Source: a virus
IMG/VR virus record: IMGVR_UViG_3300027319_000001
Strand: one strand, 5' to 3'
Length of the DNA: 64,000 bases
A model generated the notes under the pieces. That model was given only the letters and a program-made list of their open reading frames with translations. It was not told the origin of the DNA and searched no databases. Position numbers and translations under genes: made by a program. Below, one piece after another: positions 1-64,000 of this stretch (position 1 is its first letter; each line of letters begins with the position of its first letter).

Positions 1-1
1 T

Positions 2-118
2 TACGTACTCACACCCGAGAAAATTCGGTCCATGTCAATGAATGAATATGCCAAGATTCGGCCGTACATTTTTGGTAACAATGCCCAGTCCGGCCAGGGC
101 AAGGGCCTTTTCGGGTAA
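2..118 (+). CDS. 3' end of an upstream gene entering from the window edge (function unknown)
   Basis: Frame open from nt 2 to TAA 116-118 (...YAKIRPYIFGNNAQSGQGKGLFG*); ends 10 nt before the capsid start; no start codon visible in window. Confidence 0.3.
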   Translation, partial: YVLTPEKIRSMSMNEYAKIRPYIFGNNAQSGQGKGLFG

Positions 119-128
119 GGAAGGATAA

Positions 129-304
129 ATGCCTATCGGACTCCCTGCGACCAGTGCAATCACTGGTACGCCTAACCTGACCACTAACGTCACTGGCTCC
201 GTCTACGCCGCTGGTAGTAACCTCTCTCCTGCTATTCAGGAGCTGTGGAGTAAGGAGATTCTCTTCGCGGCGATGCCCGTGCTGCGTTTTGAGCAGTTTG
301 CGGT
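129..304 (+). CDS. Major capsid protein, exon 1
   Basis: RBS aggaagg + ATG 129; ...SPAIQELWSKEILFAAMPVLRFEQFAV looks like the N-terminus of HK97-fold (N4 gp56-type) capsid proteins; the ORF-track stop at 330-332 lies in the intron P2 loop. Confidence 0.75.
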
Positions 305-571
305 CAGCTTCTTCGGCCGCCTCGCATGGTGACATGCGAGTGAAAACCGCGCTGTATCGGTGAACCCCTCCAAAATATGGGGAATACCGAGGGAACCCGT
401 GTCGGGGACTCCGTAGAGACTGCACGCGCGGCAACTCCAATAGGGCCGCTGAATCGACACAATTTGGCGGAACTGGAGTTGAAGATACAGTCCGAACTTG
501 CGGGATGGTAAACCGCAAGAGCCGGGCAGAAATGACCCGGCCGCCGCCTTCTGGCGGAGGTAACAGAATTG
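305..571 (+). ncRNA. Group I-like self-splicing intron (no internal ORF)
   Basis: 267 nt; follows U304 (gcggt 300-304 pairs gccgc 316-320 with U-G at the splice site) and ends in G571; ordered helices P2 321-340 (GTGA loop), P3 347-352/426-431, P7 418-422/488-492, P8 432-438/475-481, P9 497-503/513-519; removal gives one in-frame 343-aa capsid ORF. Confidence 0.7.
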
Positions 572-1427
572 CAAGAAGACTGAGCTGGGCGTCGCCCCCG
601 GTTTGACCATTAATTTCATGCGCTACAACAACCTTCCGCCTGCCTCGCAGCTGACGGAAGGCGTGCGCATGACCACCTATGCGCTCAGCGCGAGCCAGTT
701 CAGCATTACCGTCGCTGAGCACGGTCTGGCGGTCGCGGTTTCCGAGCTTCTGCTCAACGCGTCTTTTGATGATGTAATGGCCTCCGCCTCCAGGCTACTG
801 GGGCGTAACATGGCGCAGTACCTGGATACCAGCGCGCGCGACACCCTGCTTCAGGCATCCAGCGTGCTGTATGGTTACAACAAGTTTGACACGACCGCTA
901 ACAGCAACCGTACGGTTCTTTCTCCGTATGACCTCGGTACCCACGCCACCAGCCGTGCGGGCCTTACCGGCAAGTACTACTTCACCTCGGCTCTGGTGAA
1001 GGACGCGGTTGAGACTCTTGCGAGCAAGAACATTCCGCGGCTCGGTGAGACCTACGTCTGTTTTATCCATCCGAGGCAGTCGCGTCGTCTTCGTGACGAT
1101 CCGACCTGGATCGAGACCACCAAGTATGCCTCTCCGGGCAATTTCGCCCTCGGCGAGGTGGGCAGGATCGACGACGTGGTCTTTATCGAGACTACGCAGG
1201 TCAATGAAATTTACAACGATCCTAACCTGCCGGAGGAACAGCGGGCCAAGGTGTTCCAGGCCATCATGATCGGTGACAACGCTTTTGGTCACGCAATTTC
1301 GCTCCCGGTTGAGCTTCGGGATGGGGGCGTGCTTGACCATGGGCGCGAGCACTCGATCGCTTGGTACGCGATTTGGGGTCTCGGGCTTATCACGGATAGT
1401 GCGGTTTGCATTCTTGAGACGAACTGA
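572..1427 (+). CDS. Major capsid protein, exon 2
   Basis: Same phase as exon 1; (V)KKTELGVAPGLTINFMRYNNLPPASQLTEGV...DTSARDTLL... capsid-type sequence to TGA 1425-1427; the ORF track only shows the part from TTG 603. Confidence 0.85.
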
Positions 1428-1530
1428 GCTTCCGCAGGTCAGGAAGTATGTCGATCTTGCGGAAACGCGAATTGGTGCTCAATTCTGGGACTGGCCACTA
1501 GCCTGATATTGCCGTTCACGAGACGGTACT

Positions 1531-1598
1531 GAAACGAAGGTCCGGCTCTCGGAAAACCGTGGGCCGGATCTTTGTGTTACAACAATCAGCTTCGTTTC
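1531..1598 (+). terminator. Nested stem-loop downstream of the capsid gene (possible terminator/RNA element)
   Basis: gaaacgaag 1531-1539 pairs cttcgtttc 1590-1598 and encloses tccggc 1541-1546/gccgga 1563-1568; lies in a 220-nt untranslated gap. Confidence 0.35.
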
Positions 1599-1647
1599 CA
1601 CCACACTCATATATGTACGTGTGTGAGTGAAAAGACGGAGCTGAAAA

Positions 1648-1968
1648 TTGGCTGCATCTAGGAAGTCGCCCCGGGACTACACAGGCCGTAAGGCTCAGGA
1701 GCTGGCCGAGAAGCACGCTAAGGAAATTGAGGCGATGCAGGGTCGTCTGACCACCGTCGCCGTTCCCGAGATTGAGTCTGAGGAAGTTGTCGAAGACAAC
1801 ACTCCGATTGAGGTCGGTTCAGACATGGTGAAGATGCGTGTCAATACCGACCTTGAGGACGTCACGATCGGCCAGGGAAACAACTTCACCTTCTACCGGA
1901 ATCGGATCTACACCGTTCCGAAGTGGGTTTACAACCACCTGGACGAGAAGGGGCTCGTGTGGCACTGA
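1648..1968 (+). CDS. Hypothetical head-module protein
   Basis: 106-aa ORF, TTG start 8 nt after ggag; acidic middle; no motif recognised. Confidence 0.55.
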   Translation: MAASRKSPRDYTGRKAQELAEKHAKEIEAMQGRLTTVAVPEIESEEVVEDNTPIEVGSDMVKMRVNTDLEDVTIGQGNNFTFYRNRIYTVPKWVYNHLDEKGLVWH

Positions 1969-2201
1969 CCAAGATTGAGCCTGGCGCGTCCTACAGGCTG
2001 ATTGATGACTATGGCTTTGGTCCGGGGTCTATTCCTGCCGGGGCCGATCTTAAGGTGACCGGAATTTATCCTCCCGGGACCCCTGGAATCGGCTACTGCG
2101 TTGAGGACACGGTGCTTGCTGAATACGAGCGTCCGGACGGTCCTCCGCAGGCGATTGCAGTTGCCAAGTCCGTCTTTGCGCAGATGGTGAAGGCGGTGTG
2201 A
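1959..2201 (+). CDS. Hypothetical head-module protein
   Basis: In-frame GTG 1959 overlapping previous stop by 10 nt (ORF track opens at 1923); no motif recognised. Confidence 0.5.
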   Translation: MALTKIEPGASYRLIDDYGFGPGSIPAGADLKVTGIYPPGTPGIGYCVEDTVLAEYERPDGPPQAIAVAKSVFAQMVKAV

Positions 2202-2202
2202 C

Positions 2203-2619
2203 GTGGCCGGTAATCCTACTACTGTTGGCGCGCAGGCTCTCGTTGACTTTCTGACGGGCCGTGCCGTTGCCTGGGAAGAGCGTGACGTTTACCTTGCGCT
2301 GTGCACGAGCCTCCCGCCGGACAACGTCAGCCTGTCATCTCTTCCTGAGGTGACCACCCCTGGGTATGCACGGCAGAAAGTGACCTGGGGCGCTGCGTCA
2401 CCGTCTCGGCCTAGTGTGGCGAGCAATTCAGCTGTTGTCACATTCGGGCCTATGACCGATGACATGAGCGTCCCCGTCACTCACGCCGCTCTCGTAACCG
2501 CTCAGACGGGTACAGCCGGGGACGTGCTTTTCATCTGGAGTCTGGACACCACGCAGCAAGCTGTAAACGGACAGGCGTTGCAGATCGCCATTGGAAAGCT
2601 GACGATTTCGCTCTCCTGA
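2203..2619 (+). CDS. Hypothetical virion protein
   Basis: 138-aa ORF starting 1 nt after previous stop; codon usage like neighbours; no motif I can name. Confidence 0.6.
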   Translation: MAGNPTTVGAQALVDFLTGRAVAWEERDVYLALCTSLPPDNVSLSSLPEVTTPGYARQKVTWGAASPSRPSVASNSAVVTFGPMTDDMSVPVTHAALVTAQTGTAGDVLFIWSLDTTQQAVNGQALQIAIGKLTISLS

Positions 2620-2660
2620 GAGACTGCCCGGTTCCCTTCGCTACCGCCGGGATGGAAAAA

Positions 2661-2695
2661 AGAAGACCCCGGGTACTTGATGCCCGGGGTCTTCT
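2661..2695. terminator. Bidirectional hairpin terminator
   Basis: 13-bp stem agaagaccccggg 2661-2673 / cccggggtcttct 2683-2695; A-run 2655-2660 gives a U-tract for the minus-strand gene 2707..3108. Confidence 0.75.
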
Positions 2696-2706
2696 GTGCA
2701 GTGGGT

Positions 2707-3108
2707 TCAAGCCTTGAAATATGCCCTTGCGGAACCGATGACGGCAACGACGCCGCCGACGATGAACTCTAAGATGATACCGACGGCAAGGGCAGTAGAC
2801 ACGTCCTCGTATCCAGCTCGCTTCACCAGCATGGTGATGATGAGCGTCACGAACGCCAGAGCGATGGTGACGCCGGACGTGATTGAGAAGAACGAGATGG
2901 CAGCCGCCACACCACGAGCGGGACGCTCATAGGCGGGTACACGCTCCAGGATTGGGTTCCCAGCCGAGTCATACATGAGCTCCCCAGTGTACGGGTTTGT
3001 CAGGTGCCGATACTGGGGGTTACCCATGTTGTGCAGTAACTCAAGCCCGGCAACAACCCCAAGGCTCTTAGCGACGTCTTCCGGGCCGGGGAACGGCACG
3101 TTGGACAT
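2707..3108 (-). CDS. Membrane protein encoded antisense to the structural operon (moron-like)
   Basis: 133-aa ORF; C-terminal half has two hydrophobic helices (AAAISFFSITSGVTIALAFVTLIITML; ALAVGIILEFIVGGVVAVIG); own terminator. Confidence 0.7.
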   Translation of the reverse strand: MSNVPFPGPEDVAKSLGVVAGLELLHNMGNPQYRHLTNPYTGELMYDSAGNPILERVPAYERPARGVAAAISFFSITSGVTIALAFVTLIITMLVKRAGYEDVSTALAVGIILEFIVGGVVAVIGSARAYFKA

Positions 3109-3201
3109 GGCTCCTCCTGCATCTTGGTGGTGTCTACTTCCAAGATACCCAATTCGGTAGAGCTATACCAGATTGCTGCCGGTTTTTTGGACAATTGTTA
3201 T

Positions 3202-4011
3202 ATGGCCGATATTGCTGAGATCCGCTCCCGCGTCAGGACGGCGCTGGGGGATCTCGGCGACCGATTCAGCCTCACGCTCGCTGGCGGTCAATCCAGCTAC
3301 CAGCTTGGATACCGCCGGGTCAGTGACCTAGTCGTACACGAGCTGTCCGGGTCCACGGTGTCCGAGATCCCCCCAGATGGGTATGAACTGGACGCATACG
3401 ACGGTATCATCCGTTTCCCGGAGCCGATTCCTGACAACCACAGTCTGCTGATAACCGGTCGTGAGCACGGGCTTTTCACCGATAACGAGCTGGACCGGTA
3501 CATCGACACTGCGGTCAAGAAGCACTGCTACGAGCGTGAGACGGTAGAGCGCAAGCGAAACGAGAAGGGCTTCATCGTCTACGAGCGCACCCCCATCACT
3601 CTGGAGAACCTTCCAGAGATTGAGGAAAGTGCCCTTGTCATCCTCGCCACCATAGAGGCTCTATGGGATCTGGCCACGGATGCTGCCACGGACGTAGATG
3701 TCTGGACGGCTGAGGGCACGCACCTGTCTCGTGCGCAGCGCTACAACCAGCTGATGCAGCATCTGGACGTGCTGACTCAGCGGTATCAGACGCTGTGCCA
3801 GCAGCTGAACATTGGCCTCAACCGCATTGAGGTCTACACGCTCAGGCGTGTCAGCTACACCACTGGCCGACTTGTACCGATCTTCCGTGAGCGGGAGTAC
3901 GACGAGGTCGGGCCGGGCGCATGGCCGAAGCGGCTGCTGCCGCCCATCGACAGCCCGAACGAAGACGAATCCGGAATCCCGTCCCCGATTGCTGGTGGCT
4001 GGGGGCCGTGA
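3202..4011 (+). CDS. Hypothetical head/neck protein
   Basis: ATG 3202 (MADIAEIRSRV...) inside ORF-track 3124..4011; stop overlaps next start (GTGATGG). Confidence 0.6.
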   Translation: MADIAEIRSRVRTALGDLGDRFSLTLAGGQSSYQLGYRRVSDLVVHELSGSTVSEIPPDGYELDAYDGIIRFPEPIPDNHSLLITGREHGLFTDNELDRYIDTAVKKHCYERETVERKRNEKGFIVYERTPITLENLPEIEESALVILATIEALWDLATDAATDVDVWTAEGTHLSRAQRYNQLMQHLDVLTQRYQTLCQQLNIGLNRIEVYTLRRVSYTTGRLVPIFREREYDEVGPGAWPKRLLPPIDSPNEDESGIPSPIAGGWGP

Positions 4012-4805
4012 TGGCACGACTGGACCACAAGAAGGGCCGATTCGACGTCGAATACGAATCCGACGAAATAGACGGCGCGCTTCACGGTTACCAGGGTATC
4101 TATGGCCAGTCTGTCCTGTACTACAAGTACCTGAAGGACAGTAGCCAGTTTCACGCTGTCTACGGGGAGCCGACCGGATCCGGCCGGATTTTCCAGCCGC
4201 CTGAAGCGATTCCTGTCCTTAGCGTTGTCCGTGAAGAGGGGAGCGCAGAGCAGCTGGACGGCGGTCTGTACTGGACCGACACCCTGCACCTATCTGCGTC
4301 TTTCGCGCAGCTCACTAAAGCTGGCCTGACACAGCTGGACATCGTTCACGGCCGTTATCTCAATGACCGACTCGGCTATGACGGCCGGATTTGGAAAGTA
4401 ACTCGCATCGCAGTTCTTGGACAGATCACCAAGAGAGACTTCATTGTCGGTGTTGACGCCGTCCAGATGAAGGGCGCGGATCTCACTGAGGATCCGCAAT
4501 TCGCGGACTGGGCAAATGTCAACGTCGATATTGGCGACGGCTCCACGATCGATCTCCCGGACTGGACGATCAATATCCCAGAGATCCCTACAACCCTGCC
4601 GTCCGGAGATCCGATTGTCAAGGTGTTCAAACAGAACACCCCTGCATCCACGTGGATTATTGCACACGGGCTCGGCTACAAGCCGCACGTAACACTACTC
4701 GATACCAGCGATCAGGAGATTCACACGGATGTCCACCACTTGGATGACAACACAATTTCAGTCGTCTGGTCACAGCCTACGAGCGGTACCGCACTGCTTA
4801 CGTGA
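4011..4805 (+). CDS. Hypothetical head/neck protein
   Basis: ATG 4011 in a TGATG overlap with the previous gene; 264 aa; no motif recognised. Confidence 0.65.
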   Translation: MARLDHKKGRFDVEYESDEIDGALHGYQGIYGQSVLYYKYLKDSSQFHAVYGEPTGSGRIFQPPEAIPVLSVVREEGSAEQLDGGLYWTDTLHLSASFAQLTKAGLTQLDIVHGRYLNDRLGYDGRIWKVTRIAVLGQITKRDFIVGVDAVQMKGADLTEDPQFADWANVNVDIGDGSTIDLPDWTINIPEIPTTLPSGDPIVKVFKQNTPASTWIIAHGLGYKPHVTLLDTSDQEIHTDVHHLDDNTISVVWSQPTSGTALLT

Positions 4806-4815
4806 GAGGGTTTGA

Positions 4816-5709
4816 ATGGCAGTCAAGTTCGGGAATGGGATAGATCTCGATAACAACCGCATCATTAATCTCGCTGATCCTTCGGCACCGACCGATGCGG
4901 TGAACAAGCAGTACACGGATGCGCTTGTCCGTGGACTTTCCTGGAAGCAGGCAGTTAAAGCCGCGACCACCACGAGCGGTGATCTTTCCAGCTCCTATGA
5001 GGCTGGGGACACACTGGATGGCGTTATTCTCCAGGCTGGTGACCGGATCCTAATCAAGGACCAGGCAAACGCTGCTGAGAACGGTATCTATATTGTCCAG
5101 GAATCTGGTGCTCCGACCCGTGCTCCTGATGCCGATTCTTCCGATGACCTTCGTGGCGCTACCGTCACCGTGCAGATGGGGACGGTCAATGCTGACAAGG
5201 TCTATCGCCTGATCACGGACAACGTCACTGTTGATACGACAGAGCAAATCTGGACGGAGATCGGCGGTGCCGCCCCGTCGTACTCGGCCGGTAATGGTCT
5301 TGTAGAAAACCCGGCCCGGGTTTTCAATGTTGGCGCTGGCGACGGTATTACGGTCAGCTCAAACAGTGTCTCTCTTTCGTCCACTGTTGCCGGTAACGGT
5401 CTTTCCTACTCGTCTGGAATTCTCAACGTCAACACTGGTACCGGGCTGGTTGTTGAAGCTGATGCCGTAGCGATCGATGTCAATGTCGTCACCCGGAAAA
5501 TGGCGGCGAACATCGGCAATGGTACGGCTACCACGTTCCAGGTGAACCATAATCTTGGAACCAGAGATGTGCAAGTAAAGGTCCGATACAACAGCGCGCC
5601 ATATAGCTTTATCGAAACCGACGTCGACGCAACGGACCCGAACTACGTGACTGTGACGTTCGCCAAACCTCCTGCCAGTAACGAATTCCGGGTGATTGTG
5701 TTCGGCTGA
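4816..5709 (+). CDS. Fibre-like protein
   Basis: NGIDLDNNRIINLADPSAPTDAVNKQYTD and GDRILIKDQANAAENGIYIV motifs are typical of phage fibre/tailspike N-terminal regions. Confidence 0.55.
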   Translation: MAVKFGNGIDLDNNRIINLADPSAPTDAVNKQYTDALVRGLSWKQAVKAATTTSGDLSSSYEAGDTLDGVILQAGDRILIKDQANAAENGIYIVQESGAPTRAPDADSSDDLRGATVTVQMGTVNADKVYRLITDNVTVDTTEQIWTEIGGAAPSYSAGNGLVENPARVFNVGAGDGITVSSNSVSLSSTVAGNGLSYSSGILNVNTGTGLVVEADAVAIDVNVVTRKMAANIGNGTATTFQVNHNLGTRDVQVKVRYNSAPYSFIETDVDATDPNYVTVTFAKPPASNEFRVIVFG

Positions 5710-5710
5710 C

Positions 5711-6211
5711 ATGCTTCGATTCGCAACTGTTCTTGGACTCGATCTCGTCGATACGTCCCCTAATCCGCCCTCTGGTCAGCTTGCGTTTTATGCACGAAAC
5801 GGCAGGCTGCATACGAAAGACAGTGGCGGCAGCGAGGTAGCCTATGCGACCACCGCTGAGCTGCCGCCGCGTGTCATCCCCTACTCAATAGAAGGGGAGC
5901 TGGAGCCGATTGAGGGCAGGCTCAGGCTCTATAACGACAGTGGTCAGCCGTGGAACATCGTGGCTGTACGTGCCACTGTGTCGGAGCCGCCGACAGGAAG
6001 CTCGTTGATTGTAGACGTCAACATTGATGGAGAAACCATCTTCACCGATCAGAGCAAGCGGCCGACGATAGGGGACGGGCAGAACACAGCCAAGAGCACG
6101 GAGATGTCCGTCACCACCGTGCCAGATGGCTCCTACCTGACAGTGGATATTGATCAGGTGGGGAGTACTACGCCTGGTGAAACCCTAGTCGTGCAGATCA
6201 CGGTGGTTTGA
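5711..6211 (+). CDS. Hypothetical virion protein
   Basis: ATG 5711 two nt after previous stop; 166 aa. Confidence 0.55.
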   Translation: MLRFATVLGLDLVDTSPNPPSGQLAFYARNGRLHTKDSGGSEVAYATTAELPPRVIPYSIEGELEPIEGRLRLYNDSGQPWNIVAVRATVSEPPTGSSLIVDVNIDGETIFTDQSKRPTIGDGQNTAKSTEMSVTTVPDGSYLTVDIDQVGSTTPGETLVVQITVV

Positions 6212-6895
6212 GTGGCAGTCCGGTTCACCGACGAAACACAGACCTATGAGCGCGAGGTCAACCTTGGCGTTCAGTCTGAGTACACGCTGACGTGCTGGGT
6301 CAAGCTCTACTCGGACCGTGATTACTGGAACAGCGTGTGGTGTCTTGCAAACCCCGATTTGGGGGACCACTTTTCCCTTCTTCAGACGGACACCACCGGG
6401 ACACAAGTGGTATTCATCACCAGCACGCAGTATATGGAAATCCCGATCGTGAATATGCAAGTCGGCACATGGTACTATATCGGAATCTCTATGAGCGGAG
6501 AAACCGGTGTAGCCGTGTGGCGTTCCGAGAATGATGAGAATTTCTACATTGTCCCCATCACCAACCAGGGACCGATCAACCACAAGCTATTCCAGATCGG
6601 CAAGTCCATCTATGGCGGTGAATGGCTGGATGGTGCAATAACCGGGGTCAAATGGTGGTCTGCAGCACTCACTGACACTGAACTGATCGCTGAAGCGGCC
6701 CAGCTGGCTCCGGTTCGCAATGAGGACATCAGGGCTTACTACCTTCTCACGGTTCCGTCAACTGCCGACGATTCCGGGAATGGCTTTGACCTTACCGGTG
6801 GCACTGGAGCAACAGAGGTTCCAGGTCCTGATGTGCCAGTATTTTTCGGCCCGAAATACCGGGTCCGTGGCTGGGGTGTAATACCTATCGCTTAA
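6212..6895 (+). CDS. Concanavalin A/LamG-like lectin-fold protein
   Basis: GTG 6212 abutting previous stop; ...VGTWYYIGISMSG...FQIGKSIYGGEWLDGAITGVKWWSAALTDTELIAEA matches the LamG-type pattern. Confidence 0.6.
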   Translation: MAVRFTDETQTYEREVNLGVQSEYTLTCWVKLYSDRDYWNSVWCLANPDLGDHFSLLQTDTTGTQVVFITSTQYMEIPIVNMQVGTWYYIGISMSGETGVAVWRSENDENFYIVPITNQGPINHKLFQIGKSIYGGEWLDGAITGVKWWSAALTDTELIAEAAQLAPVRNEDIRAYYLLTVPSTADDSGNGFDLTGGTGATEVPGPDVPVFFGPKYRVRGWGVIPIA

Positions 6896-6975
6896 GAACG
6901 AGTTTTATCATTCCATGTCACGCTAATTCTATCCTGAATTGTGAGTGTAACTATTCACGATTCAGGTGACCGAAA

Positions 6976-7602
6976 GTGCCGTGGCTTTTGCGAGAGGATG
7001 CCGCCGTCAAGGCGAAGCTTTCTGGCATCTCTATTGCCACGTCCACTGGTCATCGTGACGTTCCGGTTTCGTTTCAATACCCGGAGACCGAAGCGCAAGA
7101 AGCTACCTACCCGGCTATTTTGATTGACCGGGTCAGCGTAGAGCGCGCAACCGACCGCGAGCACCGTGGATTCACTGCGGTTCGGTACCGACTAGAAGAT
7201 CTTCCGAACCCAGGGCCGGACGATGAGTGGGGTTATTTCGGGGACTTCCCGATTCCCTACAACCTTGACTATCAGGTGACTGCGCTCGCCCGTTTCCGGT
7301 CGCACCTGGCAGCACTGTGTGAGCGGCTTTCCAAGGGCGACAAGCTTCCTGCCCGGGGAGGCTGGGTTGAAATCCCCGGAATTGATGTGGTGGCGAGCCT
7401 AGATGTCCTCAGCGGGCCGGATCAGTCAGTCGTCATAGACAGTGACGGAAAACGACTCTATTCGGCTACCTGGCTGATTCGTGTCTACACGGAGATGTTT
7501 CCGTGGGATCCCCAGCGTTACGAGCCGGTTCGTGTTGTTTCCGGTCGTATTCGCGATTTCGAGGACACCAGAACCCTGATGACCTTCGACAGTGAGAGCT
7601 GA
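6976..7602 (+). CDS. Putative neck/tail-terminator-region protein (by position)
   Basis: 208-aa ORF immediately upstream of the sheath gene, after an 80-nt AT-richer gap; function from synteny only. Confidence 0.45.
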   Translation: MPWLLREDAAVKAKLSGISIATSTGHRDVPVSFQYPETEAQEATYPAILIDRVSVERATDREHRGFTAVRYRLEDLPNPGPDDEWGYFGDFPIPYNLDYQVTALARFRSHLAALCERLSKGDKLPARGGWVEIPGIDVVASLDVLSGPDQSVVIDSDGKRLYSATWLIRVYTEMFPWDPQRYEPVRVVSGRIRDFEDTRTLMTFDSES

Positions 7603-7610
7603 GGTGCGTC

Positions 7611-9176
7611 TTGGCAAATTACCTGACTCCGGGCGTCTACGTTGAGGAGAATCTGACTCCTCCCGGTGGCGGCTCCGGTGCGGCGTCCCTCGCGGTTGGC
7701 GCGTTTGTCGGACTTGCGCCAAAGGGGCCGACTATTCCGACGCGAGTCCGCACGTGGACGCAGTATGTCAACATTTTCGGCGGTTTTGCTGACACGAGCA
7801 GCTACCTGCCGTACGCGGTTTATCAGTTCTTCGCCAATGGCGGTAGCTCCTGCTATGTCGTCCGGGCGACGCGTTCTGACGCTACCGCTGCGACGGCGGA
7901 CATCATGGACTCCACTCCTGAGGGCGAGGGTCCGGATCCCGAGGGTCCGCTGGTCGCTCTTCAGGTGACGGCACTTGCCGTCGGTAGCTGGGGGAACAAC
8001 ACGCAGGTCCAGATCATCCCCACTGGTGCTCCCGGCGGGCGTTTTGACCTGCACGTGATTGAGGACGGTGTTGTTCGGGAGCGTTTCGGGGACCTCTCCT
8101 CGAATCCTAACGATCCCCGCTATGTGATCAGCATCGTCAACTCCCCGTATGCAGGGTCCACCCTCATCAAGCTGGCCAACCCTAAGGTAGCGACGCCCGG
8201 CTACGTCTATAATCCCGACACGGACGTCATCCCGGCGCAGACGGTCTCTCTCAGCGGTGGCACCGACGGCAATGCGCCGTACGACTACACGGCCGCTGCA
8301 AAGCTGCTGCAGGACGTTCCGAACACCACCTTTGATCTGAACGTCCCAGGCATCTCTGACCCGAACGTACTCAATCCGATCATTGAGTGGGCTGAGCAGA
8401 CTGGGCGCGTCTTCGTGGTCTGCGACGGTCCCAAGGCAGCTGAGGGTGCGACGTCCTCCCAGGTCATGGCCGGTTACATCGGCATGGTCGAGGGGCCGAC
8501 CGCGCTCAGGGCGTCCAGCTATGCCGCTGTCTACGGTCCGTGGCTGCTGTGCTCTGACCCGTCGTCCTCCATGTACGGCGCGGTCAAGTGGCTCCCGCCG
8601 GGTGGTGCGGTGCTCGGGCAGATGGGCCGTATTGACGTAGTCCGGCACCCGGCGAAGGCTCCGGCTGGTGTTGAATCTGTTCTCCCGAACGTCGTTGCGA
8701 CCGAAGCGCGGTTCACCGAAACCGAGCTGGACACCCTTTCAGACGCTCACGTCAATGTCATTCGGCTGATTCCTGGCTACGGACACGCGATCTGGGGTGC
8801 TCGGACCCTCAAGCGAGAACTTCCGGACAAGTACGTCCCGGTCCGCCGGACGCTGATCTTCCTCCGAAAGTCGCTGGCTGACGAGACTCGGTGGGCTGTT
8901 TTTGAGCCGAATGGTCCGGACCTGTGGGAAAAGCTTCGGCTCAACGTCTCCAGCTATCTTTCCCTGCTCCGCAGGGCTGGAATGCTGCAGGGTCAATCGG
9001 ACTCGCAGGCTTTCTTCGTCAAGTGTGATGGCGACAACAACCCGCAGAGTGAAATCAATGCGGGCCGCGTGAATATCGACGTCGGTGTTGCGCTCCGGTA
9101 CCCGGCCGAATTCGTGATCATTCGCATCGGCCAGTTCGACGGTGGCACCGATACCACTGAGGAGTCCCTTTTCTAA
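7611..9176 (+). CDS. Contractile tail sheath protein
   Basis: N-terminus ANYLTPGVYVEE and 521-aa size are classic sheath; tube gene follows. Confidence 0.9.
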   Translation: MANYLTPGVYVEENLTPPGGGSGAASLAVGAFVGLAPKGPTIPTRVRTWTQYVNIFGGFADTSSYLPYAVYQFFANGGSSCYVVRATRSDATAATADIMDSTPEGEGPDPEGPLVALQVTALAVGSWGNNTQVQIIPTGAPGGRFDLHVIEDGVVRERFGDLSSNPNDPRYVISIVNSPYAGSTLIKLANPKVATPGYVYNPDTDVIPAQTVSLSGGTDGNAPYDYTAAAKLLQDVPNTTFDLNVPGISDPNVLNPIIEWAEQTGRVFVVCDGPKAAEGATSSQVMAGYIGMVEGPTALRASSYAAVYGPWLLCSDPSSSMYGAVKWLPPGGAVLGQMGRIDVVRHPAKAPAGVESVLPNVVATEARFTETELDTLSDAHVNVIRLIPGYGHAIWGARTLKRELPDKYVPVRRTLIFLRKSLADETRWAVFEPNGPDLWEKLRLNVSSYLSLLRRAGMLQGQSDSQAFFVKCDGDNNPQSEINAGRVNIDVGVALRYPAEFVIIRIGQFDGGTDTTEESLF

Positions 9177-9190
9177 GGACCGGGGGATAA

Positions 9191-9772
9191 ATGCCTACGC
9201 AGACTACTCGACTTAAGGAAGACCCTCTCCGGAGTTTCCGGTTCCGGGTGCAGTTTGGTGACGGTGGTCGCTACCGTTTCGGCACCGGGAATTCGAACTC
9301 CACGGTCGAGGGTACCGCTGGGTTTATGAATGTGTCCGGCCTGTCTATGACAACTGAGGTCATTCCGTACCGTGAGGGCGGAATGAATACGACCACTCGA
9401 AAGATGCCTGGCCAGTCCGATTTCACGCCGATTTCTCTTTCGCGTGGTCTCATTGTCGGTGAGCCCAGCATGATGCTGTGGATGAATGACCTGTTCGACG
9501 CGCTGCAGGGCACTGGCACCACCGGTGGCGGTGGCCAGATCCCTGATTTCCGCGTCAACGTGGACATCTACGTGCTGGCTCACCCGTGGCCGGGTCCGAA
9601 CCCAATCGCTCTTGCTGGCTGGCGTGTCTATAACGCTTGGCCAACCTCTATTTCCTTCTCGGACCTTGATGCTGGTGCCAACTCCATCATCGTCAACCAG
9701 ATGACTCTGGCACACGAAGGGTGGACCTTCAAGCTGAATCCGGACATTAGTGGTACTGGCGTGGTTCTGTAA
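9191..9772 (+). CDS. Tail tube protein
   Basis: DPLRSFRFRVQF... tube-type signature; position directly after the sheath. Confidence 0.85.
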   Translation: MPTQTTRLKEDPLRSFRFRVQFGDGGRYRFGTGNSNSTVEGTAGFMNVSGLSMTTEVIPYREGGMNTTTRKMPGQSDFTPISLSRGLIVGEPSMMLWMNDLFDALQGTGTTGGGGQIPDFRVNVDIYVLAHPWPGPNPIALAGWRVYNAWPTSISFSDLDAGANSIIVNQMTLAHEGWTFKLNPDISGTGVVL

Positions 9773-9834
9773 TTAAATAGATATGGGAAAACGGCCGGAA
9801 GCGGCCGGAACACAGTCGATTAAAAGGAGAAGCA

Positions 9835-10758
9835 GTGGAACGAATTATTGATCCTAATCCGGTCGCTCCGGCCGCGCCGTTGCTGCCTCCCAATGACCCG
9901 GGCAACCAGGCGATTCAGCAGCGTCGGGACCCGTTTGAGGACGCGGTTTCCCCTGTTGAGGACCCGTCTGTCCTCAATAAGGTCGCAGAGGTCCTGAGCA
10001 AGGCCATCGGCAACACCACGATGCCCGCTCCCGTCAGTGATGTCGTCGAACTTCCTGTCGGAATCGTGATTGGCGGGAACGTGGTTCGCCATGCCCGCGT
10101 CCGAGAGCTTACCGGTATTGATGAGGAAGAGATTGTTCGCGCCTCCTCTACCGGTGATCTTGAGCGATTCGTTGATGCGCTTCTCCGTGGCGTGGTGAGT
10201 ATAGGCGATAATGTTGCCTCTGCCGATCTGCTGAACAAGCTCACGGTCGCCGACCGGGAAACCCTGATCATTGGGATCAGAAAGGTAACCTACGGCGAGG
10301 AAATCGAGTTTGAGAAGGTTCGCTGCTTCAAGTGTGAGAAGGACTATTCACTGGTCTATGACCTGAACGATTTTCCGATCAACAAACTCGATGATCCTTC
10401 CCAGGCCATCTTTGAGGTTCAGCTTCGGCGCGGCCGTACCGCTCGCGTCCGTCTTCCGAACGGTTATGACCAGAAGGCGATCTTTTCGGAGATGCGGAAC
10501 AAGAACCTGAACGCCGCTGAGACCGACTCTGTTCTGCTCTCCAGATTGATCGTTGACATCACGGACCAGAACAGGACTTACCAGGTCAGTACTGTTGAGG
10601 ATGCGCGGGCGCTGTCCATGGCAGACCGAAAGGCTATCCTTGACGCGATCAATAAGAAGAAGGTCGGACCCGATTTTGAGAATGCCCTCGTTGACTGTCC
10701 CGAGTGCAATCAGCAGACTCCTGTGCCGCTGAACATCCCCATTTTGTTTCGCATGTGA
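9835..10758 (+). CDS. Putative tail assembly chaperone
   Basis: Sits between tube and tape measure; zinc-ribbon Cys pairs (CFKCEKD, CPECNQQ); function by synteny. Confidence 0.5.
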   Translation: MERIIDPNPVAPAAPLLPPNDPGNQAIQQRRDPFEDAVSPVEDPSVLNKVAEVLSKAIGNTTMPAPVSDVVELPVGIVIGGNVVRHARVRELTGIDEEEIVRASSTGDLERFVDALLRGVVSIGDNVASADLLNKLTVADRETLIIGIRKVTYGEEIEFEKVRCFKCEKDYSLVYDLNDFPINKLDDPSQAIFEVQLRRGRTARVRLPNGYDQKAIFSEMRNKNLNAAETDSVLLSRLIVDITDQNRTYQVSTVEDARALSMADRKAILDAINKKKVGPDFENALVDCPECNQQTPVPLNIPILFRM

Positions 10759-10918
10759 CCGAGAGAGCCTATACGACGCATACGAGCTGCTAATTCTGGC
10801 CTATCCGGGATGGACGCTCTCAGAGGTCAAGAAGATGACCCCTGCTGAACGCCGGTTTTTCATAAAGCGGGCCGAGGAGCGGGCTGAAAGAAAGAGGTTG
10901 TACTTTGAGCGAAACTAA
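10733..10918 (+). CDS. Candidate frameshift extension of the chaperone (+1/-2 frame)
   Basis: Frame +1 relative to 9835..10758 is open from 10733: ...YDAYELLILAYPGWTLSEVKKMTPAERRFFIKRAEERAERKRLYFERN*; the only in-frame start is ATG 10835, so the first ~34 codons need a frameshift. Confidence 0.4.
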   Translation, partial: TSPFCFACDRESLYDAYELLILAYPGWTLSEVKKMTPAERRFFIKRAEERAERKRLYFERN

Positions 10919-13900
10919 CCCGGTAGGCGGGAACATCCCGCCGTCCACCGCTATTCAGGTGGTTGGCGGGAAGCAGCTCAAAGACGCCGCTGAGGTCTTC
11001 AGTCGCGCAACTGAAAAGACGACACAAGCCAACAGGCGGCTCTCTGAGCAGCTGGACAAACTCACCAAAGAGCTGGACAAGCTGTCCAAGGCCCTGAACC
11101 AGCTGCGGGGGCTGTCCGGTGGCTGGGCTAACACTGCTGCCGCCCATCCCGGTACCGGGCACGGGACCACGCCAACCGGCCACGTCACTTATGGCGCGAA
11201 CGGTGGCGGCCCGCGCACTGGGGCTGGGGAGTCTCGTCAAGCTGTCGGCCGCACGCCAACCGGCCACATCACCTACGGTGCCAACGGCGGCTCCGTAGCC
11301 TTCGGTGCACAGCAGCAAGGGCGCACGATCCTTCCCACGGGCCATGTCCAGTACGGACCCAACGGTGGGAACGTTCCCGGCCTGCCGCGAGGCTGGTCCT
11401 ACACGCCATACGGGATCGTGCCGCCTAGATGGGCCCAGTTCATGTCTGGGCTTTCTGGAATCCAGCCAAGGGGCTGGGCAACTCGAAATACTCTGGCTAC
11501 CGCTGCTGGTGAGGGTGTACGTCACATCCTGCAGGGAGCTATCTCGCGTGGCGTTCAGCTGATGCCTGACCAGCTCATGCTGGACGCCATCACCGCGTAT
11601 GAACGTCAGCGTGGACTGGGCGGGCTTACTCAGCTGTCTACGCGGTACGGCATCCTCGGCGCGGACAACCCATCCGGTTGGATGAATGTTGGTGAGCTGT
11701 CGCGGATGAGCGTCCAGAGTGTTCAGGACGCCATCCAAGGTCAGCTTACGACCATAGGACTGACTGGTTCTGGACGTAACGCTCCGTCCCGGATTTCCTC
11801 AATCCAAAGAGCCGCAGACGCTCTCGGTTTCGCTAACCCTGGCGTCAGCTGGTCTCAGAGCGTCAACGTGATCGGGCAGATGCTCAAACCGTCAACACGT
11901 CTGAACTTCATGCTCATGGGTCTGCCCGATCCAACCGCTCCTGACGGTTCTTATCGAGGCAACGCGCGCTTCTTTGACGCTTTCCTGAAGCGAATTTACG
12001 GCGGCCGGGAATCAGTTCCTCCGGACGTTTTTGAGGACGACTTCCGCGAGGGCGGCGTCGGCTTGGAAAACCTGCGGATGCTCGTTGGTGAAGAGGGTGC
12101 TGAGCTGATGCTTGAACCTCTTCGCCGCTACAACGAGGCCAAGTTCCGTGGGAAGAACGTAAGCGACTTCGACACCATCATGGCCGAATCCAACCTGAGC
12201 GGTGAGCGTGGCGAGCGTGCCCGCCGTATCGCTCAGGAGAAGTACGGGTTCGAGCCGATCGCGTACCGGCAGGAGCAGGCGATTGCCGCAAAGGCCCGTG
12301 CCAGCGAACTTGCAGGTCATGACGAGTACATGGACGCCTACAAGGCTGGTGCGGCAGCCGCAGATACCTTTGCCGATGCCGTCCATGAGTTTGTGAATGC
12401 TCCGTTCATCAAGGAGGTAAAGAACTGGACTGAGGCGTTTTTCGGGCGATTTTTTGGCGGAAATAGCAGCGGTCTTCCTCCGGGTAACGGTATTGGTGGA
12501 ACACTGCGAGCGCAAGGGGCGGAAGGTCTTCCTCCGGGTAACGGTATTGGTGGTCTGCTGACCGCACAAGGTCATGAGCCAAAATCCAATGCCAATGACC
12601 CCAGGACTACCGCTTCCGCTGATACCGGTGCCGATGACAAGGAAAGTGGTCCGAAGGAAACTCGGGCGAACCGCCTGGAAAATCTCCGTGAAGAGCTTGT
12701 CGCCTACGCGAAGTCCTTTGTCGGCAAAAAGCTGCGCTATGCCGGAAGAGGTTACGAAAGAAAACGGAACGAGCCGGGATGGGCTGACTGCTCGTCTTTC
12801 GTCTCGCGTGTGTATGCGAGGTTTGGCTACACCGTCGGTCCGACCACCGTTCAGCTTTGGCGACAGGGTGTCGGCGTACCGCTGAGCAAACTCCTCCCCG
12901 GCGACGTGCTGCTGTCCGGTAGTCGTACCGAGGGCGGCGGCGCGGCGCATGCCGGTATCTACCTTGGCGACGGCAAATACATTGACGTCAGCAGTGGGCG
13001 CGGTGACCGGGCCGCGCGAATCCAGCCCATGTCGGCACATCGCTGGGAAGGCGCTCGCCGGATCATCGGCGCGAAGGGCATTAAACAAGGTGATTACGAT
13101 CCGCTGAGCAAGGATGAGCGCGCGAACGGCGGAGGTAGCGGCAGCAACGACGACGGCTCCAGCTCGACGGGAGTCGCAGCGGACAACGTTCGCTACGGCA
13201 TCATGTCCGCTGGTCTTGGTGGCGGCAGCATGGGGTTGGGGTCTCCCAACGCAGCCGCTTACTCTACGTCAGAGTACGCCGCTCTGGCGGCGATCCTTTC
13301 TGGTGGCGGTGGCGGCGGAATGCTGCTCACCGGTGATCCTTACGATGAAGCTGCTGGGGACGAGACATCAGCCAGCTCCGCCGACGCTGCTGACGGCAGC
13401 AGCACCGATAGCAGCACCGACAGTGGCACTGACTCGTCCGACAGCGCCGACGGTAGCAAGCTGCCGAAACGCGGCACGATGCATGACAGGTACGGGCCGT
13501 TCCGTCGGGACAGGTTTGCCAACCCGCGTGACGACAAGACCATTAAATGGGGCGAGAAATATGGTGCTAGCGGCAGATGGACACAGAACTTCGCCCCGAA
13601 GAACGCTCCCAAGCCAAACATTCCCGCGAACAAAGACTACGCGCGACGTGCCGCAAAGGCCAAGTACGGATGGGGTGATGCCGAATTCCGGGCTCTTGAC
13701 CTGCTCTGGCAGTCAGAATCCGGGTGGAATCAATACGCGGATAATCCGTACTCGGATGCCTACGGAATTCCGCAAGCGCTTCCTGCCTGGAAAATGGCAG
13801 AAAAGGGCAAGGACTGGCGGATCAATCCGCGCACTCAAATTGACTGGGGCCTTGAGTACATCAAAAAGCGCTATGGGACTCCATCCAAGGCGTGGGCTTT

Positions 13901-14261
13901 CAAGCGTGCCAAGAACTGGTATGAGAAAGGCGCGTGGGAGATTGAGCAGGATGAGATCGCCCAGCTGCACAAGGGTGAGATGGTCATCCCTGCGCAACAG
14001 GCACGGCGGATCCGTGATGTCCTTCTCGAAGAGAATATCGATCGACCGCGAGGGACGCAGCCGACCTTCACCTCCACGACTGGTGACGGTATCACTGTCA
14101 ATCTGAACTTCCAGCCGGGCGCGATTTCGCTTCACGCCAGTGGCAGTGCTAACGCTGCGCAGTCACTTGCGCGGCAGTTTATCCGAGAATTGGAGAAGAA
14201 GGATCTGTACGCGAAAATCATGAGAGGGGAGGGTAAGACTTTTGGCCCCGTCTCCAAGTAA
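10905..14261 (+). CDS. Tape measure protein with NlpC/P60-like and transglycosylase-like domains
   Basis: 1118 aa; RBS aaagagg + TTG 10905; GWADCSSFVSRVY...HAGIYLGDGKYIDVSS (NlpC/P60-type); WQSESGWNQYADNPYSDAYGIPQALP (transglycosylase-type); Gly/Ser/Ala linkers. Confidence 0.9.
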   Translation: MSETNPVGGNIPPSTAIQVVGGKQLKDAAEVFSRATEKTTQANRRLSEQLDKLTKELDKLSKALNQLRGLSGGWANTAAAHPGTGHGTTPTGHVTYGANGGGPRTGAGESRQAVGRTPTGHITYGANGGSVAFGAQQQGRTILPTGHVQYGPNGGNVPGLPRGWSYTPYGIVPPRWAQFMSGLSGIQPRGWATRNTLATAAGEGVRHILQGAISRGVQLMPDQLMLDAITAYERQRGLGGLTQLSTRYGILGADNPSGWMNVGELSRMSVQSVQDAIQGQLTTIGLTGSGRNAPSRISSIQRAADALGFANPGVSWSQSVNVIGQMLKPSTRLNFMLMGLPDPTAPDGSYRGNARFFDAFLKRIYGGRESVPPDVFEDDFREGGVGLENLRMLVGEEGAELMLEPLRRYNEAKFRGKNVSDFDTIMAESNLSGERGERARRIAQEKYGFEPIAYRQEQAIAAKARASELAGHDEYMDAYKAGAAAADTFADAVHEFVNAPFIKEVKNWTEAFFGRFFGGNSSGLPPGNGIGGTLRAQGAEGLPPGNGIGGLLTAQGHEPKSNANDPRTTASADTGADDKESGPKETRANRLENLREELVAYAKSFVGKKLRYAGRGYERKRNEPGWADCSSFVSRVYARFGYTVGPTTVQLWRQGVGVPLSKLLPGDVLLSGSRTEGGGAAHAGIYLGDGKYIDVSSGRGDRAARIQPMSAHRWEGARRIIGAKGIKQGDYDPLSKDERANGGGSGSNDDGSSSTGVAADNVRYGIMSAGLGGGSMGLGSPNAAAYSTSEYAALAAILSGGGGGGMLLTGDPYDEAAGDETSASSADAADGSSTDSSTDSGTDSSDSADGSKLPKRGTMHDRYGPFRRDRFANPRDDKTIKWGEKYGASGRWTQNFAPKNAPKPNIPANKDYARRAAKAKYGWGDAEFRALDLLWQSESGWNQYADNPYSDAYGIPQALPAWKMAEKGKDWRINPRTQIDWGLEYIKKRYGTPSKAWAFKRAKNWYEKGAWEIEQDEIAQLHKGEMVIPAQQARRIRDVLLEENIDRPRGTQPTFTSTTGDGITVNLNFQPGAISLHASGSANAAQSLARQFIRELEKKDLYAKIMRGEGKTFGPVSK
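11172..11375 (+). repeat. Three in-frame coding repeats in the tape measure gene
   Basis: ccaaccggccac at 11172 and 11256, cccacgggccat at 11334 (periods 84 and 78 nt); peptide PTGH[VI]xYG[AP]NGG three times. Confidence 0.6.
12471..12578 (+). repeat. Tandem 54-nt coding repeat in the tape measure gene
   Basis: ggtcttcctccgggtaacggtattggtgg identical at 12471-12499 and 12525-12553 (GLPPGNGIGG twice). Confidence 0.85.
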
Positions 14262-15159
14262 GAATATCAACCTGCCAGGTGCGGGAAACTGGAATCTTCC
14301 GTTCCATCAGAACCTTATCGGTTACCCGAGCATTGGCGCGATTCCTTCAACGGCGGGGTCTACCAGCATCGGTGCAAAAAATCGTGAAGTATATGTTGAG
14401 CGTGGGTACATCAAGTCAGACCCCAACGCTTATACGGCTGACCAGACGAAGGCTCCCCTCCGGTACCTGTACTTCCTCTATAACCCGTCCACGATTTCCA
14501 CGGGTTACAGCATGCAGACGGATGCGCCAACCATCGCGCTGATGTTGCGGAAGGACAACGGCCGGGCGCAACCGCTTACGCAGCTGCAGCAGAGCTTGGA
14601 CTTCGCCCTGCTGTTCGACCGGACCTATGAGGTCCTTGAAGGTGATACGGAAGGCGCGTGGCGGGATGTGCGCGCTGCACTGGCGCTGGTTGGCGTGATG
14701 GACAACATAGAGGACCGTGGCGGTGATATATACCAGTCTGACTGGAACTTCCAGACTGGTCCCATGCTTCCTCGCGCCATGTACTTCCACTTCGGAAATC
14801 AGCGCGGTGGCATGATGTTCTATGGGATGATCACATCGTTGTCCATTGAGTACACTCATTTTTCCCGCGACATGATTCCCATGCGCGTTGGCATGCGCGT
14901 GTCAGCTCAGCTGCTTCCTGACCCGTCCGAGGTTCCCCTGTGGCAGCCTCCATCGTCCAGGGAACCGAGCAATTACGTAAACCTTCCGGGAGAGGGGAGC
15001 TTCTTTGATTTCGACTCCCCGGATGACTGGTTCTTCGGCCCGGTTACTGCAGAACCAACGGGAAACCGACCGTCGAACAACTCAGTGAGTAACACTCCAT
15101 CATCTGGTGGACTCGTCCCTACTCCTACTCCTGGTCCCCGGCCGACGCCGCCTCGGTGA
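14242..15159 (+). CDS. Baseplate-proximal protein (tube initiator/hub-associated, by position)
   Basis: TTG 14242 overlapping the TMP end; ...LRYLYFLYNPSTISTGYSM...; Pro-rich C-terminus; function from synteny only. Confidence 0.45.
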   Translation: MAPSPSKNINLPGAGNWNLPFHQNLIGYPSIGAIPSTAGSTSIGAKNREVYVERGYIKSDPNAYTADQTKAPLRYLYFLYNPSTISTGYSMQTDAPTIALMLRKDNGRAQPLTQLQQSLDFALLFDRTYEVLEGDTEGAWRDVRAALALVGVMDNIEDRGGDIYQSDWNFQTGPMLPRAMYFHFGNQRGGMMFYGMITSLSIEYTHFSRDMIPMRVGMRVSAQLLPDPSEVPLWQPPSSREPSNYVNLPGEGSFFDFDSPDDWFFGPVTAEPTGNRPSNNSVSNTPSSGGLVPTPTPGPRPTPPR

Positions 15160-15171
15160 TTGGAGCAGAAA

Positions 15172-15438
15172 ATGGCGTGGAGCAGATATGAGGACGTCCC
15201 GATAGAGTACGGCGTCTATCGTGGCCGACTTGTTCGTGGGAAAGCCATTCGGCGCGTGCCGTACAAGCAGTTCGCCTGGACCCCACATAAGTTCAAAGAA
15301 GGGGAGCGGATAGAGCTTGTGGCGGACAGCTTCTATGGAGACCCGTTTATGTGGCCGATCATCGCGGATGCGAATCCAGAGCATTTCTGGTTTGGGAACT
15401 TCGGACCTTCGGACGTGATCAGGGTGCCGTATGTCTGA
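15172..15438 (+). CDS. LysM-like tail protein (P2 gpX-like)
   Basis: ggag + ATG 15172 (track start TTG 15160); ERIELVADSFYGDPFMWPIIADANP resembles LysM-type tail protein X. Confidence 0.6.
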   Translation: MAWSRYEDVPIEYGVYRGRLVRGKAIRRVPYKQFAWTPHKFKEGERIELVADSFYGDPFMWPIIADANPEHFWFGNFGPSDVIRVPYV

Positions 15439-16585
15439 AGCCAAGGTTCACTATGAGGTTTGGATCAACGGCACCAAAAAGATCGAGCCTGGTCCGTACA
15501 GCATGAAGATCACCCGGTCAATCGGGATGAACACCCTCGTTGTCGCCAAGGTCGCCCGGCCGTTTACTCGTGATCCTAATGCGGCAGACCTGCCGGAATC
15601 CGGAACTCCGGTAAAGGTCGTGTGGGGGACAAAACCGGACAAGCTGCGCACGTGGTACGGGTATATTCACTACGCGCAGATCAATGATGACGACCCCACA
15701 GGACCAGCAAATCATGAAGTGGTCGAATACGCCATGCTCGGCACGGGAATGGCACTGGAAAACGAACGGAATCGGGACTGGCGGGAGATCACGGACTCGG
15801 GTATTGCTCTGAAGATAGCGGAAGAGTACGGGCTTGCTTGCGTCGTGCATCAGACTAAGCGTGTCCACAAGTACCTGTATCAACCAGGTGTATCCGATCT
15901 GGAGTGGCTGAGGCAGCGGGCTCGTGAATGTGAGAGACGTGTCCACGTCGAAAACGGCGTGCTTTACTTCGTGGATCCAGCCTCTCTTGCGCTGGCCAGG
16001 AAGCAGCAGCCTATACGTTCCATCATGAACAAGGGGCGCGAGGCTGACGAGGTCAAGAACATCGAGCCGATCTATGGTGCACTTGTGCCTCGTGCAGGCA
16101 AGCAAGCGCAACGTGTTGTTTCCGGCCTGGACATTAAGACGAACCAGCTGCTGGAAACCAAGGCTGTTCCTCAGAAGCCGGTTTTGGAGTGGGTGGCTCG
16201 GGATGCCAATGTTGCAGACGTAGCCGAGCTGTACGAGCGTGCGAACGCTTACAACGTCGAGCACGAGGAATGGCTGCACGCCAAAATGGAGATCGAACAC
16301 TACTCAAATGTCGACCACCTGCCAGGACAGCTGGTCGACATCGACGGTCGTGCAGTCCACCCAACAATGCGGGGAATCTGGATGATCACACAGTCGGAAC
16401 ACTATCTTGAGTCCCGTTTTGTTTCCGGTACTGGTGTTCGGAGGTTTGATTCTGAGCTGATCATCACGAGGAATTCGCCTAGCACCTACAGCCTTCGGGA
16501 TCGGCAAGTGCCAAACATTGACGATGCGTGCATGCTTTCCGGCAACTTTTGGATTAGCGTGAATCAGCAGAAGGTGATCCTATGA
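15431..16585 (+). CDS. Putative baseplate hub protein (gpD/Mu gp44-like, by position and size)
   Basis: 384 aa; overlaps both neighbours by 4-8 nt; sits between the LysM protein and the spike. Confidence 0.5.
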   Translation: MSEAKVHYEVWINGTKKIEPGPYSMKITRSIGMNTLVVAKVARPFTRDPNAADLPESGTPVKVVWGTKPDKLRTWYGYIHYAQINDDDPTGPANHEVVEYAMLGTGMALENERNRDWREITDSGIALKIAEEYGLACVVHQTKRVHKYLYQPGVSDLEWLRQRARECERRVHVENGVLYFVDPASLALARKQQPIRSIMNKGREADEVKNIEPIYGALVPRAGKQAQRVVSGLDIKTNQLLETKAVPQKPVLEWVARDANVADVAELYERANAYNVEHEEWLHAKMEIEHYSNVDHLPGQLVDIDGRAVHPTMRGIWMITQSEHYLESRFVSGTGVRRFDSELIITRNSPSTYSLRDRQVPNIDDACMLSGNFWISVNQQKVIL

Positions 16586-17256
16586 ACCCGAGCGCGCTGT
16601 ATCAGGGGATTGTTGTCTCAAGCCAGGATCCGGAAGGAAAGAACCGGATCACCGCTCGCGTGCCTCACGTCCTTGGGAACACTATTTCAGAATGGGCGCG
16701 TCCTGGTTCTGCCATTCATTGTGAGCTGAAGCCGGGAAGCGTGGTGTGGATCGCCTTCCCGAACGGAGACACCAGGTACCCGATCTACTATCCGCCAAAT
16801 GATCCGGCGATCGGCCGCATCATCCCCGGATATGACCAGATGGCGATCAATGGGCCGTCGTCCGGCGGTATCGTGCTGAACGCAGACGTGCACGCAAAAC
16901 GCGGTGATGGCGGATACGTGAGAGTCTACGCCTCAGAATTCGTCACTGCGTCATCATCCGACTACAAGGACAACATAACCCAGATTCCTAGCAACTATAA
17001 CGCCTTGCAAAAGATTGGGAACGCGCCGGTATACACCTGGACCTATAAACCTTCGTATGCTGCTTCCGGTGGCAGTGGAATCGGTCCGCTGGTCGAGAAC
17101 CTGCCGGACGAGGTCAAGAATTCGGACGGCACAGTGAATCTGTTATCACTTGTGGGTGTGCTTTGGCAAGCGCTGAGAGAACAGCGTCAAATCAACCAGC
17201 AGCTGCAGAACCGTATATCCAACCTTGAGGACTTCATCGGGACAATCGGGGTTTGA
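16582..17256 (+). CDS. Baseplate spike (gpV/gp5 OB-type) with C-terminal S74-like intramolecular chaperone domain
   Basis: GIVVSSQDPEGKNRITARVPHVLG...WARP (spike OB motif); C-terminus SDYKDNI...PVYTWTYKP...GIGPLVENLPDEV...LVGVLWQALREQ...LEDFI resembles peptidase S74. Confidence 0.65.
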   Translation: MNPSALYQGIVVSSQDPEGKNRITARVPHVLGNTISEWARPGSAIHCELKPGSVVWIAFPNGDTRYPIYYPPNDPAIGRIIPGYDQMAINGPSSGGIVLNADVHAKRGDGGYVRVYASEFVTASSSDYKDNITQIPSNYNALQKIGNAPVYTWTYKPSYAASGGSGIGPLVENLPDEVKNSDGTVNLLSLVGVLWQALREQRQINQQLQNRISNLEDFIGTIGV

Positions 17257-17329
17257 TTCAAAATAACGCACCTCCCGAGAATACACTGAAATAGACCTGG
17301 AAGTTAAGATTTGACCGGGAGGTGTTTGC

Positions 17330-17752
17330 TTGTTTGATAATCTTCCGGTCGCCGTTGACCTGCCTTTTCGATTTGAGAATGGGCAGATCGCGACGAATCG
17401 TGACGTCGATCGGCAAATCCGGCAACGGCTGATTGCCATCATCGGGACCAACCCGACTGAGCGGATCATGCTGCCGAATCTTGGTGTTGGCGTCGCACGT
17501 TTCGTCTTCGAACCGGATCCTGCCCAGGTCACCTCTGATCTCACCACAGAAATCAAGAATCAGGCTGCCAGGTATGAACCGGGCGCGACGATCGTCAGAG
17601 TGATTCCTCGCCCAAACGCCAAAAAGGGCGAGGCGATCCTTGACATTGAATACGAACGCACCGACACGCCGGATTCCAACCGTGGTAGCCGTTTCGTCCA
17701 CATGGCTGCTATCGGCCCTGGCGGTATTGTGCACGAGGTGATCCGTGGCTGA
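17330..17752 (+). CDS. Baseplate wedge protein, GPW/gp25 family
   Basis: IRQRLIAIIGTNPTERIMLPNLGVGVARFVFEP is the gp25-like signature. Confidence 0.8.
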   Translation: MFDNLPVAVDLPFRFENGQIATNRDVDRQIRQRLIAIIGTNPTERIMLPNLGVGVARFVFEPDPAQVTSDLTTEIKNQAARYEPGATIVRVIPRPNAKKGEAILDIEYERTDTPDSNRGSRFVHMAAIGPGGIVHEVIRG

Positions 17753-19259
17753 CGAAACCCTGGAATCCATTGGTTATGACCCGGGCATAGTCAGCCTGGA
17801 TTACACTGCCCGGGATTATCCTGCCGTCCTTGCCGAACTGGTGCGGCGTGCCCAACAGGTGATCCCTGAATGGACCGCCAGAGGTGAGGGCGACTTCGTC
17901 ATGATGATCGCTGAGATCGTCGCCGCTGGCGTCGATCTGGCGAACTACTACATTGATCGTGTTCTGTCGGAAAGCACTCTCGCCACTGCTACCAGTCGCG
18001 AGCAGATCCTCGCCCTGGCCGAGCAGCTTGGGTACATCACCCACGGTTCTATTCCGAGCAAGGCCACCGTCACGGTTCGGACGGACGTCAACGGCCCCCC
18101 TGTGACCATCGCGGCCGGGACGCAATTCATTAGCGACTATGTCCCGGAAATCGACGGACCTGTGGTTTTTGAAGCCGACGAGGACGTGATCGTGCCTGGC
18201 AACGGCGGCACGGCAGAGGTCCCTGTGACGCAGGGACAGACCGTACAGCCGTACCTTGCTGGCCACGGATCTGGTCAGCCGGGCTTCCAGCTGCTGCTGC
18301 CGCACCAGGGAGTGATTGAGGGCAGCGTCCGAGTGTGGGTGCAGGGTCCTCACGCGAATGTCGAGTGGACACGGGTGAACAGGCTCGTACAGGCCGCTCC
18401 TGGCGAACAAGTGTTCGAGGTGCGGCTGCGCGCTGACGGGACCACGGTGGTGCGTTTCGGTACTGGAGCGAACGGAGCTATCCCTGATCTTGGTGCCGAG
18501 ATCTACCTGTCGTACCGCGTTGGTGTAGGCAAGTACGGGAATCTCCCGGCAGGGAAAATCCGCCACATTGCGCTTCCCTCGCAGCAGTCCGGCGTGGTCG
18601 TAGCCGTGGACTCGTCCAACCAGCCGCTATCTACGGCTGCCACTGGCGGCGCTGACCCGGAGAGCAACACGGAGATCCGGCGCAACGCTCCCCAGGCATT
18701 CGCTGCCCAAAACCGTTGCGTAACCCTGGAGGACTTTGAACGTCTTGCTCTCCAGGTTCCTGGTGTGAGCGCAGCTAACGCTGTGAGCGCAAGGACTGCC
18801 AGCGTCACGGTCTATGTCGCCGGACCTGATCGGACCATCCCCAACCAGTCTCTTCTAGAGGCGGTGCAGGCACACCTTGCAGCGCATGCCGTTGCTGGCG
18901 TGATGGTATCAGCCAACGCTCCGCAACAGGTGCCTGTGAACTTCGGGACGGAACAGGACCCGTTGCGGGTTTACGTGGCTCCAGGCTGGCGGGATGTGCA
19001 GGTCGCGGAGACCGTACGCACGGAGCTAGCCAATATTTTCAAGAGCGAGGATGTCACGCTCGGCTCGCGTATCACGCTCTCCACGGTCTACACCAGGCTG
19101 TCCCAGCTGCCTGGTGTCATCAACGTTTCCATTCCGGTGATGGCTCGCGCTGATGCTCCGCAATCCGGGGCGGATGACGCAGTCATGGAGCCTCATGAAT
19201 TGCCTGTTCTGGGGAGCGTAGAGCTGATCACCGTCGGCGGCGTCATCACGCCTGTGTGA
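17745..19259 (+). CDS. Baseplate J-like (gp6-like) protein
   Basis: DYTARDYPAVLAELVRRAQQVIPEWT...DFVMMIAEIVA...YYIDRV pattern; follows the gp25-like gene. Confidence 0.8.
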   Translation: MADETLESIGYDPGIVSLDYTARDYPAVLAELVRRAQQVIPEWTARGEGDFVMMIAEIVAAGVDLANYYIDRVLSESTLATATSREQILALAEQLGYITHGSIPSKATVTVRTDVNGPPVTIAAGTQFISDYVPEIDGPVVFEADEDVIVPGNGGTAEVPVTQGQTVQPYLAGHGSGQPGFQLLLPHQGVIEGSVRVWVQGPHANVEWTRVNRLVQAAPGEQVFEVRLRADGTTVVRFGTGANGAIPDLGAEIYLSYRVGVGKYGNLPAGKIRHIALPSQQSGVVVAVDSSNQPLSTAATGGADPESNTEIRRNAPQAFAAQNRCVTLEDFERLALQVPGVSAANAVSARTASVTVYVAGPDRTIPNQSLLEAVQAHLAAHAVAGVMVSANAPQQVPVNFGTEQDPLRVYVAPGWRDVQVAETVRTELANIFKSEDVTLGSRITLSTVYTRLSQLPGVINVSIPVMARADAPQSGADDAVMEPHELPVLGSVELITVGGVITPV

Positions 19260-19269
19260 GGACGGTGAA

Positions 19270-19959
19270 ATGAGCGCGACATATCCGGCGGGAATCCGCA
19301 CCTGGACGACCAAGCGTGGGTGGTACCACATTCTTTGGGCCGCCCACATGAATGATATGCAAGATGAGATTCACGCTACACAGGTCACGCTTGGCGTGAA
19401 TCCGCATATCTCTTACAACAATCCAGGTGGAATCACCCGGCAATACGGGACTTTCGATAATCGCCTAACACAACATGCGAGGGGAACAGATATCCCCATC
19501 TATCGCGGCCGTGCGATGAACGTGAACCTTACCCCGAACACCTGGACAACCATTAATTTCGAGCACAGGAGCGATCCTTTCCATCTCGCCGAGGGTGACG
19601 GCACTATCCGGCTCAACACGCACGGCTTGTGGCTGCTTGCTGCTCGTGCAGAGTATCGTGCGACAGGCCACAGCCTGCAGAAACAGGCTGGTCGGCGGAT
19701 GCGCATCCTGGTCGACGGGCAGGACGTCGGACTGTCTGACTTCACCGGGGAAACGAGCAAGAATTCGTTCGCCCTACATAATCACATCACTTGGCCGGAA
19801 GTGCTTCCTTTCGGTACCCGGCTTCGCGTCCAGATTCGCACGGACATGGACGCGCCGCCTCACGACATTCTGGCGAATGTTACATTCCGAGTAACCCTCC
19901 TGCGCACGGTAGATGCCGTGAATGAAGCAGGGAAAATTCGGCTTGCGGAGGCTGCCTGA
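19270..19959 (+). CDS. Fibre/receptor-binding-type protein, paralogue 1
   Basis: N-terminus YPAGIRTWTTKRGW..HMNDMQDEIHATQVTLGVNP is shared with the next two genes; C-terminal HGLWLL...ILVDGQDV block is also shared. Confidence 0.6.
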   Translation: MSATYPAGIRTWTTKRGWYHILWAAHMNDMQDEIHATQVTLGVNPHISYNNPGGITRQYGTFDNRLTQHARGTDIPIYRGRAMNVNLTPNTWTTINFEHRSDPFHLAEGDGTIRLNTHGLWLLAARAEYRATGHSLQKQAGRRMRILVDGQDVGLSDFTGETSKNSFALHNHITWPEVLPFGTRLRVQIRTDMDAPPHDILANVTFRVTLLRTVDAVNEAGKIRLAEAA

Positions 19960-21269
19960 TGCATGTCTATCCCGGTCAGATCCGCGAGTTCACCACCAAG
20001 TACGACTACACAACTGTAGTCCTTGGCGAGCATTTCAACAGCGTTCAGGATGAGCTGACCGAAGGTATCCAGAAAACGCTCGGGTTGATGCCGCAGGTAG
20101 CCGAGGAAGACCCTGGTAGCACGCCTTTTGAGGTGATTCCGATTGTCGAGTGGATCGTGAGAACTCCACTCGACCGCTATGGGGATCTTACTGACCTCCT
20201 GGACAATCGGGGAGCGTACGTTCACAGCTGGGACTATCGGACGGTTCGCAGCTATCTGGAGCGTGATTTTCCCCAGGTTATCCAGACTGACCAGGTAGCA
20301 CGGTGGATTGTCACAGCTAACCGGCAGGGACTGGGTGAGCTGGTTCGGAATCTCAGTGCCCGGCAGAGTCAGGGTCAGACGGCTACCAGGGAACAGGCTC
20401 ACCGGTGGGTGTGCCGAGCGCACCGCTGGGAGCAGCCGTCGTCGGGCGGGGGATCCCGTACGTCGGACCGCCCCCCTTTCGTCGGCCCCCGGGATCACCA
20501 GACCATCGCCAAGCGCATGGAGTTCCAGTCCCGGGGGAAGCACATCCCGTATTTCCGTGCTGCCGCCTACAACCAGGAGATACCGAACAACCGGTGGACT
20601 CCGGTATCACTCAAGCCATATTCAGATCCTTTCCAGCTGGCGAACGGAAATGGCTTCATCGTCAATCAGGATGGAATCTGGGTCGTCATCGTCAAGACCG
20701 ACTGGTCTTTAGGAAAGGCTTCCGCAATCGTTGGAACCGGCCAGGCAACAACGCTCCTGGTAAACGGCCAGGAAGTCGCGCTTCGCGACTACCTGGACGA
20801 TGACGCATACGCTGCGAAGGCACCAATCAATACTTTCACCTGGATTGATTTCTTCGAAGCCGGGTCCAACCTGAGTGTTTCCGTCCGTACCGAGGGACTT
20901 GGCGACAACTACATTGCCAGAGCGAATGTTTACCTGCGCGCTTTCCTGGTGCGCTGCCTTGATGGTGCTTTCGATATGCGCGGCTTTGAACTTCCTCCAG
21001 ACCCGAATTTCCCCGAGCGTGACTACCCGCTTCGCGGGTACTGCCAGATCTCCGATTCGATGCCGACGCTTCCGCACCAGCCGAATACCTACTCACCGGA
21101 CGGTGGCGTCACATGGGGAACACGGGGACCGATGGTCAATGAGGTAGACGGGACGGTGCAGTACTACTGGTACAGCTCACAGGGCATCACCCCGGTTCGG
21201 ACGAACTACAAGTATGAGCCGTCCGATTGGTCTGCTGGCAACGTCCCGGTCTGGACGGGGGAGTGGTAA
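19959..21269 (+). CDS. Fibre/receptor-binding-type protein, paralogue 2
   Basis: VYPGQIREFTTKYDY..HFNSVQDELTEGIQKTLGLMP; DGIWVVIVK...LLVNGQEV; TGATG overlap with paralogue 1. Confidence 0.6.
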   Translation: MHVYPGQIREFTTKYDYTTVVLGEHFNSVQDELTEGIQKTLGLMPQVAEEDPGSTPFEVIPIVEWIVRTPLDRYGDLTDLLDNRGAYVHSWDYRTVRSYLERDFPQVIQTDQVARWIVTANRQGLGELVRNLSARQSQGQTATREQAHRWVCRAHRWEQPSSGGGSRTSDRPPFVGPRDHQTIAKRMEFQSRGKHIPYFRAAAYNQEIPNNRWTPVSLKPYSDPFQLANGNGFIVNQDGIWVVIVKTDWSLGKASAIVGTGQATTLLVNGQEVALRDYLDDDAYAAKAPINTFTWIDFFEAGSNLSVSVRTEGLGDNYIARANVYLRAFLVRCLDGAFDMRGFELPPDPNFPERDYPLRGYCQISDSMPTLPHQPNTYSPDGGVTWGTRGPMVNEVDGTVQYYWYSSQGITPVRTNYKYEPSDWSAGNVPVWTGEW

Positions 21270-22427
21270 ATGGCCTTCTATCCTCAGCAGTACCGGCCAT
21301 GGACTACCAAACGGGACTTCTCCCAAATCATCCACGAGTCCCACGTTAATGATGTCCAGGACGAAATTCACGCAACGCAGACCGTAATTGGCGTGAATCC
21401 TCAGATCGCCGTGAACGATCCTGGCGGCATTATCAAGGACTACGGGACTGTCGCCGCGAGACAGACCGCGTACGCCCGTGGTGAGCAGCTGCCCTACTAT
21501 CAAGGCAGCATCTTCGGGCACCTTCTCGACCCCCGGCCGACTGATCCCAACGGTCCCCAGGATCCTACTCCTGAGCGTCCTGGGCGTTTCCGTCAGCGGT
21601 GTAAGGAGCTTGTCGATCCTCACGGACGTCATTGGCTGCTGCCGATTTACCGGCTGAAGGACGATCCGCAGACTGAAATCTGCGGTCTTCCTCTGTGTGC
21701 CGACGACAACAAGACAATCGCAGACGGTGGCTGGCAGCGTATCCCATTCACTGCCAATGACGACCCCTTCGAAATGGGAATGCTAGATGGGGTGATCCTC
21801 AATGAAACCGGGCTGTGGTTGATCTCTCTGAAAGTAGACCACGTTCCAACCGAGGACACTACGCTGGTCCAGGCTAGACGACGTGCACGCCTGGAGATAG
21901 ACGGCCGTGACGTCACGCTCGTGCACATGGTGCGTGAGAACGCGCGGACCGCAGATGGGCACCTGCACAATCTCATCAACTGGATTGAGATCCTGCCTAA
22001 GGGCACCAAAATCACTGCGTCAGCGCGAGTGGATGGAACTGACCTCACCGAAAAAGTGCCGATCAACGCATACCTCCGTGTCTTTTTGGTGAGGTGCATT
22101 GATGACGTGCCGACGGACGGCTACCTTGCCGATTGGCCTCAATCCATCTACAAGCCGCCCCCGCCGCCGCGCCCGGTTTCTCCGGCACCCGATCCGGTGA
22201 CGCCGATTCCCACGCCATCGCCTGGAAGCACCGGTGGGGTGAATTGGGAACCAACCGGTTTCTACGGTGGCGGAACCGTATATGAGCTTTCTCCAGGCGT
22301 TTGGGTTGGTCAGTATCCGGGTGGCTACAACGTCATCAAAACCACTGATCCGGGCGGGATGATTCCGCAATTCCCCGGAATCAGCCAGACGTATTCGAAT
22401 CGGGACTTTGTGGGAGCTGGCTGGTAA
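21270..22427 (+). CDS. Fibre/receptor-binding-type protein, paralogue 3
   Basis: FYPQQYRPWTTKRDF..HVNDVQDEIHATQTVIGVNP; TGLWLISLK...LEIDGRDV; Pro-rich linker PPPPPRPVSPAPDPVTPIPTPSP. Confidence 0.6.
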   Translation: MAFYPQQYRPWTTKRDFSQIIHESHVNDVQDEIHATQTVIGVNPQIAVNDPGGIIKDYGTVAARQTAYARGEQLPYYQGSIFGHLLDPRPTDPNGPQDPTPERPGRFRQRCKELVDPHGRHWLLPIYRLKDDPQTEICGLPLCADDNKTIADGGWQRIPFTANDDPFEMGMLDGVILNETGLWLISLKVDHVPTEDTTLVQARRRARLEIDGRDVTLVHMVRENARTADGHLHNLINWIEILPKGTKITASARVDGTDLTEKVPINAYLRVFLVRCIDDVPTDGYLADWPQSIYKPPPPPRPVSPAPDPVTPIPTPSPGSTGGVNWEPTGFYGGGTVYELSPGVWVGQYPGGYNVIKTTDPGGMIPQFPGISQTYSNRDFVGAGW

Positions 22428-22429
22428 TA

Positions 22430-24409
22430 ATGGCTGTTTACCGAGTTGATCGTTACGCTAGGACTTTTTACGGGCCGAACCCAGAGGTCCCTTCGTTTGA
22501 CGAGCGGGAGTTCTGGGCCTATTCGGTCGGATATGAAGGAATTTTCATCACTTGGGACCTTCCCACCGGTGAATACGAGGCTTTCCGTCTGGTTGGTTCC
22601 GTGTGGGGGTTCCCGACGCATCCGGACGATGGCCGGATCATTGTGGAAACGGAGTCCGCTCCTGCCTCAGCTGTGGATGAGGACACCATTCCCGGTCGTT
22701 TCCACTATTACGCCATCTTTCTGAAGATCAACGGTGTGTGGGTGCGTGCCGGTACCGCTTCCACCCTACACATCCATGACTGGGAAATGACCAAGTGGGT
22801 CACGGACCTCACTCCGTACCATTACAAGCTGCTGCGAGGTAACCATCTCACGCTGTATGCGGATGAGAATGAGCAGCTGCTGCGTTTCCTCGGCGTCATC
22901 GGGTATGGGTTGGACCGTCTCCGCACTTCTCTCAACGCCGCCCTGCACAGCCGTGACGTTGCCACCACACACATTTCCACGGTGGCGCACATTGCCTACA
23001 GCCTAGGTGCGGAAATTCCTGAAGGTATCACGCCCACGCAGATGCGCCTGATCACGCTCAATTCCGCCTATCTGGCATCAGAGCGTGGGCACCCGGACAC
23101 GATGCTGTATTTCGCTCGGGCTGCAACCGGCTGGGACATGGATCTGCGGATGAGCTACAACCTTGTTCCCAGCTATGACATGGCTGAGCAGATCAACCCT
23201 GTTCCTCCCCAGTGGGATGCAAGCGTCCGCTACAAAATTGGGGATCTGGTAACCGTAGACGGCTTCCTGTACCGGTGTGTACAGCCCGCATACGGCATGG
23301 ATGAAGCACCCCCTGGAAACGGGAGCAACAACAGCTGGTGGGAGGTCTACACCGTTGTTCAAGGGGACACGCCTGCATATGACCAGCAGCTAAAAACCAC
23401 GCATGGCTGGTCCGGCGTCTCACACACCCAGGGTGTCAGCAATAGCCAGGTCGTACCTCGGATCGTTCGCGGCGTCCCCCACCCCTTGGATCCCGACAAG
23501 CGCGACGCGAACGCGTTGACGATTCACAACACCAGCAGCACGACGGCTACGTGCTCTCTTTTCTCCCTGCCTCTGGAGACCGGAGACAGCTTGGTTGCTG
23601 TCAAGTACGGGATTCCCCTCCCGCGCGTCTTCACCTATGACCACACAGCCTCCTACAAGCCTGGCGACCTCGTCAACTACCTGGGTCAGGTCTACAAGTG
23701 CGTCAGGGCTGCACAGGGACACCGCCCTTCACAGCACCCCGAACGGTGGGAGCGTAACAGCATTGATGAGCGCTTGCGTATCACCGTGAGCGCCTACACC
23801 CACCAGCCTCACGGGACGTCACAGGCAACCGCCCAAGTCACCCCGTACGTGACCTGGTACGACGAGCTGGGACGCGAAATCGGTACCGTAGTGGCAGGAC
23901 CGAGCACGCGCGTCCTAGATACTTTCAACACATATCCGGGGTCAGATGCTCTTGCGCCGCTCGGCGGACGCAATACTGATGAGGGTGGTAAAACCTGGTC
24001 CGATGTCGTTCCCGGTTTCATCCGCGACTCGTACTTGGATGGTGTTGCCCGCCCTGCCGACCCGGATGCTTCCCGGAATTTGAGCGTAATTGACTACGGG
24101 TCTGCCAACGCCACTGTGGCTGCTACCTTCGCCACGGAGCCGAGAGGTAACAAAAAGCAGGCGCTGATTCTCCGTCTGTCTGACGAGAACAACTACATCA
24201 GGGCAACGAGAACGGCGCTGGAAAGGGTTTCCTCTGGTACCGTCATCACACTGGCGACCTATGCGTCTCCTGTGGTGGACGGAGACCGTCTCACGGTGCG
24301 TGTCACTGGAAACAATTACACCGTGTGGCGGAATAATGTGCAAGTAGCGACTGCAACTGAATCCTTCAACAACACGGCCACGAAGTTCGGAATCGCGGTG
24401 GAGGACTGA
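22430..24409 (+). CDS. Tail fibre protein with CBM5/12-like motifs
   Basis: YKIGDLVTVDGFLYRCVQ...WWEVY and YKPGDLVNYLGQVYKCVR...WERN resemble chitin/carbohydrate-binding module 5/12 repeats; lectin-fold-like C-terminus. Confidence 0.6.
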   Translation: MAVYRVDRYARTFYGPNPEVPSFDEREFWAYSVGYEGIFITWDLPTGEYEAFRLVGSVWGFPTHPDDGRIIVETESAPASAVDEDTIPGRFHYYAIFLKINGVWVRAGTASTLHIHDWEMTKWVTDLTPYHYKLLRGNHLTLYADENEQLLRFLGVIGYGLDRLRTSLNAALHSRDVATTHISTVAHIAYSLGAEIPEGITPTQMRLITLNSAYLASERGHPDTMLYFARAATGWDMDLRMSYNLVPSYDMAEQINPVPPQWDASVRYKIGDLVTVDGFLYRCVQPAYGMDEAPPGNGSNNSWWEVYTVVQGDTPAYDQQLKTTHGWSGVSHTQGVSNSQVVPRIVRGVPHPLDPDKRDANALTIHNTSSTTATCSLFSLPLETGDSLVAVKYGIPLPRVFTYDHTASYKPGDLVNYLGQVYKCVRAAQGHRPSQHPERWERNSIDERLRITVSAYTHQPHGTSQATAQVTPYVTWYDELGREIGTVVAGPSTRVLDTFNTYPGSDALAPLGGRNTDEGGKTWSDVVPGFIRDSYLDGVARPADPDASRNLSVIDYGSANATVAATFATEPRGNKKQALILRLSDENNYIRATRTALERVSSGTVITLATYASPVVDGDRLTVRVTGNNYTVWRNNVQVATATESFNNTATKFGIAVED

Positions 24410-26595
24410 TGCCGGTATACGGAAACTATATTTCGAATCCAAGCTTCGAACTTGGGACGTCTTCGTGGTCGGTCAAGCACCCTGAGCTAAGAACCGGCGG
24501 GGGGATCAACCAGGCACAGACGAATATTTCCCGGGTCACTCAGGGTGCGGTAGCCGGTAGCTACGCTCTGAGGCTTTCCGTCACCACCGGATCAGAAACC
24601 GGCTACCTGTACGGCTACTGGGGCGGTGCCTACACCATTGTCCAAATAGACCCTGCTGCTGGTCAGCCGTACACGCTCAGCTGGCAGGCTGGGAACTTTG
24701 CAGTTACCGGTGCCAGCTCTTCCTACAACCAGGGTCTTCGCGTCGGTGTCTGGCAATTCTCCAGCCAGAACGCTATCACCATCCCCTTCCAGGACTGGCC
24801 CAACACAGGTTTCCAGGACTATAGTCCGGCACCACTGGCAACCAAGGCCGCTTCCAAGTCCACCTCGCGGCAGTCCTTGACGTTCACACCAGCCGCTTCC
24901 ACGCAATATCTGCTGATTCTCTTTGAGATTGCGCAGAACTATTGGACGCCTGAGAACGCGCTGTACACGGCAACATGTACTATTGACGCAATCAAACTTG
25001 AGCAAGGAACCGTTGCCACCGCTTACGGTGACGGTTCCTATGCCGGTTGGACATGGTCTGGAGCGCCACACAATTCGCCTTCTCTTCGCGCTGCGGAAAT
25101 TGCATCATCCGGCAGTATTTCCGTCACCGGTGCTCCAGTTGAAATCCTGAAGCACATCAACCTCACCGCATCCGGCAATATCACGGTTTCCGGTACTTTC
25201 GAGGAGCTGACGGCGGAAGGTACGCTGTCTGCCTTTGGTGATGCCAGCGCCGACGGCAGCATCGACCTGTGGCTGTATAGCGGCGAGATGGAAGCCGACG
25301 GCAATTCCGCAATGATCGGCACCATCGAGCTTGCCGCACTTATCGATATCGAGGCGCACGGCTTTATAGGCACTGGCACCGGAGCGGACACGCCGAAGAT
25401 CGAGCTGATCAAGGCTTGGGGAACCCAGGGGGCCGGTTCCGCTTCCATGGATGGAAGCATCACACTTCAATTCCCGATCAACCTGTCTGGGTCGACTGGC
25501 ACCGCTTCCGTCACAGGTACCGCCCACGTAGACATCGGTCTGCAGATGTCCTCTGACGGGTCAATGACCCTCGTTGGTGATCTTGAGCTGACGGACGCGA
25601 TTCCCCCTGGAGCATTCGCGGATTTCGCGATTTTCGGCACGAGTGAGGAAGACCCGTACAAGCTGGGCGTCGGACCGACCAACGCACCCCTTGCGTCCGG
25701 TGCCCAGAACCAGCCCTGGACTCGCGTGTACGCGGAATTTTCCGCACCTGCCGATCAGCCGTCCGGTACTCCCGGCCAGTACGTGTGGCGTCGTGCCGCC
25801 TATGCGGCCGTCGGTTTCCGGTTCGCCAACATGGGCGCGAATACGTACCAGGAACTTACCTGCGTCCAGGTGGAAACTTCGCGATATGGAAAACCTGGTC
25901 CGAGGGATTACCAGACTCCTCAGACCATCACGCCGCTAGTCATCGCTGACCGTGCGAATTTCGCCACCGGTGACGTGGAGCCGAGCGACCATGAGGATTC
26001 CGCAGTTTCCGTCACTCCAGGTGGAGACAGCCCGGCACCGGGAGAGCTTCGCAAGGAACAGGTGTGCACGAAGACCATGGCCACGGATACGGTGTTCGTG
26101 GCCAAGGCTGTGGATTTCGTTCCGGGGCGAACCGTCACGTTCTCCTGCTGGCTGAGGCCCGGTATCGGGGTGGACGATATCACCGTCAGGGTGGTTGACG
26201 TCAACGATCCGGACCACGAGGTCACCGACCCGGTTACCTGGTCCGGTTTTGAGGCTGACACGGAGGGCTGGGCCCGCGTCCACCTGACCTTCATAGCAAG
26301 AGAGAAGATGATCGTGGAGTTCCATACGGACCCAGATGGGAACTACCCGCAGACCTTCTCTGTGGCCGGTATCCTCTGGGAGGAGTCTGACAGGCTCAGA
26401 CCGTACTTTGACATGCAGCTGGGCAGCGGAGAGACGTACTACCGGCATAACGGGGAGGATCCTACGCAGGGGGTCTTCCTGTATAAGAACATTGATCTAC
26501 GAGAACCCGTGCTCATTGAGGCCCTGCGTGCCCAAGCCCCGCTGGGTGTTAGGATCGGGTGGCCTGAGTACGGAAAGTTCCCACACCTGGACTAA
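24409..26595 (+). CDS. Large tail fibre/carbohydrate-binding protein
   Basis: N-terminal NYISNPSFELGTSSWSV is CBM4/9-like; 728 aa; last large ORF of the tail module. Confidence 0.55.
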   Translation: MPVYGNYISNPSFELGTSSWSVKHPELRTGGGINQAQTNISRVTQGAVAGSYALRLSVTTGSETGYLYGYWGGAYTIVQIDPAAGQPYTLSWQAGNFAVTGASSSYNQGLRVGVWQFSSQNAITIPFQDWPNTGFQDYSPAPLATKAASKSTSRQSLTFTPAASTQYLLILFEIAQNYWTPENALYTATCTIDAIKLEQGTVATAYGDGSYAGWTWSGAPHNSPSLRAAEIASSGSISVTGAPVEILKHINLTASGNITVSGTFEELTAEGTLSAFGDASADGSIDLWLYSGEMEADGNSAMIGTIELAALIDIEAHGFIGTGTGADTPKIELIKAWGTQGAGSASMDGSITLQFPINLSGSTGTASVTGTAHVDIGLQMSSDGSMTLVGDLELTDAIPPGAFADFAIFGTSEEDPYKLGVGPTNAPLASGAQNQPWTRVYAEFSAPADQPSGTPGQYVWRRAAYAAVGFRFANMGANTYQELTCVQVETSRYGKPGPRDYQTPQTITPLVIADRANFATGDVEPSDHEDSAVSVTPGGDSPAPGELRKEQVCTKTMATDTVFVAKAVDFVPGRTVTFSCWLRPGIGVDDITVRVVDVNDPDHEVTDPVTWSGFEADTEGWARVHLTFIAREKMIVEFHTDPDGNYPQTFSVAGILWEESDRLRPYFDMQLGSGETYYRHNGEDPTQGVFLYKNIDLREPVLIEALRAQAPLGVRIGWPEYGKFPHLD

Positions 26596-26675
26596 CGAAT
26601 GATGGGAATTCCAGGTAGGCGTTGGGACATCTGGATCTTCTGAATTACAAAAATCCATCCATATTGACCTACCGT

Positions 26676-26708
26676 GAAACCCAGGACCGCATTGGCGGCC
26701 TGGGTTTC
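26676..26708 (+). terminator. Hairpin after the tail fibre genes
   Basis: gaaacccagg 26676-26685 / cctgggtttc 26699-26708, followed by ggaggttttgg and ATG 26720. Confidence 0.5.
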
Positions 26709-26719
26709 GGAGGTTTTGG

Positions 26720-27043
26720 ATGGTTGTTTTTGACACCGCTCAGGTCCTTTCCATCGTCATCGGTGTCGTCCTTCCGCTCATTGTTGGCCTCGTCACCAAG
26801 GCGTCTTGGCCGGGAAGCTGGAAGGCTGTTCTTCTGCTGGCACTTTCCGCGCTTTCCGGTTTTCTGACGGAACTTTATGACGCGGTCTCCGCCAATACCG
26901 CGTTCGATTACGGTTCCGCGATTCTCGGTTTTGTCGCGACCTTCCTCACCGGTGTGGGCATGCATTTCGGCCTCTATAAGCCCGTAGGGGCGACGGCCGC
27001 TGTGCAGCGCACTGGCGTTACGGACAAGGTCGTTCCGGAGTAA
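26720..27043 (+). CDS. Membrane protein (holin-like, uncertain)
   Basis: 107 aa with about three hydrophobic helices (LSIVIGVVLPLIVGLV, AVLLLALSALSGFL, ILGFVATFLTGVGM). Confidence 0.5.
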   Translation: MVVFDTAQVLSIVIGVVLPLIVGLVTKASWPGSWKAVLLLALSALSGFLTELYDAVSANTAFDYGSAILGFVATFLTGVGMHFGLYKPVGATAAVQRTGVTDKVVPE

Positions 27044-27321
27044 TGCAGATCATCCTGATCGGGCTTGCGGCGTGGATGGTCTGGGAGGCCGTCCGCGCCG
27101 CCTGGCCATACAGCATCTGGCCTGTCGCACAGTTGATCATCGTCGCCGGTACGTGCTACGCGCTTACGTACGCGGATGACCGGATCATCACAGCTCTTGC
27201 GGCGGCGGCCGTCGTGGCCGGTATCCGCCAGCTTGTGGCACGGCTAGAGGCACCTAGCACCGTTGTGATCCCGCGCACGCGCCGCCCGGCGTCTGCAGGC
27301 CGGATCCCCGACCTCCCCTGA
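27043..27321 (+). CDS. Membrane protein
   Basis: 92 aa; TAATG overlap; hydrophobic helices then a basic tail (RTRRPASAGR). Confidence 0.5.
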   Translation: MQIILIGLAAWMVWEAVRAAWPYSIWPVAQLIIVAGTCYALTYADDRIITALAAAAVVAGIRQLVARLEAPSTVVIPRTRRPASAGRIPDLP

Positions 27322-27354
27322 ACGGGGGAGTCTCCGGAGCTTTTTCGTTCCCGG

Positions 27355-27390
27355 AGTTGATACGCGAGTTGCGCACGTAGTTGATACGTG
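27355..27390 (+). promoter_or_regulatory. Three 12-nt-phased AGTTG repeats abutting the first early-gene start
   Basis: agttgatacgcg / agttgcgcacgt / agttgatacgtg at 27355, 27367, 27379; the last unit runs into GTG 27388. Confidence 0.6.
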
Positions 27391-28467
27391 CTGGACACTC
27401 GGGCCGTCCCATCCGCACCAGATTGGATCGATGTGACCAAGTCAATCGTGTTCGCTGTCGCCGGGGGTGGCGACATCAAGCCCGAGACGGTCGAGTCGCT
27501 GCTTGACCACTTCCTTGAGGTAGACACGGACAACCCTCGTGATGTTGCCGCTGTCTACCTCCCTGCCGATGTCAGGCTGACCACTAGCGCCGTCCGTTAC
27601 GCAGCCCGGTGGATGGATGACGTTGGCCTGCCCTACATCGCTGTCAGAGGTGATCGTCCCGGACGTTTTGGCCGGGAGATCGCTGATGGGGCTCAGGAGG
27701 TCATCACCGGTGAGTCGGTCGTAGACGCACTGCGCTCCCACAAGGACGACGACGTCGACATCTACCTCCTGCTTGCGTGGGGCGATGACCCTGAGCAGGC
27801 AGCAGACGTGGAGACAGAGGATCTCCTCACCAACGCGCACGAGTCCGGCATCACTGTGCTGGATCTCAACGCCGGGCTTGATGAGATCGTTGTGGACGAT
27901 GGATCCGAGGACCAGGATGACGAGCAGCCTTCGGAATTCTCGTCCGACGTAGACGAAGAACCTGGGCCGTCCGACGACAAGAGCGAAGCTCCTGACCTCC
28001 CTGAGCTGAACGAGGAGACCCAGGAGCTGGAGCCCACCGACGAGGCACAGGCCACGATCCGGCCGTCGGAGCCGACTGAAAAGGACGAGGCAGACGTCCC
28101 GGACCTGGCCACCACGCTGTCCTTTGTGTACCTGGCCATGTCCAGTCTGGACCGTGCGATTGCCGCACTGCGGATGGAACATCCGCGCTTCAGCCCGATT
28201 ACCAGGGTGGTCCGGCACCACCTCCACCAGATGCTCAAGGACGACCTGCCGTCCACTGTGGACGAGCTGGACAAGCTGATTGAGGAGACTCGCCCGAAGC
28301 TGCGTGGAAAGCCTCGCGACACCTCATCCGATGAGGTCAATGTCCTGATTGACCGGGACAAAAAGACCATTCGCCTCGCTGGCCGGGGCCGCCCTCGTAA
28401 GGGTGAGGTTCAGGAGCGCATGACACGCGCAGAATTCGAAAAGCTTGCCACCGACTGGGGGAGCTGA
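27388..28467 (+). CDS. Highly acidic early protein with C-terminal AT-hook-like motif
   Basis: First ORF after the structural module; DDGSEDQDDEQPSEFSSDVDEEPGPSDDKSEAPDLPELNEETQELEPTDE; C-terminal RLAGRGRPRKG. Confidence 0.6.
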   Translation: MLDTRAVPSAPDWIDVTKSIVFAVAGGGDIKPETVESLLDHFLEVDTDNPRDVAAVYLPADVRLTTSAVRYAARWMDDVGLPYIAVRGDRPGRFGREIADGAQEVITGESVVDALRSHKDDDVDIYLLLAWGDDPEQAADVETEDLLTNAHESGITVLDLNAGLDEIVVDDGSEDQDDEQPSEFSSDVDEEPGPSDDKSEAPDLPELNEETQELEPTDEAQATIRPSEPTEKDEADVPDLATTLSFVYLAMSSLDRAIAALRMEHPRFSPITRVVRHHLHQMLKDDLPSTVDELDKLIEETRPKLRGKPRDTSSDEVNVLIDRDKKTIRLAGRGRPRKGEVQERMTRAEFEKLATDWGS

Positions 28468-28474
28468 AAAAGAA

Positions 28475-28515
28475 CCGCCCGCCGGGAGGAGGCGCACACG
28501 TAACCCGGCGGGCGG
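28475..28515 (+). terminator. GC-rich hairpin after the acidic-protein gene
   Basis: ccgcccgccggg 28475-28486 / cccggcgggcgg 28504-28515 with a 17-nt loop; no clear U-tract. Confidence 0.45.
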
Positions 28516-28642
28516 CTCAGACACCACCATCCACGCACCCAAGGAGGGCGAACGGGAGCACGGGGAAGGGAACCCGACCCACGAAAAAAGCATGACACAT
28601 AGTCGCCCTGAACGCAAATACGGTAGTTGATAGGCGGCAAAT

Positions 28643-29710
28643 TTGGCCATCTCAATCATCACGGAAGTCTGGAAGAAGGCTCCCCGGGACATCAAAAACA
28701 CCACACTTCTGGTGTTGCTGAAGCTGGCGGACAGCGCTTCCGAAGATTACCGGACAACATTCATCGGTGTCGACCGGATCGCCAGGGAGGTCCGGGCGTC
28801 TAAGAAGACTGTCTACAACGCTCTGCGAACCCTCGAGGACCGGGGAATCATCGAAACGATCATTGACGAGACTCCTCCAGGGCCGTATGAGTCTGCCGTC
28901 CGGTACATCACCCCGGCTGACACCTGGACTGAGCTCACAGAGCCGGACGAGGATGATGAGTTGGGATGCGTACCAACTGAGGAAAAAATTTCCTCAGTTG
29001 TGATGTCGGGTGACGGGAGTTGTGATGTATCAACTCCTGAGCGCGTACCAACTAGGGAAAAAATTTCACCTAAACCGTCATATATAGATAGTTATATATC
29101 TTTGAGTTATCCCCCTTCGGGGGATAACTCTGTCGCGCCGGGGGCGCGACAGGGGCGCAAGCGCCGCAAGAAGAAGAAGGCCAAGGGGACTGGGCATGAC
29201 CCCTACAACCCGGTTGAGAACCACCCGGATCTGATGGACCTGGTGGTCCGGGAAGAGCCTGAGCCGGAGCCCGAAACCCAGCATCGGTTCCAGATACCTG
29301 ACCGGGATTCCTCCCAGGGGCTGGCCTACTACTTCACATTCAGGCTGGGGCCGGTACTGGGCAAGCTTGGCCAGATGGACCTTGCCAATCGCACCGCCCT
29401 GGCTCGGGCTTTCAGCCGCTGGCTCAAGTCCGGGCTCAGCCCGGACTACATCCGGAAGATGATTGACGCCTACGCCAAAACCCCCGGATACCAGGCGGAC
29501 GGGGTCACCCCTTGGAAGGACTTCTTGGCCAAACGGGCTCTGCTGCATAAGCACGTGGAGCGTGCCGAGCGTGAGCGGCTTATGGACGACCCTGCGGGCT
29601 ACGAGGACCTGAAGTCCCAGCACGCGCCCTGGATTACTGAGAACGGAGAGTTTGACGAAGAGGCGTGGATGGCCTCCGTCATGGACGAAGTACGGAGGAA
29701 GGCCCGATGA
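28643..29710 (+). CDS. Putative replication initiator (winged-helix/HTH N-terminus)
   Basis: LLVLLKLADSA...IGVDRIAREVRASKKTVYNALRTLEDRGIIE; repeat/AT-rich ori-like tract inside the gene; DnaC-like loader follows. Confidence 0.55.
   Translation: MAISIITEVWKKAPRDIKNTTLLVLLKLADSASEDYRTTFIGVDRIAREVRASKKTVYNALRTLEDRGIIETIIDETPPGPYESAVRYITPADTWTELTEPDEDDELGCVPTEEKISSVVMSGDGSCDVSTPERVPTREKISPKPSYIDSYISLSYPPSGDNSVAPGARQGRKRRKKKKAKGTGHDPYNPVENHPDLMDLVVREEPEPEPETQHRFQIPDRDSSQGLAYYFTFRLGPVLGKLGQMDLANRTALARAFSRWLKSGLSPDYIRKMIDAYAKTPGYQADGVTPWKDFLAKRALLHKHVERAERERLMDDPAGYEDLKSQHAPWITENGEFDEEAWMASVMDEVRRKAR
28968..29152. promoter_or_regulatory. Candidate replication origin inside the initiator gene
   Basis: 25-bp repeat gcgtaccaact[ga/ag]ggaaaaaatttc at 28968 and 29043; agttgtgatgt at 28996 and 29018; AT-rich 29078-29103; hairpins 29104-29130 and 29130-29152. 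Confidence 0.5.
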
Positions 29711-30396
29711 GCGAGCAGGAGATCTACCAGCTGCCCATTGCGTCCGACGGCCCTGATTTGGCTCTTGCGATGCATCGGCGAGGGTTTCCTGCCAAGCACA
29801 TCGCGCGGGGGATTGACGCTTGGGATGCCCATGACGCAGCCTCAGAGCGCGCTAGAGAGCTTTGCAGGGCGTTCGTGGGGGATTGGGTCAACCGCACGCA
29901 GATAGGCCCTGAGAACGCACGTGAGCGGCTTGGGAAGGGTCTTCTGATTTACGGCACGCCCAGCACCGGGAAGACGACGCTGGCTTGCGCGGTAGCGTAC
30001 GAGATCCGCCGCCACGGCGCGGCCGTCCGGTTCATCACGGCGGCCGACTTCGTTGCCGCGCTAGGGGATGAAAACAAACTCCGTACGCTGGCCGAACGCG
30101 GTGATACGCGTGCGCTTGAGGAGTTCTGGGGGATCCGCCACCTGATCGCACATGTGCGGCGTGTGCCGCTGCTTGTGCTTGACGATCTCGGGCGTGAGCA
30201 CCGCACGGCTACCGACATGGCGCGCGATGAGATTGCGCGTCTTCTGCGGCAGCGGCATGCGGCCGCGAAACCCACCATCGTGACCACGAATTTCCCGCCG
30301 GATGCGTGGCGGGACTTGTACGACCCGGCAACAGCCGAATTCGCCTATGAGGCATTCGACATGATCAAACTTGTGGGGAAGGGGTTTCGGCGCTGA
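29707..30396 (+). CDS. DnaC/IstB-like AAA+ helicase loader
   Basis: ATGA overlap with the initiator; Walker A GTPSTGKTT, Walker B LLVLDDLG. Confidence 0.75.
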   Translation: MSEQEIYQLPIASDGPDLALAMHRRGFPAKHIARGIDAWDAHDAASERARELCRAFVGDWVNRTQIGPENARERLGKGLLIYGTPSTGKTTLACAVAYEIRRHGAAVRFITAADFVAALGDENKLRTLAERGDTRALEEFWGIRHLIAHVRRVPLLVLDDLGREHRTATDMARDEIARLLRQRHAAAKPTIVTTNFPPDAWRDLYDPATAEFAYEAFDMIKLVGKGFRR

Positions 30397-30677
30397 TGGT
30401 CATTAAAGATTCGCGCTGTTGCATCAAGGTTTTCCTGCGCAACGCCGTGGTTCCCAATCAGATCGGTCCGGAAGAACGCACGGAGGTCATCAACCGTATG
30501 GAGCGTCTGATGGCGGTCGCCGCCTGGGAACAGGGTTATTACTTCAAAGAGACGAACATGTTCGTCGTCGACCGTGGCGAAAACGGCACGGAATATGCCG
30601 TGTTAGGGATCGGTTTCCCGCGTAGACGGGATATACTCTTTCTCGACCCTGCGGAGTATGGCCATGGAGCATGGTGA
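30396..30677 (+). CDS. Hypothetical protein
   Basis: 93-aa ORF coupled (TGATG) to the previous gene. Confidence 0.5.
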   Translation: MVIKDSRCCIKVFLRNAVVPNQIGPEERTEVINRMERLMAVAAWEQGYYFKETNMFVVDRGENGTEYAVLGIGFPRRRDILFLDPAEYGHGAW

Positions 30678-31116
30678 CATCAGTAATCAGCTGCTTCCCA
30701 GGCTCCTGGTTGAGTGGGAGAACCTTCTTGGGATTCCTCCGCAGGATGCGAAATTCTGGAAGGATCCCTACCGTGTACGCAGATCATGGCGGCTTAAGGA
30801 TCCTTTGTCTCGGTGGCAGCTGAATGAGCTTGCCGCGAAGGCGATCACTAATCGTTCCTGGCTTGATTGCCAGGAGTATGAGGTGATCACCCTCGGTCCT
30901 CCGGAGTTCGCAGAGGCGCTTGCCAAGTATTTGGATCGTCAGGCTATCCCTGTTCGTTCTGTGTGGTCGTATGATCCGACCACGCTTGGCAAGAATTTGC
31001 CGAACATGAAGCACGTAGCTGCCATCTACACCGCCAACCCGCTGCACATCCTGAAGTACGGGCATTGGGGTCGTTTGGTTACTGAGCACAACGTCACGGA
31101 GATTGGGCGCTTCTGA
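30658..31116 (+). CDS. Hypothetical protein
   Basis: 152-aa ORF overlapping the previous one by 20 nt. Confidence 0.5.
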   Translation: MAMEHGDISNQLLPRLLVEWENLLGIPPQDAKFWKDPYRVRRSWRLKDPLSRWQLNELAAKAITNRSWLDCQEYEVITLGPPEFAEALAKYLDRQAIPVRSVWSYDPTTLGKNLPNMKHVAAIYTANPLHILKYGHWGRLVTEHNVTEIGRF

Positions 31117-32395
31117 CGTGGACGTTGAAAACCTTCTGATTTCCCGCGTGGTTGAAGAGGGGACACTCGGTCCCGCAGCTAACATCACTCCGGATTGGTT
31201 TTCCGACCCCGCGTCTGCTCGGGTCTGGAAGCTGATCCTGGAGCACGTTTCCAAGTATGGCAATGTTCCCTCTGTTGGGGTCGTCAAGTCCGATTACCCG
31301 ACCTACAAGCTGGTCAAGTCCCCTGAAGGGCTTGAGTACCTGACAGAGCGGATGGTCAAGCACCGGACTATGGCCATCATGGAACGTGCTATTCATGATG
31401 CCGCTCAGTACCACATGAGCGGGGATGTTGATCGTGTTCTTTCCAGGCTGCATGCGGCGCTCGCTGACGTTGCCAAGCTGGACATTCATTCAAGCGACGT
31501 TGATCTTGCAGAGAACATTGATGAGCGTCTGCAGCACTACCAGAAATTGTCTGAGCTGGCAGGTGGCCTTCGGGGCATTCCTAGCGGGTTTCCTTCTATT
31601 GACGAGTCACTTGGCGGTTTCCAGCCTGGCCAGCTGATCACATTCGTTGGTCCCCCTAAGGTCGGCAAAAGCACGTCGATGCTGCTCATGGCGAACGCCT
31701 CGAACATGAGCGGTAAGTCGCCACTGTTCGTCGGCTTCGAAATGAGCAATTTCGAGCAGATGGAACGCCTGGACGCCATTCGTGCGCAGGTGTCCCACAC
31801 TCGTCTGATCCGCGGTACGCTCAATCTTGTTGAACGGAAGAAGCTCGTTAAGGCTGTCAATCTTGCTAAGAGGCTCCCCTCTTTCTACCTGACGCAGGAC
31901 ACAGGGTCTGTAATGACCCTGACTGGTTTGAGGACAAAGATTGAGTCCGTCAAGCCGGACATCGTCTTCGTTGACGGTGTCTACATGATGCAGGACGAAA
32001 ACGGGGAGCCATCCGGGAGTCCTCAGGCCCTCACCAACATCACCCGTGGCTTGAAGCGCCTTGCGCAGCAGCTGCGACTTCCCATCGTCATTGCCACCCA
32101 GGCCCTTGAATCAAAAATGAGCGGAAACAAGCTGACTACGTATTCGGTCGGCTACAGCTCCAGTTTTGTACAGGACTCGGACGCTGTTTTTGGTGCAGAG
32201 CGTACCGAGGATCCGGGCATCATCAAGATCAAGCTGCTTCTTGCTCGTAATGCGCGTCCTATGGAAGCTTACTACCGGTGGATTTGGGATCCCCCGGTGT
32301 TTGAGGAGCTGCCGTATGACCCGTTTGGTGATGAGGGGGTCGCTGAAGAGTTCGGATCGTTCAAGGACGTTGACTTCTCGTTCTCGTACGCATGA
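31103..32395 (+). CDS. dnaB: DnaB-type replicative helicase
   Basis: GIPSGFPSIDESLGGFQPGQLITFVGPPKVGKST (Walker A), VFVDGVYMM; alternative start GTG 31118 just after the upstream stop. Confidence 0.85.
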   Translation: MGASDVDVENLLISRVVEEGTLGPAANITPDWFSDPASARVWKLILEHVSKYGNVPSVGVVKSDYPTYKLVKSPEGLEYLTERMVKHRTMAIMERAIHDAAQYHMSGDVDRVLSRLHAALADVAKLDIHSSDVDLAENIDERLQHYQKLSELAGGLRGIPSGFPSIDESLGGFQPGQLITFVGPPKVGKSTSMLLMANASNMSGKSPLFVGFEMSNFEQMERLDAIRAQVSHTRLIRGTLNLVERKKLVKAVNLAKRLPSFYLTQDTGSVMTLTGLRTKIESVKPDIVFVDGVYMMQDENGEPSGSPQALTNITRGLKRLAQQLRLPIVIATQALESKMSGNKLTTYSVGYSSSFVQDSDAVFGAERTEDPGIIKIKLLLARNARPMEAYYRWIWDPPVFEELPYDPFGDEGVAEEFGSFKDVDFSFSYA

Positions 32396-33390
32396 TGAGG
32401 GGAAGAACTAGCCTTCGTAGGAAACCTCGGGAATCCAACAATGTGATCCCTGGGGACATCGTCGGGGCTGTTCACAAGCTCGGCATCAGGGTCAATCAGA
32501 TAACGGATTCAGGGGAAATAAATTGCTGGTGCCCGGCCCACTTTGAGCGGTTGGGCCGGGCCGACAGGAAGCCAAGCTTTAACATCAACATCGCCAAGGG
32601 CGTCTTCAACTGCTGGTCTTGTCACTTCTCCGGGAATTTTCCGCAGCTGGTCGCGTACATGCTTGGTGCGTCTATCGATGAGGCGATCAGCTGGATCCAC
32701 AAGCAGGGAACGATCCAAGCTGTTCCACGGATACTCGCCAAAAGAGAAAAAGACAGCAGTGTAGAGGAAATAAGCGAGGCATCGCTTGCTCTGTTCGTTC
32801 CACCACCTCGGTGGGCTCTGCGTCGGCGCAGACTGACCATTGAGGCATGCGAGCGCTATGGGGTTCTGTGGGATCGGGAGCGTGATCTTTGGATTATCCC
32901 AGTAAGGGATGAGACTGGAAAGCTTATCGGCTGGCAGGAAAAAGCCGAAGACTATCGGTACTTCAGTAACTACCCCAAGCGCTTGAAGAAGAGTCATTGC
33001 CTGTTCGGGCTGGAAACTGTCCCGGTGGGTGTTGACCGAATGTTTCTCCTGGAATCCCCGCTTGATGCCGTGCTGATGCACTCTCTTGGGTATGAGGGAG
33101 CTGTTTCTTCCTACGGTGCGAGCGTTTCCGACGAGCAGTTCAAGCTCGTTCTTAAGCGGACAGACTTGCTTATCTCGCTATTCGATGATGATGCTCCTGG
33201 CCGTCAGGCTCGGGACAAACTGTACGGAAGGTATATGGGAAGCGGGCTGAGGATTGCCGTTCCCGACTACCGGAAAATTCCGGGCCTTAAGGGGAAAGAT
33301 CCGGGTGAGATGACCGAGGAACAGATCAGAATCATGGTGGAAACGGTGGTTCCGGCCACGCTTCTTCCCTTGCTTCGTGCACGGGAATAA
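32392..33390 (+). CDS. DNA primase (CHC2 zinc finger + Toprim)
   Basis: CWCPAH...CWSCHFSGN zinc finger; Toprim LLESPLDAV and LFDDDAPGRQA. Confidence 0.85.
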   Translation: MMRGRTSLRRKPRESNNVIPGDIVGAVHKLGIRVNQITDSGEINCWCPAHFERLGRADRKPSFNINIAKGVFNCWSCHFSGNFPQLVAYMLGASIDEAISWIHKQGTIQAVPRILAKREKDSSVEEISEASLALFVPPPRWALRRRRLTIEACERYGVLWDRERDLWIIPVRDETGKLIGWQEKAEDYRYFSNYPKRLKKSHCLFGLETVPVGVDRMFLLESPLDAVLMHSLGYEGAVSSYGASVSDEQFKLVLKRTDLLISLFDDDAPGRQARDKLYGRYMGSGLRIAVPDYRKIPGLKGKDPGEMTEEQIRIMVETVVPATLLPLLRARE

Positions 33391-33426
33391 CTCGAGTTGA
33401 TCCGCCGCGTTCAAGTTTGTGTGGTG

Positions 33427-34980
33427 ATGAAGGTCCCGCTTTACCCGTACCAGGAACCGGCGGTTGACAAGCTGATCGAACGCGGGAACTTCTTGCTCGC
33501 GTTTGATATGGGTCTGGGAAAGACGATCACGGCGATAGCGGCGGCCGAGGAACTGCTCGGACTCGGCAAGATTGATCAGGTGCTGGTCCTGTGTCCTGCC
33601 GGGCTGAAGTGGCAGTGGGCAGCCGCTATCGCCAAGTACACCGATGTTGCGACCGAGGAGATCAAGGCTGGTGAGGATTACCTCATCGTGCCTGAGGAAC
33701 GGTATTGCATCGTTGTTGACGGGGGGCCGGAGAAGCGTCGGCGCGCCTACGAGAAGATTTCGTCCCTCAATCCCCAGTACGTGATAGCCGGGTATCAGAC
33801 GGTCGTAACGGATCGAGCACAGTTCCTGCGGATGCGTCCGGGTCTGATCATCGCGGACGAGATGACCGTGATCAAAAATCCGGCAGCCAGGGTCACCCGG
33901 GCGGTCCGCAGGCTCAAAGCCCCCTACAAGCTCGGGCTTACCGGGACGCCTGTGGAGAATCGGCTGGAGGAGCTGTTCCAGCTTTATAGATGGCTAGATG
34001 CGGATTTGCTTGGCAGTGAGGTAGCCTTCGACCGGGCTTACATCATCCGCGACTATTGGGGGAACGTAAAAGGCTACCGTAATACGCATGTCCTTCACAA
34101 GAAGGTCGCTCCCGCCATGCTTCGGCTGCGCGCTGACGACCCCCAGGTCGCGCCGTACATGCCAAAGCTCGACAGGGAGCGCTGGACGGTCCGCATGGAT
34201 GATGCAACGGCGGCCGTGTACCGGAAGATCATGGCTGACCTCGCAGCCGAGCTTGAGCAGCTCCCGCGTCGGGAGCAGTTCGACGTCTTGTCCCATTACA
34301 ACGGTGATCGTCCGGATGAGCGGACTCCTGCGGGCCGCGTCATGGCGGTGCATCTGGCGGCTCAGCAGCTGCTGACCCATCCTCCGCTCCTGGAGAGCAG
34401 CCCATCTCGATACGCCAGAACGCTGGTGGATTCTGGGGTGCTGGCAGGTCTTCCTGAGTCCGCCAAGCTCCTCAAGCTGAAAGAGGAGGTCTCCAGGATC
34501 CTGCGGGATGACCCAGCGTCGAAGATCATCATCGTGACCCGGTTCCGGGGACTGTTGGCATACCTGGAAACCCTGTTTACCGGCCATGTCGTCTACCACG
34601 GAGGCATGAACGCAGCCAGCCGTCAGGCCGCCGTCAATGCTTTCCAGACCAATCCCGATCTCCGGCTCTTCCTCATGTCCCACGCTGGCGCGTACGGCGT
34701 CGACCTCCCCGCAGCGAACTGGTTGATCAACATTGACCCGGCTCGTAGCGCCGGGCAGCGTGCCCAGATTGACGCCCGGCACGTGCGTGCCAGCTCAGAG
34801 CATGAGCGTGTGAACGTGGTGGATCTTGTCACGGCGGGGACGATTGAGGAGCGCACCTATGATCGTCTCGACCTGCGGGGACGTGTGGCGCGGGCTGTTG
34901 TTGACGGTGCAGCTGGCGGCATGATCACTGAAGAGGTGACGAGCCTGAGCGAGCACATCCGGCAGGTTCTCGCTGCGTGA
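33427..34980 (+). CDS. SNF2-family helicase
   Basis: ATG 33427; DMGLGKT, DEMTVIKN, LTGTPVENRLEEL and a C-terminal helicase block. Confidence 0.85.
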   Translation: MKVPLYPYQEPAVDKLIERGNFLLAFDMGLGKTITAIAAAEELLGLGKIDQVLVLCPAGLKWQWAAAIAKYTDVATEEIKAGEDYLIVPEERYCIVVDGGPEKRRRAYEKISSLNPQYVIAGYQTVVTDRAQFLRMRPGLIIADEMTVIKNPAARVTRAVRRLKAPYKLGLTGTPVENRLEELFQLYRWLDADLLGSEVAFDRAYIIRDYWGNVKGYRNTHVLHKKVAPAMLRLRADDPQVAPYMPKLDRERWTVRMDDATAAVYRKIMADLAAELEQLPRREQFDVLSHYNGDRPDERTPAGRVMAVHLAAQQLLTHPPLLESSPSRYARTLVDSGVLAGLPESAKLLKLKEEVSRILRDDPASKIIIVTRFRGLLAYLETLFTGHVVYHGGMNAASRQAAVNAFQTNPDLRLFLMSHAGAYGVDLPAANWLINIDPARSAGQRAQIDARHVRASSEHERVNVVDLVTAGTIEERTYDRLDLRGRVARAVVDGAAGGMITEEVTSLSEHIRQVLAA

Positions 34981-35117
34981 CAGAATTGTTACCAATTTCT
35001 TGTTTGCCTGCGTCTGATCTGTATGTCCGTTTTGGTGCTAGTGTGACGCCATGTCTCCTCGTTGCCGATGTGGCGACACTAGCAAGCGCCTGTGGGAACG
35101 TTTCCATAACTGCGTAG

Positions 35118-35134
35118 AGTTGGTTAAACCAACT
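35118..35134. promoter_or_regulatory. Perfect 8+1+8 palindrome in a 300-bp AT-richer intergenic region
   Basis: agttggtt a aaccaact; same AGTTG/CAACT half-site as the dispersed motif family. Confidence 0.6.
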
Positions 35135-35283
35135 GTTATATGTCGTAGACCTCACAGAGTGTGACATTACAAATAAACAGGCGCAATCGTGCAAGATGGT
35201 GTTGTGTCCGGCCCAAAACCGGAGTAAAGTAACGCCCCCTTGTGGGGGCGTACCAACTACCGAGACGGAAAGGACGCTCCTGC

Positions 35284-35766
35284 ATGCGTCGTGCTCGCCG
35301 CCCTCGTCGTATTAGACGAGTCCGGACCAGCACCAGTGATGCCACTGTGGGCATTGCGAGATTGACCGACGCTGAGCGTCTTTTCCGTCAGCTTCTGCAG
35401 CTTGAGCATCTTATACGGCGCAAGGACGAGATCCGTCGTGAGCTGCTGAAGATTGCCGAGGAAAGCGGATCGGTAGATGAAAAGGGCTCGCAGTATGTGG
35501 AGCTGACCACTCCGCTGACTGTGGGCGACACCACCTATAAGGGCTTTGTCCGCCGTCGGAAAGTAAGCACCACTCTTGACGAGGACAGAGTTCGCCAGCT
35601 GGCCGAAGAGAAGGGAATCACGGACCTTATCTACCGGCAGGTGACCATCACGGAGCTGGATACGGACGCTCTCTACGCCTGCCAGCAAGAGGGCCGGATT
35701 ACTGAGGCAGAGCTGGAGTCCTGTATCCGCACCGAAATCAAGTACGCCCTGGAGAAGATCAAGTGA
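35284..35766 (+). CDS. Hypothetical protein (basic N-terminus, coiled-coil)
   Basis: ATG 35284 after ggaaaggac; 160 aa. Confidence 0.5.
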   Translation: MRRARRPRRIRRVRTSTSDATVGIARLTDAERLFRQLLQLEHLIRRKDEIRRELLKIAEESGSVDEKGSQYVELTTPLTVGDTTYKGFVRRRKVSTTLDEDRVRQLAEEKGITDLIYRQVTITELDTDALYACQQEGRITEAELESCIRTEIKYALEKIK

Positions 35767-36170
35767 CCACCACTGTCCCGAGCAGCCTTCCCTGGAAGCC
35801 GACACCCAGGACCGATGGCGGTCGTGACCCTCTTGCTGGGCTCAAGGCCAGGGAATACCCGGTCAACGGGAAGAGGGTTCAGTTTTTTGACATTGGTCAG
35901 CTGGCTAAGGCTCTGAACAGGGAGAGCGTCACTCTGCGAAAGTGGGAGCGGGAGGGGATCATTCCTAAGCCGACCTTCCGTAAGAAGGGGAAGGATATTC
36001 GGGGATCACGCCGCCTGTACACGCGAGCCCAGGTCATTGGGCTCATCAAGATTGCTATCGAGGAGGGCGTCTTCTACCCGCATCAGCGCCCGATCCGGGA
36101 GACGCAGTTCGCGGCGAAGGCGCACAAGCTGTTTGCGGACCTGCGGAGGGAAGAGGCGGTCGCTGCGTGA
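35763..36170 (+). CDS. MerR/excisionase-type HTH DNA-binding protein
   Basis: FFDIGQLAKALNRESVTLRKWEREGIIP. Confidence 0.6.
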   Translation: MTTTVPSSLPWKPTPRTDGGRDPLAGLKAREYPVNGKRVQFFDIGQLAKALNRESVTLRKWEREGIIPKPTFRKKGKDIRGSRRLYTRAQVIGLIKIAIEEGVFYPHQRPIRETQFAAKAHKLFADLRREEAVAA

Positions 36171-36397
36171 GGATATCTCGCACTATAACGCATCACATAA
36201 ATACCGGACCGTACGAATTCCGGGAAGATGCGATAACGGTAGAAATTTCCGACGAAGACTACCCTGGTAAGACGCCTGACGAGCTTCTTGATATCGCGGA
36301 AGAAATGATCAATGATCACTTCCGTCCGATTCTTAGGAAGATCTCGCAGTACGCGTCTGATGATAGTTATGTGCATCTGATGAAAGGTGATAGGTGA
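36167..36397 (+). CDS. Hypothetical protein
   Basis: 76-aa ORF, GTGA overlap with the previous gene. Confidence 0.45.
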   Translation: MRISRTITHHINTGPYEFREDAITVEISDEDYPGKTPDELLDIAEEMINDHFRPILRKISQYASDDSYVHLMKGDR

Positions 36398-36400
36398 TCA

Positions 36401-37084
36401 GTGATGGCGCGCCCTGTGCGTCGTGCCGTGAGGCGGCATGATGAGCCGTATGACTCTGACGTGGATGCGCCCGACAATTACGAGCAGCAGGGCTCTGCTT
36501 CACGTCCTGGTATCGTGCGGCGATCTTCCCAGGTGTCTCGCGGCTGGGACGCGGTTAAGCGTCTTTCTCATGCCACGCGTCGCACCAAGTACCTCAAGCT
36601 TGGTGATGGTGACTCGGTCACCGTGAAGTTCCTCGAAAAGGATCCATTCGCCACCTACCACGCTCATTGGGTCGGGGGAAAGACGTACACCGGTCCTGAG
36701 GAAGATTGCCCTCTGTGTGAGATCGGTGATCCGCCTCGGCATTACATCCTTTTCAACGTGGTGGATGTGGCCACGCGGGAGGTCATGATCTGGCGTACCG
36801 GTCTCCGTACCGCCAACACCCTCCATTCCTTTTCGGAAAAGCCCAGGACGAATCCGATCAACCGGGACGACCTGTACTGGGAGATCAAGCGGACCGGTAC
36901 CGGCGTCAGCACCAACTATCTGATTTATCCGGTTGACCAGTCCGTCGTGGAGGCGGATGGGCTCACGCTGATCGGAAAGGACGAGCTGGAGAGGCTTAAT
37001 GGGGAGGCATACGATGCCTCCGTTGTCTACTACAACTCCCGTGAGGAACTTGAGGACGTCGCTGATCAGCTGAGTTCTTCCTGA
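36401..37084 (+). CDS. Putative ssDNA-binding protein (T4 gp32-like OB fold with Zn site)
   Basis: KYLKLGDGDSVTVKFL...YHAHW...CPLCE...YILFNVVDV pattern and acidic C-terminal tail; ATG 36404 is an alternative start. Confidence 0.5.
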   Translation: MMARPVRRAVRRHDEPYDSDVDAPDNYEQQGSASRPGIVRRSSQVSRGWDAVKRLSHATRRTKYLKLGDGDSVTVKFLEKDPFATYHAHWVGGKTYTGPEEDCPLCEIGDPPRHYILFNVVDVATREVMIWRTGLRTANTLHSFSEKPRTNPINRDDLYWEIKRTGTGVSTNYLIYPVDQSVVEADGLTLIGKDELERLNGEAYDASVVYYNSREELEDVADQLSSS

Positions 37085-37093
37085 TCGGCACAA

Positions 37094-37138
37094 ACGGCCC
37101 GCTCGCTGGTGCCTGACCACCATCAGCGAGCGGGCCGT
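37094..37138 (+). terminator. 15-bp-stem hairpin between the SSB-like gene and polA
   Basis: acggcccgctcgctg 37094-37108 / cagcgagcgggccgt 37124-37138; no U-tract, so it could be an attenuator or processing site. Confidence 0.5.
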
Positions 37139-37167
37139 CACTTCCGCGCAATAATCAGAGGGGAATC

Positions 37168-39120
37168 GTGGCCTACAGCCGTAATATCGTGCTCTCTACT
37201 GACCATCTTGAGCACGTAGTGCGTCATTTTCTTCGGCACGGCGCGTTTTCTTTTGATGTTGAAACTGTTGATCCGCATAGGAATATCCCGCCGTACAACA
37301 CGGTGACGTGGATTTCGCTTGCCACGTATGGGATGGCGGTCACCATTCCGATGGGTCACGAACGTGGTGACCGGATCATTGGCCAGAAAAAGGAGCCAAG
37401 GCTGACGAAAACTGGGAAAATTCAGAACCGTACGGTTCACATCTGGTCTAAAGCGCCGGAGCAGCTTCGCCCGTCACAGGTGTTTGAGGCGCTTGATCCT
37501 CTGTTTTCGTCGGATCGCCTCAAGATCGCGCACAACGCTGTTTTTGATCTGGGCAGTATTGCGAAATACCGAGAAGGTAAGCCGCCTGCGGAGCCGTACT
37601 ATGACACCCAGATCACGTGCGCTTTGGTTGATGAGAACCAGCTGAAGAGCCTTAAGGCTCAAGTGAACAGGATCTGGGGCGTCGACTACGACAAGGAGGA
37701 AATTGGGCGAACCGGTGTCGACCGGTTTCCTTTCTCGCAGGTTGCTCGCTACTCCTACTTGGACAGTCTTTTCACATGGTTGCTTTATCTCAAGCTTGAT
37801 CCTCTGATTGACAAGCTCGGGATTCGGGACTTGTGTGATCTGGAGATGGCGAACATCCCCGGAATCCTGGACATGGTGATGCACGGCGCTCCCGTGGACG
37901 CGTCCGTCCTGAGGGAGTTTGGAGATGAGCTGAGGAAGCGCAAGGTCGATATCCAGGCAGAGGTCTATAAGCGCGCTGGCAAGGTCTTCAATCTTGGATC
38001 TTCCCGGCAGAAGGCAGAGGTTCTGTACCTTCCGAAAAGCAAGGGAGGGCAGGGTCTTAAGCCCATGATGCTGACGGATGGCGGCATCAAGAAAAAGAAG
38101 ACTGGCCAGAAGCTGGACATTTACGACTATTCCACCAAAGCTGATGCGCTTGAGCCCTACGCCAAGAATCCGGTGGTCGAAAAGATTCTCGAATACCAGG
38201 CTGTTGAGAAGCTGATCAGCACCTACGTGGATGGGATTCTCGGCGTTGAAGGGAATCCGGATAAACCGTGCATCCTCATCAACGGCCGTGTCCACGGAAG
38301 CTTCAACCCTGTTGGTGCGCGGACAGGCCGGTTCTCGTCGTCCAACCCGAACCTTCAGAACATTCCTTCGCGAACTGAGGATGGTCGGCGGATCCGCAGC
38401 GCTTACTGCGCTGACCCTGGCTATGCGTTAGTGGTCTTCGACTACTCGCAGATTGAGTTGGTGCTGCTTGCGCACTTCATTGGCAAGGGAGCACTTTTTG
38501 ACGGTTTCTGGAACGGTGTCGATCCTCACACGATGACCGCGTCGCTGGTGTTTGGTGTGCCTGTTGAGACGGTCGCAAAGGAAATGCGTTCAGTCGCCAA
38601 GGGTCTGAACTTTGCGATCGTGTACGGCGCTGGTCCGGCGACCGTTGCTGACATGGCTGGTATCAGCGTGGATGAGGCAAAGACACATATGGCCACGCAT
38701 CGCAAGATGTTTCCGGAAATCTATCGCTACAGGAACTATGTGATCAGCACTGCCAGGAGGCAAAAGCCTCCGCACGTTCGTACGCTTCTTGGGCGCTATC
38801 GCCGACTTCCTGAGCTTCTGTCCTCTAACGATGAGGTTCGGGCTCGTGCTGAGCGTCAGGCGTTCAACGCTCACATTCAGGGCTCCGGAGGGGACCTGAT
38901 GAAACTCGCCATGGTGCGGCTTCGTAAGCGCCTTCCCAAGGGGGCGACAATGATTTTGACTGTACACGACGAAATCGTGGTCCATGCTCCGAAGGAAATT
39001 AGCGAGGAAGTCGCAGAGGCGGTGAGAGAAGCGGCAACGGGAGAAGAGATTCAGAAACTGTTCCGCGTTCCTGTTACCGGAGAGCTGGCCATTGTGGAGA
39101 GGTGGAGTGATGCTAAGTGA
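37168..39120 (+). CDS. polA: DNA polymerase I (family A) with 3'-5' exonuclease domain
   Basis: Exo motifs FDVET, HNAVFDL, YSYLD; pol motifs DYSQIELVLLAH, RSVAKGLNFAIVYG, VHDEIVV. Confidence 0.92.
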   Translation: MAYSRNIVLSTDHLEHVVRHFLRHGAFSFDVETVDPHRNIPPYNTVTWISLATYGMAVTIPMGHERGDRIIGQKKEPRLTKTGKIQNRTVHIWSKAPEQLRPSQVFEALDPLFSSDRLKIAHNAVFDLGSIAKYREGKPPAEPYYDTQITCALVDENQLKSLKAQVNRIWGVDYDKEEIGRTGVDRFPFSQVARYSYLDSLFTWLLYLKLDPLIDKLGIRDLCDLEMANIPGILDMVMHGAPVDASVLREFGDELRKRKVDIQAEVYKRAGKVFNLGSSRQKAEVLYLPKSKGGQGLKPMMLTDGGIKKKKTGQKLDIYDYSTKADALEPYAKNPVVEKILEYQAVEKLISTYVDGILGVEGNPDKPCILINGRVHGSFNPVGARTGRFSSSNPNLQNIPSRTEDGRRIRSAYCADPGYALVVFDYSQIELVLLAHFIGKGALFDGFWNGVDPHTMTASLVFGVPVETVAKEMRSVAKGLNFAIVYGAGPATVADMAGISVDEAKTHMATHRKMFPEIYRYRNYVISTARRQKPPHVRTLLGRYRRLPELLSSNDEVRARAERQAFNAHIQGSGGDLMKLAMVRLRKRLPKGATMILTVHDEIVVHAPKEISEEVAEAVREAATGEEIQKLFRVPVTGELAIVERWSDAK

Positions 39121-39509
39121 CTCCTGAAGAAGAGCAGGAGTACGTGACAACTCGATTGCGTCAGAACGTGGTGATGGATCTGTGTCACAACAAGGATCCG
39201 TTACCTATTATGCGCCGTGCCGGGCTGGTCCCGCCGAGTACTGAGGGATTGAAAATTGCTCGGGCCGAAAGTGAGCACCGTCTTGCTTGCGTTGCTCCAC
39301 TAGTTTTTGAGGTGAATCGTCTCGCTCAGATTGTTTCTGAGATGGTCATGCACATTATCCTGAGTGGAGACGGTGAAAAGCCACCTCCTGAAGTTGTGGC
39401 TGAGGCTGAGGTGCAGAACGCGATGCTTATCAGAATCGGGACACTGATAGTTATCGCGCATCTGCTCGAAGCCGATATTTTGCATTACTCGGAGAGGGTT
39501 GTGAAATGA
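39117..39509 (+). CDS. Hypothetical protein
   Basis: 130-aa ORF, GTGA overlap with polA. Confidence 0.5.
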   Translation: MTPEEEQEYVTTRLRQNVVMDLCHNKDPLPIMRRAGLVPPSTEGLKIARAESEHRLACVAPLVFEVNRLAQIVSEMVMHIILSGDGEKPPPEVVAEAEVQNAMLIRIGTLIVIAHLLEADILHYSERVVK

Positions 39510-39916
39510 CTGGGTTCTGGGCGCAGAGGCTTGCCGAGATGCGTGGCAGGAAGTTCACTATTGCGGATCGAGCTCCTGTAGCGCCCGTATATCGGCCGTG
39601 GTGGGATCAGAACCCGTATCAGCCTCAGGAGCAGCCTCAGCCTCAGCAGCTTGCAGATCAGGAGATCCGCATTCCTAAGGGGCTCCGGTCTGCGCATTTG
39701 ACCGATCGTTGTCCCGGGTGCGCTTCGCAGAACTATATGGCACCGCCCAACACGAATGCTCGGAAACGGTGCTATGACTGCGGCTTTCCGATTGTTCAGT
39801 CGGGCACCGACGCAGGTTTGCCTGGTGATAGTTCGATGCCTGTCCAGCCTGCGCGTCAGATTCACGACGGAACAAGTAATTACAACCCTTCGCACATCGT
39901 CGCCCGGGTTGGTTGA
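39506..39916 (+). CDS. Hypothetical zinc-ribbon protein
   Basis: CPGCASQ...CYDCGFP; Gln/Pro-rich stretch. Confidence 0.5.
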   Translation: MTGFWAQRLAEMRGRKFTIADRAPVAPVYRPWWDQNPYQPQEQPQPQQLADQEIRIPKGLRSAHLTDRCPGCASQNYMAPPNTNARKRCYDCGFPIVQSGTDAGLPGDSSMPVQPARQIHDGTSNYNPSHIVARVG

Positions 39917-39965
39917 TCCATAAGGTTGGTTAATCCATAAACTTCTCACCCGTAAGGACAAGACC

Positions 39966-41921
39966 TTGAGCGTTCTCGCCCTTGACGGGTCTCTGATCGA
40001 CCCGTACAGCCAGTTCATCGCCCTTTCCCGCTACGCCCGCTACCTGGACGAAAAGAATCGGCGGGAGAAGTGGGTAGAGTCTGTCGAGCGCTATATGGAT
40101 TTCATGGTGGCGCATCTGAAGCGCAAGCACGGATACGTTCCGGATCCTGTGCTTGTGGACGAGATCGCTTACGCCATTAAGAATCTTGAGATTATGCCGT
40201 CTATGCGGGCACTCATGACGGCAGGTCCGGCTCTGGATATTTCAAATGTGGCCGGGTACAACTGCTCGTATCTGCCTATTGATGATCTGGCTGCGTTCTC
40301 AGAGATCTTGTTTATCCTGATGAACGGCACCGGTGTTGGTTATAGCGTTGAGCGCTATTACGTGGACCAGTTGCCACCGGTTGCTGAGGCCCGAAGGGAG
40401 ACGAACGTTCCGAATATCATCGTAGGTGACTCCAAGCTTGGGTGGGCGACCGCGTATCGTTCACTGATCAGCTACCTGTGGGAGTACGGCGTCACGCCAA
40501 CCTATGACCTGTCGCAGGTGCGTCCGGCTGGTTCTCGTCTGAAGACCTTTGGCGGCCGTGCCAGCGGACCGGAGCCTCTTCGCGAGCTTTTTGAGTACAC
40601 GATTGAGCTGCTTAACAGCGCTCGCGGCCGGAAGCTGCGTCCGATTGAGGTGCATGATCTCGTCTGCAAGATCGCAAGCGTGGTGGTCGTAGGCGGCGTG
40701 CGCCGTTCGGCGATGATTGCGCTTAGTGATCTGGACGATGAGGAGATGGCCACTGCGAAATCGGGCGAGTGGTGGACAACCCATCCTCATCGCGCACTGG
40801 CCAATATCAGCGCCGTCTACCATGACAAGCCAAGCCGCGAGGATTTCAACCGCGAATGGGACACTCTGGTAAGCAGCGGCTCAGGTGAGCGTGGGATCTT
40901 CAACCGCGCTTCCGCGCAGCGGCAGGCCGCTCGTAATGGCCTCCGGGACATTACTGCCCGTTACGGAACCAATCCGTGCGGTGAGATCATCCTTAAGCCT
41001 ATGTCGTTTTGCAACCTGACTGAGGTTATCGTCAGGCCGAAGGATGATCTGCACCTTCTGCGCTGGAAGGGCCGCCTCGCCACGATTCTCGGGACCTGGC
41101 AGTCAACCTTGACGGACTTCCCCTTCCTGCGACCTCAGTGGAGGCGCAACGCTGAGGAAGAGCGCCTGCTCGGTGTGTCTCTGACGGGAATCTATGACAA
41201 CCCGTTGACGGCTAACACTACCGATGAGCTGGGCGACGCGCTGGCCATCCTCCGTACGGAGGCTCGCGCAGCTAACGCCATTGAGGCGGCGAAAATCGGC
41301 ATTCCGGTAAGCGCTGCCATCACGTGCGTCAAGCCCTCTGGGACTGTCTCTCAGCTGGCTGGCTCCGCTTCTGGAATCCACCCCTGGCATGCGCGGTACT
41401 ACATCAGGAGAGTCCGTGCGGATATCAAGGATCCGCTCGCGCAGCTTATGCGGGACAGCGGAGTCCCGTGTGAGCCGGATATCACGGCTCCGGACAAGAC
41501 GCTGGTGTTTTCTTTCCCTATCGCCGCTCCGGAGGGCGCGGTGACCCGTGCCGACCTGTCGGCCGTTGAGCATCTGGAGCACTGGCTGGTCTACAGGCGT
41601 TATTGGTGTGAGCACAATCCCTCAGTCACGGTTAGTGTGCGGAGGGACGAGTGGGACAAGGTCAGGGAATGGGTCTGGGAGCACCTTGAGGATTTGACGG
41701 GTGTGACCTTCCTGCCGTATGCAGACGAGGATCACGTGTACGAACAGGCTCCCTACCAGGAAATCACCGAGGACACCTATCGCGCTCTCCGTGCTGAATT
41801 CCCTGAGGTCCGGTGGGAAGACCTCCCCTTCTATGAGATGGAGGACTCCACTCAGGGCGTGCAGGAGCTCGCCTGCTCGGCAGGTGCCTGTGACGTGGCG
41901 GATCTGACGTCGGCAGCGTAA
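39966..41921 (+). CDS. nrdJ: Ribonucleotide reductase, single-chain (class II, B12-dependent type inferred)
   Basis: TNPCGEIIL and FCNLTEV active-site region; 651 aa; no beta-subunit gene in the window. Confidence 0.8.
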   Translation: MSVLALDGSLIDPYSQFIALSRYARYLDEKNRREKWVESVERYMDFMVAHLKRKHGYVPDPVLVDEIAYAIKNLEIMPSMRALMTAGPALDISNVAGYNCSYLPIDDLAAFSEILFILMNGTGVGYSVERYYVDQLPPVAEARRETNVPNIIVGDSKLGWATAYRSLISYLWEYGVTPTYDLSQVRPAGSRLKTFGGRASGPEPLRELFEYTIELLNSARGRKLRPIEVHDLVCKIASVVVVGGVRRSAMIALSDLDDEEMATAKSGEWWTTHPHRALANISAVYHDKPSREDFNREWDTLVSSGSGERGIFNRASAQRQAARNGLRDITARYGTNPCGEIILKPMSFCNLTEVIVRPKDDLHLLRWKGRLATILGTWQSTLTDFPFLRPQWRRNAEEERLLGVSLTGIYDNPLTANTTDELGDALAILRTEARAANAIEAAKIGIPVSAAITCVKPSGTVSQLAGSASGIHPWHARYYIRRVRADIKDPLAQLMRDSGVPCEPDITAPDKTLVFSFPIAAPEGAVTRADLSAVEHLEHWLVYRRYWCEHNPSVTVSVRRDEWDKVREWVWEHLEDLTGVTFLPYADEDHVYEQAPYQEITEDTYRALRAEFPEVRWEDLPFYEMEDSTQGVQELACSAGACDVADLTSAA

Positions 41922-41951
41922 TCAAATCTTTATAAAGATCTTCGGCTCTAG

Positions 41952-42021
41952 AGTTGATACGTCGGTTGAGGCCATGCGGGTAGACATTTAACCTCTCTCC
42001 GCATGGCCTCAAGTATCAACT
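41952..42021. promoter_or_regulatory. Composite inverted repeat between RNR and recA
   Basis: agttgatacg 41952-41961 and gtatcaact 42013-42021 flank a 14-bp stem (ttgaggccatgcgg 41966-41979 / ccgcatggcctcaa 41999-42012). Confidence 0.7.
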
Positions 42022-42030
42022 AGGGGAAAC

Positions 42031-43095
42031 GTGACACCGGAAACCCTCGCGCTTATCAACCAGATCAATAAAAAGCTGGGTGAGGGAACTCTTGTAACCG
42101 GATCCGAGATGGCCGTAACCGGCCGGATCACTAGCGGTTCTCTGGGGCTGGACATCATCCTCGGGGGAGGCTGGCCAGTCAATCAGTGGCACGAAATCAT
42201 CGGGAAGGAAAGCCACGGGAAAACGGCTATCGCATTGAAGACGGTTGCCGCGAACCAGGCGAAGAATCCGGATTTCGTCACCCTGTGGGTAGCAGCTGAG
42301 AAGTATGACGTCGGTCAGGCTGAGGCCATTGGAGTGGACAATTCACGTGTCGTTGTGCTGCCCACTCAGGATATGGAGCTGGCATATGAAACCATGCTCC
42401 AGTTTGCTGAGCGGCGTGCGTGTGACCTGATTGTCCTGGATTCTTATCCGGCTCTCATTCCCGCTGAAGAGGCGGAGAAGAGCATGGATGAGTCCGTGAT
42501 GGCTATTGGTGCCAGGCTGACTGGGAAGTTTTTCCGCAAGGCGGGAAAGGCCACCAAGCGAAGTTTGACCGGTGATGATCGACCGGTTACCGGTCTGATC
42601 ATTAACCAGTGGAGAGACGCTATTGGAGTGTTCTCTCCGCAGGGCACTGCGCAGACCACGCCAGGTGGGAACGCAAAGAACTATTTTTTCTACACACGTG
42701 TTGAGGTAAAGCGGGACGAATACATTGATGAAACCCGTCCGGGACATGGCAAGGCCCGAGTTGGGCAAGTGATCAAATTCCGGACCATCAAGAACAAGTC
42801 TGCACCCCCTCAGCAAGTCGCCACCGTTGATTTCTACTTCCGTGACGCTCCGTTCCTTGGTTTCCTGCGTGGAGAGTTCGATACCGCGAAGGAAATCTTT
42901 GTCTACGCGGTGCTATACGGGATCATTCAGCGCCGGGGAGCCTACTACATCCTCGGTGACAACAAGTGGCAGGGCAAGGAAGCCGTACTGGATCACATCA
43001 GGGCGAACACAGAGCTGCAGGACAAACTGCTCCGCGATGTTATCGAGCAGTCCAGGCGGCCGGATCGGGAGCTCTATTCGCAGGAGGAGCCGTGA
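42031..43095 (+). CDS. recA: RecA recombinase
   Basis: GSLGLDIILGGGWPVNQWHEIIGKESHGKTAIAL, LIVLDSYPAL. Confidence 0.9.
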   Translation: MTPETLALINQINKKLGEGTLVTGSEMAVTGRITSGSLGLDIILGGGWPVNQWHEIIGKESHGKTAIALKTVAANQAKNPDFVTLWVAAEKYDVGQAEAIGVDNSRVVVLPTQDMELAYETMLQFAERRACDLIVLDSYPALIPAEEAEKSMDESVMAIGARLTGKFFRKAGKATKRSLTGDDRPVTGLIINQWRDAIGVFSPQGTAQTTPGGNAKNYFFYTRVEVKRDEYIDETRPGHGKARVGQVIKFRTIKNKSAPPQQVATVDFYFRDAPFLGFLRGEFDTAKEIFVYAVLYGIIQRRGAYYILGDNKWQGKEAVLDHIRANTELQDKLLRDVIEQSRRPDRELYSQEEP

Positions 43096-43312
43096 ATTAC
43101 GATGAAGTGAATAAGCTGAGGCTGCTGAGGATGTAATCAAGTTTTTTCTACGGCTTCATCGTTCTCATCCTTGCGCAGAAGAAGGAACATCCTCGCCGCC
43201 GGACGGGCGGAGAGGCTAAACGCCTGTGGAGGCGACGTAAGACCCCCCTTTGGGGTGGCAGACGCCTGTGAAGCAGGAAGCCGCAGAAGTGCCGAACTGG
43301 CACAGGCTGAAT

Positions 43313-43343
43313 CCCCGGCCTTCAGGCGGGGAGCGCGTCAACT
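43313..43343 (+). repeat. Copy A of a conserved hairpin module
   Basis: ccccggccttcagg-cggggagcgcgtcaact; identical apart from a 1-nt deletion to 63928-63959. Confidence 0.6.
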
Positions 43344-43411
43344 GCGGAGACACGCCCATGGGTCGTCCGAGTGGATTCGCTTGCTAGAACATGAGCTAAT
43401 CGGAAGTGAGC

Positions 43412-43492
43412 ATGGAAATCCTCGCTACCCTTGCAGCCATGGCAGTTTCGCTGGTTGTGTACTCACTGGTAAGTAGATGGGAGCGAGGATGA
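43412..43492 (+). CDS. 26-aa hydrophobic mini-protein (tentative)
   Basis: MEILATLAAMAVSLVVYSLVSRWERG*; stop overlaps the next ATG (GGATGA). Confidence 0.35.
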   Translation: MEILATLAAMAVSLVVYSLVSRWERG

Positions 43493-43596
43493 GCATCGAA
43501 GTCGCGATCACCATTCTCGTCGTTGCGATAGTGGTGGCACAGGGACTTGTAGACGCCATCGTCGAATGGTTTGAGCACAGAAGGGATCCAAGATGA
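43489..43596 (+). CDS. 35-aa hydrophobic mini-protein (tentative)
   Basis: MSIEVAITILVVAIVVAQGLVDAIVEWFEHRRDPR*; ATGA overlaps at both ends. Confidence 0.4.
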   Translation: MSIEVAITILVVAIVVAQGLVDAIVEWFEHRRDPR

Positions 43597-43880
43597 GCAA
43601 CAAGGCGTCGTTCGACCTGAACTTCAAGGATTTCCTCGGGAACCAGATCAGTGTCCCCGGTTATGTGCTCTATCCGGGCTCTGATGGGGAGATGGTGTAC
43701 GGACGCTTGGTTGGTCTCCGCACGTGGGCTGGGACGAATGGCCCTGAGGTCCGGCTGCGCATCATTCCTTTGAAGCGGTCTTCTATTTCTGACGGCATTT
43801 GTGCTGAGCTCCAGATTCCGGTGGTAGTGAAGAATTGGCGGAACGTAGTCGCGGTTAATGCAGCTATCGGCGGGTTTTGA
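43593..43880 (+). CDS. Hypothetical protein
   Basis: 95-aa ORF, translationally coupled on both sides. Confidence 0.5.
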   Translation: MSNKASFDLNFKDFLGNQISVPGYVLYPGSDGEMVYGRLVGLRTWAGTNGPEVRLRIIPLKRSSISDGICAELQIPVVVKNWRNVVAVNAAIGGF

Positions 43881-44185
43881 TGGATAGCCGTATTAGAGCG
43901 TCACGGCGTCAGGAGATCAGGGGCGCGAAACTCCACGGAGGAACCAGGAATTCGGGGTCTGGAAACGGCCCTTGGCGGAAGGCCGACGTCCGTACTCCTG
44001 ATGAGCTGTGGGAGTTCAAGCGCACTGACAAAGAACAGTTTACTTTGAAGCTGAGGGATCTCCTCACAGCAGAGAAGCATGCCCTTTCTGAGGGACGCTC
44101 TATGCGGTTTGGAATCGAAATTGGCGGCAGACACTGGGTTGTTCTCTCCGAAGAGGACTACCTAGAGCTTCGGGGGAACACATAG
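43877..44185 (+). CDS. Putative PD-(D/E)XK-type endonuclease/resolvase
   Basis: NSGSGNGPWRKADV...LWEFKRT gives a D...ExK arrangement; 102 aa. Confidence 0.45.
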   Translation: MMDSRIRASRRQEIRGAKLHGGTRNSGSGNGPWRKADVRTPDELWEFKRTDKEQFTLKLRDLLTAEKHALSEGRSMRFGIEIGGRHWVVLSEEDYLELRGNT

Positions 44186-44589
44186 TGGTACTGAAGCCAC
44201 GAATGAACGCTCCGGATTGGACAGCGGGAGGGAACGAGGAAAAGGCGGCAAAGTGTATAAAGTTTCCTCCTGACCGTGAATCCGGATATGACCCATGGTT
44301 CATGGAGGAGTACGAGGAAGACTGTCTGGATATCTGCAATGGGACATGGGACGGGAAGGTCTGTCCCATGCGCCAGCAGTGTCTGGAGTTTTCAATTATC
44401 AATAACGAAGCTTATGGCGTATGGGGCGGACTCCCACCGCATGACCGCCTCGTAATGAGAAAAGCTCGCCGCCAGAACCCTTACATGGAAATCAAATGGC
44501 ATCCACCTACTCCCAGGAAACCGGATCTGTCCGAAGAAGACCTGCTCGACCTGGAGGAAGTCGACGAACTGGAAGAAGTACTCGACTGA
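44185..44589 (+). CDS. whiB: WhiB-family transcription factor
   Basis: Cys cluster plus CPMRQQCLEFSIINNEAYGVWGGLPPHDR; acidic C-terminal tail. Confidence 0.75.
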   Translation: MVLKPRMNAPDWTAGGNEEKAAKCIKFPPDRESGYDPWFMEEYEEDCLDICNGTWDGKVCPMRQQCLEFSIINNEAYGVWGGLPPHDRLVMRKARRQNPYMEIKWHPPTPRKPDLSEEDLLDLEEVDELEEVLD

Positions 44590-44660
44590 CCGGTCGTCTT
44601 GCCGATTTCGCCAAGGCCAAGCAGACTGGTGGAATTCTCGGAGATGTCCGGCTGTACCTG

Positions 44661-45731
44661 ATGCGCAAGGCCGATCAGGCTAGTGATCGCAGGCAGGACA
44701 TCATCCATCCCAGCGAGATGGCATCACATGAGTGGTGTCCGCGTAGAACGTATTACCGGATCAGGGATGTGCGCGCTGGACGCGCGTGGACTCCCGAGAG
44801 GCACTCCGCAGGAACCCTGGCCATTTTTGAGGAAGGGCACTTCATCCATCGCAAATGGCAGGGCTGGCTGCGTGAGATGGGTGTCCTGAAGGGGCGCTGG
44901 GATTGCCTGGAGTGTGCGCGGAAGGGCGTGGCTTATGGGCTTGATCCTGGCTCGTGCCCGGAGTGCAGCAGTGTCGTGGGAGTGGTGTATGGGGAGGTGC
45001 CTCTTGACGCCACTCGTGAGCTGCTGATTGCTGGCAGCTCAGATGGATGGGTGGGAGACTCCCTTATTGAGATCAAGGGGATCGCAACCGGAACTCTGCG
45101 GATTGAGGCTCCTGAGCTCCTTAGGGAGCACACCCACAAGACGATCGGCGGAAAAGAGATTGTCGATATCAACGGAGCGTGGGAAGCGCTTAGCCGTCCG
45201 CTCCCGGCCCATATTCGGCAGGGACAGATCTACCTGCATCTTGCAGCCCTGATTGGCGTGCCGGTTGACACCATCACCTACCTGTATGAGTGCAAGGTCA
45301 ACCAGCAGGTCAAGGAATTCACTATAAGGCGTTCTGAGCGGATTGTACGGCCGCTGCTTGAGAAGGCAGAGACGATCGCGAATGCGATCAGGCATCCGGA
45401 TGAGGCCCCGATTCCTGACCGGGCTTTTGATAACCCTGATAAGCGCCCTTGCAAGACCTGCGAGTTTGCCAAGGAATGCTATGCGGAAAATTCGGCGGCA
45501 GCACAGCAATCGCGTAGCTCAGAGAGATCAGCAGCTGGTGGAGCGTATCGCCAGCCTGGACGTTCCGCCAGCGCCAGCCGATTCGCCTCCCATGCTCCCC
45601 AGGGACGTGACGGAGCTGTCATACCAGGATCTGATGATCTTGTTCGGGGAGATGACCGGGTGGGCCGCACACTACGCGGGACTCCTGGCACAGGCGGAAG
45701 CCCGCGAAGAGTCCGCAGAATCGCTTCTTGA
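44661..45731 (+). CDS. Cas4/RecB-like PD-(D/E)XK exonuclease
   Basis: WCPRRTYY, SSDGWVGDSLIEIKG, QGQIYLHL, C-terminal CKTCEFAKEC; the last ~85 codons are low-complexity and overlap the next gene. Confidence 0.65.
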   Translation: MRKADQASDRRQDIIHPSEMASHEWCPRRTYYRIRDVRAGRAWTPERHSAGTLAIFEEGHFIHRKWQGWLREMGVLKGRWDCLECARKGVAYGLDPGSCPECSSVVGVVYGEVPLDATRELLIAGSSDGWVGDSLIEIKGIATGTLRIEAPELLREHTHKTIGGKEIVDINGAWEALSRPLPAHIRQGQIYLHLAALIGVPVDTITYLYECKVNQQVKEFTIRRSERIVRPLLEKAETIANAIRHPDEAPIPDRAFDNPDKRPCKTCEFAKECYAENSAAAQQSRSSERSAAGGAYRQPGRSASASRFASHAPQGRDGAVIPGSDDLVRGDDRVGRTLRGTPGTGGSPRRVRRIAS

Positions 45732-45990
45732 GTTCCGGCGAGCACAGGCGAAAGAGGCTATTGCGAATCGAGGAGGGAAGAAGTCTGCGACTGAGGTTAA
45801 GGCGGCGGCTGAGGCTGATGAAGACGTCCAGTCCGCAAAAGAGGAGTACCTGAAGGCTCGCGCTGAGCGTCGGCTGGCACAGGTCCGTTACGACAACTCG
45901 TGCAGGTTTGCTGCGTTTCTGAGCCGTGAGTTGTCCCGCCGTACCGCTACCAGAGACCAGGACGGTAGAGCTGAGAAGTGGTTGCCCTGA
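45481..45990 (+). CDS. Hypothetical coiled-coil protein
   Basis: ATG 45481 in the +1 frame inside the 3' end of the nuclease ORF; later starts are possible (ATG 45592). Confidence 0.45.
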   Translation: MRKIRRQHSNRVAQRDQQLVERIASLDVPPAPADSPPMLPRDVTELSYQDLMILFGEMTGWAAHYAGLLAQAEAREESAESLLEFRRAQAKEAIANRGGKKSATEVKAAAEADEDVQSAKEEYLKARAERRLAQVRYDNSCRFAAFLSRELSRRTATRDQDGRAEKWLP

Positions 45991-46010
45991 GGAACGAAAT
46001 TGGGGGAACG

Positions 46011-46700
46011 ATGGACGTTCGTCTGCTTGCATACACGGTGATTACTGATCACGTACGGGATCGGCTCGGGAACGAGCCGGGAGTTTCGGACATTGATTTG
46101 CTTGCCGAGTATGCTGGCCGGAATTGTTACCAGTCATGGCACAAGCCAAATCCCGCTACTCGGGAAAACAGCGGATACATCGAAAACATCCGGAATCACA
46201 GGCATTGGTCCGTTCTGGAGCATGGGCAGGCCACATTTGAGGTTGAGGGGGTTTCTCTTGCGCTCATGTGGGAGCTGACCAGGCACCGCCATCTTTCGTT
46301 CTCTATTCGTTCTACGCGTTATTGCCCGCCGGATGGTTATGCCCTGCACCCCACACTTGCTCTGTTCGGGAAGCACAACAGGTCCATTATTGATTCTGTT
46401 GAGTCGGTGTGGGATGAGGCTCTTGCAGAGTATCACAATATTTTTGTGACTCTTCGTAAGAATGGTGTTCCGCTTAAGTCCTGCCGTGAGGCGGCTGCGC
46501 AGTTTCTTCCGGTGATGACGTCTACCTGTATTGTTGTGTCGGGCAATATGAGGGCGTGGCGGGAGGTTATTGAGAAGCGGAATGATCCCGCTGCTAACGC
46601 TGAGATTCAGATGCTGGCCAAGCTGGTCCTTGCCGAGCTGAAGGCGCTTGCTCCTAATACGTTTGCTGACCTGGAGCTGAATCCGGGGGAGAAGAAGTAG
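46011..46700 (+). CDS. thyX: FAD-dependent thymidylate synthase ThyX
   Basis: RHRHLSFSIRSTRY ThyX motif; ATG 46011 after gggggaacg. Confidence 0.9.
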   Translation: MDVRLLAYTVITDHVRDRLGNEPGVSDIDLLAEYAGRNCYQSWHKPNPATRENSGYIENIRNHRHWSVLEHGQATFEVEGVSLALMWELTRHRHLSFSIRSTRYCPPDGYALHPTLALFGKHNRSIIDSVESVWDEALAEYHNIFVTLRKNGVPLKSCREAAAQFLPVMTSTCIVVSGNMRAWREVIEKRNDPAANAEIQMLAKLVLAELKALAPNTFADLELNPGEKK

Positions 46701-46702
46701 CC

Positions 46703-46822
46703 ATGGACTGGTTGGATTTCCTGATTCTCATCGCTGTCATGGGATTGTTCATCAATGAGGCAGCATCTTACCTGGTGGCTGCTCGGGATTCCATTGAGCA
46801 GAACAGACAGATGAACGTTTAG
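46703..46822 (+). CDS. 39-aa hydrophobic mini-protein (tentative)
   Basis: MDWLDFLILIAVMGLFINEAASYLVAARDSIEQNRQMNV*. Confidence 0.35.
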   Translation: MDWLDFLILIAVMGLFINEAASYLVAARDSIEQNRQMNV

Positions 46823-46831
46823 GAGGGCTTG

Positions 46832-47398
46832 ATGGGGGTTGTCCTCGGTTTGCACGGTTATGGTGGTGTCGGCAAGGACACGCTTGCCGATGCTCTGGTG
46901 GACAACTACGGGTTTGTAAAAATCGCGTTTGCCGATCCGGTCAGGGAAATCCTGTATCGGATGAATCCGGTCGTGGTGATTGAGGACAACCAGCCCGTCT
47001 CCCTTCAGGAGGTTGTTGACCGGATCGGCTGGACGGAGGCCAAGCATTTGTATCCGTCGGTTCGGGAAATGCTTGTCGGTCTTGGGATGGGGGCGCGTCA
47101 GTCCATCGGACCGCGTGTATGGATCGATGAGGCTATGCGCCGTGCCGGGAATCATGAGCGAATAGTGTTTTCTGATGTCCGAATGCTGGACGAGGCGGTG
47201 TTCCTCCGGGACGTGTATCGCGCGATCTTGGTGCACGTCGTGCGTCCTGGTGTTGGTCCGGCGCACAATCAGGAGTTGTCCTCGCTCCCACCAGCAATGC
47301 TGGATTATGTAATCGAGAATGACGGTGACATCGTTGATTTGAAGGCCAAGGCCGACATTCTGATGAACCGGCTTGCTCTGAAAGGCCTTGTGTCCTGA
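46832..47398 (+). CDS. Putative dNMP kinase (P-loop)
   Basis: RBS aggaggg + ATG 46832; GYGGVGKDT P-loop; size and layout of phage deoxynucleotide monophosphate kinases. Confidence 0.5.
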   Translation: MGVVLGLHGYGGVGKDTLADALVDNYGFVKIAFADPVREILYRMNPVVVIEDNQPVSLQEVVDRIGWTEAKHLYPSVREMLVGLGMGARQSIGPRVWIDEAMRRAGNHERIVFSDVRMLDEAVFLRDVYRAILVHVVRPGVGPAHNQELSSLPPAMLDYVIENDGDIVDLKAKADILMNRLALKGLVS

Positions 47399-47418
47399 TT
47401 CATGTGTGAGGACGAGCA

Positions 47419-48021
47419 TTGAAGTACGTCGGAATCGACCCGTCATACTCTGGTTTCGGGATCACTATTTTGGATGAAGACGGGTCACATGAGACCCATG
47501 TGTGGGACTTTAGCGCAAGGACCTGCAAGGGATCTGGCTCAAACCAGCTGTATGCGGTTTATCGCAAACTCGCTGAATATCTGGTGTTTGCTGCCGAGCC
47601 TGAGCAGTACGCGCACGTGGGTCTTGAAGGATACGCTTTCAATGCTAAGCGTGGCGTTGCAAAATCCGGGGAACTTGGAGGAGTTGTCAAGGTCGTCTTG
47701 ATGCTCGTGATGCCGATGCCCGTGTGCTACCCAACCATCATTGCACCGCCTCAGGTAAAGCGTTACGCGTCTGGTGAGGGTGATGCCGCCAAGGACAATA
47801 TGCTCTTGTACGTCTATAAGCAGTGGGGTGTCGAGTTTGACCATATTCCTCCGAGGCTTCGGAACAACGCTGCGGACTCTTATGCGATTGCCCGCATGGT
47901 GATGGATCTGGAAGGCGGTACGGCAGAGCACCAGTATCAGAGAGATGTGATTGCGAAACTCAAGCCGCATACGGAGGGTGGTGCGGCGTATGAGGACTGG
48001 CTGAAGGACCTCTCTGCCTAA
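47419..48021 (+). CDS. ruvC: RuvC-like Holliday junction resolvase
   Basis: KYVGIDPSYSGFGITIL N-terminal RuvC-fold motif; ADSYAIARM near the C-terminus. Confidence 0.65.
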   Translation: MKYVGIDPSYSGFGITILDEDGSHETHVWDFSARTCKGSGSNQLYAVYRKLAEYLVFAAEPEQYAHVGLEGYAFNAKRGVAKSGELGGVVKVVLMLVMPMPVCYPTIIAPPQVKRYASGEGDAAKDNMLLYVYKQWGVEFDHIPPRLRNNAADSYAIARMVMDLEGGTAEHQYQRDVIAKLKPHTEGGAAYEDWLKDLSA

Positions 48022-48034
48022 TCCGGATTGTCTG

Positions 48035-48065
48035 AGAGCCCGCCGTGAGGCGGGCTCTTTTTGTG
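48035..48065 (+). terminator. Rho-independent terminator
   Basis: agagcccgcc GTGA ggcgggctct (48035-48058) followed by ttttgtg. Confidence 0.8.
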
Positions 48066-48134
48066 TTACCAGAATTTCAGTTCGTATCCCTAATCTTGAC
48101 TTAAGTGGCAGAATACGGAAATTCAGGTAACACA

Positions 48135-48416
48135 ATGAGTGAAAACGCTAACGGTCTGACCGTGCTTAAGGTGCGGTCCTCGTCAAACGCATCGGCACTC
48201 GCCGCTGCGCTCAGCCATGCCATCTATGACGGTAAGGATGTGGCGCTGCGTGCTATCGGCGCAGGAGCGGTCAACCAAGCAGTTAAGGCTGTCGCTATCG
48301 CTCAGGGGTTTGTCGGTACGCGGGGGATCACGCTGTCGGTACGCCCTGGCTTCGACATCGTGAAAATGCCCGAGGGTGATATCACGGCAATGGTGCTGCG
48401 GATCATTACCGACTGA
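48135..48416 (+). CDS. spoVS: SpoVS-family protein
   Basis: AIGAGAVNQAVKAVAIAQGFV is almost identical to the conserved SpoVS core as I recall it; 93 aa. Confidence 0.8.
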   Translation: MSENANGLTVLKVRSSSNASALAAALSHAIYDGKDVALRAIGAGAVNQAVKAVAIAQGFVGTRGITLSVRPGFDIVKMPEGDITAMVLRIITD

Positions 48417-48466
48417 TAGATAAACGGGAAACCGGCCTACACTAAAAACGTCCGTAGAGATATCGG

Positions 48467-48718
48467 GTGGGAAGTATGGATCGAAACAACGAGTTCACCA
48501 CAGGTGCGCTTGGTGGCATGCCATTTTTCCACTCGATACAGCAAGAGCACCCCCAGGGATATCGGCCTTTGTCGGTTCTGGATAATCCCACTCGTAGTCC
48601 AATCGGTCTCGGCCTGTCGGAAACTCAGCGTCTAATGCCTGACGGACGCCTGCTGCCGAGTAAAAACGGGGTCTCCGACGAAACGTATGAGCGCCGTGCC
48701 TGGCTAGGGGCTATGTGA
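48467..48718 (+). CDS. Hypothetical small protein
   Basis: 83-aa ORF (alternative ATG 48476). Confidence 0.4.
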   Translation: MGSMDRNNEFTTGALGGMPFFHSIQQEHPQGYRPLSVLDNPTRSPIGLGLSETQRLMPDGRLLPSKNGVSDETYERRAWLGAM

Positions 48719-48730
48719 GGGATTGGAGTC

Positions 48731-49054
48731 ATGGCCGATAGGACTATCACTGAGTACCCGACCATGGGGAAGTCCGCCGCCACCGATTGGCGGAATGTGA
48801 GCGGTACGGTGTATCGCGGTGATCTGGAGCAGCGCCACACCTATAGCAAGGACAGCATGGTGATGGCTGCCCTTCACCCGTCGCGGCGCAATGTGCATGA
48901 GCGTCTTGGTTTTGTCGGCGGCATCCAGGTGCGCCATGTGTATCCGAACGTCCCCGAGGCTAGTCTGACCCAGCGCAATGTTCGGACAATGCCGAACCGG
49001 CATGGACTGAGCGATTTTTGGGCGAAGCGGCAGTACGGACAGCGCATGCAGTGA
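48731..49054 (+). CDS. Hypothetical small protein
   Basis: 107-aa ORF. Confidence 0.45.
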   Translation: MADRTITEYPTMGKSAATDWRNVSGTVYRGDLEQRHTYSKDSMVMAALHPSRRNVHERLGFVGGIQVRHVYPNVPEASLTQRNVRTMPNRHGLSDFWAKRQYGQRMQ

Positions 49055-49063
49055 GGTGACCTA

Positions 49064-49243
49064 ATGCCCGCGTTTCTTGCTCCTCTTGCTGGCGTTGCTG
49101 CTCGCGTCGCCGCGTCCAGTCTGGGTCGCCAGCTGATCAAGGGTGCGGTCAGCCACACGGCTGGCTACATGCTCGCCAACCGTCTGCAGAACCAGCAGAA
49201 CCAGCAGCCTCAGGACCCTTACCAGCAGCACCGTTATGCCTAA
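49064..49243 (+). CDS. 59-aa protein with hydrophobic N-terminus and Gln-rich tail (tentative)
   Basis: MPAFLAPLAGVAARVAASSLG...NQQNQQPQDPYQQHRYA*; below the ORF-track cutoff; overlaps the next ATG by 8 nt. Confidence 0.35.
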   Translation: MPAFLAPLAGVAARVAASSLGRQLIKGAVSHTAGYMLANRLQNQQNQQPQDPYQQHRYA

Positions 49244-49736
49244 CGTCAACTACTCACAGTTCCCCGCCGCCACCACGGTCGGTGGCGGCGGTGGTTTCCG
49301 GGACTTGATGGATGCCCGTCGGTCCGGTGTGTATCCAACGGCTCCACATTCTAACTATCCGGACGGCTATCTCGGCACCATCCGGACCCGGCGGGATGAC
49401 AGGCTGCTGCGCGCGGTACAGGAACGCCTCACGCAGAGGTCCTACCAGCGCGGGGTCCACAAGGGAGAAAAGGTAGAGCTTTCCGACTATTTCTGGCCAC
49501 CGGACTTTGGTCCAACAACCGGTCTTGAGTATCAGGAGCGTGGGCGGCGCTGGACGGCAAAGGGAGACCCAGTAGAACGGTTCGCCTATGGCGGCAGGCA
49601 TCTGCTCACCTCTCCGTCTGAGCTTGGGGAGCTGGCCAAGCGCTATGGCGTGTCCGCCTACCGTCCTGAGAGTCGTGCCGAGACGGATCCGGCCTTCGCC
49701 CAGTACATGCGCCGCTATCTGCCCACGTGGAGGTGA
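49236..49736 (+). CDS. Hypothetical protein
   Basis: ATG 49236 (MPNVNYSQF...) inside ORF-track 49143..49736. Confidence 0.45.
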   Translation: MPNVNYSQFPAATTVGGGGGFRDLMDARRSGVYPTAPHSNYPDGYLGTIRTRRDDRLLRAVQERLTQRSYQRGVHKGEKVELSDYFWPPDFGPTTGLEYQERGRRWTAKGDPVERFAYGGRHLLTSPSELGELAKRYGVSAYRPESRAETDPAFAQYMRRYLPTWR

Positions 49737-49738
49737 CC

Positions 49739-50014
49739 ATGGTCGCCGGACCTTGGGCATCCCTGCCGGAAAAAATCCTGTCAGGTCGTCTTGATGCGTT
49801 GATGAGGGCTGACGCCCGGACTCTGGAGTCTATTCGTCCCCCGATTCCGAACATCGGCAAGGTGTTTCCTCGCTACACCGGTAAAGAGCGTCGTCCTATA
49901 ACGATTCGGGATGTCGTAAATTTGGGGCTGAAGTATCCAGGCCCAAACGCTGATCCTCTTTCTCAGCGTCCCGGTTATATGGGTTCACCGTTACCAGGAT
50001 TTGGCTTGTCTTGA
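49739..50014 (+). CDS. Hypothetical small protein
   Basis: ATG 49739 three nt after the previous stop. Confidence 0.4.
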   Translation: MVAGPWASLPEKILSGRLDALMRADARTLESIRPPIPNIGKVFPRYTGKERRPITIRDVVNLGLKYPGPNADPLSQRPGYMGSPLPGFGLS

Positions 50015-50054
50015 ATACTCTGGATTTCGGCGAAGGATTAACCGAGGTTTTGGA

Positions 50055-50234
50055 ATGGCCAAGAAACCGTTTAGGGCCGACGACAAGCGTCGTGGCGGCC
50101 TTGGGGACAATGTACCTATCACGGCTTCCGACAATGACGGTGCTGGTCCGTCGCTCTATGACATCTTGGGCCGTGGCAAATACCTCCTGAACAGCAAGCA
50201 GTTCTCCATTGGTCAGGGAAAGAGGGTTGCCTGA
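50055..50234 (+). CDS. Hypothetical small basic protein
   Basis: ATG 50055 (MAKKPFRADDKRRGG...). Confidence 0.35.
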   Translation: MAKKPFRADDKRRGGLGDNVPITASDNDGAGPSLYDILGRGKYLLNSKQFSIGQGKRVA

Positions 50235-50398
50235 TGGCTTATCCCCCGTCTCGCAGCTGCATGTCCGAGTTCATTGAAGGTGCAACCGATGGTGGCATGC
50301 GAAAGCCCACGCCGAATCGGGGCGGTTTTGATCGCTCCCCGGCGAATACCTACCCAACTTCGCCGATGGTTGGCGTGATTAAGGGGCGTGAGCGGTGA
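50234..50398 (+). CDS. Hypothetical 54-aa protein (tentative)
   Basis: TGATG coupling; MAYPPSRSCMSEFIEG... Confidence 0.3.
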   Translation: MAYPPSRSCMSEFIEGATDGGMRKPTPNRGGFDRSPANTYPTSPMVGVIKGRER

Positions 50399-50523
50399 GC
50401 GTCTACAAGCAGCCTATTCCTGAAAATCGCCCGGATATGGCACCGGTCCGCCCTGAGGATGGTGACCAGGACGCTAAGGTTCAGGTGCGCCCCCTTCCTG
50501 AGTTCGACGAGAGGGGGACGTGA
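50395..50523 (+). CDS. Hypothetical 42-aa protein (tentative)
   Basis: GTGA coupling at both ends; VSVYKQPIPENRPDMAPVRPEDG... Confidence 0.3.
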   Translation: MSVYKQPIPENRPDMAPVRPEDGDQDAKVQVRPLPEFDERGT

Positions 50524-51323
50524 TGAGTCTGACCGCTGACGCTTTTATTGCCGTTGCTGAGCGGGAGATTGGCTACAAGGAAGACAAGAACGGAGCAACC
50601 AAGTACGGTATTTGGTACGGCAAGCGGCATAAGAATCCGGCATATGACAAGGCAGCCTGGTGTGACATGTTCCTTGTCTGGTGCGCCTACCAGGCTGCAG
50701 GTGAAGCAGGTGTCGCTATCGTCGGTGATTTCGCCTACACGCCGTGGCATGCGAGCTGGTTTGCTCGTAACGGGCGTTTCGGCAACACCCCGAAGAGGGG
50801 CGCGATCGCCTTTTTCGACTGGGGGGGATCGAAGAACATCTACGCCATTGACCACGTCGGCATTGTTCTAGGGACTGACTCTCTCGGCCGCGTGGTGACG
50901 ATTGAGGGCAATACGTCCAACCAGGTAGCCAAGCGTTACCGGTCCATGTCCACCATCGTCGGCTACGGATATCCTAAGTTCGCCGCTGCCGCCAAGAATG
51001 CGTCGGTCAAGGCGGCGAATACCAAGCCTGCTACCACGAAGAAGCCGTCGGTTCCGGCATATCCGCTGCCGAAGGGTCACGTTCTCGGCTACCCAAAGAC
51101 CAAGTACATCCACGACGGTACGGAGAACGCGACGTATAAGAATGCTGTCCGTACGGCCCAGAACCGCTTTAAGGAGCGGGGCTGGACCATCACCGTGGAC
51201 GGTATTTTCGGGCCGCAGACGACTAAGGTCACCAAGGCATTCCAGGCTGAGAAGGGCCTGGAAGTTGACGGCCGTATCGGTCCGATCACTTGGAATGCAC
51301 TCTGGACCGCGCCGATCACTTGA
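50520..51323 (+). CDS. Endolysin: CHAP domain + peptidoglycan-binding domain
   Basis: AAWCDMFLVW and IDHVGIVLG (CHAP Cys/His); C-terminal VDGIFGPQTTKVTKAFQ...VDGRIGPITWNAL (PG_binding_1). Confidence 0.85.
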   Translation: MMSLTADAFIAVAEREIGYKEDKNGATKYGIWYGKRHKNPAYDKAAWCDMFLVWCAYQAAGEAGVAIVGDFAYTPWHASWFARNGRFGNTPKRGAIAFFDWGGSKNIYAIDHVGIVLGTDSLGRVVTIEGNTSNQVAKRYRSMSTIVGYGYPKFAAAAKNASVKAANTKPATTKKPSVPAYPLPKGHVLGYPKTKYIHDGTENATYKNAVRTAQNRFKERGWTITVDGIFGPQTTKVTKAFQAEKGLEVDGRIGPITWNALWTAPIT

Positions 51324-51345
51324 TTCGTGATTAACGGGGGATGAT

Positions 51346-51846
51346 TTGAGCAAGATCCGGCTACTCGTTTGTCATAATTGCAAGACGATTGAAGAACTTC
51401 CCGACTTTCAGGGCAATCCTCGTGATGACCACGTGCTGGCGTACTTGATTGAGCAGAAGCATACGACCCCTGAGGGTACGGCGCATATCGGAAATCTGTT
51501 TGATATTGATGAACACCAGTGGCGGCGTCCTGAGGTTCGGCTTGAGGTCCTTAAGGAAATCAAGCAAATGAGCGGAAAGGGCCTTGGAGACGAGTTCTAC
51601 GAGGTCAAGGCCACATTCCAGGAGGATGCCGCGCAGTGCTGGAGGAGTAAGAAGCTCACTCGGAACAATTGTGATGAGTACCGCTCTGAGCGGAAGGCGC
51701 TTGTCCCCAACACCAAGGACATCAGAAAGGAACTTGGTCTCGGGAAACCTCCCAAGCTTCGCTACTTGTGTGACTTCTGTCCGTACACGTCCAAGGTCAT
51801 GCAGCGCAAGCGTGCTGCAGCGGGTTATTACGACTACGTCGATTAG
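51346..51846 (+). CDS. Hypothetical Cys-rich protein
   Basis: 166-aa ORF; CHNC...CDFCPY. Confidence 0.5.
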   Translation: MSKIRLLVCHNCKTIEELPDFQGNPRDDHVLAYLIEQKHTTPEGTAHIGNLFDIDEHQWRRPEVRLEVLKEIKQMSGKGLGDEFYEVKATFQEDAAQCWRSKKLTRNNCDEYRSERKALVPNTKDIRKELGLGKPPKLRYLCDFCPYTSKVMQRKRAAAGYYDYVD

Positions 51847-51855
51847 TCCGGAACA

Positions 51856-52059
51856 TTGAAGCATTATTTGTTTGTGTACGGCCATCGTAAGGCTCGCATT
51901 CTGAAGTCGCCGAAGTTCGATGACGGGCGTATTGCGCTGCGGCGACGTTTTTCTTTGGAGCGGAATTGCGATGGTATCGGCGATGTTGAAGTTGTCGTCT
52001 TAGGCGCTCATTCGATGGATCAGTTTAAGCGACGCATTCGAGGTGCCCGTACCGGATGA
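51856..52059 (+). CDS. Hypothetical small protein
   Basis: 67-aa ORF, TTG start. Confidence 0.35.
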   Translation: MKHYLFVYGHRKARILKSPKFDDGRIALRRRFSLERNCDGIGDVEVVVLGAHSMDQFKRRIRGARTG

Positions 52060-52154
52060 TTTGAGGAATGGCTATTCTGGTGGTATGGCGTCCGGCAGAC
52101 GCGATTCGTGATTTTTCCGAGGGATTTTTGTGACAGGGATGTGAGGGCGAATAG

Positions 52155-52502
52155 ATGGTTGCAGAATCTGGGGCCGTGCCGCTGATCGGGCAGAATTCGG
52201 GGGAGCAGAACGAAGCCAAGCCGCTTGAGGTCCGGACGGCAGTTGTTCTGTTCATGACCAACGATGGTGAAGTTGTTGGATCAAATGATCTTCGTTTGAT
52301 CAACGACAAGCTGCTGAGGGTTCAGAAGATCGCACACCCGGATGAGTTCCTTGCCATGTGTCATGTAGCCGCGTCTGATATTGACGCTCAGCGCACAGCT
52401 GGTGAGGTAAGCCGGGTTATGCAGATGGCTGCGCGTGCCGCTATGGAGCAGCAGCGTAACGCCGCGATCCTTTCTCAGCTGAAAAATAACGGAAAGGGAT
52501 AA
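52155..52502 (+). CDS. Hypothetical protein
   Basis: 115-aa ORF. Confidence 0.45.
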   Translation: MVAESGAVPLIGQNSGEQNEAKPLEVRTAVVLFMTNDGEVVGSNDLRLINDKLLRVQKIAHPDEFLAMCHVAASDIDAQRTAGEVSRVMQMAARAAMEQQRNAAILSQLKNNGKG

Positions 52503-52522
52503 TCGCAAAATAGAATGGGGGT

Positions 52523-53524
52523 ATGGCCTACCAGTCCCCAGATTACTATCTGAGAAAAGCCGCTGCGGCCACTCCTGATATTGTTCCGGAGCCCGGTCAC
52601 AGTGGCTATTTCTCTTCCCCTACAGAGGGGCTGGACCCGGATCTTTTCATTGGTGATCGGATCCGGCTTGACGTGCGGGAGAAGATCATCGCCCCGCTGG
52701 ACGCTTTCTTCCGGCAGCGCGGACTGAGTGACTGGGGCCGCTACACACGTGTGTGGCTCGCCGGTAGTGGGATCTCATATCAGTGGGACGCCGATCGTGG
52801 GAATGGCGATTTGGACGTCCTGATCGGTATTGATGCAGCTGAGCTGCGTCGTGTCGCGCCCCCCTTCCAGGGGCTGTCTGATACCGAGGCTGCCGACGTA
52901 CTGAACAGCTGGCTCCGCCGTGACCTGTGGCCTCTGACGGCCCAGACCCGGATTGGGAGCAAGGTATACGAGGTCACGTACTACTGGAATCCGGGTGTCA
53001 CTGACTCCCCAGGTGCCATCAGGAGCATCCGGCCGTATGCCGCCTATGACCTGACCACGCCGGGATGGGTCGTACGGCCGCCCAGGCTGCCGTCGGACCC
53101 GGCGCTGTTGTATCCCCGAGAGTGGCATCAGGCTATCCAGCGCGAGGTTCAGACGGCGAGAGAGATCTTGAGCCGATTCAATGCGGCTCGTGCGCAGGTG
53201 CTGTCAACCACTGGTCCGGCACAGACAAACGCCCTGACTCGGATGCGCCTTGCCGCTGCGCAGGCCGCCGCGCTCTATGACGACATCCATATGGGTCGCC
53301 GCGCTGCTTTTCGGCAGGGTGGTGAGGGATACCGCGATTGGGCGAACTTCCGCTGGCAGAGCCACAAACGGTACGGCACCGCACAGGCTCTCGCGGCTGT
53401 CAGACGGCTGGCCGATGAGGCATCACAGCAGGCCAGCGCAGCACTCTACGGAGGTCCTGTGGCTGACGCTGAGGCGGCGCGTATAGCAGCTCTCCAGTGG
53501 ACCAACGCTAGGGGGATGCTATGA
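52523..53524 (+). CDS. Nucleotidyltransferase-fold protein
   Basis: GSGISYQWDADRGNGDLDVLI fits the minimal G[GS]-x13-DxD NTase-fold motif; helical C-terminal half. Confidence 0.5.
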   Translation: MAYQSPDYYLRKAAAATPDIVPEPGHSGYFSSPTEGLDPDLFIGDRIRLDVREKIIAPLDAFFRQRGLSDWGRYTRVWLAGSGISYQWDADRGNGDLDVLIGIDAAELRRVAPPFQGLSDTEAADVLNSWLRRDLWPLTAQTRIGSKVYEVTYYWNPGVTDSPGAIRSIRPYAAYDLTTPGWVVRPPRLPSDPALLYPREWHQAIQREVQTAREILSRFNAARAQVLSTTGPAQTNALTRMRLAAAQAAALYDDIHMGRRAAFRQGGEGYRDWANFRWQSHKRYGTAQALAAVRRLADEASQQASAALYGGPVADAEAARIAALQWTNARGML

Positions 53525-54033
53525 GCGGTATCGCCGTGGTCACCATGGACGGCATCATCCGTGATCCTGTCCATGACACGCTGATCACAAGCGGTCGTGA
53601 TCTCGCCGTTGCGTTGAGCGCGGATTACCGCGTGGTATTTCTTGCGGACACGGATGATCACGATCTGTGGGATTTGTGGTTGGCGCGCCATGATTTTACA
53701 GAGCACGCTTTTGTTGTTGAGCGCCGTCCTGAGGACCCAGAAGACACCGCAATCCGGCGTGTACGGCAGATAGAGCGGTTGCGCGGTCAGGGTGCATCTG
53801 TAGAGCTGTTCATTGATTCCGATCCTGGCGTTATCGCCACTGTTATGCGTCTGGGCGTGCCCTGTCTCCTATACGTTCACCCTCAATACGCGCGCCCGGA
53901 ATTCCGGCCGGATTATCAGGCAGAGATTCGTCCGTGGGACACGTTGGTGATGGAACTTAACCGGACTAAAGAACTGCGGGCGGCAGACCCACGATATAGG
54001 AGACCTAGTGTTCGACTTCAACGCATTGAATAA
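53521..54033 (+). CDS. Hypothetical protein (weak HAD-like features)
   Basis: AVVTMDGII and LFIDSDP faintly resemble HAD motifs I and IV, but the first Asp is Thr. Confidence 0.35.
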   Translation: MSGIAVVTMDGIIRDPVHDTLITSGRDLAVALSADYRVVFLADTDDHDLWDLWLARHDFTEHAFVVERRPEDPEDTAIRRVRQIERLRGQGASVELFIDSDPGVIATVMRLGVPCLLYVHPQYARPEFRPDYQAEIRPWDTLVMELNRTKELRAADPRYRRPSVRLQRIE

Positions 54034-54844
54034 GACCGTAGACAGCAATATAGCTCGCGTTCACGGCGGCTGGGGACGCTGGAACGACAAATTTGTTCGG
54101 AAGCAGCTTGACCGGTCCTTCTCCAGGATGAGGGAGAAGGCTCGTGCTGAGCAGCTGCGAAAGACCTATGGCCCTAGCCAGGTAGCTGATCGTGTTTTCC
54201 GGACTGGCGCTGAGGGCGAGTACGCCCGCAATCGCCGTGTGACCTTCAAAGGGCCTTCCCAGGCTTCACAAATCGGTGGGATGAAAATCAACCGTTTGCA
54301 GTCCGCTGAGCCTGGGTCTATCAAGTCCACGAATCTGAGTAAGACGCCATCGACATACTACACGCCTTCCGTGCGCGGTCCCCAGTTCGGGGGTAGCACG
54401 TACCCGGCGTTCCGTACCACGGGTTTGCCGTCTCCCAAGGGTGGGATGCCTCCCGCGAGGGAGAGCATCAGGGCTTACCAGGACCGAAGGCTGCGCTCGC
54501 GCACGCCAGCGCCGAAGAGCTGGCAGCAGACCGAACTTCCTATCCCTAAGGCTTCTCCAACGTCTAGAGGTACGCAGCTGGAGCTTCCTGTTGCCCGTAG
54601 GTCGAATCTGGTGCCGCAGTCGCGCTTTGAGGGCCGTTACGAGGGGCCTCCGGAGAACAAACGACCTGGGCAGATGGCGCTGTTCCAGCCGTGGGCACAG
54701 CAGTCTCTGCCCATAATTCCTCACCGCGAGTCAACCTGGACGCCGCCTGAGCGCACCACACCCAAGACGCACCAGTACAAGATTCCGTACAAGGGCACTT
54801 ACAAGGGTAATAAGCCTCCGCGCAAGCCACTGCCGCCCATGTAG
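54008..54844 (+). CDS. Very basic Pro/Arg/Lys-rich protein
   Basis: 278-aa ORF; low-complexity basic C-terminal two thirds; GTG start overlapping the previous gene. Confidence 0.45.
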   Translation: MFDFNALNKTVDSNIARVHGGWGRWNDKFVRKQLDRSFSRMREKARAEQLRKTYGPSQVADRVFRTGAEGEYARNRRVTFKGPSQASQIGGMKINRLQSAEPGSIKSTNLSKTPSTYYTPSVRGPQFGGSTYPAFRTTGLPSPKGGMPPARESIRAYQDRRLRSRTPAPKSWQQTELPIPKASPTSRGTQLELPVARRSNLVPQSRFEGRYEGPPENKRPGQMALFQPWAQQSLPIIPHRESTWTPPERTTPKTHQYKIPYKGTYKGNKPPRKPLPPM

Positions 54845-54910
54845 CGAGCGGGTTTAGGGGAAGGGGACCCAGCCCCGATACGTCGTTATCGGAGCATTTA
54901 GGGGTTCCCA

Positions 54911-56401
54911 GTGCTGACCCTTTATTTTGGGGGAGCTGAAATCCCTGGTTGGCGGAAATTTCTCGCCGATCAGGGGGTCACACACGTATCGATGTCTTTC
55001 GTCGGTCTGCTGCGGCGGACACGTCTTGTGCGGCCGTGGCTGATTGATGAGAAATTCCCGGAAGACATGGCGATCTTTCTGGATTCTGGCGGTTACACGC
55101 TGAACAAGAATCCGGAGAAATACACGATTGAAGAGCTCCACGAAATGGCGCATAAGTACCGGGATTTCGTGGAGATGAATTATGACCGCTTGGAAATGGT
55201 ATCGGAGTTTGACGCCCTTGTCCTCGGTCAGGAGTGGATTCAGCGTGAGCGCGCCAGCTTCTGGGAGGGTCTTGGAGATAAGTGGCTGCCCATCTGGCAC
55301 GCAGAGACGGGCATAGCGGAGCTGGAGCGTCTTGCCGCCACATACGGCCGTGTAGGCGTCCCTCAGACGTCTGTAGGCGGCCGGGACATTATCCCGGTAC
55401 TCAACAGGCTGGCTCGTGATGGTGTGCGACTGCATGGCGTCGCCATGACCAAGACGACGCTTCTGGAAGAAGTTGCATTCGATTCCGTAGCGTCCACGTC
55501 TTGGCTCTCTCCCGCGCAATACGGGGATACTCAGATTTGGACCGGACACGAACTTAAACGCTATCCCCGCAAATACAAGGAACAGGGGCGTAAAAGGCAC
55601 CGCCAGCACCTCGCATCTCAGGGGTTCAACACCGAGGCGATTGAAGCAGATGACCATAACGAGGTGTTGCGTGTTGCCGTTTGGAGCTGGCAGCAGTACA
55701 TCGCGCACCTGAATCGTGGGGGAGTAGTTAGTACATTGCGGAATAGGGATAATCCCGAAAATCGGGAAAACGAGCGCGCAGAAGTTGATACGCAGGTTTC
55801 CGAAACCAGTACCGAAGTATCAACTAGAAATCCGTTTCCGCGCGAGCGTCGGCAGCTTTTGCCGGGCGTCGTACTGGACGTCGTAAGCCGCTCTGAGCTG
55901 GGAGAAGACGGTCAACCGGTCCAACGAGAGGAACGCCGTGTCGGTGTAGATCGTATTGCTCTACGCCAGTGTGATAGTTGCTACATTGCCAGCCGTTGCC
56001 CGGCGTTCGTGCCTCATGCCGAGTGTGGTTATGAGATCCCGGTACAGATAAAAACCCGGGAACAGCTGGACGCGGCACGGCGCGCTGTCCTTGCCATGCA
56101 GCTGCAGCGCGTCATGTACATGCGGTTGGTGGAGGAGCTGGAAGGCGGTTATTCCGATCCGAATCTCTCCAAAGAAATCGATCTGTTCAACCGCATGGCT
56201 ACCCAGCTCTCAGAGGAAGACGCCGAGTCGGTTTCCATCAGCATAAAGGCTCGTGCTCGCTCCGATGGCGAGACCGGAATGATCGGCCGTCTGTTCGGCC
56301 GCGAGGCGGCAGAACAGGTTCGCGCGCTTCCTGAGACCGTGGAGTCGGACGATCTGCTTCAGCACATGGGAGTTGTTGACGCTGAGGTAGTGGATCGCTG
56401 A
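54911..56401 (+). CDS. TGT/DpdA-like transglycosylase domain fused to an unknown C-terminal domain
   Basis: IFLDSGGYT and VAFDSVASTSW resemble the DSGGF and DS..SW motifs of the tRNA-guanine transglycosylase/DpdA family; ~170-aa Cys-containing helical C-terminus after a polar linker. Confidence 0.45.
   Translation: MLTLYFGGAEIPGWRKFLADQGVTHVSMSFVGLLRRTRLVRPWLIDEKFPEDMAIFLDSGGYTLNKNPEKYTIEELHEMAHKYRDFVEMNYDRLEMVSEFDALVLGQEWIQRERASFWEGLGDKWLPIWHAETGIAELERLAATYGRVGVPQTSVGGRDIIPVLNRLARDGVRLHGVAMTKTTLLEEVAFDSVASTSWLSPAQYGDTQIWTGHELKRYPRKYKEQGRKRHRQHLASQGFNTEAIEADDHNEVLRVAVWSWQQYIAHLNRGGVVSTLRNRDNPENRENERAEVDTQVSETSTEVSTRNPFPRERRQLLPGVVLDVVSRSELGEDGQPVQREERRVGVDRIALRQCDSCYIASRCPAFVPHAECGYEIPVQIKTREQLDAARRAVLAMQLQRVMYMRLVEELEGGYSDPNLSKEIDLFNRMATQLSEEDAESVSISIKARARSDGETGMIGRLFGREAAEQVRALPETVESDDLLQHMGVVDAEVVDR
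55783..55825. repeat. Inverted AGTTGATAC pair inside the coding linker of 54911..56401
   Basis: agttgatacg 55783-55792 ... ggtttccgaaacc ... gtatcaact 55817-55825. Confidence 0.65.
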
Positions 56402-56410
56402 CCGGAAAAC

Positions 56411-56452
56411 GCTAGAAGCCCCGCGCCAAAAATCTGGCGTGGGGCTTCTAGC
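56411..56452 (+). terminator. Strong hairpin terminator
   Basis: 18-bp stem gctagaagccccgcgcca / tggcgtggggcttctagc (one G-U), loop aaaatc. Confidence 0.8.
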
Positions 56453-56544
56453 GTACTTTGGCTATTCCCATTCGGCGAAGAAGCGTATTAACGCCCCCGG
56501 TTATAATCGAAATTGTCCGAGAATTCGGCACGTGATTGGGGATT

Positions 56545-56640
56545 ATGTGGCGGCTCGACGAACTGCTCGACGAACTCTGCCGCATCGCCGCCGCGGGCCT
56601 CAGCGACGGAATCCTCACCTCCGCATTCGGTCACACATAA
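56545..56640 (+). CDS. 31-aa high-GC ORF upstream of hsdM (possible gene remnant)
   Basis: MWRLDELLDELCRIAAAGLSDGILTSAFGHT*; contains the tandem 12-nt ctcgacgaact repeat; shares the hsdM-like GC3 bias. Confidence 0.25.
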   Translation: MWRLDELLDELCRIAAAGLSDGILTSAFGHT

Positions 56641-56654
56641 GTGAGAAGGAGACC

Positions 56655-58277
56655 ATGTCCCCCAGGAAGAAAAAGATCACCGAACAGGCGGCCCTGCTGG
56701 GCATGCCCGCCATGGCCGACCTGTACGACACCCTGTGGAAGGCCGCGAACAAGCTGCGTGGCTACATGGACGCCGCACAGTACAAGGACTTCGTCCTGGG
56801 CCTGGTGTTCCTCAAGTACGTCTCGGACGCGTTCGAGGAGCGCCGCGAGGCCATCCGCGCGGAGATCCTGGCGCAGGGCATCCCCGAGTCCCGTCTCGAC
56901 ATGTTCCTCGACGACAAGGACGCGTGCATCGGCCACGGCGTCTTCTGGGTCCCGGAAGAGGCGCGCTGGTCGCACCTGGCTGCGCACGCCAAGAGCGACG
57001 GCATCGGCGAGCTCATCGACCGTGCCATGGACGCCATCATGAAATCCAACCCGTCGCTTGCTGGCGTACTGCCCAAGATCTTCAACCGGGACAACGTGGA
57101 TCAGCGCCGTCTCGGCGAGCTGGTCGACCTCATCAGCGACGCCAGCTTCACCGGCCACGGCGACAGGCCCGCCCGGGACGTGCTCGGCGAGGTCTACGAG
57201 TACTTCCTAGAGAAGTTCGCCCGCGCCGAAGGCCAGCGCGGCGGCGAGTACTACACCCCGCCCAGCGTGGTCAAGCTCCTGGTCCAGGTGCTGGAGCCGT
57301 ACTCCGGCCGCGTCTACGACCCCTGCTGCGGATCAGGCGGCATGTTCGTGCAGGCCGAGAAGTTCGTGATCGCCCACCGCGGCATCCAGCACAAGGACGG
57401 CATCACCGTCTACGGCCAGGAATCCAACGAGCGCACCTGGCGGCTGGCGAAGATGAACCTCGCCATCCACGGCATCAGCGGCAACCTCGGCCCCCGCTGG
57501 GCGGACACCTTCCGCGAGGACAAACACCCCGACCTCAAAGCCGACTACATCCTCGCCAACCCGCCGTTCAACATGTCCGACTGGTCACGCACCGTGGACG
57601 ACCCCAGGTGGCGCTTCGGCACGCCCCCGGCGAACAACGCCAACTTCGCCTGGCTGCAGCACATCATTTCCAAGCTCGCCGAACGCGGCACCGCAGGCGT
57701 CGTGCTCGCCAACGGCTCCATGACCTCCATGAAGTCCGGCGAGGGCGAGATCCGCGCCGCCATCGTCGAAGCCGACCTGGTCTCGTGCATGGTCGCACTG
57801 CCGCCGCAACTGTTCCGCACCACTCAGATCCCCGTCTGCCTGTGGTTCTTCGACAAGGACAAGAGCCCGCAGGGTGCCAAGCGGCTGGCAGACAGGCGCG
57901 GCGAGGTGCTGTTCATCGACGCCCGGAACATGGGCACGATGGTCGACCGCACCGAGCGCGTCCTCACTGACGACGACATCGCCCGCATCGCTGACACCTA
58001 CCACGCCTGGCGGGGCACCGCCTCAGCCCGCGCCAAGAACCTGACGTACGAGGACGTGCCGGGATACTGCTATTCAGCCACCCTCGAGGAGATCCGCCAG
58101 CACGACCACGTTCTGACCCCGGTCCGGTACGTCGGCGTGCCCGAGGTCGAGAACGACGATGACGAGCCGATCACCGACAAGATCGCCCGGCTCGCCAAGG
58201 AGCTGTACGCCCACTTTGAGGAGTCCGCGCGGCTGGAGAAGGACGTGCGCGAGCAGTTGGAGCTGATCGATGGGTGA
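56655..58277 (+). CDS. hsdM: Type I restriction-modification N6-adenine methyltransferase subunit
   Basis: RBS aggag + ATG 56655; LWKAANKLRGYMDAAQYKDFVLGLVFLKYVSD (HsdM N-domain); VYDPCCGSGGMF (SAM); ILANPPFN (catalytic). Confidence 0.92.
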   Translation: MSPRKKKITEQAALLGMPAMADLYDTLWKAANKLRGYMDAAQYKDFVLGLVFLKYVSDAFEERREAIRAEILAQGIPESRLDMFLDDKDACIGHGVFWVPEEARWSHLAAHAKSDGIGELIDRAMDAIMKSNPSLAGVLPKIFNRDNVDQRRLGELVDLISDASFTGHGDRPARDVLGEVYEYFLEKFARAEGQRGGEYYTPPSVVKLLVQVLEPYSGRVYDPCCGSGGMFVQAEKFVIAHRGIQHKDGITVYGQESNERTWRLAKMNLAIHGISGNLGPRWADTFREDKHPDLKADYILANPPFNMSDWSRTVDDPRWRFGTPPANNANFAWLQHIISKLAERGTAGVVLANGSMTSMKSGEGEIRAAIVEADLVSCMVALPPQLFRTTQIPVCLWFFDKDKSPQGAKRLADRRGEVLFIDARNMGTMVDRTERVLTDDDIARIADTYHAWRGTASARAKNLTYEDVPGYCYSATLEEIRQHDHVLTPVRYVGVPEVENDDDEPITDKIARLAKELYAHFEESARLEKDVREQLELIDG

Positions 58278-59460
58278 GGCCGTAACGCTGGCTGACGTCT
58301 GCGAACTTATTGTCTGTAGTCATAGTACTCCTCCGGAGTGTCCCGCCGAGGAGGCTTACGGGTTCGCCGTTGGCACGCCAAATGTCCGTGACGGACGAAT
58401 TGTTCTTGAATCCGCCAAACGAGTAAATCGCGAGACGTTCGCCACCTGGACCGCGCGTGCTGTACCACAAGCTGGCGACTTGATCGTCACACGTAGGGGA
58501 CCGGTAGGTCGAGTTGGGATAATTCCTGAAGGGGTGAAAATTTGCCTGGGGGCGAGAACCGTGCTTCTCAGAGCGAATGCGGAGATTGTTCACCCCCGTT
58601 TCCTGCACTATCTGCTGATGGGGCCTGACATGCAACATGCCATGCACGCCCTAAGCGGTGGATCTACCGTTCTCAACCTTAAAGCAGAAGATTTCCGTAA
58701 TCTCAAACTCCCGCCCCTCCCTTCCCTAATGCAGCAGCGAATGATTGGCGAGCTGCTCGGCGCGCTGGACGACAAGATCGCGGCCAACGAGCGGATCGCA
58801 CGGGCCAGCCTCGACTTGGCGGACGCGCACTTTGAATTGGTCGCCCGCAATCTCGCATATAGCTCTGAAACGTTCGGAACGGTAGCTGAGGTGTTCGTCG
58901 GAGGTACACCACGGACCTCAGAGCCCGCGTACTGGGATGGATCGATTGCCTGGGCCACGCCATCTGATGTCACTGGCCTGAGCGGACCCTATCTCTTCAC
59001 CACGGCGAGAAAGATCACAGAGAAGGGCCTTACCCAGTGTGGTTCGCGGATCTACCCGCCTGGCTCAATCTTCATGACGTCGCGCGCGACGATCGGAGCC
59101 TTCGCGGTACCACAGATCCCGACAGCGGTGAGTCAAGGAATCATCGTCATCATTCCACGGCAGCCTGAAATGCGGTGGTGGTTGTTCCATGAAATGCGAT
59201 CTCGGGTCGAGGAGATGCGTAGTCTCGCGAACGGCTCAGTTATCCTTGGACTGACTTGCGAGGATTTCAAGGCCATGCGCGTCCGATTGGCCGAACCCGA
59301 CGTGATCGCCCGCTTCTCTGCGCAAGTTGATCCTCTGCATAAGCGAGCAGCTAAGTGCGTCGAGGAGTCGTATGTCCTGGCTGAGCTTCGCGACACACTC
59401 CTGCCCAAGCTGATGTCCGGTGAGATCCGCGTACGAGACGCGGAGAAGGCGGCCGATTAA
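58270..59460 (+). CDS. hsdS: Type I restriction-modification specificity subunit
   Basis: ATGGGTGA overlap with hsdM; two variable domains separated by conserved helices (LPPLPSLMQQRMIGELLGALDDKI; LRDTLLPKLMSGEIRV). Confidence 0.88.
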   Translation: MGEAVTLADVCELIVCSHSTPPECPAEEAYGFAVGTPNVRDGRIVLESAKRVNRETFATWTARAVPQAGDLIVTRRGPVGRVGIIPEGVKICLGARTVLLRANAEIVHPRFLHYLLMGPDMQHAMHALSGGSTVLNLKAEDFRNLKLPPLPSLMQQRMIGELLGALDDKIAANERIARASLDLADAHFELVARNLAYSSETFGTVAEVFVGGTPRTSEPAYWDGSIAWATPSDVTGLSGPYLFTTARKITEKGLTQCGSRIYPPGSIFMTSRATIGAFAVPQIPTAVSQGIIVIIPRQPEMRWWLFHEMRSRVEEMRSLANGSVILGLTCEDFKAMRVRLAEPDVIARFSAQVDPLHKRAAKCVEESYVLAELRDTLLPKLMSGEIRVRDAEKAAD

Positions 59461-59497
59461 CCTTGGAAGCGCCCCGCCGACAGGCGGGGCGCAACCA
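59448..59497. repeat. Left copy of a 50-bp direct repeat (contains the hsdS terminator hairpin)
   Basis: ggcggccgattaaccttggaagcgccccgcc GACA ggcggggcgcaacca; matches 60629-60678 except 2 nt and the loop. Confidence 0.9.
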
Positions 59498-59565
59498 GGA
59501 TCAATCGGACATGTTCAGGAGCTTTTCAATTTCAGCGAACGAAATGGTGATCTCGCTCTCCAGAG

Positions 59566-59781
59566 CTATCCGTGGTTGTTGTAGGCTTCGACTATATGCT
59601 GCCCAAGGAAGACACCACACATTACGGTGGCGATAAGGGACACGAGGAATGCGATTAAAGCGAGCATCTTTTCTGAGCCTTCCCGGCTGTTAATCGTGAT
59701 GTTTAAGAAGTACCCTGTTCCACTTGCGAGAACCATTACGGTGACCAGGGAAATTACGGCAACGAACTGCTCGTCGGTCAT
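59566..59781 (-). CDS. 71-aa two-helix membrane protein (cassette gene B)
   Basis: RBS gggaga 7 nt before ATG 59781; MTDEQFVAVISLVTVMVLASGTGYFL...MLALIAFLVSLIATVMCGVFLG...; AT-richer than its surroundings. Confidence 0.5.
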   Translation of the reverse strand: MTDEQFVAVISLVTVMVLASGTGYFLNITINSREGSEKMLALIAFLVSLIATVMCGVFLGQHIVEAYNNHG

Positions 59782-59913
59782 TCGGATTTCTCCCGGATTT
59801 TTCCGTTTTGCTATGGCCGTCTCCCAACCGGATTTTTTCGGCTGGGAGACGACTAAAGCCAAACGGATTACCGGCTCTCCAATTTGTATCGTTTCCGGCG
59901 TCTCAGAAGAAGA

Positions 59914-60600
59914 TCAAAGTGCGTCGTCCAGTGTGTAGTCTACGAGACGTAGTCTGTCCAGCCCCTCTCGTTTCGCAATGATTGCTGCCGTCTCTTCAGT
60001 TAACCCACGGGCGCGGTGCTTTTCATAGAGTTTTGCGGCTTCTTCTGCCGTATGGGCGTCCCTGTACCGTGTGCCCAGGTCTCCGAAAGGATGTCCGTAT
60101 TCCGGGTCCCTGACCATCGCACCCCAGGATGTTACCGTGCTCGCTTCTGTACCTACATATACGGTGGTACGGAACCTGCGGATCTCTACTTCATCCCCTG
60201 TGTCCAGTGTTAGTACGTGCTCCAGCTGACCTGCGTCAGCCTCCCACAGCTGCGGAGGCTCCTCCCCCGGCGCGTAGCCAAAATACTCTCCGAATCTCTT
60301 GAGTCCGGCAAGCCCACGCCTGAACCGTTCCCGAAACATGGCTCCAGCACGCGGAACCCGGCACAGCTGCAAGATGTCCGTTGGTGTAAGTTCCACGTGC
60401 GTGATCCGTTCAACCCTGGTTGGGAACCCTCCACGCTGCTTATGTATGCGGACACGATTGCCAAAGAAGGTGATGAAAGTCACCGACTTAGGATCTGTCC
60501 GCACCACGATCTTCCTAGCCGTGCGGTTACCGCTCCTAGCGGCGACCGTGTATGAGCAGACATCCCCAACTTTAAGGTTGCGCGTCTCAACCAACTCCAT
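59914..60600 (-). CDS. 228-aa protein of unknown function (cassette gene A)
   Basis: Clean ORF with a GAGG-type RBS; no motif I recognise. Confidence 0.6.
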   Translation of the reverse strand: MELVETRNLKVGDVCSYTVAARSGNRTARKIVVRTDPKSVTFITFFGNRVRIHKQRGGFPTRVERITHVELTPTDILQLCRVPRAGAMFRERFRRGLAGLKRFGEYFGYAPGEEPPQLWEADAGQLEHVLTLDTGDEVEIRRFRTTVYVGTEASTVTSWGAMVRDPEYGHPFGDLGTRYRDAHTAEEAAKLYEKHRARGLTEETAAIIAKREGLDRLRLVDYTLDDAL

Positions 60601-60624
60601 AGCGCCTCACTCCATAGCGCCTCC
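60595..60624. repeat. Tandem 15-bp duplication over the RBS/start of 59914..60600
   Basis: ctccatagcgcctca + ctccatagcgcctcc; on the minus strand the upstream copy gives an ATG-GAG-TGA mini-ORF. Confidence 0.85.
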
Positions 60625-60628
60625 AAGT

Positions 60629-60678
60629 GGCGGCCGATTGGCCTTGGAAGCGCCCCGCCTGTCGGCGGGGCGCAACCA
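60629..60678. repeat. Right copy of the 50-bp direct repeat
   Basis: ggcggccgattggccttggaagcgccccgcc TGTC ggcggggcgcaacca; the loop is the complement of the left copy's loop. Confidence 0.9.
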
Positions 60679-60686
60679 TGGTCACC

Positions 60687-60971
60687 TTAGTCCTCGATGG
60701 TGATCAGGTAGTGACGCTTACGGTACGTTTTCCTGGTCACCTGCGCGAGCGGATCCCGAGGGCAACCGTTATCAATGTAGTCCTGCCAGCCACGGATATG
60801 GCGCTGAATAGCGGATCTGCGAGTCTTGAGGATACTGGCCACGTACTTGCTTGGCTTTGCCTTGAGCTGCGACTCAATGTCGGCAAGCTCAACCTGACGG
60901 TCCGCGATCATCGCGAGCGCCGCCTGCAGGCGGACCGCATAGTCATAGTGAGCGAAAGGGTTGCTGTTCAT
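60687..60971 (-). CDS. Hypothetical 94-aa protein
   Basis: ATG 60971 after gggag (MNSNPFAHYDYAVRLQ...); the longer TTG-61115 form would run through the terminator 61077-61105. Confidence 0.5.
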   Translation of the reverse strand: MNSNPFAHYDYAVRLQAALAMIADRQVELADIESQLKAKPSKYVASILKTRRSAIQRHIRGWQDYIDNGCPRDPLAQVTRKTYRKRHYLITIED

Positions 60972-61076
60972 CGCGCTCCCGTGTCTTGGTGGTGGCTCCA
61001 CTATAGCGGGGTGCGTGACGAGTGTCAACCTATCGCGCAGTAGTCGGGAACAGAGCTGTGACCTGGGGAAACGAAA

Positions 61077-61105
61077 GTCCCCGCGTCGCATTCCGACGCG
61101 GGGAC
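61077..61105 (-). terminator. Rho-independent terminator of the HicA-like gene
   Basis: gtccccgcgtcg cattc cgacgcggggac (12-bp stem); on the minus strand it is followed by tttcgtttccc. Confidence 0.75.
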
Positions 61106-61111
61106 TGGAAA

Positions 61112-61372
61112 TCAACCCTTTACGTCAAGCTTAGGAAATTTCCGTGCCTTGCCCTTATACCTCCCATGCGGGTTTCTGTACACCAGCCCTATCTTGGCTA
61201 GCTGACTGAGCGTGTTGTTCCTGCCGTGCTTGTCGCTGTTGGTGCGAGACACGATAACCAGTCCTCCATCCTGAGGATTTCGGACGTGGTAGTGACGCCC
61301 ATTTTTCTTGATCAGGAAACCTTGCCTTGCCGCGAGTCTCAAGATGGCCTTGATGTCTTTTCGGTCGGTCAT
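61112..61372 (-). CDS. HicA-like (YcfA-fold) putative mRNA interferase with a basic C-terminal tail
   Basis: KDIKAILRLAARQGFLIKKNGRHYHVRNP..GGLVIVSR....GRNNTLSQLAKIGL parallels the HicA pattern (G-x-H...tvP.h...l..gtl..i.kq.Gl). Confidence 0.45.
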   Translation of the reverse strand: MTDRKDIKAILRLAARQGFLIKKNGRHYHVRNPQDGGLVIVSRTNSDKHGRNNTLSQLAKIGLVYRNPHGRYKGKARKFPKLDVKG

Positions 61373-61403
61373 GTCACTCTGGTCTTGGTGCGGTGCGTTT
61401 AGC

Positions 61404-61484
61404 TTAGTGGCTTTGGGGTGGTTTGGTCAACAGCTGTCTGAGTCCTCCAGCAAGTGTCTTAGGAAAGATCACGTGATCGGCCAT
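61404..61484 (-). CDS. 26-aa ORF upstream of the HicA-like gene (tentative)
   Basis: ggagg 8 nt before ATG 61484; MADHVIFPKTLAGGLRQLLTKPPQSH*; contains the 12-bp palindrome gatcacgtgatc 61467-61478. Confidence 0.25.
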   Translation of the reverse strand: MADHVIFPKTLAGGLRQLLTKPPQSH

Positions 61485-61571
61485 CGGATTTTCCTCCAAG
61501 TTTGATTCGGATTTTTCCAGCAAGAGAGTTCGGATTTCTCTGGCGGATTACCAACCTGCCAGACCGGATTT
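61485..61571. repeat. Five direct CGGATT[TA] repeats
   Basis: cggattt at 61485, 61508, 61531, 61565 and cggatta at 61544; the first three are exactly 23 bp apart. Confidence 0.6.
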
Positions 61572-61681
61572 TGTGCCCGGCAGGAAGGGGATTCGTCAGA
61601 GGTATTCGTAGAGGATCAGTTCCTTGGTGGACTCGCTTAGCGCTCTGCCATCCTGTCCAAGGAAGACGTCCATCAGGTCTT

Positions 61682-61903
61682 TTACGATCTCTTCGATCTT
61701 ATCCCGCATTGCGGGATAAGGATGCACTGCATGTTGGTGTCTGGATCCTCCGACAACATTTCTTTGAAGCGCTTGACCGTGGCGGCATCTGCACAAGCGC
61801 GCCTGTACGCCTTGGCTGCCGCAGAAAGGTAGGGGGTTTGTCTCGTTCGATCAGCGAGGTCGTGCAGTGCGTCGCCGCTGAGCGTGTACTCTTGCGCTTC
61901 CAT
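61682..61903 (-). CDS. Hypothetical 73-aa protein (possibly continuing by frameshift into 61596..61709)
   Basis: ATG 61903 (MEAQEYTLSGDALHDLADRTRQ...); a -1 frame ORF (MRDKIEEIVKDLMDVFLGQDG...) overlaps its 3' end. Confidence 0.4.
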   Translation of the reverse strand: MEAQEYTLSGDALHDLADRTRQTPYLSAAAKAYRRACADAATVKRFKEMLSEDPDTNMQCILIPQCGIRSKRS

Positions 61904-61933
61904 GGGTGACTGTGCGCTTCCATGGGTGACTGT
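61894..61933. repeat. Tandem 20-bp duplication over the start codon of 61682..61903
   Basis: gcgcttccatgggtgactgt twice (61894-61913, 61914-61933); this creates a second, out-of-frame ATG at 61923. Confidence 0.9.
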
Positions 61934-62071
61934 ACGTTGCCAAGATCGGCGGGATAGACGTCCGCTCTGGATGGGTAATCCTAGCTTGACTGCGCGAGGC
62001 CTGTCGACCCGTCGCTCAGCGGTTGTTCGTGTGGGCATATCCCCAGGTCACAACGTTTTATGCGCGACGGG

Positions 62072-62101
62072 TTGACACATGTCGCGCACTCCCATTAGTG
62101 T
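62072..62101 (+). promoter_or_regulatory. Sigma-70/HrdB-type promoter candidate facing rightward
   Basis: TTGACA 62072-62077, 18-nt spacer, TAGTGT 62096-62101; the -35 sits in the loop of IR tgcgcgac/gtcgcgca. Confidence 0.45.
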
Positions 62102-62330
62102 TAGGGGCGTCCTGCAGGGAATGGAGCACAGGGAGGTAGCCGTGAGAGGCAGAGCGTTAGGGAATAGCGGCGGTTCCAGCAGATCTCCGCCTAGAGACCC
62201 GGCCCTATTAGGGAGGGTGGGCGGGACACTCGACTAGTTCGGTTATAGGGAGTGCGGCTGGTGTTGCCGCACTCCCACTAATCGGCCTAGCCGAGACGAC
62301 CACCAAACCGCACCATAACCGGAGGAAACC

Positions 62331-62585
62331 ATGACTCGTGTCATCCCCAAACACGCCCGAATCATTAATCGGCGTTGGGCGTTGAAGGACGGGGAGGTGG
62401 CTTGGGTCGTGATGTACGACGCGACCGTGCCCTGCCGCCGTCGCGGTGAATCCAAGCTGGTTTTCGGTCTCGCTAAATACATCTCCCGTGGGGATGAAGT
62501 TATGATCCTCTCCCGCCGTGAGTATGGGGAGGAAGAGCTGAGCCAACTCCAGGACAGCTTTGAGTCTGCGTGTGCCACCCTCTAG
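62331..62585 (+). CDS. Hypothetical protein
   Basis: RBS ggagg + ATG 62331; 84 aa. Confidence 0.5.
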   Translation: MTRVIPKHARIINRRWALKDGEVAWVVMYDATVPCRRRGESKLVFGLAKYISRGDEVMILSRREYGEEELSQLQDSFESACATL

Positions 62586-62606
62586 TTGACGTGACAAGGA
62601 GGACAA

Positions 62607-62882
62607 ATGCGAGCAAGAGACATTCTTCTCGTCGTGGGCACCACACTCTGTGCCATCGCCGTCGCCATTCCTATCACGGCGGCGCTCCACTCGGCGGAGC
62701 CCACCGCCGAGGAGCGGAGAGCCCGAGCGGACTCCAGAATCAAAAACAACACCAGGGTCGTGGTGTTGACAGTCGAAGGGCGGGAGCTCCCGTGCGTCGT
62801 GTGGACCGGAAGCCGCATGGGCGGGATCTCCTGCGATTGGTCGAGATGGGGTCAAACGCCCACCCCGGCCCCCACCAACTAG
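62607..62882 (+). CDS. Small secreted or membrane-anchored protein
   Basis: RBS aggagg; N-terminal hydrophobic segment ILLVVGTTLCAIAVAIPITAAL. Confidence 0.5.
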   Translation: MRARDILLVVGTTLCAIAVAIPITAALHSAEPTAEERRARADSRIKNNTRVVVLTVEGRELPCVVWTGSRMGGISCDWSRWGQTPTPAPTN

Positions 62883-62916
62883 CACGCTGCATCCAATTCT
62901 CAACTCAAAAGGGACG

Positions 62917-63318
62917 ATGATGATGATCGTCAACCTGACCCCGCACCCCATCCACATCTACGCGCCGGACACCCCGGATGTGGTCGGCCCGGAGCACAAA
63001 CCCCTCTACACTATCCAGCCGTCCGGCACCTACGCCCGCATCACCACCACACGCACTCCCAGCGGCACCATCACGGTCGGCGGCTGGGAGGTCCCCCTCG
63101 TGGAAACAACCTACGGAAGTGTCGTTGACCTCCCCGACCCCAAGCCTGGGGTGCTCTATCTGGTGAGCTTGGCGTGTGCCACGGAGATGCGGCACTCCGG
63201 CCGAGACGACCTCATCGTCGTCGACAGGCTCGTACGCAACTCGGAGGGCACGGTTGTGGGAGCGCGCGGCTTCAGCCGCGTCGCGACGCGGATGATCGAC
63301 CACGATACAGTCGACTAG
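62917..63318 (+). CDS. Hypothetical protein
   Basis: 133-aa ORF (MMMIVNLTPHPIHIY...); I recall similar N-termini in actinophage/plasmid genes but cannot name a family. Confidence 0.55.
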   Translation: MMMIVNLTPHPIHIYAPDTPDVVGPEHKPLYTIQPSGTYARITTTRTPSGTITVGGWEVPLVETTYGSVVDLPDPKPGVLYLVSLACATEMRHSGRDDLIVVDRLVRNSEGTVVGARGFSRVATRMIDHDTVD

Positions 63319-63329
63319 CGGCATCACCG

Positions 63330-63377
63330 GTAGTTGGCAGCCCCGGTCTTCAGGCCGGGGCTTGCGCCGCCAACTAC
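63330..63377. repeat. Copy B of the hairpin module (two-level stem-loop)
   Basis: Outer gtagttggc 63330-63338 / gccaactac 63369-63377; inner agccccggtc TTCA ggccggggct 63339-63362. Confidence 0.6.
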
Positions 63378-63406
63378 ATCATTGAATAGCACCCATCGGA
63401 GGAAAA

Positions 63407-63892
63407 ATGGCTTGGGACATTCTTCGCATCGGCAGACCGAAGCACTTGGGTGGTACGGATTACTACCGCCATGTTACCGCTGTCCAGTGCCCAAAGTGCC
63501 GGGAACTGGAGGTCACTGTATACGATGATTTCAGCGGAGAGTATCGGTGCATGGCGTGCGATAGAAATATCGGCACGCCTAAGGAAATCGTAATCACTGT
63601 TTGGAATGAATTCACCAATCACACAAAGTCGCAACAAGGGCGACGTCCCGGCTGTCGTTGGTGCCGTACCGGAACCTACGGTATGTGTGCTGAAGGCATG
63701 AAGTACCTCAGCAGGATCAGGGAGCACGAGGTTAGGTATGAGGTCCCCTACCTTGCCATTCTGGGGACAGGTCCGGACAGCATGATTGAGGTTCGCGCGC
63801 TTTGGCATACACAGGAGAGGGATATCACCCGGGTCATGCACCCACACGCTGTGCTAGTGGATCAGCCCCACATTTTCCAGGTTCTGTGGTGA
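63407..63892 (+). CDS. Zinc-ribbon protein, AT-richer gene
   Basis: CPKCRE...CMACDR and CRWCRTG...C; 161 aa; bracketed by hairpin modules B and C. Confidence 0.55.
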   Translation: MAWDILRIGRPKHLGGTDYYRHVTAVQCPKCRELEVTVYDDFSGEYRCMACDRNIGTPKEIVITVWNEFTNHTKSQQGRRPGCRWCRTGTYGMCAEGMKYLSRIREHEVRYEVPYLAILGTGPDSMIEVRALWHTQERDITRVMHPHAVLVDQPHIFQVLW

Positions 63893-63908
63893 ACCTCAGC
63901 GTTGACCG

Positions 63909-63960
63909 GTAGTTTGGCGCGCAAGAGCCCCGGCCTTCAGGCCGGGGAGCGCGTCAACTA
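63909..63960. repeat. Copy C of the hairpin module
   Basis: gtagtttggcgcgc ... ccccggcc TTCA ggccgggg (63928-63947) ... agcgcgtcaacta; its 32-nt core matches 43313-43343. Confidence 0.6.
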
Positions 63961-64000
63961 GGCGCGACACACCACCGCCGCCGCCCGGCAGCGGGGCGGC

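Follow-up and report, generated by a model that had tools for sequence, protein, structure and literature searches.

Positions 305-571 of the window, the 64,000-nt stretch of DNA analysed here, most probably constitute a splicing-competent group I intron that has no open reading frame (ORF) and interrupts the late transcript of a phage major capsid protein (MCP) gene. We hold this reading, with exactly these boundaries, at about 93% probability. The RNA structure, its evolutionary conservation and the colinearity of the ligated product with intronless MCPs are directly observed. The intron is a member of the BAKA/LittleE-type group I family, and it occurs in a BRock-like phage known only from metagenomes.

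Translation in frame 0 from ATG129, which is preceded at 5 nt by a Shine-Dalgarno-like motif (AAGGAAGGA), reads MPIGLPAT...LRFEQFAV and then meets a stop at 333 and four more, so that the insert holds five stop codons in the MCP frame. Past TAA561-563 this frame is open again (KKTELGVAPGLTINF..., KKTELGVAPGLTINFMRYNN...) up to the end of exon 2 (Table 1). With U304 fused to C572, 267 nt drop out and a continuous gene of 1032 nt results, which encodes 343 aa. The spliced protein matches the phrog_1357 major head protein (5.9e-62, residues 27-342) and also Pfam Phage_capsid_4. By tblastn, residues 4-343 align in one piece to the MCPs of the Streptomyces phages LuckySocke, Alone3, BRock, pSt2308 and GiJojo at ~70% identity, and the protein is colinear with the MCP of Bacillus phage BCD7 at 45% identity. 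A protein alignment with the intronless BRock and LuckySocke MCPs gives 73% identity and is free of gaps at the junction, where the 15 residues LRFEQFAVKKTELGV are unchanged in both; exon 1 aligns to the N-termini of the two proteins. The gene order portal, scaffold, MCP also matches that of BRock. An earlier note on this DNA had proposed a capsid gene split at U304|C305 and G571|C572, and the gap-free 343-aa product bears this out. A long hairpin follows the MCP gene at ~1539-1570; a terminator scan raised no flag there.

Homologous intronless MCPs have no residues that correspond to 305-571. More than 575 MCP relatives occur in IMG/VR; in the best 80 of them the site is uninterrupted (80/80), including the closest full-length one (83% identity), and FEQFAVKK is found exactly in 70/80. 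Since these best 80 relatives have an empty site, the intron is sporadic, which fits the expectation for a mobile element. A megablast search of positions 1-3000 against isolated phages (INPHARED) returned no match; the phage itself is absent from that collection. On the + strand of the intron the ORF list contains nothing longer than 44 aa, as expected from the earlier claim that the intron is ORF-less and leaving no endonuclease ORF within its 267 nt; the longer minus-strand ORFs of the region extend into the exons.

Table 1. Features of the split capsid gene and of the intron RNA, in window positions; helices marked 'added' were not named in the earlier note
Feature	Position	Strand	Remarks
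MCP exon 1	129..304	+	58 codons plus two bases of Val59; ends in U304, the U of the 5' splice site
Group I intron	305..571	+	267 nt, ORF-less, 58% G+C
MCP exon 2	572..1427	+	Starts with the last base of Val59; stop codon at 1425-1427
P1	300-305/315-320	+	U304-G316 wobble at the 5' splice site; 315-320 is the internal guide sequence
P10, intron strand cuucuu	308-313	+	In the P1 loop; pairs with AAGAAG of exon 2 (573-578), 6 bp; added
P2	321-328/333-340	+	8 bp, GUGA (GNRA) loop
P3	347-352/426-431	+	Encloses P4, P5, P6, P6a and the 5' strand of P7
P4	357-360/387-390	+	Invariant in the family; added
P5	365-368/379-382	+	Invariant in the family; added
P6	391-393/409-412	+	U410 bulged; added
P6a	396-398/405-407	+	Added
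P7 (pseudoknot)	416..493	+	418-422/488-492 and an extra pair G416-C493 (added), A417 bulged
P8	432-439/474-481	+	Distal extension P8a at 446-449/467-470
J8/7, aagaua	482-487	+	Single-stranded core segment that links P8 to the 3' strand of P7; fits the RF00028 consensus AAGAUAUAGUC
P9	497-503/513-519	+	7 bp, conserved 9-nt loop GAUGGUAAA
P9.1 hairpin	521-541	+	6 bp, conserved loop CAGAAAUGA
P9.2 hairpin	544-557	+	5 bp, length-variable helix
3' tail	560-571	+	GUAACA at 560-565, then gaauu, then the terminal G571
P9.0	A495-U570	+	Added

The helices that had been assigned from the letters (P1-P9 and two 3' hairpins) are all present as perfect Watson-Crick or G-U helices. An unconstrained minimum free energy (MFE) fold of 295-584 recovers P1, P2, P3-P6, P8, P9, P9.1 and P9.2 at -124.3 kcal/mol (z = -4.93), and 0/200 shuffles fold as well. 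P7 is missing from this fold because it forms a pseudoknot, which MFE folding cannot draw. In the centroid fold, 305-311 pairs with 575-582. The bulged A417 sits between G416-C493 and G418-C492; the latter is invariant in 56/56 family members and, by analogy with G264-C311 of Tetrahymena, is the putative guanosine-binding pair, with the geometry of the textbook site. J8/7 is near-invariant among the same 56 members.

Model searches identify the element as group I at a score that default settings pass over. On the + strand, RF00028 aligns over its whole length (model positions 1-253) to 295-519, with 42.0 bits and an E-value of 2e-9 locally, or 2.6e-7 over the full 64 kb, and this is the sole match in the window at E ≤0.1. 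The gathering cut-off of RF00028 is 50 bits, so only E-value thresholds reveal the intron, and at default gathering settings the whole 64-kb window yields nothing. Family siblings score 32.6-56.7 bits against RF00028, and the validated BAKA intron is absent from its list at E ≤1e-3 in a 45-kb multi-locus scan; the gathering threshold is therefore not decisive for this intron family. The Infernal/Rfam check suggested beforehand thus yields a match by E-value and a miss by gathering score, and the companion idea that a lack of any covariance-model hit should count against the intron sets too strict a standard, given that even the BAKA copy goes unlisted. The RF00028 alignment places U304 on the splice-site U of the model and stops at G519 (...CCGCAAG), not at G571; the model is without P9.1 and P9.2. 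No group II intron is matched by Rfam in the window at E ≤0.1, and size and boundaries do not fit one either. Neither Rfam in E-value mode nor a family nhmmer profile finds a second copy of the intron in the window.

The conserved P4-P5 block, used as an exact pattern in a scan of IMG/VR, returned 99 stretches, from which 56 distinct full-length members were taken and aligned with MAFFT without any fitting to structure. A hand-derived structure of 70 pairs was then counted on this alignment, with partners slid by 1-3 columns and 500 shuffles as controls. Standard pairs occupy 88.5% of cells in the 56 members (34-42% when slid), 47/70 pairs show changes on both sides (28-32 when slid), and the covariation score is 0.406, against 0.059-0.098 for slid and 0.126 for shuffled partners; 0/500 shuffles reach 0.406. 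Compensatory changes are present in P2, P3, P6, P7, P8, P9, P9.1 and P9.2.

All 8/8 pairs of P2 have changed on both sides, with 89.9% of cells paired, and its loop is a GNRA tetraloop in at least 50/56 members. P3 has compensatory changes in 5/6 pairs (95.5% of cells paired). In P6, where 96.7% of cells are paired, pair 393-409 is C-G in 30 members, G-C in 20 and A-U in 4. P7 is paired in 98.8% of cells: G422-C488 alternates with A-U (16 vs 38 members) and G416-C493 with C-G (53 vs 3). P8, which varies in length in the family, is paired in 83% of cells with 5/8 pairs compensatory, and P8a in 80% with 4/4. In the 3' part, 99.5% of cells are paired in P9 (5/7 pairs compensatory) and 99.4% in P9.1 (6/6, the loop identical in 45/56), and the length-variable P9.2 has 5/5 compensatory pairs with 77% of cells paired on the MAFFT alignment. 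The GUAACA tail is invariant in 56/56. P1 is the exception, with 42% of cells paired by alignment column; the column test fails here because MAFFT cannot register the exons of different genes, and a per-sequence analysis of the guide was used instead.

This conserved, covarying group I fold also bears on two ways in which the insert might be removed at the level of protein or translation, as an intein or through a bypass by ribosomes like that of T4 gene 60. The length of 267 nt is divisible by 3, as such a process might have it. The five in-frame stops mean that the insert is not an intein, no intein or endonuclease domains are present, and at ~5x the gap of gene 60 the insert is long for a bypass. 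The bypass gap of T4 gene 60 measures 50 nt. Between the in-frame stops and the RNA covariation, removal by intein or bypass is effectively refuted, and we give it practically no weight beside the intron.

For the 5' splice site, reading sequence by sequence shows that the guide changes with the end of the 5' exon from one insertion site to the next, in the combinations GGCCGC/GCGGU, GGGGAC/UCCU, GGUCGC/CGAU, GGGUGC/CACU and GGACGC/CGUU. The P1 helix that had been proposed with a U-G wobble at the splice site is therefore seen both in the window, as U304-G316, and in this matching of guide and exon end. At the 3' splice site, the base at 495 (in the window A495, the base after 'CCG' in J7/9) covaries with the base before the terminal G: A-U in 30 members, G-C in 22, G-U in 2 and A-C in 1 (Fisher p = 4.6e-12). 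This P9.0 covariation and the 6-bp P10 place the 3' splice site at G571, as first claimed, and not at G519. P10 is visible by eye in the window, in BAKA and in the same-site introns of contigs L006 and L007, and no obvious P10 is seen in the same-site intron of L047; because it is only partly conserved, we count P10 as supporting evidence only.

The end of the RF00028 alignment at ...CCGCAAG is what would recommend G519 as the 3' splice site, with 520-571 belonging to exon 2. The sequences speak strongly the other way. Exon 2 would be out of phase (520 mod 3 vs 572 mod 3) with TAA561-563 in the MCP frame, homologous MCPs have no residues for 520-571, and P9.1 and P9.2 covary as RNA helices. 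P9.0 sets the terminal G directly after U570, and the cDNA junction of BAKA lies at the equivalent G, behind the GUAACA tail. We rejected G519, which is hardly credible as a splice site, and keep G571 as the last base of the intron.

The same intron is found in other assemblies. A 62-kb Logan contig of the same phage contains it, with an identical exon-2 protein, and there the gene caller cut the capsid gene into ORFs of 67 aa and 269 aa, just the truncation of the MCP that had been foreseen for ORF-only annotation. An exon-2 ORF starting at ATG618 is on record, and no record was found for one with a TTG603 start. Two called ORFs are also what one might expect of a dead intron remnant, or of some other insertion, that has left the capsid gene broken and the genome defective or its capsid protein in two polypeptides. 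Such decay is nevertheless very unlikely. Both exons are intact and in phase, and the insert carries all the core bases that are invariant in the 56-member alignment. In a further assembly of the same phage, an IMG/VR contig 99.1% identical over 9.3 kb, the intron is identical, with no substitution in 1-974 despite 82 substitutions elsewhere. By eye, no Shine-Dalgarno-like motif lies upstream of the candidate exon-2 starts TTG603 and ATG618, and either start would lose the conserved N-terminal third of the MCP.

A functional intron would be expected to work as follows. The RNA would fold into the P3-P9 core, and the guide at 315-320 would pair with the end of exon 1 to form P1 with its U304-G316 wobble. 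The P7 site (G418-C492, beside the bulged A417) would bind a free guanosine, which would attack the bond 3' of U304. The terminal G571, positioned by P9.0 (A495-U570) and P10 (308-313/573-578), would next occupy the P7 site, and the 3' OH of U304 would attack the bond 3' of G571. The exons would then join as GU|C, which would restore Val59 and the 343-aa capsid protein. Splicing in infected cells is likely by analogy with the BAKA homologue, the copy for which it was shown by RT-PCR. The window copy is presumably catalytic itself, and its splicing is assumed to need no protein.

It is possible, if unlikely, that the intron is real and not autonomous, requiring a maturase or RNA chaperone of host or phage and splicing poorly or not at all in vitro. 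The report on the BAKA homologue consists of in vivo RT-PCR only (PMC3706429). No RNA partners are assigned to L9, L9.1 (both conserved loops) and the invariant GUAACA tail, which could be protein contacts. Against this dependence, the core is complete, the fold is strong (-124 kcal/mol, z = -4.93), and no maturase-like gene lies within or beside the intron. A GNRA L2 and extended P9 peripheral helices are present, and such elements usually stabilise small self-splicing bacterial group I introns.

Diverged members of the family occupy exactly the site of the window intron in three other contigs (L006, L007 and L047). The window intron is 83% identical to its same-site counterpart in L006 and 54-77% identical to other members, and it shares the family tail form GUAACA-N4-6-G. 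Occupied alleles (the window, L006, L007 and L047) read GCGGU|C in 4/4 cases; empty alleles vary at both wobble positions. Beyond this site, the spliced host ORFs, identified from junction peptides and by PHROG scans, include capsid genes of four PHROG families (1357, 10, 2263 and 752), and the MCP families concerned, four in number, are sequence-unrelated. Other host genes of the family are a major tail gene, a portal gene and, in Cluster J, the tail gene. Within the phrog_1357-type gene at least eight insertion positions can be made out by eye, at approximately residues 41, 46, 54, 59, 77, 106, 145-147, 226-248 and 323, so that several fall in the gene's first ~80 codons. L006 and L047 have twin introns separated by 42 nt, and the number of intervening sequences in this gene rises to four in L052 and five in L059 and L031.

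Among 73 non-redundant near-full-length members at fetched loci, 60 (~80%) lie in or adjoining MCP genes, a count made with 900-nt flanks on viral contigs whose detection itself favours those that bear capsid genes. The earlier description of an intron in an essential late structural gene as unusual was consequently overstated: there are Cluster J precedents, and about 80% of the sampled family sits at MCP genes. For specialists the single intron is ordinary, and the capsid tropism of the family is the more interesting lead.

No homing endonuclease gene was found adjoining the MCP gene. A near-identical contig (L098) encodes two paralogous Cys-rich proteins 2.5-4.5 kb upstream, 5' of the portal gene, whose matches to HNH and endonuclease VII profiles are confined to the zinc fingers, with no catalytic-domain match. 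The guide sequence is near-constant, and the GGU|C target motif recurs across many genes, a combination that would be compatible with integration directed by the guide sequence. We suggest, tentatively and with considerable doubt, that the intron represents an ORF-less lineage, for the most part undescribed, that prefers MCP genes and spreads without an endonuclease of its own. Speculatively, the guide could direct reverse splicing at short GGU|C-like sites in those late mRNAs that are most abundant; another speculative route would depend on free-standing endonucleases that act in trans. Were the suggestion true, the capsid-gene introns of actinophages would provide a tractable natural system for the movement of endonuclease-less introns.

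The findings have consequences for annotation as well. ORF-based pipelines miss the intact MCP here and the default Rfam threshold misses the intron, so that capsid genes of this phage group will be mis-called systematically. Mis-called capsid genes in turn affect MCP-based phylogeny and the classification of viral contigs. Experimentally, the family is known only from Cluster J mycobacteriophages, and it is now extended to the BRock-like lineage, which probably infects actinobacteria. The capsid-gene tropism, together with MCP genes that are interrupted several times, provides a lead on how endonuclease-less introns choose their targets and get to them.

Comparison with known systems indicates that the feature in the window is real and precedented, and that its closest characterised relative is the spliced BAKA intron. 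A sensitive blastn search of the intron against isolated phages gave matches only in Cluster J mycobacteriophages, where they sit in a minor tail gene for which the record of BAKA has the annotation 'contains possible group 1 intron'; among INPHARED isolates the family is confined to 30 Cluster J records. Full-length homology links the window intron to the BAKA intron and to 55 other family members. BAKA-type introns are documented in tail and capsid genes of Cluster J mycobacteriophages (PMC3706429). In BAKA, 28,186-28,450 (265 nt, no endonuclease gene) is spliced out according to RT-PCR, with a U ending exon 1 and a G ending the intron (Pope et al. 2013, PMC3706429).

The intron in the minor tail gene of BAKA and Optimus (JF937090 28186-28450) belongs to the same RNA family and is likewise ORF-less, at 265 nt against 267 nt here. 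Read side by side, the BAKA and window introns correspond one for one from P1 to P9.2 in the same order. They have in common the blocks GUAUCGGUGAACCCC...GGGGAAUACCGAGG, CCGUA(G/C)AGACU, GAAG(A/U)UA(C/U)AGUC and GGCAGAAAUGACC, the GUAACA-N4-5-G tail, the exon-final U, the intron-final G and a P10 that adjoins the guide sequence. Both are in late virion genes, and the likeness extends to a siphovirus of ~110 kb with an actinobacterial host, which for the window phage is probable. However, the host gene in BAKA encodes a minor tail protein instead of the MCP, the phage lineage differs, and overall similarity is much lower, with only 56 nt at 84% by blastn and compensatory substitutions separating most helices. 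Splicing is demonstrated for the BAKA copy and predicted for the window copy.

LittleE (JF937101) resembles the window in having a group I intron within a major capsid gene. That intron, which carries an endonuclease ORF and is related to the BAKA intron, is spliced, as confirmed both by RT-PCR and by sequencing of the protein's N-terminus through the junction (PMC3706429). Its ribozyme and the BAKA intron are ~92% identical across 86% of the latter's length. Unlike the window intron it measures ~820 nt and contains a homing-endonuclease ORF (HNH in the record), and the LittleE MCP gene is unrelated to that of the window; its GG|Y insertion site is deduced from the N-terminal sequence and from introns of the same type.

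With the group I introns of RF00028, the window intron shares the P3-P8 core, the P3/P7 pseudoknot, a GNRA L2, the lack of P5abc and of P7.1/P7.2, a GUAGAGACU-type 5' strand of P7, a AAGAUAUAGUC-type J8/7 and 3' strand of P7, and a size of 200-270 nt. By eye, the closest of these are presumably the small ORF-less bacterial IC3-type introns of Azoarcus tRNA-Ile and Anabaena tRNA-Leu. The window intron differs from the RF00028 introns in its extra P9.1 and P9.2, its invariant GUAACA tail and its score below gathering, and it lies in a protein-coding phage gene whereas the Azoarcus and Anabaena introns lie in tRNA genes.

For gut jumbo phages, essential genes split by small group I introns without an ORF have been reported in large numbers, and each genome of the Jug phages among them has ~18 small introns (PMC12880540). 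T4 td, nrdB and nrdD, the SPO1 DNA polymerase gene, Twort orf142 (three introns) and genes of the Jug phages likewise have self-splicing introns, placed where these essential genes are conserved; many of the introns are ORF-less, and one gene may hold several. They belong to phages of other hosts and are unrelated in sequence to the window intron beyond the universal core. Unlike these introns of T4, SPO1, Twort and the Jug phages, the family found here concentrates in the capsid genes of actinophage-like contigs.

Group I introns of the BAKA-type family, to which the ORF-less capsid intron of the window (305-571) belongs, are concentrated in major capsid genes. Among the IMG/VR loci (L006-L104), 60 of the 73 near-full-length, non-redundant copies lie in or beside a major capsid protein (MCP) gene, a proportion that may reflect sampling bias. 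The MCP genes that host them fall into four unrelated PHROG families, and family members also sit in genes for the major tail protein, the portal and a minor tail protein.

Some capsid genes are interrupted more than once. In two homologues (L006 and L047), twin introns flank a 42-nt mini-exon, FQAMPVLKFEQFAV, with one copy at the window's own site (QFAV|KKTE) and the other at KEIL|FQAM; the 3' halves of the L006 twins are identical to each other. Three further genes whose capsid proteins belong to the family of the window's MCP (L059, L031 and L052) carry four or five intervening sequences of ~265-305 nt each. Because several of these inserts match the family profile in the 3' half only, they may include a second type of intron related to this family.

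Features located in the window and in related loci
Feature	Locus	Coordinates	Strand	Remark
Twin family introns in capsid gene homologue	L006	4034-4604	reverse	
Twin family introns in capsid gene homologue	L047	756-1355		
Capsid gene in 5-6 exons	L059	3087-5494	reverse	
Capsid gene in 5-6 exons	L031	636-3207	reverse	
Capsid gene in 5-6 exons	L052	4316-6490		
Four family-profile matches	L187 (JAKAED010000254.1)	about 489-2541		3-kb contig, Actinomycetes MAG
Capsid protein homologue	L193 (Streptomyces sp. NPDC020379)	about 4518-6121		494-kb contig; 69% identical to window's
Capsid gene fragments	L201 (Logan SRR6048028)	2512-2715 and 3001-3810		public gene calls; same phage
G+C-rich hairpin	window	about 1539-1580		ggtccggc...gccggatc, then TTTGTGTT; long, imperfect
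Pair of Cys-rich paralogues (253 aa and 336 aa)	L098	11897-12658 and 12925-13935	(-)	upstream of portal gene

In an alignment of 56 full-length family members, the base directly 3' of the P7 5' strand (window 423) and the J8/7 base at 485 show non-Watson-Crick covariation (C/A in 41, A/U in 10 and U/A in 5). The GUAACA tail (window 560-565) is invariant and the L9 and L9.1 loops are conserved, and all three stay unpaired in the structural model.

Public gene calls on a Logan contig of the same phage split the capsid gene into ORFs of 67 and 269 aa, of which the larger has only a weak capsid Pfam match, and are direct evidence of intron-caused capsid mis-annotation. The hairpin within the 220-nt gap 3' of the window's capsid stop codon could be an intrinsic terminator; a simple terminator scan left it unflagged because its loop is long. 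Outside the window's extent, the Cys-rich paralogues of a 99.1% identical contig (L098) contain repeated CxxC modules. Their matches to HNH endonuclease and endonuclease VII PHROGs are confined to the zinc fingers and include no catalytic domain, and the proteins may be degenerate or free-standing relatives of homing endonucleases.

The family profile also matches bacterial contigs. Of its four matches in the Actinomycetes MAG contig, three are arranged head to tail in a stretch of ~800 nt (1763-2541), with very short exons between them, and the gene that holds them has no match to the window's MCP. The capsid homologue in the Streptomyces contig, possibly from a prophage or a co-assembled phage, has a family intron near residue 47 and a second interruption near residue 324-329, and its occurrence there points to a host range among actinobacteria. 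Patescibacteria/CPR genome contigs (L186, L189-L192 and L194-L200) also contain the P4-P5 core motif of our scan in its exact form. Their matches to the family profile are only partial and probably represent a separate group I intron lineage with this core in common.

What the first reader, a model, noticed from the sequence alone, without database searches (positions are those of the whole stretch)
59448..60678. Two-gene cassette of unknown function bracketed by 50-bp direct repeats next to the type I methyltransferase
A 50-bp block, ggcggccgattNNccttggaagcgccccgcc-loop-ggcggggcgcaacca, occurs at 59448-59497 (overlapping the hsdS stop) and again at 60629-60678. The two copies differ only in the 2 nt after gatt and in the 4-nt hairpin loop, which is GACA in one and its complement TGTC in the other.

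Exactly two minus-strand genes lie between the copies. One is a 228-aa soluble protein (59914..60600). The other is a 71-aa protein with two hydrophobic helices (59566..59781). Neither has a motif I recognise, and by eye the segment is AT-richer than its flanks.

Without the insert, hsdS and the convergent gene 60687..60971 would share one terminator. The cassette therefore looks inserted, with the terminator duplicated.

A soluble protein plus a small membrane protein beside an R-M module is the layout of many abortive-infection or superinfection-exclusion modules. This is my best candidate for an undescribed system, but the function is inference only.
Basis: partly seen in the sequence, partly recalled or inferred. 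Interest (0 to 1): 0.7.

Follow-up and report, generated by a model that had tools for sequence, protein, structure and literature searches.

The report
Duplicated gene-end hairpin flanking resident genes
The 56-base repeat is real, but it is the conserved end-of-gene hairpin of a neighbouring gene family that this phage has largely lost, and the two unknown genes between the copies look like long-standing members of a small phage operon, not an inserted defence cassette.

Summary
A 56-nt direct repeat (59448-59503 / 60629-60684) brackets a 228-aa soluble gene and a 71-aa two-helix membrane gene, and the hairpin loop is reverse-complemented between copies.

The interpretation mostly fails.
- In sister genomes (~95-99% identical) the repeat is 107 nt and includes the last ~51 nt of a 192-aa gene. 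That gene lies between the 94-aa gene and the 228-aa gene. The window has deleted it, leaving only its hairpin.
- The hairpin is therefore the 3' stem-loop of the 192-like gene family. It is conserved, with compensatory changes, in a lineage only ~77% identical.
- A homologue of the 94-aa gene lies at or next to a 228-family gene in every lineage that has one.
- The sister lineage has 192-like/hairpin, 228-like x2 and a two-helix membrane gene, but no hsdMS.
- hsdM is the compositional outlier (GC3 0.92). The 228-aa gene is typical.
- What varies is hsdMS (gained) and the 192 gene (lost), not 228+71.

Both proteins remain uncharacterised: no Pfam, PHROG, PADLOC, PDB or fold match. The membrane partner is not conserved across the 228 family. 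A defence role is neither supported nor excluded. This is an ordinary mosaic accessory region of an uncultured actinobacterial myovirus.

The parts
59448..59503 (-). Hairpin copy 1 (core stem-loop 59469-59492, loop TGTC on the minus strand). It lies at the end of the minus-strand operon and meets the convergent hsdS. The last hsdS codons (AAD) and its stop are encoded by the outer arm of the repeat.
   Evidence: -45.1 kcal/mol, z -6.3; CM 86.9 bits
59504..59560 (-). Relic B: the last ~17-19 codons and stop (..SEITISFAEIEKLLNMSD*) of a 192-aa gene that is intact only in sister genomes. Together with copy 1 it forms the 107-nt repeat seen in those genomes.
   Evidence: tblastn residues 174-192, 79%; blastn 92.5% over 107 nt
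59566..59781 (-). 71-aa protein with two hydrophobic helices and an acidic net charge. SD GGGAGA lies 7 nt upstream. It is 100% identical at nucleotide level in all 11 relatives compared. No detectable homologue elsewhere.
59802..59867 (-). 29-nt-arm imperfect hairpin in the 132-nt spacer between the 228-aa and 71-aa genes.
   Evidence: (I2)
59914..60600 (-). 228-aa soluble protein. It belongs to a small uncharacterised family (22 clusters at 90% identity). Confident model with two beta-rich domains plus helices; no fold match.
60594..60623 (-). 15-nt tandem duplication over the 228 start. It creates a mini-ORF ATG-GAG-TGA ahead of the real ATG. Absent from the 192-containing sister genomes.
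   Evidence: (D3)
60629..60684 (-). Hairpin copy 2 (core 60650-60673, loop GACA on the minus strand). This is the native 3' stem-loop of the deleted 192-aa gene. It sits 28 nt upstream of the 228 start, inside the operon.
   Evidence: 78.8 bits
60674..60686 (-). Deletion junction of the 192-aa gene. Minus strand reads GGTGA|CCATGGTT, against GGTGAAGAAGG...GATTGATCCTGGTT in sister genomes. The GTG start codon is retained.
60687..60971 (-). 94-aa gene (C-terminal WQDYIxxGCP motif). It is the first gene of the transcription unit and the conserved upstream neighbour of 228-family genes in distant phages.
61000..61028 (-). Sigma-70-like promoter TTGACA-17-TATAGT (11 of 12). The TTGACA -35 hexamer recurs upstream of the 94-like gene in L003, L016, L013 and L014. 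It is preceded by a strong terminator at 61106-61076.
56655..59460 (+). hsdM (56655-58277, 540 aa) and hsdS (58270-59460). No hsdR was seen in the window. hsdM GC3 is 0.92. The module is absent from the sister lineage, so it is the likely recent insertion at this convergent junction.
56471..56557 (+). Relic A: ~90 nt, 84% identical to the middle of the 192-aa gene. It lies in the hsdM leader, in the opposite orientation to relic B.
56410..56454 (.). Terminator hairpin of the DpdA-like gene. By eye it resembles the bidirectional terminator that the sister lineage shares between the DpdA-like gene and the minus-strand operon; BLASTN did not align the two.

Best explanation
The repeat is the conserved 3' stem-loop module of a '192-like' gene family that is locally multi-copy in this phage group. 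It is a ~25-bp imperfect hairpin that starts at the stop codon of the gene.

Operon layout (shown): in the window lineage the minus-strand operon reads promoter, 94, [192], hairpin 2, 228, 71, relic B + hairpin 1.

What happened to the 192-like genes (shown): the window has deleted the intact 192 gene from its start codon to just before its hairpin. A second copy survives only as 57 nt plus its hairpin. What remains is two bare hairpins that happen to bracket 228 and 71.

Status of 228 and 71 (inferred from synteny): they are resident accessory genes of that operon. Relative to the sister lineage, the DNA that was added is hsdM-hsdS. It sits beyond hairpin 1 and borrows its outer arm for the hsdS stop codon.

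Role of the hairpin (inferred): on the RNA it acts as an intercistronic stem-loop (stabiliser, processing site or leaky attenuator) at copy 2. At copy 1 it acts as the two-way end of convergent transcription.

Loop flip (inferred): this is a local template-switch inversion.

The biochemical functions of the 228-aa and 71-aa proteins are unknown. My best guess is accessory proteins transcribed by the host polymerase early in infection by a virulent actinobacterial myovirus. The 94-aa protein, rather than the membrane protein, is the conserved partner of 228.
For: - Sister contigs L002/L003/L004/L008/L009 carry a 192-aa gene between 94 and 228. Their direct repeat is 107 nt (L002:1968-2074 vs 3134-3240, 92.5%), made of the 192 3' end plus the hairpin.
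- The window, L005 and L007 lack the gene, with the junction GGTGA|CCATGGTT.
- Window 59504-59560 still encodes the 192 C-terminus.
- Sister lineage L016/L017 (core ~77% nt identity, DpdA-like 86% aa) reads: HicA-like, 92 (=94, 53%), 195 (192-like), hairpin, 88, 202 (192-like), hairpin, 231 (41% to 228), 231 (31%), 79-aa two-helix gene, terminator, then the convergent DpdA-like gene. It has no hsdMS.
- BLASTN between the lineages aligns only the hairpins in this segment (80-82%). The structure is kept: 95.5% of cells paired and 3 pairs with compensatory changes.
- A covariance model finds only these two copies in the 64-kb window and in the stretches held for the relatives.
- 94-like is adjacent to 228-like in L013, L014 and L020, one gene away in L015, and in the same operon in L016.
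- Promoter-like TTGACA-17-TATAGT lies upstream of 94, with the TTGACA hexamer present in four other contigs from the sister and distant lineages. Only 28 nt with an SD separate hairpin 2 from the 228 ATG.
- Composition: hsdM GC3 0.92, 228 GC3 0.60, 71 GC3 0.64.
- Reverse-complement loops also occur in the two L017 copies (CGCGGGGA / TCCCCGCG). Loop inversion by template switching is a documented mutation class (PMC8794818).
Against: - L022 (DpdA-like 55-56% aa identical) has 94-like, then a 370-aa 192-like gene, then a terminator converging on the DpdA-like gene, with no 228 or membrane gene. So 228+TM could have entered downstream of a 192-like gene at some deeper time.
- Relic B is ~96% identical (loop excluded) to the 192 3' end, so the duplication or gene conversion is recent. 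Its mechanism is not established.
- Relic A lies in the opposite orientation to relic B. No simple scenario explains this.
- All near relatives were retrieved through the 71-aa protein, so empty-site alleles would have been missed in that search.
- The hairpin has no U-tract, and its RNA role is untested.
- Inference about the operon rests on consensus promoter matches only.
Confidence: 0.65

Rival explanations
1. The 228+71 pair entered as a unit at the 3' end of the 192 gene, for example by single-crossover (Campbell-type) integration of a circular fragment carrying the same gene-end/hairpin sequence. That would duplicate the 107-nt homology on both sides.
For: - Direct repeats of 107 nt (92.5%; ~96% without the loop) flank exactly 228+71 in the 192-containing genomes.
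- L022 has 94-like and 192-like but no 228 or membrane gene.
- 228 is only 41% identical to its L016 counterpart while DpdA-like is 86%. That is compatible with allele replacement.
Against: - No empty site was found.
- The 94-like/228-like neighbourhood is conserved in five lineages, including very distant ones.
- The sister lineage has 228-like genes and a membrane gene after the 192-like hairpin with no second repeat.
- GC and GC3 of 228 are typical.
- There is no own promoter.
- There is no recombinase, and there are no terminal inverted repeats.
- The recent zero-divergence tract (about 60050-58500) cuts across the cassette instead of ending at the hairpins.
Confidence: 0.15
2. Whatever its origin, 228 (soluble) and 71 (membrane) form a two-component abortive-infection or superinfection-exclusion module of the RexA/RexB type. 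This concerns function and is largely independent of the other explanations.
For: - The layout of a soluble protein followed by a small two-helix membrane protein recurs in the sister lineage, with a 79-aa two-helix protein in the same position.
- The operon has a host-type promoter.
- Neighbours include DNA-modification genes and a HicA-like gene.
Against: - No PADLOC, Pfam or PHROG hit for either protein.
- The 79-aa and 71-aa proteins share no detectable similarity.
- In L013, L014, L015 and L020 the gene after the 228-like gene is a soluble ~70-aa protein, not a membrane protein.
- 228 and 71 are separated by 132 nt with a hairpin, so they are not translationally coupled.
- The phage carries its own replication genes (DnaB-like, primase, PolA, RecA, RNR). 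No integrase was found among the ORFs scanned, though not every ORF was tested.
- Its nearest cultured relatives are virulent (PMC7453282), so prophage-style exclusion is unlikely.
Confidence: 0.1
3. The hairpin is primarily a recombination 'linker'. In this view it is a conserved intergenic sequence at which homologous recombination shuffles accessory modules between related phages, and its repetition is what drives gene gain and loss here.
For: - The hairpin and its flanks are 80-82% identical between lineages whose neighbouring genes are only 26-41% identical in protein.
- Gene content differs on both sides of the hairpins (192 present or absent, hsdMS present or absent).
Against: - The one recent exchange tract that can be seen does not end at the hairpins.
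- The 192 deletion ends just outside the hairpin rather than between two hairpin copies.
- Only two copies exist per genome.
- Conservation with compensatory changes fits selection on an RNA or DNA structure equally well.
Confidence: 0.15

Closest known systems
Intergenic stem-loops of phage operons: intrinsic terminators, 3' stabilisers and RNase III processing hairpins (e.g. T7 early-region R sites). From general knowledge, not tested here.
   Same: GC-rich long hairpin immediately after a stop codon. Very stable (-40 to -45 kcal/mol). Conserved with compensatory changes. One copy lies at a convergent gene junction and one between co-directional genes.
   Different: No U-tract on either strand. 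Sequence is conserved well beyond what structure alone needs. No Rfam family matches. Processing or termination has not been shown.
Phage 'morons' (promoter-gene-terminator units inserted between conserved genes). From general knowledge.
   Same: Accessory genes of unknown function on the opposite strand to the structural genes, with a host-type promoter and hairpins at the ends.
   Different: The promoter serves 94-228-71 as a whole, not 228-71 alone. The unit is conserved in position across lineages, not sporadically present. Its composition is not foreign. The moron-like newcomer here is hsdMS.
Template-switch (quasi-palindrome) loop inversion, PMC8794818
   Same: A perfect stem retained with the loop replaced by its exact reverse complement at the same length. 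Seen independently in two lineages (4-nt and 8-nt loops).
   Different: That paper describes it in rRNA hairpins. Here it occurs between paralogous copies of a phage intergenic hairpin. With two copies in each of two lineages, opposite states are expected about one time in four by chance.
Two-gene exclusion systems with a soluble and a membrane component (lambda RexA/RexB; mycobacteriophage Sbash gp30/gp31). From memory.
   Same: Gene order and sizes are loosely similar: a soluble protein followed by a small membrane protein.
   Different: No homology. The partnership is not conserved across the family. The phage appears virulent. No phenotype data exist.
Integron gene cassettes (ORF plus an imperfect palindromic attC site)
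   Same: An ORF followed at once by an imperfect palindrome that overlaps the stop codon. GCGCAAC / GTTGCGC resemble the RYYYAAC / GTTRRRY boxes with one mismatch each (compared by eye).
   Different: No integrase. Only one arm carries the AAC box. The 192 deletion leaves the hairpin behind instead of removing one attC equivalent. The cassettes never appear in other contexts.

Membership tests
Rho-independent (intrinsic) terminator | Stable GC-rich stem-loop | tested here: met
   10-bp perfect GC stem within a ~25-bp imperfect stem. -40 to -45 kcal/mol, z -3.3 to -6.3.
Rho-independent (intrinsic) terminator | U-rich tract immediately 3' of the stem | tested here: not met
   Tails are CCGCCUUCUCC / CCGCCACUUGG (minus strand) and ACAUGUU / ACCUUAG (plus strand). 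The terminator scan does not report either copy. Actinobacterial terminators can lack U-tracts (general knowledge), so this is not decisive.
Rho-independent (intrinsic) terminator | Sits at the end of a transcription unit | tested here: inconclusive
   Copy 1 sits at a convergent junction, so it meets this. Copy 2 is 28 nt upstream of the 228 ATG with no room for a promoter, so it must be read through or processed.
Moron / inserted accessory cassette | Present in some close relatives and cleanly absent in others | tested here: not met
   228+71 are present in all 12 near contigs. Only the 192 gene is polymorphic. Caveat: these contigs were retrieved through the 71-aa protein.
Moron / inserted accessory cassette | Own promoter and foreign base composition | tested here: not met
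   The promoter lies upstream of 94. 228 has GC 56.9% and GC3 0.60; 71 has GC3 0.64. hsdM is the outlier.
Transposable element with target-site duplication | Transposase or recombinase, terminal inverted repeats, short target-site duplication | tested here: not met
   No such domains in 228, 71, 94 or 192. No terminal inverted repeats around the 192 gene. A 56-107 nt repeat is far longer than a typical target-site duplication.
Known anti-phage defence / Abi / Sie systems | Homology of a component to a catalogued defence protein | tested here: not met
   PADLOC gives no family for 228, 71, 94, P0002 or P0029. Only the 86-aa neighbour hits HicA-like.
Known anti-phage defence / Abi / Sie systems | Conserved co-occurrence of the two components | tested here: not met
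   A membrane partner occurs only in the two DpdA-convergent lineages, and the two partners are not detectably homologous. Elsewhere the downstream gene is soluble. The conserved partner is the 94-like gene.
Known anti-phage defence / Abi / Sie systems | Protective or toxic phenotype | not testable with these tools
   Needs expression and phage challenge in a host.
Class II holin / pinholin | About 65-95 aa with two transmembrane helices | tested here: met
   71 aa with two hydrophobic segments.
Class II holin / pinholin | Adjacent to the endolysin; basic, charged C-terminal tail | tested here: not met
   The CHAP/PG-binding lysin is at 50520-51323, about 8 kb away, with its own small ORFs nearby. 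The C-terminus is HIVEAYNNHG and the protein has 2 K+R against 5 D+E.
Type I restriction-modification system | hsdM + hsdS + hsdR | tested here: inconclusive
   hsdM (N6_Mtase 2.6e-107, HsdM_N) and hsdS (Methylase_S 2.2e-21) are present. None of the large ORFs I scanned looks like HsdR, but the window covers only about two thirds of the genome and not all ORFs were scanned.
Template-switch loop inversion | Loop replaced by its exact reverse complement, same length, between intact perfect stem halves | tested here: met
   GACA/TGTC in the window and all near relatives. CGCGGGGA/TCCCCGCG in L017. Criteria as in PMC8794818.

The most novel reading that the evidence does not exclude
The conserved pair 94-like + 228-like would be an undescribed phage module, in this lineage extended by a small membrane protein. 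It would be transcribed from a host-type promoter and act in host takeover or exclusion of competing phages. The 228 protein would have a fold combination without known relatives, and the conserved hairpin would act as a regulatory RNA element that sets the ratio of upstream to downstream products.
Probability: 0.1. Interest if true: 0.55.

Novelty: new member of a known kind. Interest (0 to 1): 0.2.

Why it matters
As it stands, not much. It is a worked example of how a pair of direct repeats around unknown genes can suggest an 'inserted cassette' when the repeats are really the leftovers of a decayed neighbouring gene family.

Three things are of practical use:
- It shows that the recently acquired DNA at this locus is the orphan type I methyltransferase, a likely anti-restriction gain from a high-GC host.
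- It defines three small uncharacterised actinophage protein families (94-like, 192-like, 228-like) and their synteny.
- It provides a confident structural model for the 228 family that matches nothing known.

If the 94/228 pair turned out to have a host-directed function, it would be a new small phage module, but nothing here points to a specific activity.

Tried and rejected
- **Cultured-phage relatives.** megablast of 58200-61500 and tblastn of the 228, P0029, 192, 71 and 94 proteins against 50,697 phage records gave no match.
- **Family libraries.** Pfam, PHROGs and PADLOC on all proteins of the segment gave nothing above noise, apart from HsdM/HsdS and the HicA-like neighbour.
- **Large-protein hits for 228.** The exhaustive HMMER search returned hits in 400-1900-aa proteins. 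These are WD40, DUF11 and TPR repeat proteins and I discarded them as repeat artefacts.
- **Structure of 228.** Single-sequence AlphaFold was useless (pLDDT 39.9). With a 23-sequence alignment the model is good (pLDDT 85.7). Foldseek against PDB and BFVD still gave nothing at E <= 0.001 (best TM 0.24). Only single-domain resemblances to Tudor/SH3/OB-like barrels and to ~70-aa uncharacterised phage proteins appeared. PDB sequence profiles of the 228 and 94 families found nothing.
- **192 and 228 as paralogues.** No similarity.
- **Hairpin as a genome-wide repeat or known RNA.** The covariance model finds only two copies per genome. Rfam gives only a sub-threshold CRISPR-DR9 hit (21.5 vs 45 bits), which I take as chance on a GC palindrome. 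The exact pattern is absent from IMG/VR.
- **192 gene as a mobile element.** No terminal inverted repeats and no nuclease or transposase domains. The word-indexed homologue search returned only the gene itself.
- **Integron-like attC reading.** Considered and rejected (see Closest known systems).
- **Relics A and B from one disrupted 192 copy.** I tried to derive both by a single insertion or inversion. No simple scenario fits their opposite orientations, so this is left unexplained.
- **Hairpins as endpoints of the recent exchange between strains.** They are not.
Full report
**1. Observation**

The repeat exists as described. The repeat finder returns one family, 59448-59503 and 60629-60684 (56 nt, 86% identity, 1181 nt apart). 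The core GCGCCCCGCC-N4-GGCGGGGCGC occurs exactly twice in the 64-kb window even with three mismatches allowed. None occurred in 100 shuffles.

Each copy is itself an imperfect palindrome with 21-26-nt arms (I3 and I6). The copies fold at -40 to -45 kcal/mol, z -3.3 to -6.3.

The loops, GACA and TGTC, are reverse complements. Both arms keep the same orientation in the two copies (AA opposite AA on the plus strand), so only the loop is flipped.

The hsdS stop lies inside copy 1. Between the copies lie a 228-aa gene with no hydrophobic segment and a 71-aa gene with two.

The claim of AT-richness holds only for the 71-aa gene and the spacer (about 50% GC). The 228-aa gene is 56.9% against a window mean of 57.7%, and GC3 of both genes is ordinary.

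**2. Genome context**

The window is part of an uncultured myovirus. Related metagenome contigs are 82-100 kb.
- It encodes a tail sheath, baseplate, tape measure, DNA polymerase I, ribonucleotide reductase, helicases, primase and RecA.
- A CHAP/PG-binding lysin lies at 50520-51323.
- Just upstream of hsdM is a 496-aa DpdA-like transglycosylase (PHROG 887).
- Its nearest cultured relatives are Streptomyces phages of the BRock group at 39% identity. BRock is a virulent myovirus (PMC7453282).
- No integrase was found among the ORFs I scanned.

**3. Sister genomes show what the repeat belongs to**

The exact 71-aa protein occurs on 12 contigs. In five of them (L002, L003, L004, L008, L009) a 192-aa gene lies between the 94-aa and 228-aa genes. 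The window, L005 and L007 lack it.

BLASTN of L002 against the window and against itself shows three things:
- The 192 gene is a clean indel. The minus-strand junction in the window is GGTGA|CCATGGTT, where the others read GGTGAAGAAGG...GATTGATCCTGGTT.
- In 192-containing genomes the direct repeat is 107 nt at 92.5% identity. It comprises the last ~51 nt of the 192 gene plus the hairpin.
- Window 59504-59560 still encodes ..SEITISFAEIEKLLNMSD*, the C-terminus of the 192 protein.

Hairpin 2 is therefore the native 3' stem-loop of the 192 gene. Hairpin 1 with relic B is a truncated second copy of the same gene end.

A third relic (A, 56471-56557, 84% identical to the middle of the 192 gene) lies in the hsdM leader in the opposite orientation.

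**4. A more distant sister lineage**

L016-L019 have ~77% nucleotide identity in core genes and 86% in the DpdA-like protein. Their gene order is:

HicA-like (70 aa) - 92 aa (53% to the 94-aa protein) - 195 aa (192-like) - hairpin - 88 aa - 202 aa (192-like) - hairpin - 231 aa (41% to 228) - 231 aa (31%) - 79-aa two-helix protein - two tiny hydrophobic ORFs - bidirectional terminator - convergent DpdA-like gene.

- There is no hsdMS and no hairpin after the membrane gene.
- In this segment BLASTN aligns only the hairpins between the lineages (80-82%).
- The stem differs by compensatory changes: GCGCCCCGCC/GGCGGGGCGC against GCGCCCTGG/CCAGGGCGC, plus a U-A to A-U swap in the outer stem. The flanks TGGTTGCGCCC...GGGCGCTTCCAAGG are identical.
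- On the five-sequence alignment 95.5% of cells pair and three pairs show double changes. This is modest evidence because only two lineages are sampled.
- A covariance model finds just these two copies per genome in the DNA held.
- The two L017 copies also carry reverse-complement loops (CGCGGGGA / TCCCCGCG).

**5. Deeper synteny**

The 228-aa protein has one 96% relative in the word-indexed search. Exhaustive HMMER and a profile search define a small family of about 22 clusters at 90% identity. One member comes from a Streptomyces sp. assembly.

In four distant contexts (L013, L014, L015, L020; source contigs 12.8 to 108 kb) the 228-like gene lies in a long array of small same-strand genes. 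A homologue of the window's 94-aa gene (34-41% identity, E 1e-10 to 1e-13) is immediately upstream in three of them and one gene away in the fourth. The gene downstream there is a soluble ~70-aa protein, not a membrane protein.

L022 (DpdA-like 55-56% identical) has 94-like followed by a 370-aa 192-like gene that converges on the DpdA-like gene. It has no 228-like or membrane gene and carries a different terminator.

So the 94-like gene is the constant element, and 192-like and 228-like genes are its recurrent downstream companions.

**6. Transcription layout**

- A strong terminator (61106-61076) follows the HicA-like gene.
- An 11/12 sigma-70-like promoter (61028-61000) precedes the 94-aa gene.
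- The TTGACA hexamer recurs upstream of the 94-like gene in L003, L016, L013 and L014.
- Only 28 nt, containing a GGAGG Shine-Dalgarno sequence, separate hairpin 2 from the 228 ATG. The 228 gene must therefore be transcribed through the hairpin.
- The same arrangement (hairpin, SD, ATG) follows both hairpins in L016.
- Neither copy has a U-tract.

I infer that copy 2 is an intercistronic stem-loop (stabiliser, processing site or leaky attenuator). I infer that copy 1 marks the end of convergent transcription with hsdS. None of this is shown experimentally.

**7. What was actually gained and lost**

- hsdM has 66% GC and GC3 0.92, against 0.60-0.73 for the other genes measured.
- hsdM-hsdS is absent from the sister lineage.
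- The last hsdS codons and its stop (GCG GCC GAT TAA) are encoded by the outer arm of the repeat. The other copy reads ...GATTGG at that position.

The methyltransferase module is therefore the newcomer and is fused onto a hairpin. Whether relic B + hairpin 1 were already at the operon end or arrived with hsdMS cannot be decided. The inverted relic A is unexplained.

Between the window and L003, divergence is zero from about 60050 to 58500. That tract covers the 3' end of 228, the 71-aa gene, hairpin 1 and most of hsdS. Divergence is 5-8% across 61600-60100. This recent exchange tract does not end at the hairpins.

**8. The proteins**

- *228 aa.* The model with a 23-sequence alignment is confident (pLDDT 85.7, pTM 0.76). 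It has an N-terminal five- to six-stranded barrel (residues 1-68), helices (73-119), a second beta unit (125-174) and two C-terminal helices. Foldseek finds nothing at E <= 0.001 in PDB or BFVD. There are only single-domain resemblances to Tudor/SH3/OB-like barrels and to ~70-aa uncharacterised phage proteins.
- *All four proteins (228, 71, 94, 192).* No Pfam, PHROG or PADLOC hit; PDB profile searches of the 228 and 94 families also found nothing.
- *71 aa.* It has two helices, an acidic net charge and no basic tail, and it lies 8 kb from the lysin. It is therefore not a typical holin. It shows no similarity to its positional analogue in L017.

**9. Verdict**

A gene-end stem-loop is indeed duplicated, but it belongs to the 192-like genes. 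The two bracketed genes behave as resident members of a conserved 94-[192]-228-TM operon. The demonstrable indels are the loss of the 192 gene and the gain of hsdMS.

A defence or exclusion role has no positive support and some evidence against it: the membrane partner is not conserved, the phage group is probably virulent, and there is no homology to known systems.

The loop flip is a recognised template-switch signature (PMC8794818). At two lineages with two copies each, it is not beyond chance.

This is an ordinary, if nicely documented, mosaic accessory locus containing uncharacterised protein families.

Noticed in passing
window 56655-59460: Orphan type I methyltransferase (hsdM + hsdS; no hsdR seen in the window). 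hsdM GC3 is 0.92 against 0.62 for hsdS and 0.60-0.73 for the other genes measured. The module is absent from the sister lineage L016/L017. This suggests recent capture from a high-GC actinobacterial host, probably for self-protection against restriction.
   Followed up: partly
window 54911-56401: 496-aa DpdA-like / queuine tRNA-ribosyltransferase homologue (PHROG 887, 1.2e-64). It is 39% identical to genes of Streptomyces phages BRock, GiJojo and LuckySocke. This hints at 7-deazaguanine DNA modification next to the methyltransferase.
   Followed up: partly
window 60594-60623: Perfect 15-nt tandem duplication (ACTCCATAGCGCCTC x2) across the 228 start codon. It creates an upstream mini-ORF ATG-GAG-TGA. 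It is absent from the 192-containing sister genomes, so it co-occurs with the 192 deletion.
   Followed up: partly
window 59469-59492 / 60650-60673; L017 458-483 / 1347-1372: In both lineages the two hairpin copies carry loops that are exact reverse complements of each other (GACA/TGTC; CGCGGGGA/TCCCCGCG). This is recurrent loop inversion, presumably by template switching.
   Followed up: partly
window 56471-56557: A ~90-nt relic of the middle of a 192-like gene (84% identical to L002:1728-1817) lies in the hsdM leader, on the strand opposite to relic B. The hsdMS module is thus flanked by inverted fragments of 192-like genes. No simple rearrangement explains this.
   Followed up: partly
window 61112-61372 (minus strand): 86-aa HicA-like protein (PADLOC HicA-like 8.5e-5; PHROG 2089 7e-6; weak Pfam HicA_toxin). 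A strong terminator follows at 61106-61076. No obvious HicB partner was identified. A 70-aa homologue occupies the same position in L016.
   Followed up: no
window ~58500-60050 versus 60100-61600: Between the window and sister genome L003 there are no differences over ~1.5 kb (3' end of 228, the 71-aa gene, hairpin 1, most of hsdS). There is 5-8% divergence just to the right, against 1-2% genome-wide. This is a recent recombination or sweep tract whose ends lie inside genes.
   Followed up: partly
L016 8001-9456; L016 6450-7927; L016 3568-4907: In the sister lineage the accessory genes occur as diverged tandem paralogue pairs: two 228-like genes (28% identical), two 192-like genes (24%) and two ~200-aa genes (28-29%). 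This suggests that local duplication is the usual way this region evolves.
   Followed up: no
window 63407-63892: 161-aa protein with weak zinc-ribbon matches. It has a 155-aa homologue in L016 (25% identity over 146 residues, E 8e-12). It also gave a marginal tblastn hit to the 192 protein (E 0.015), which I did not pursue.
   Followed up: no
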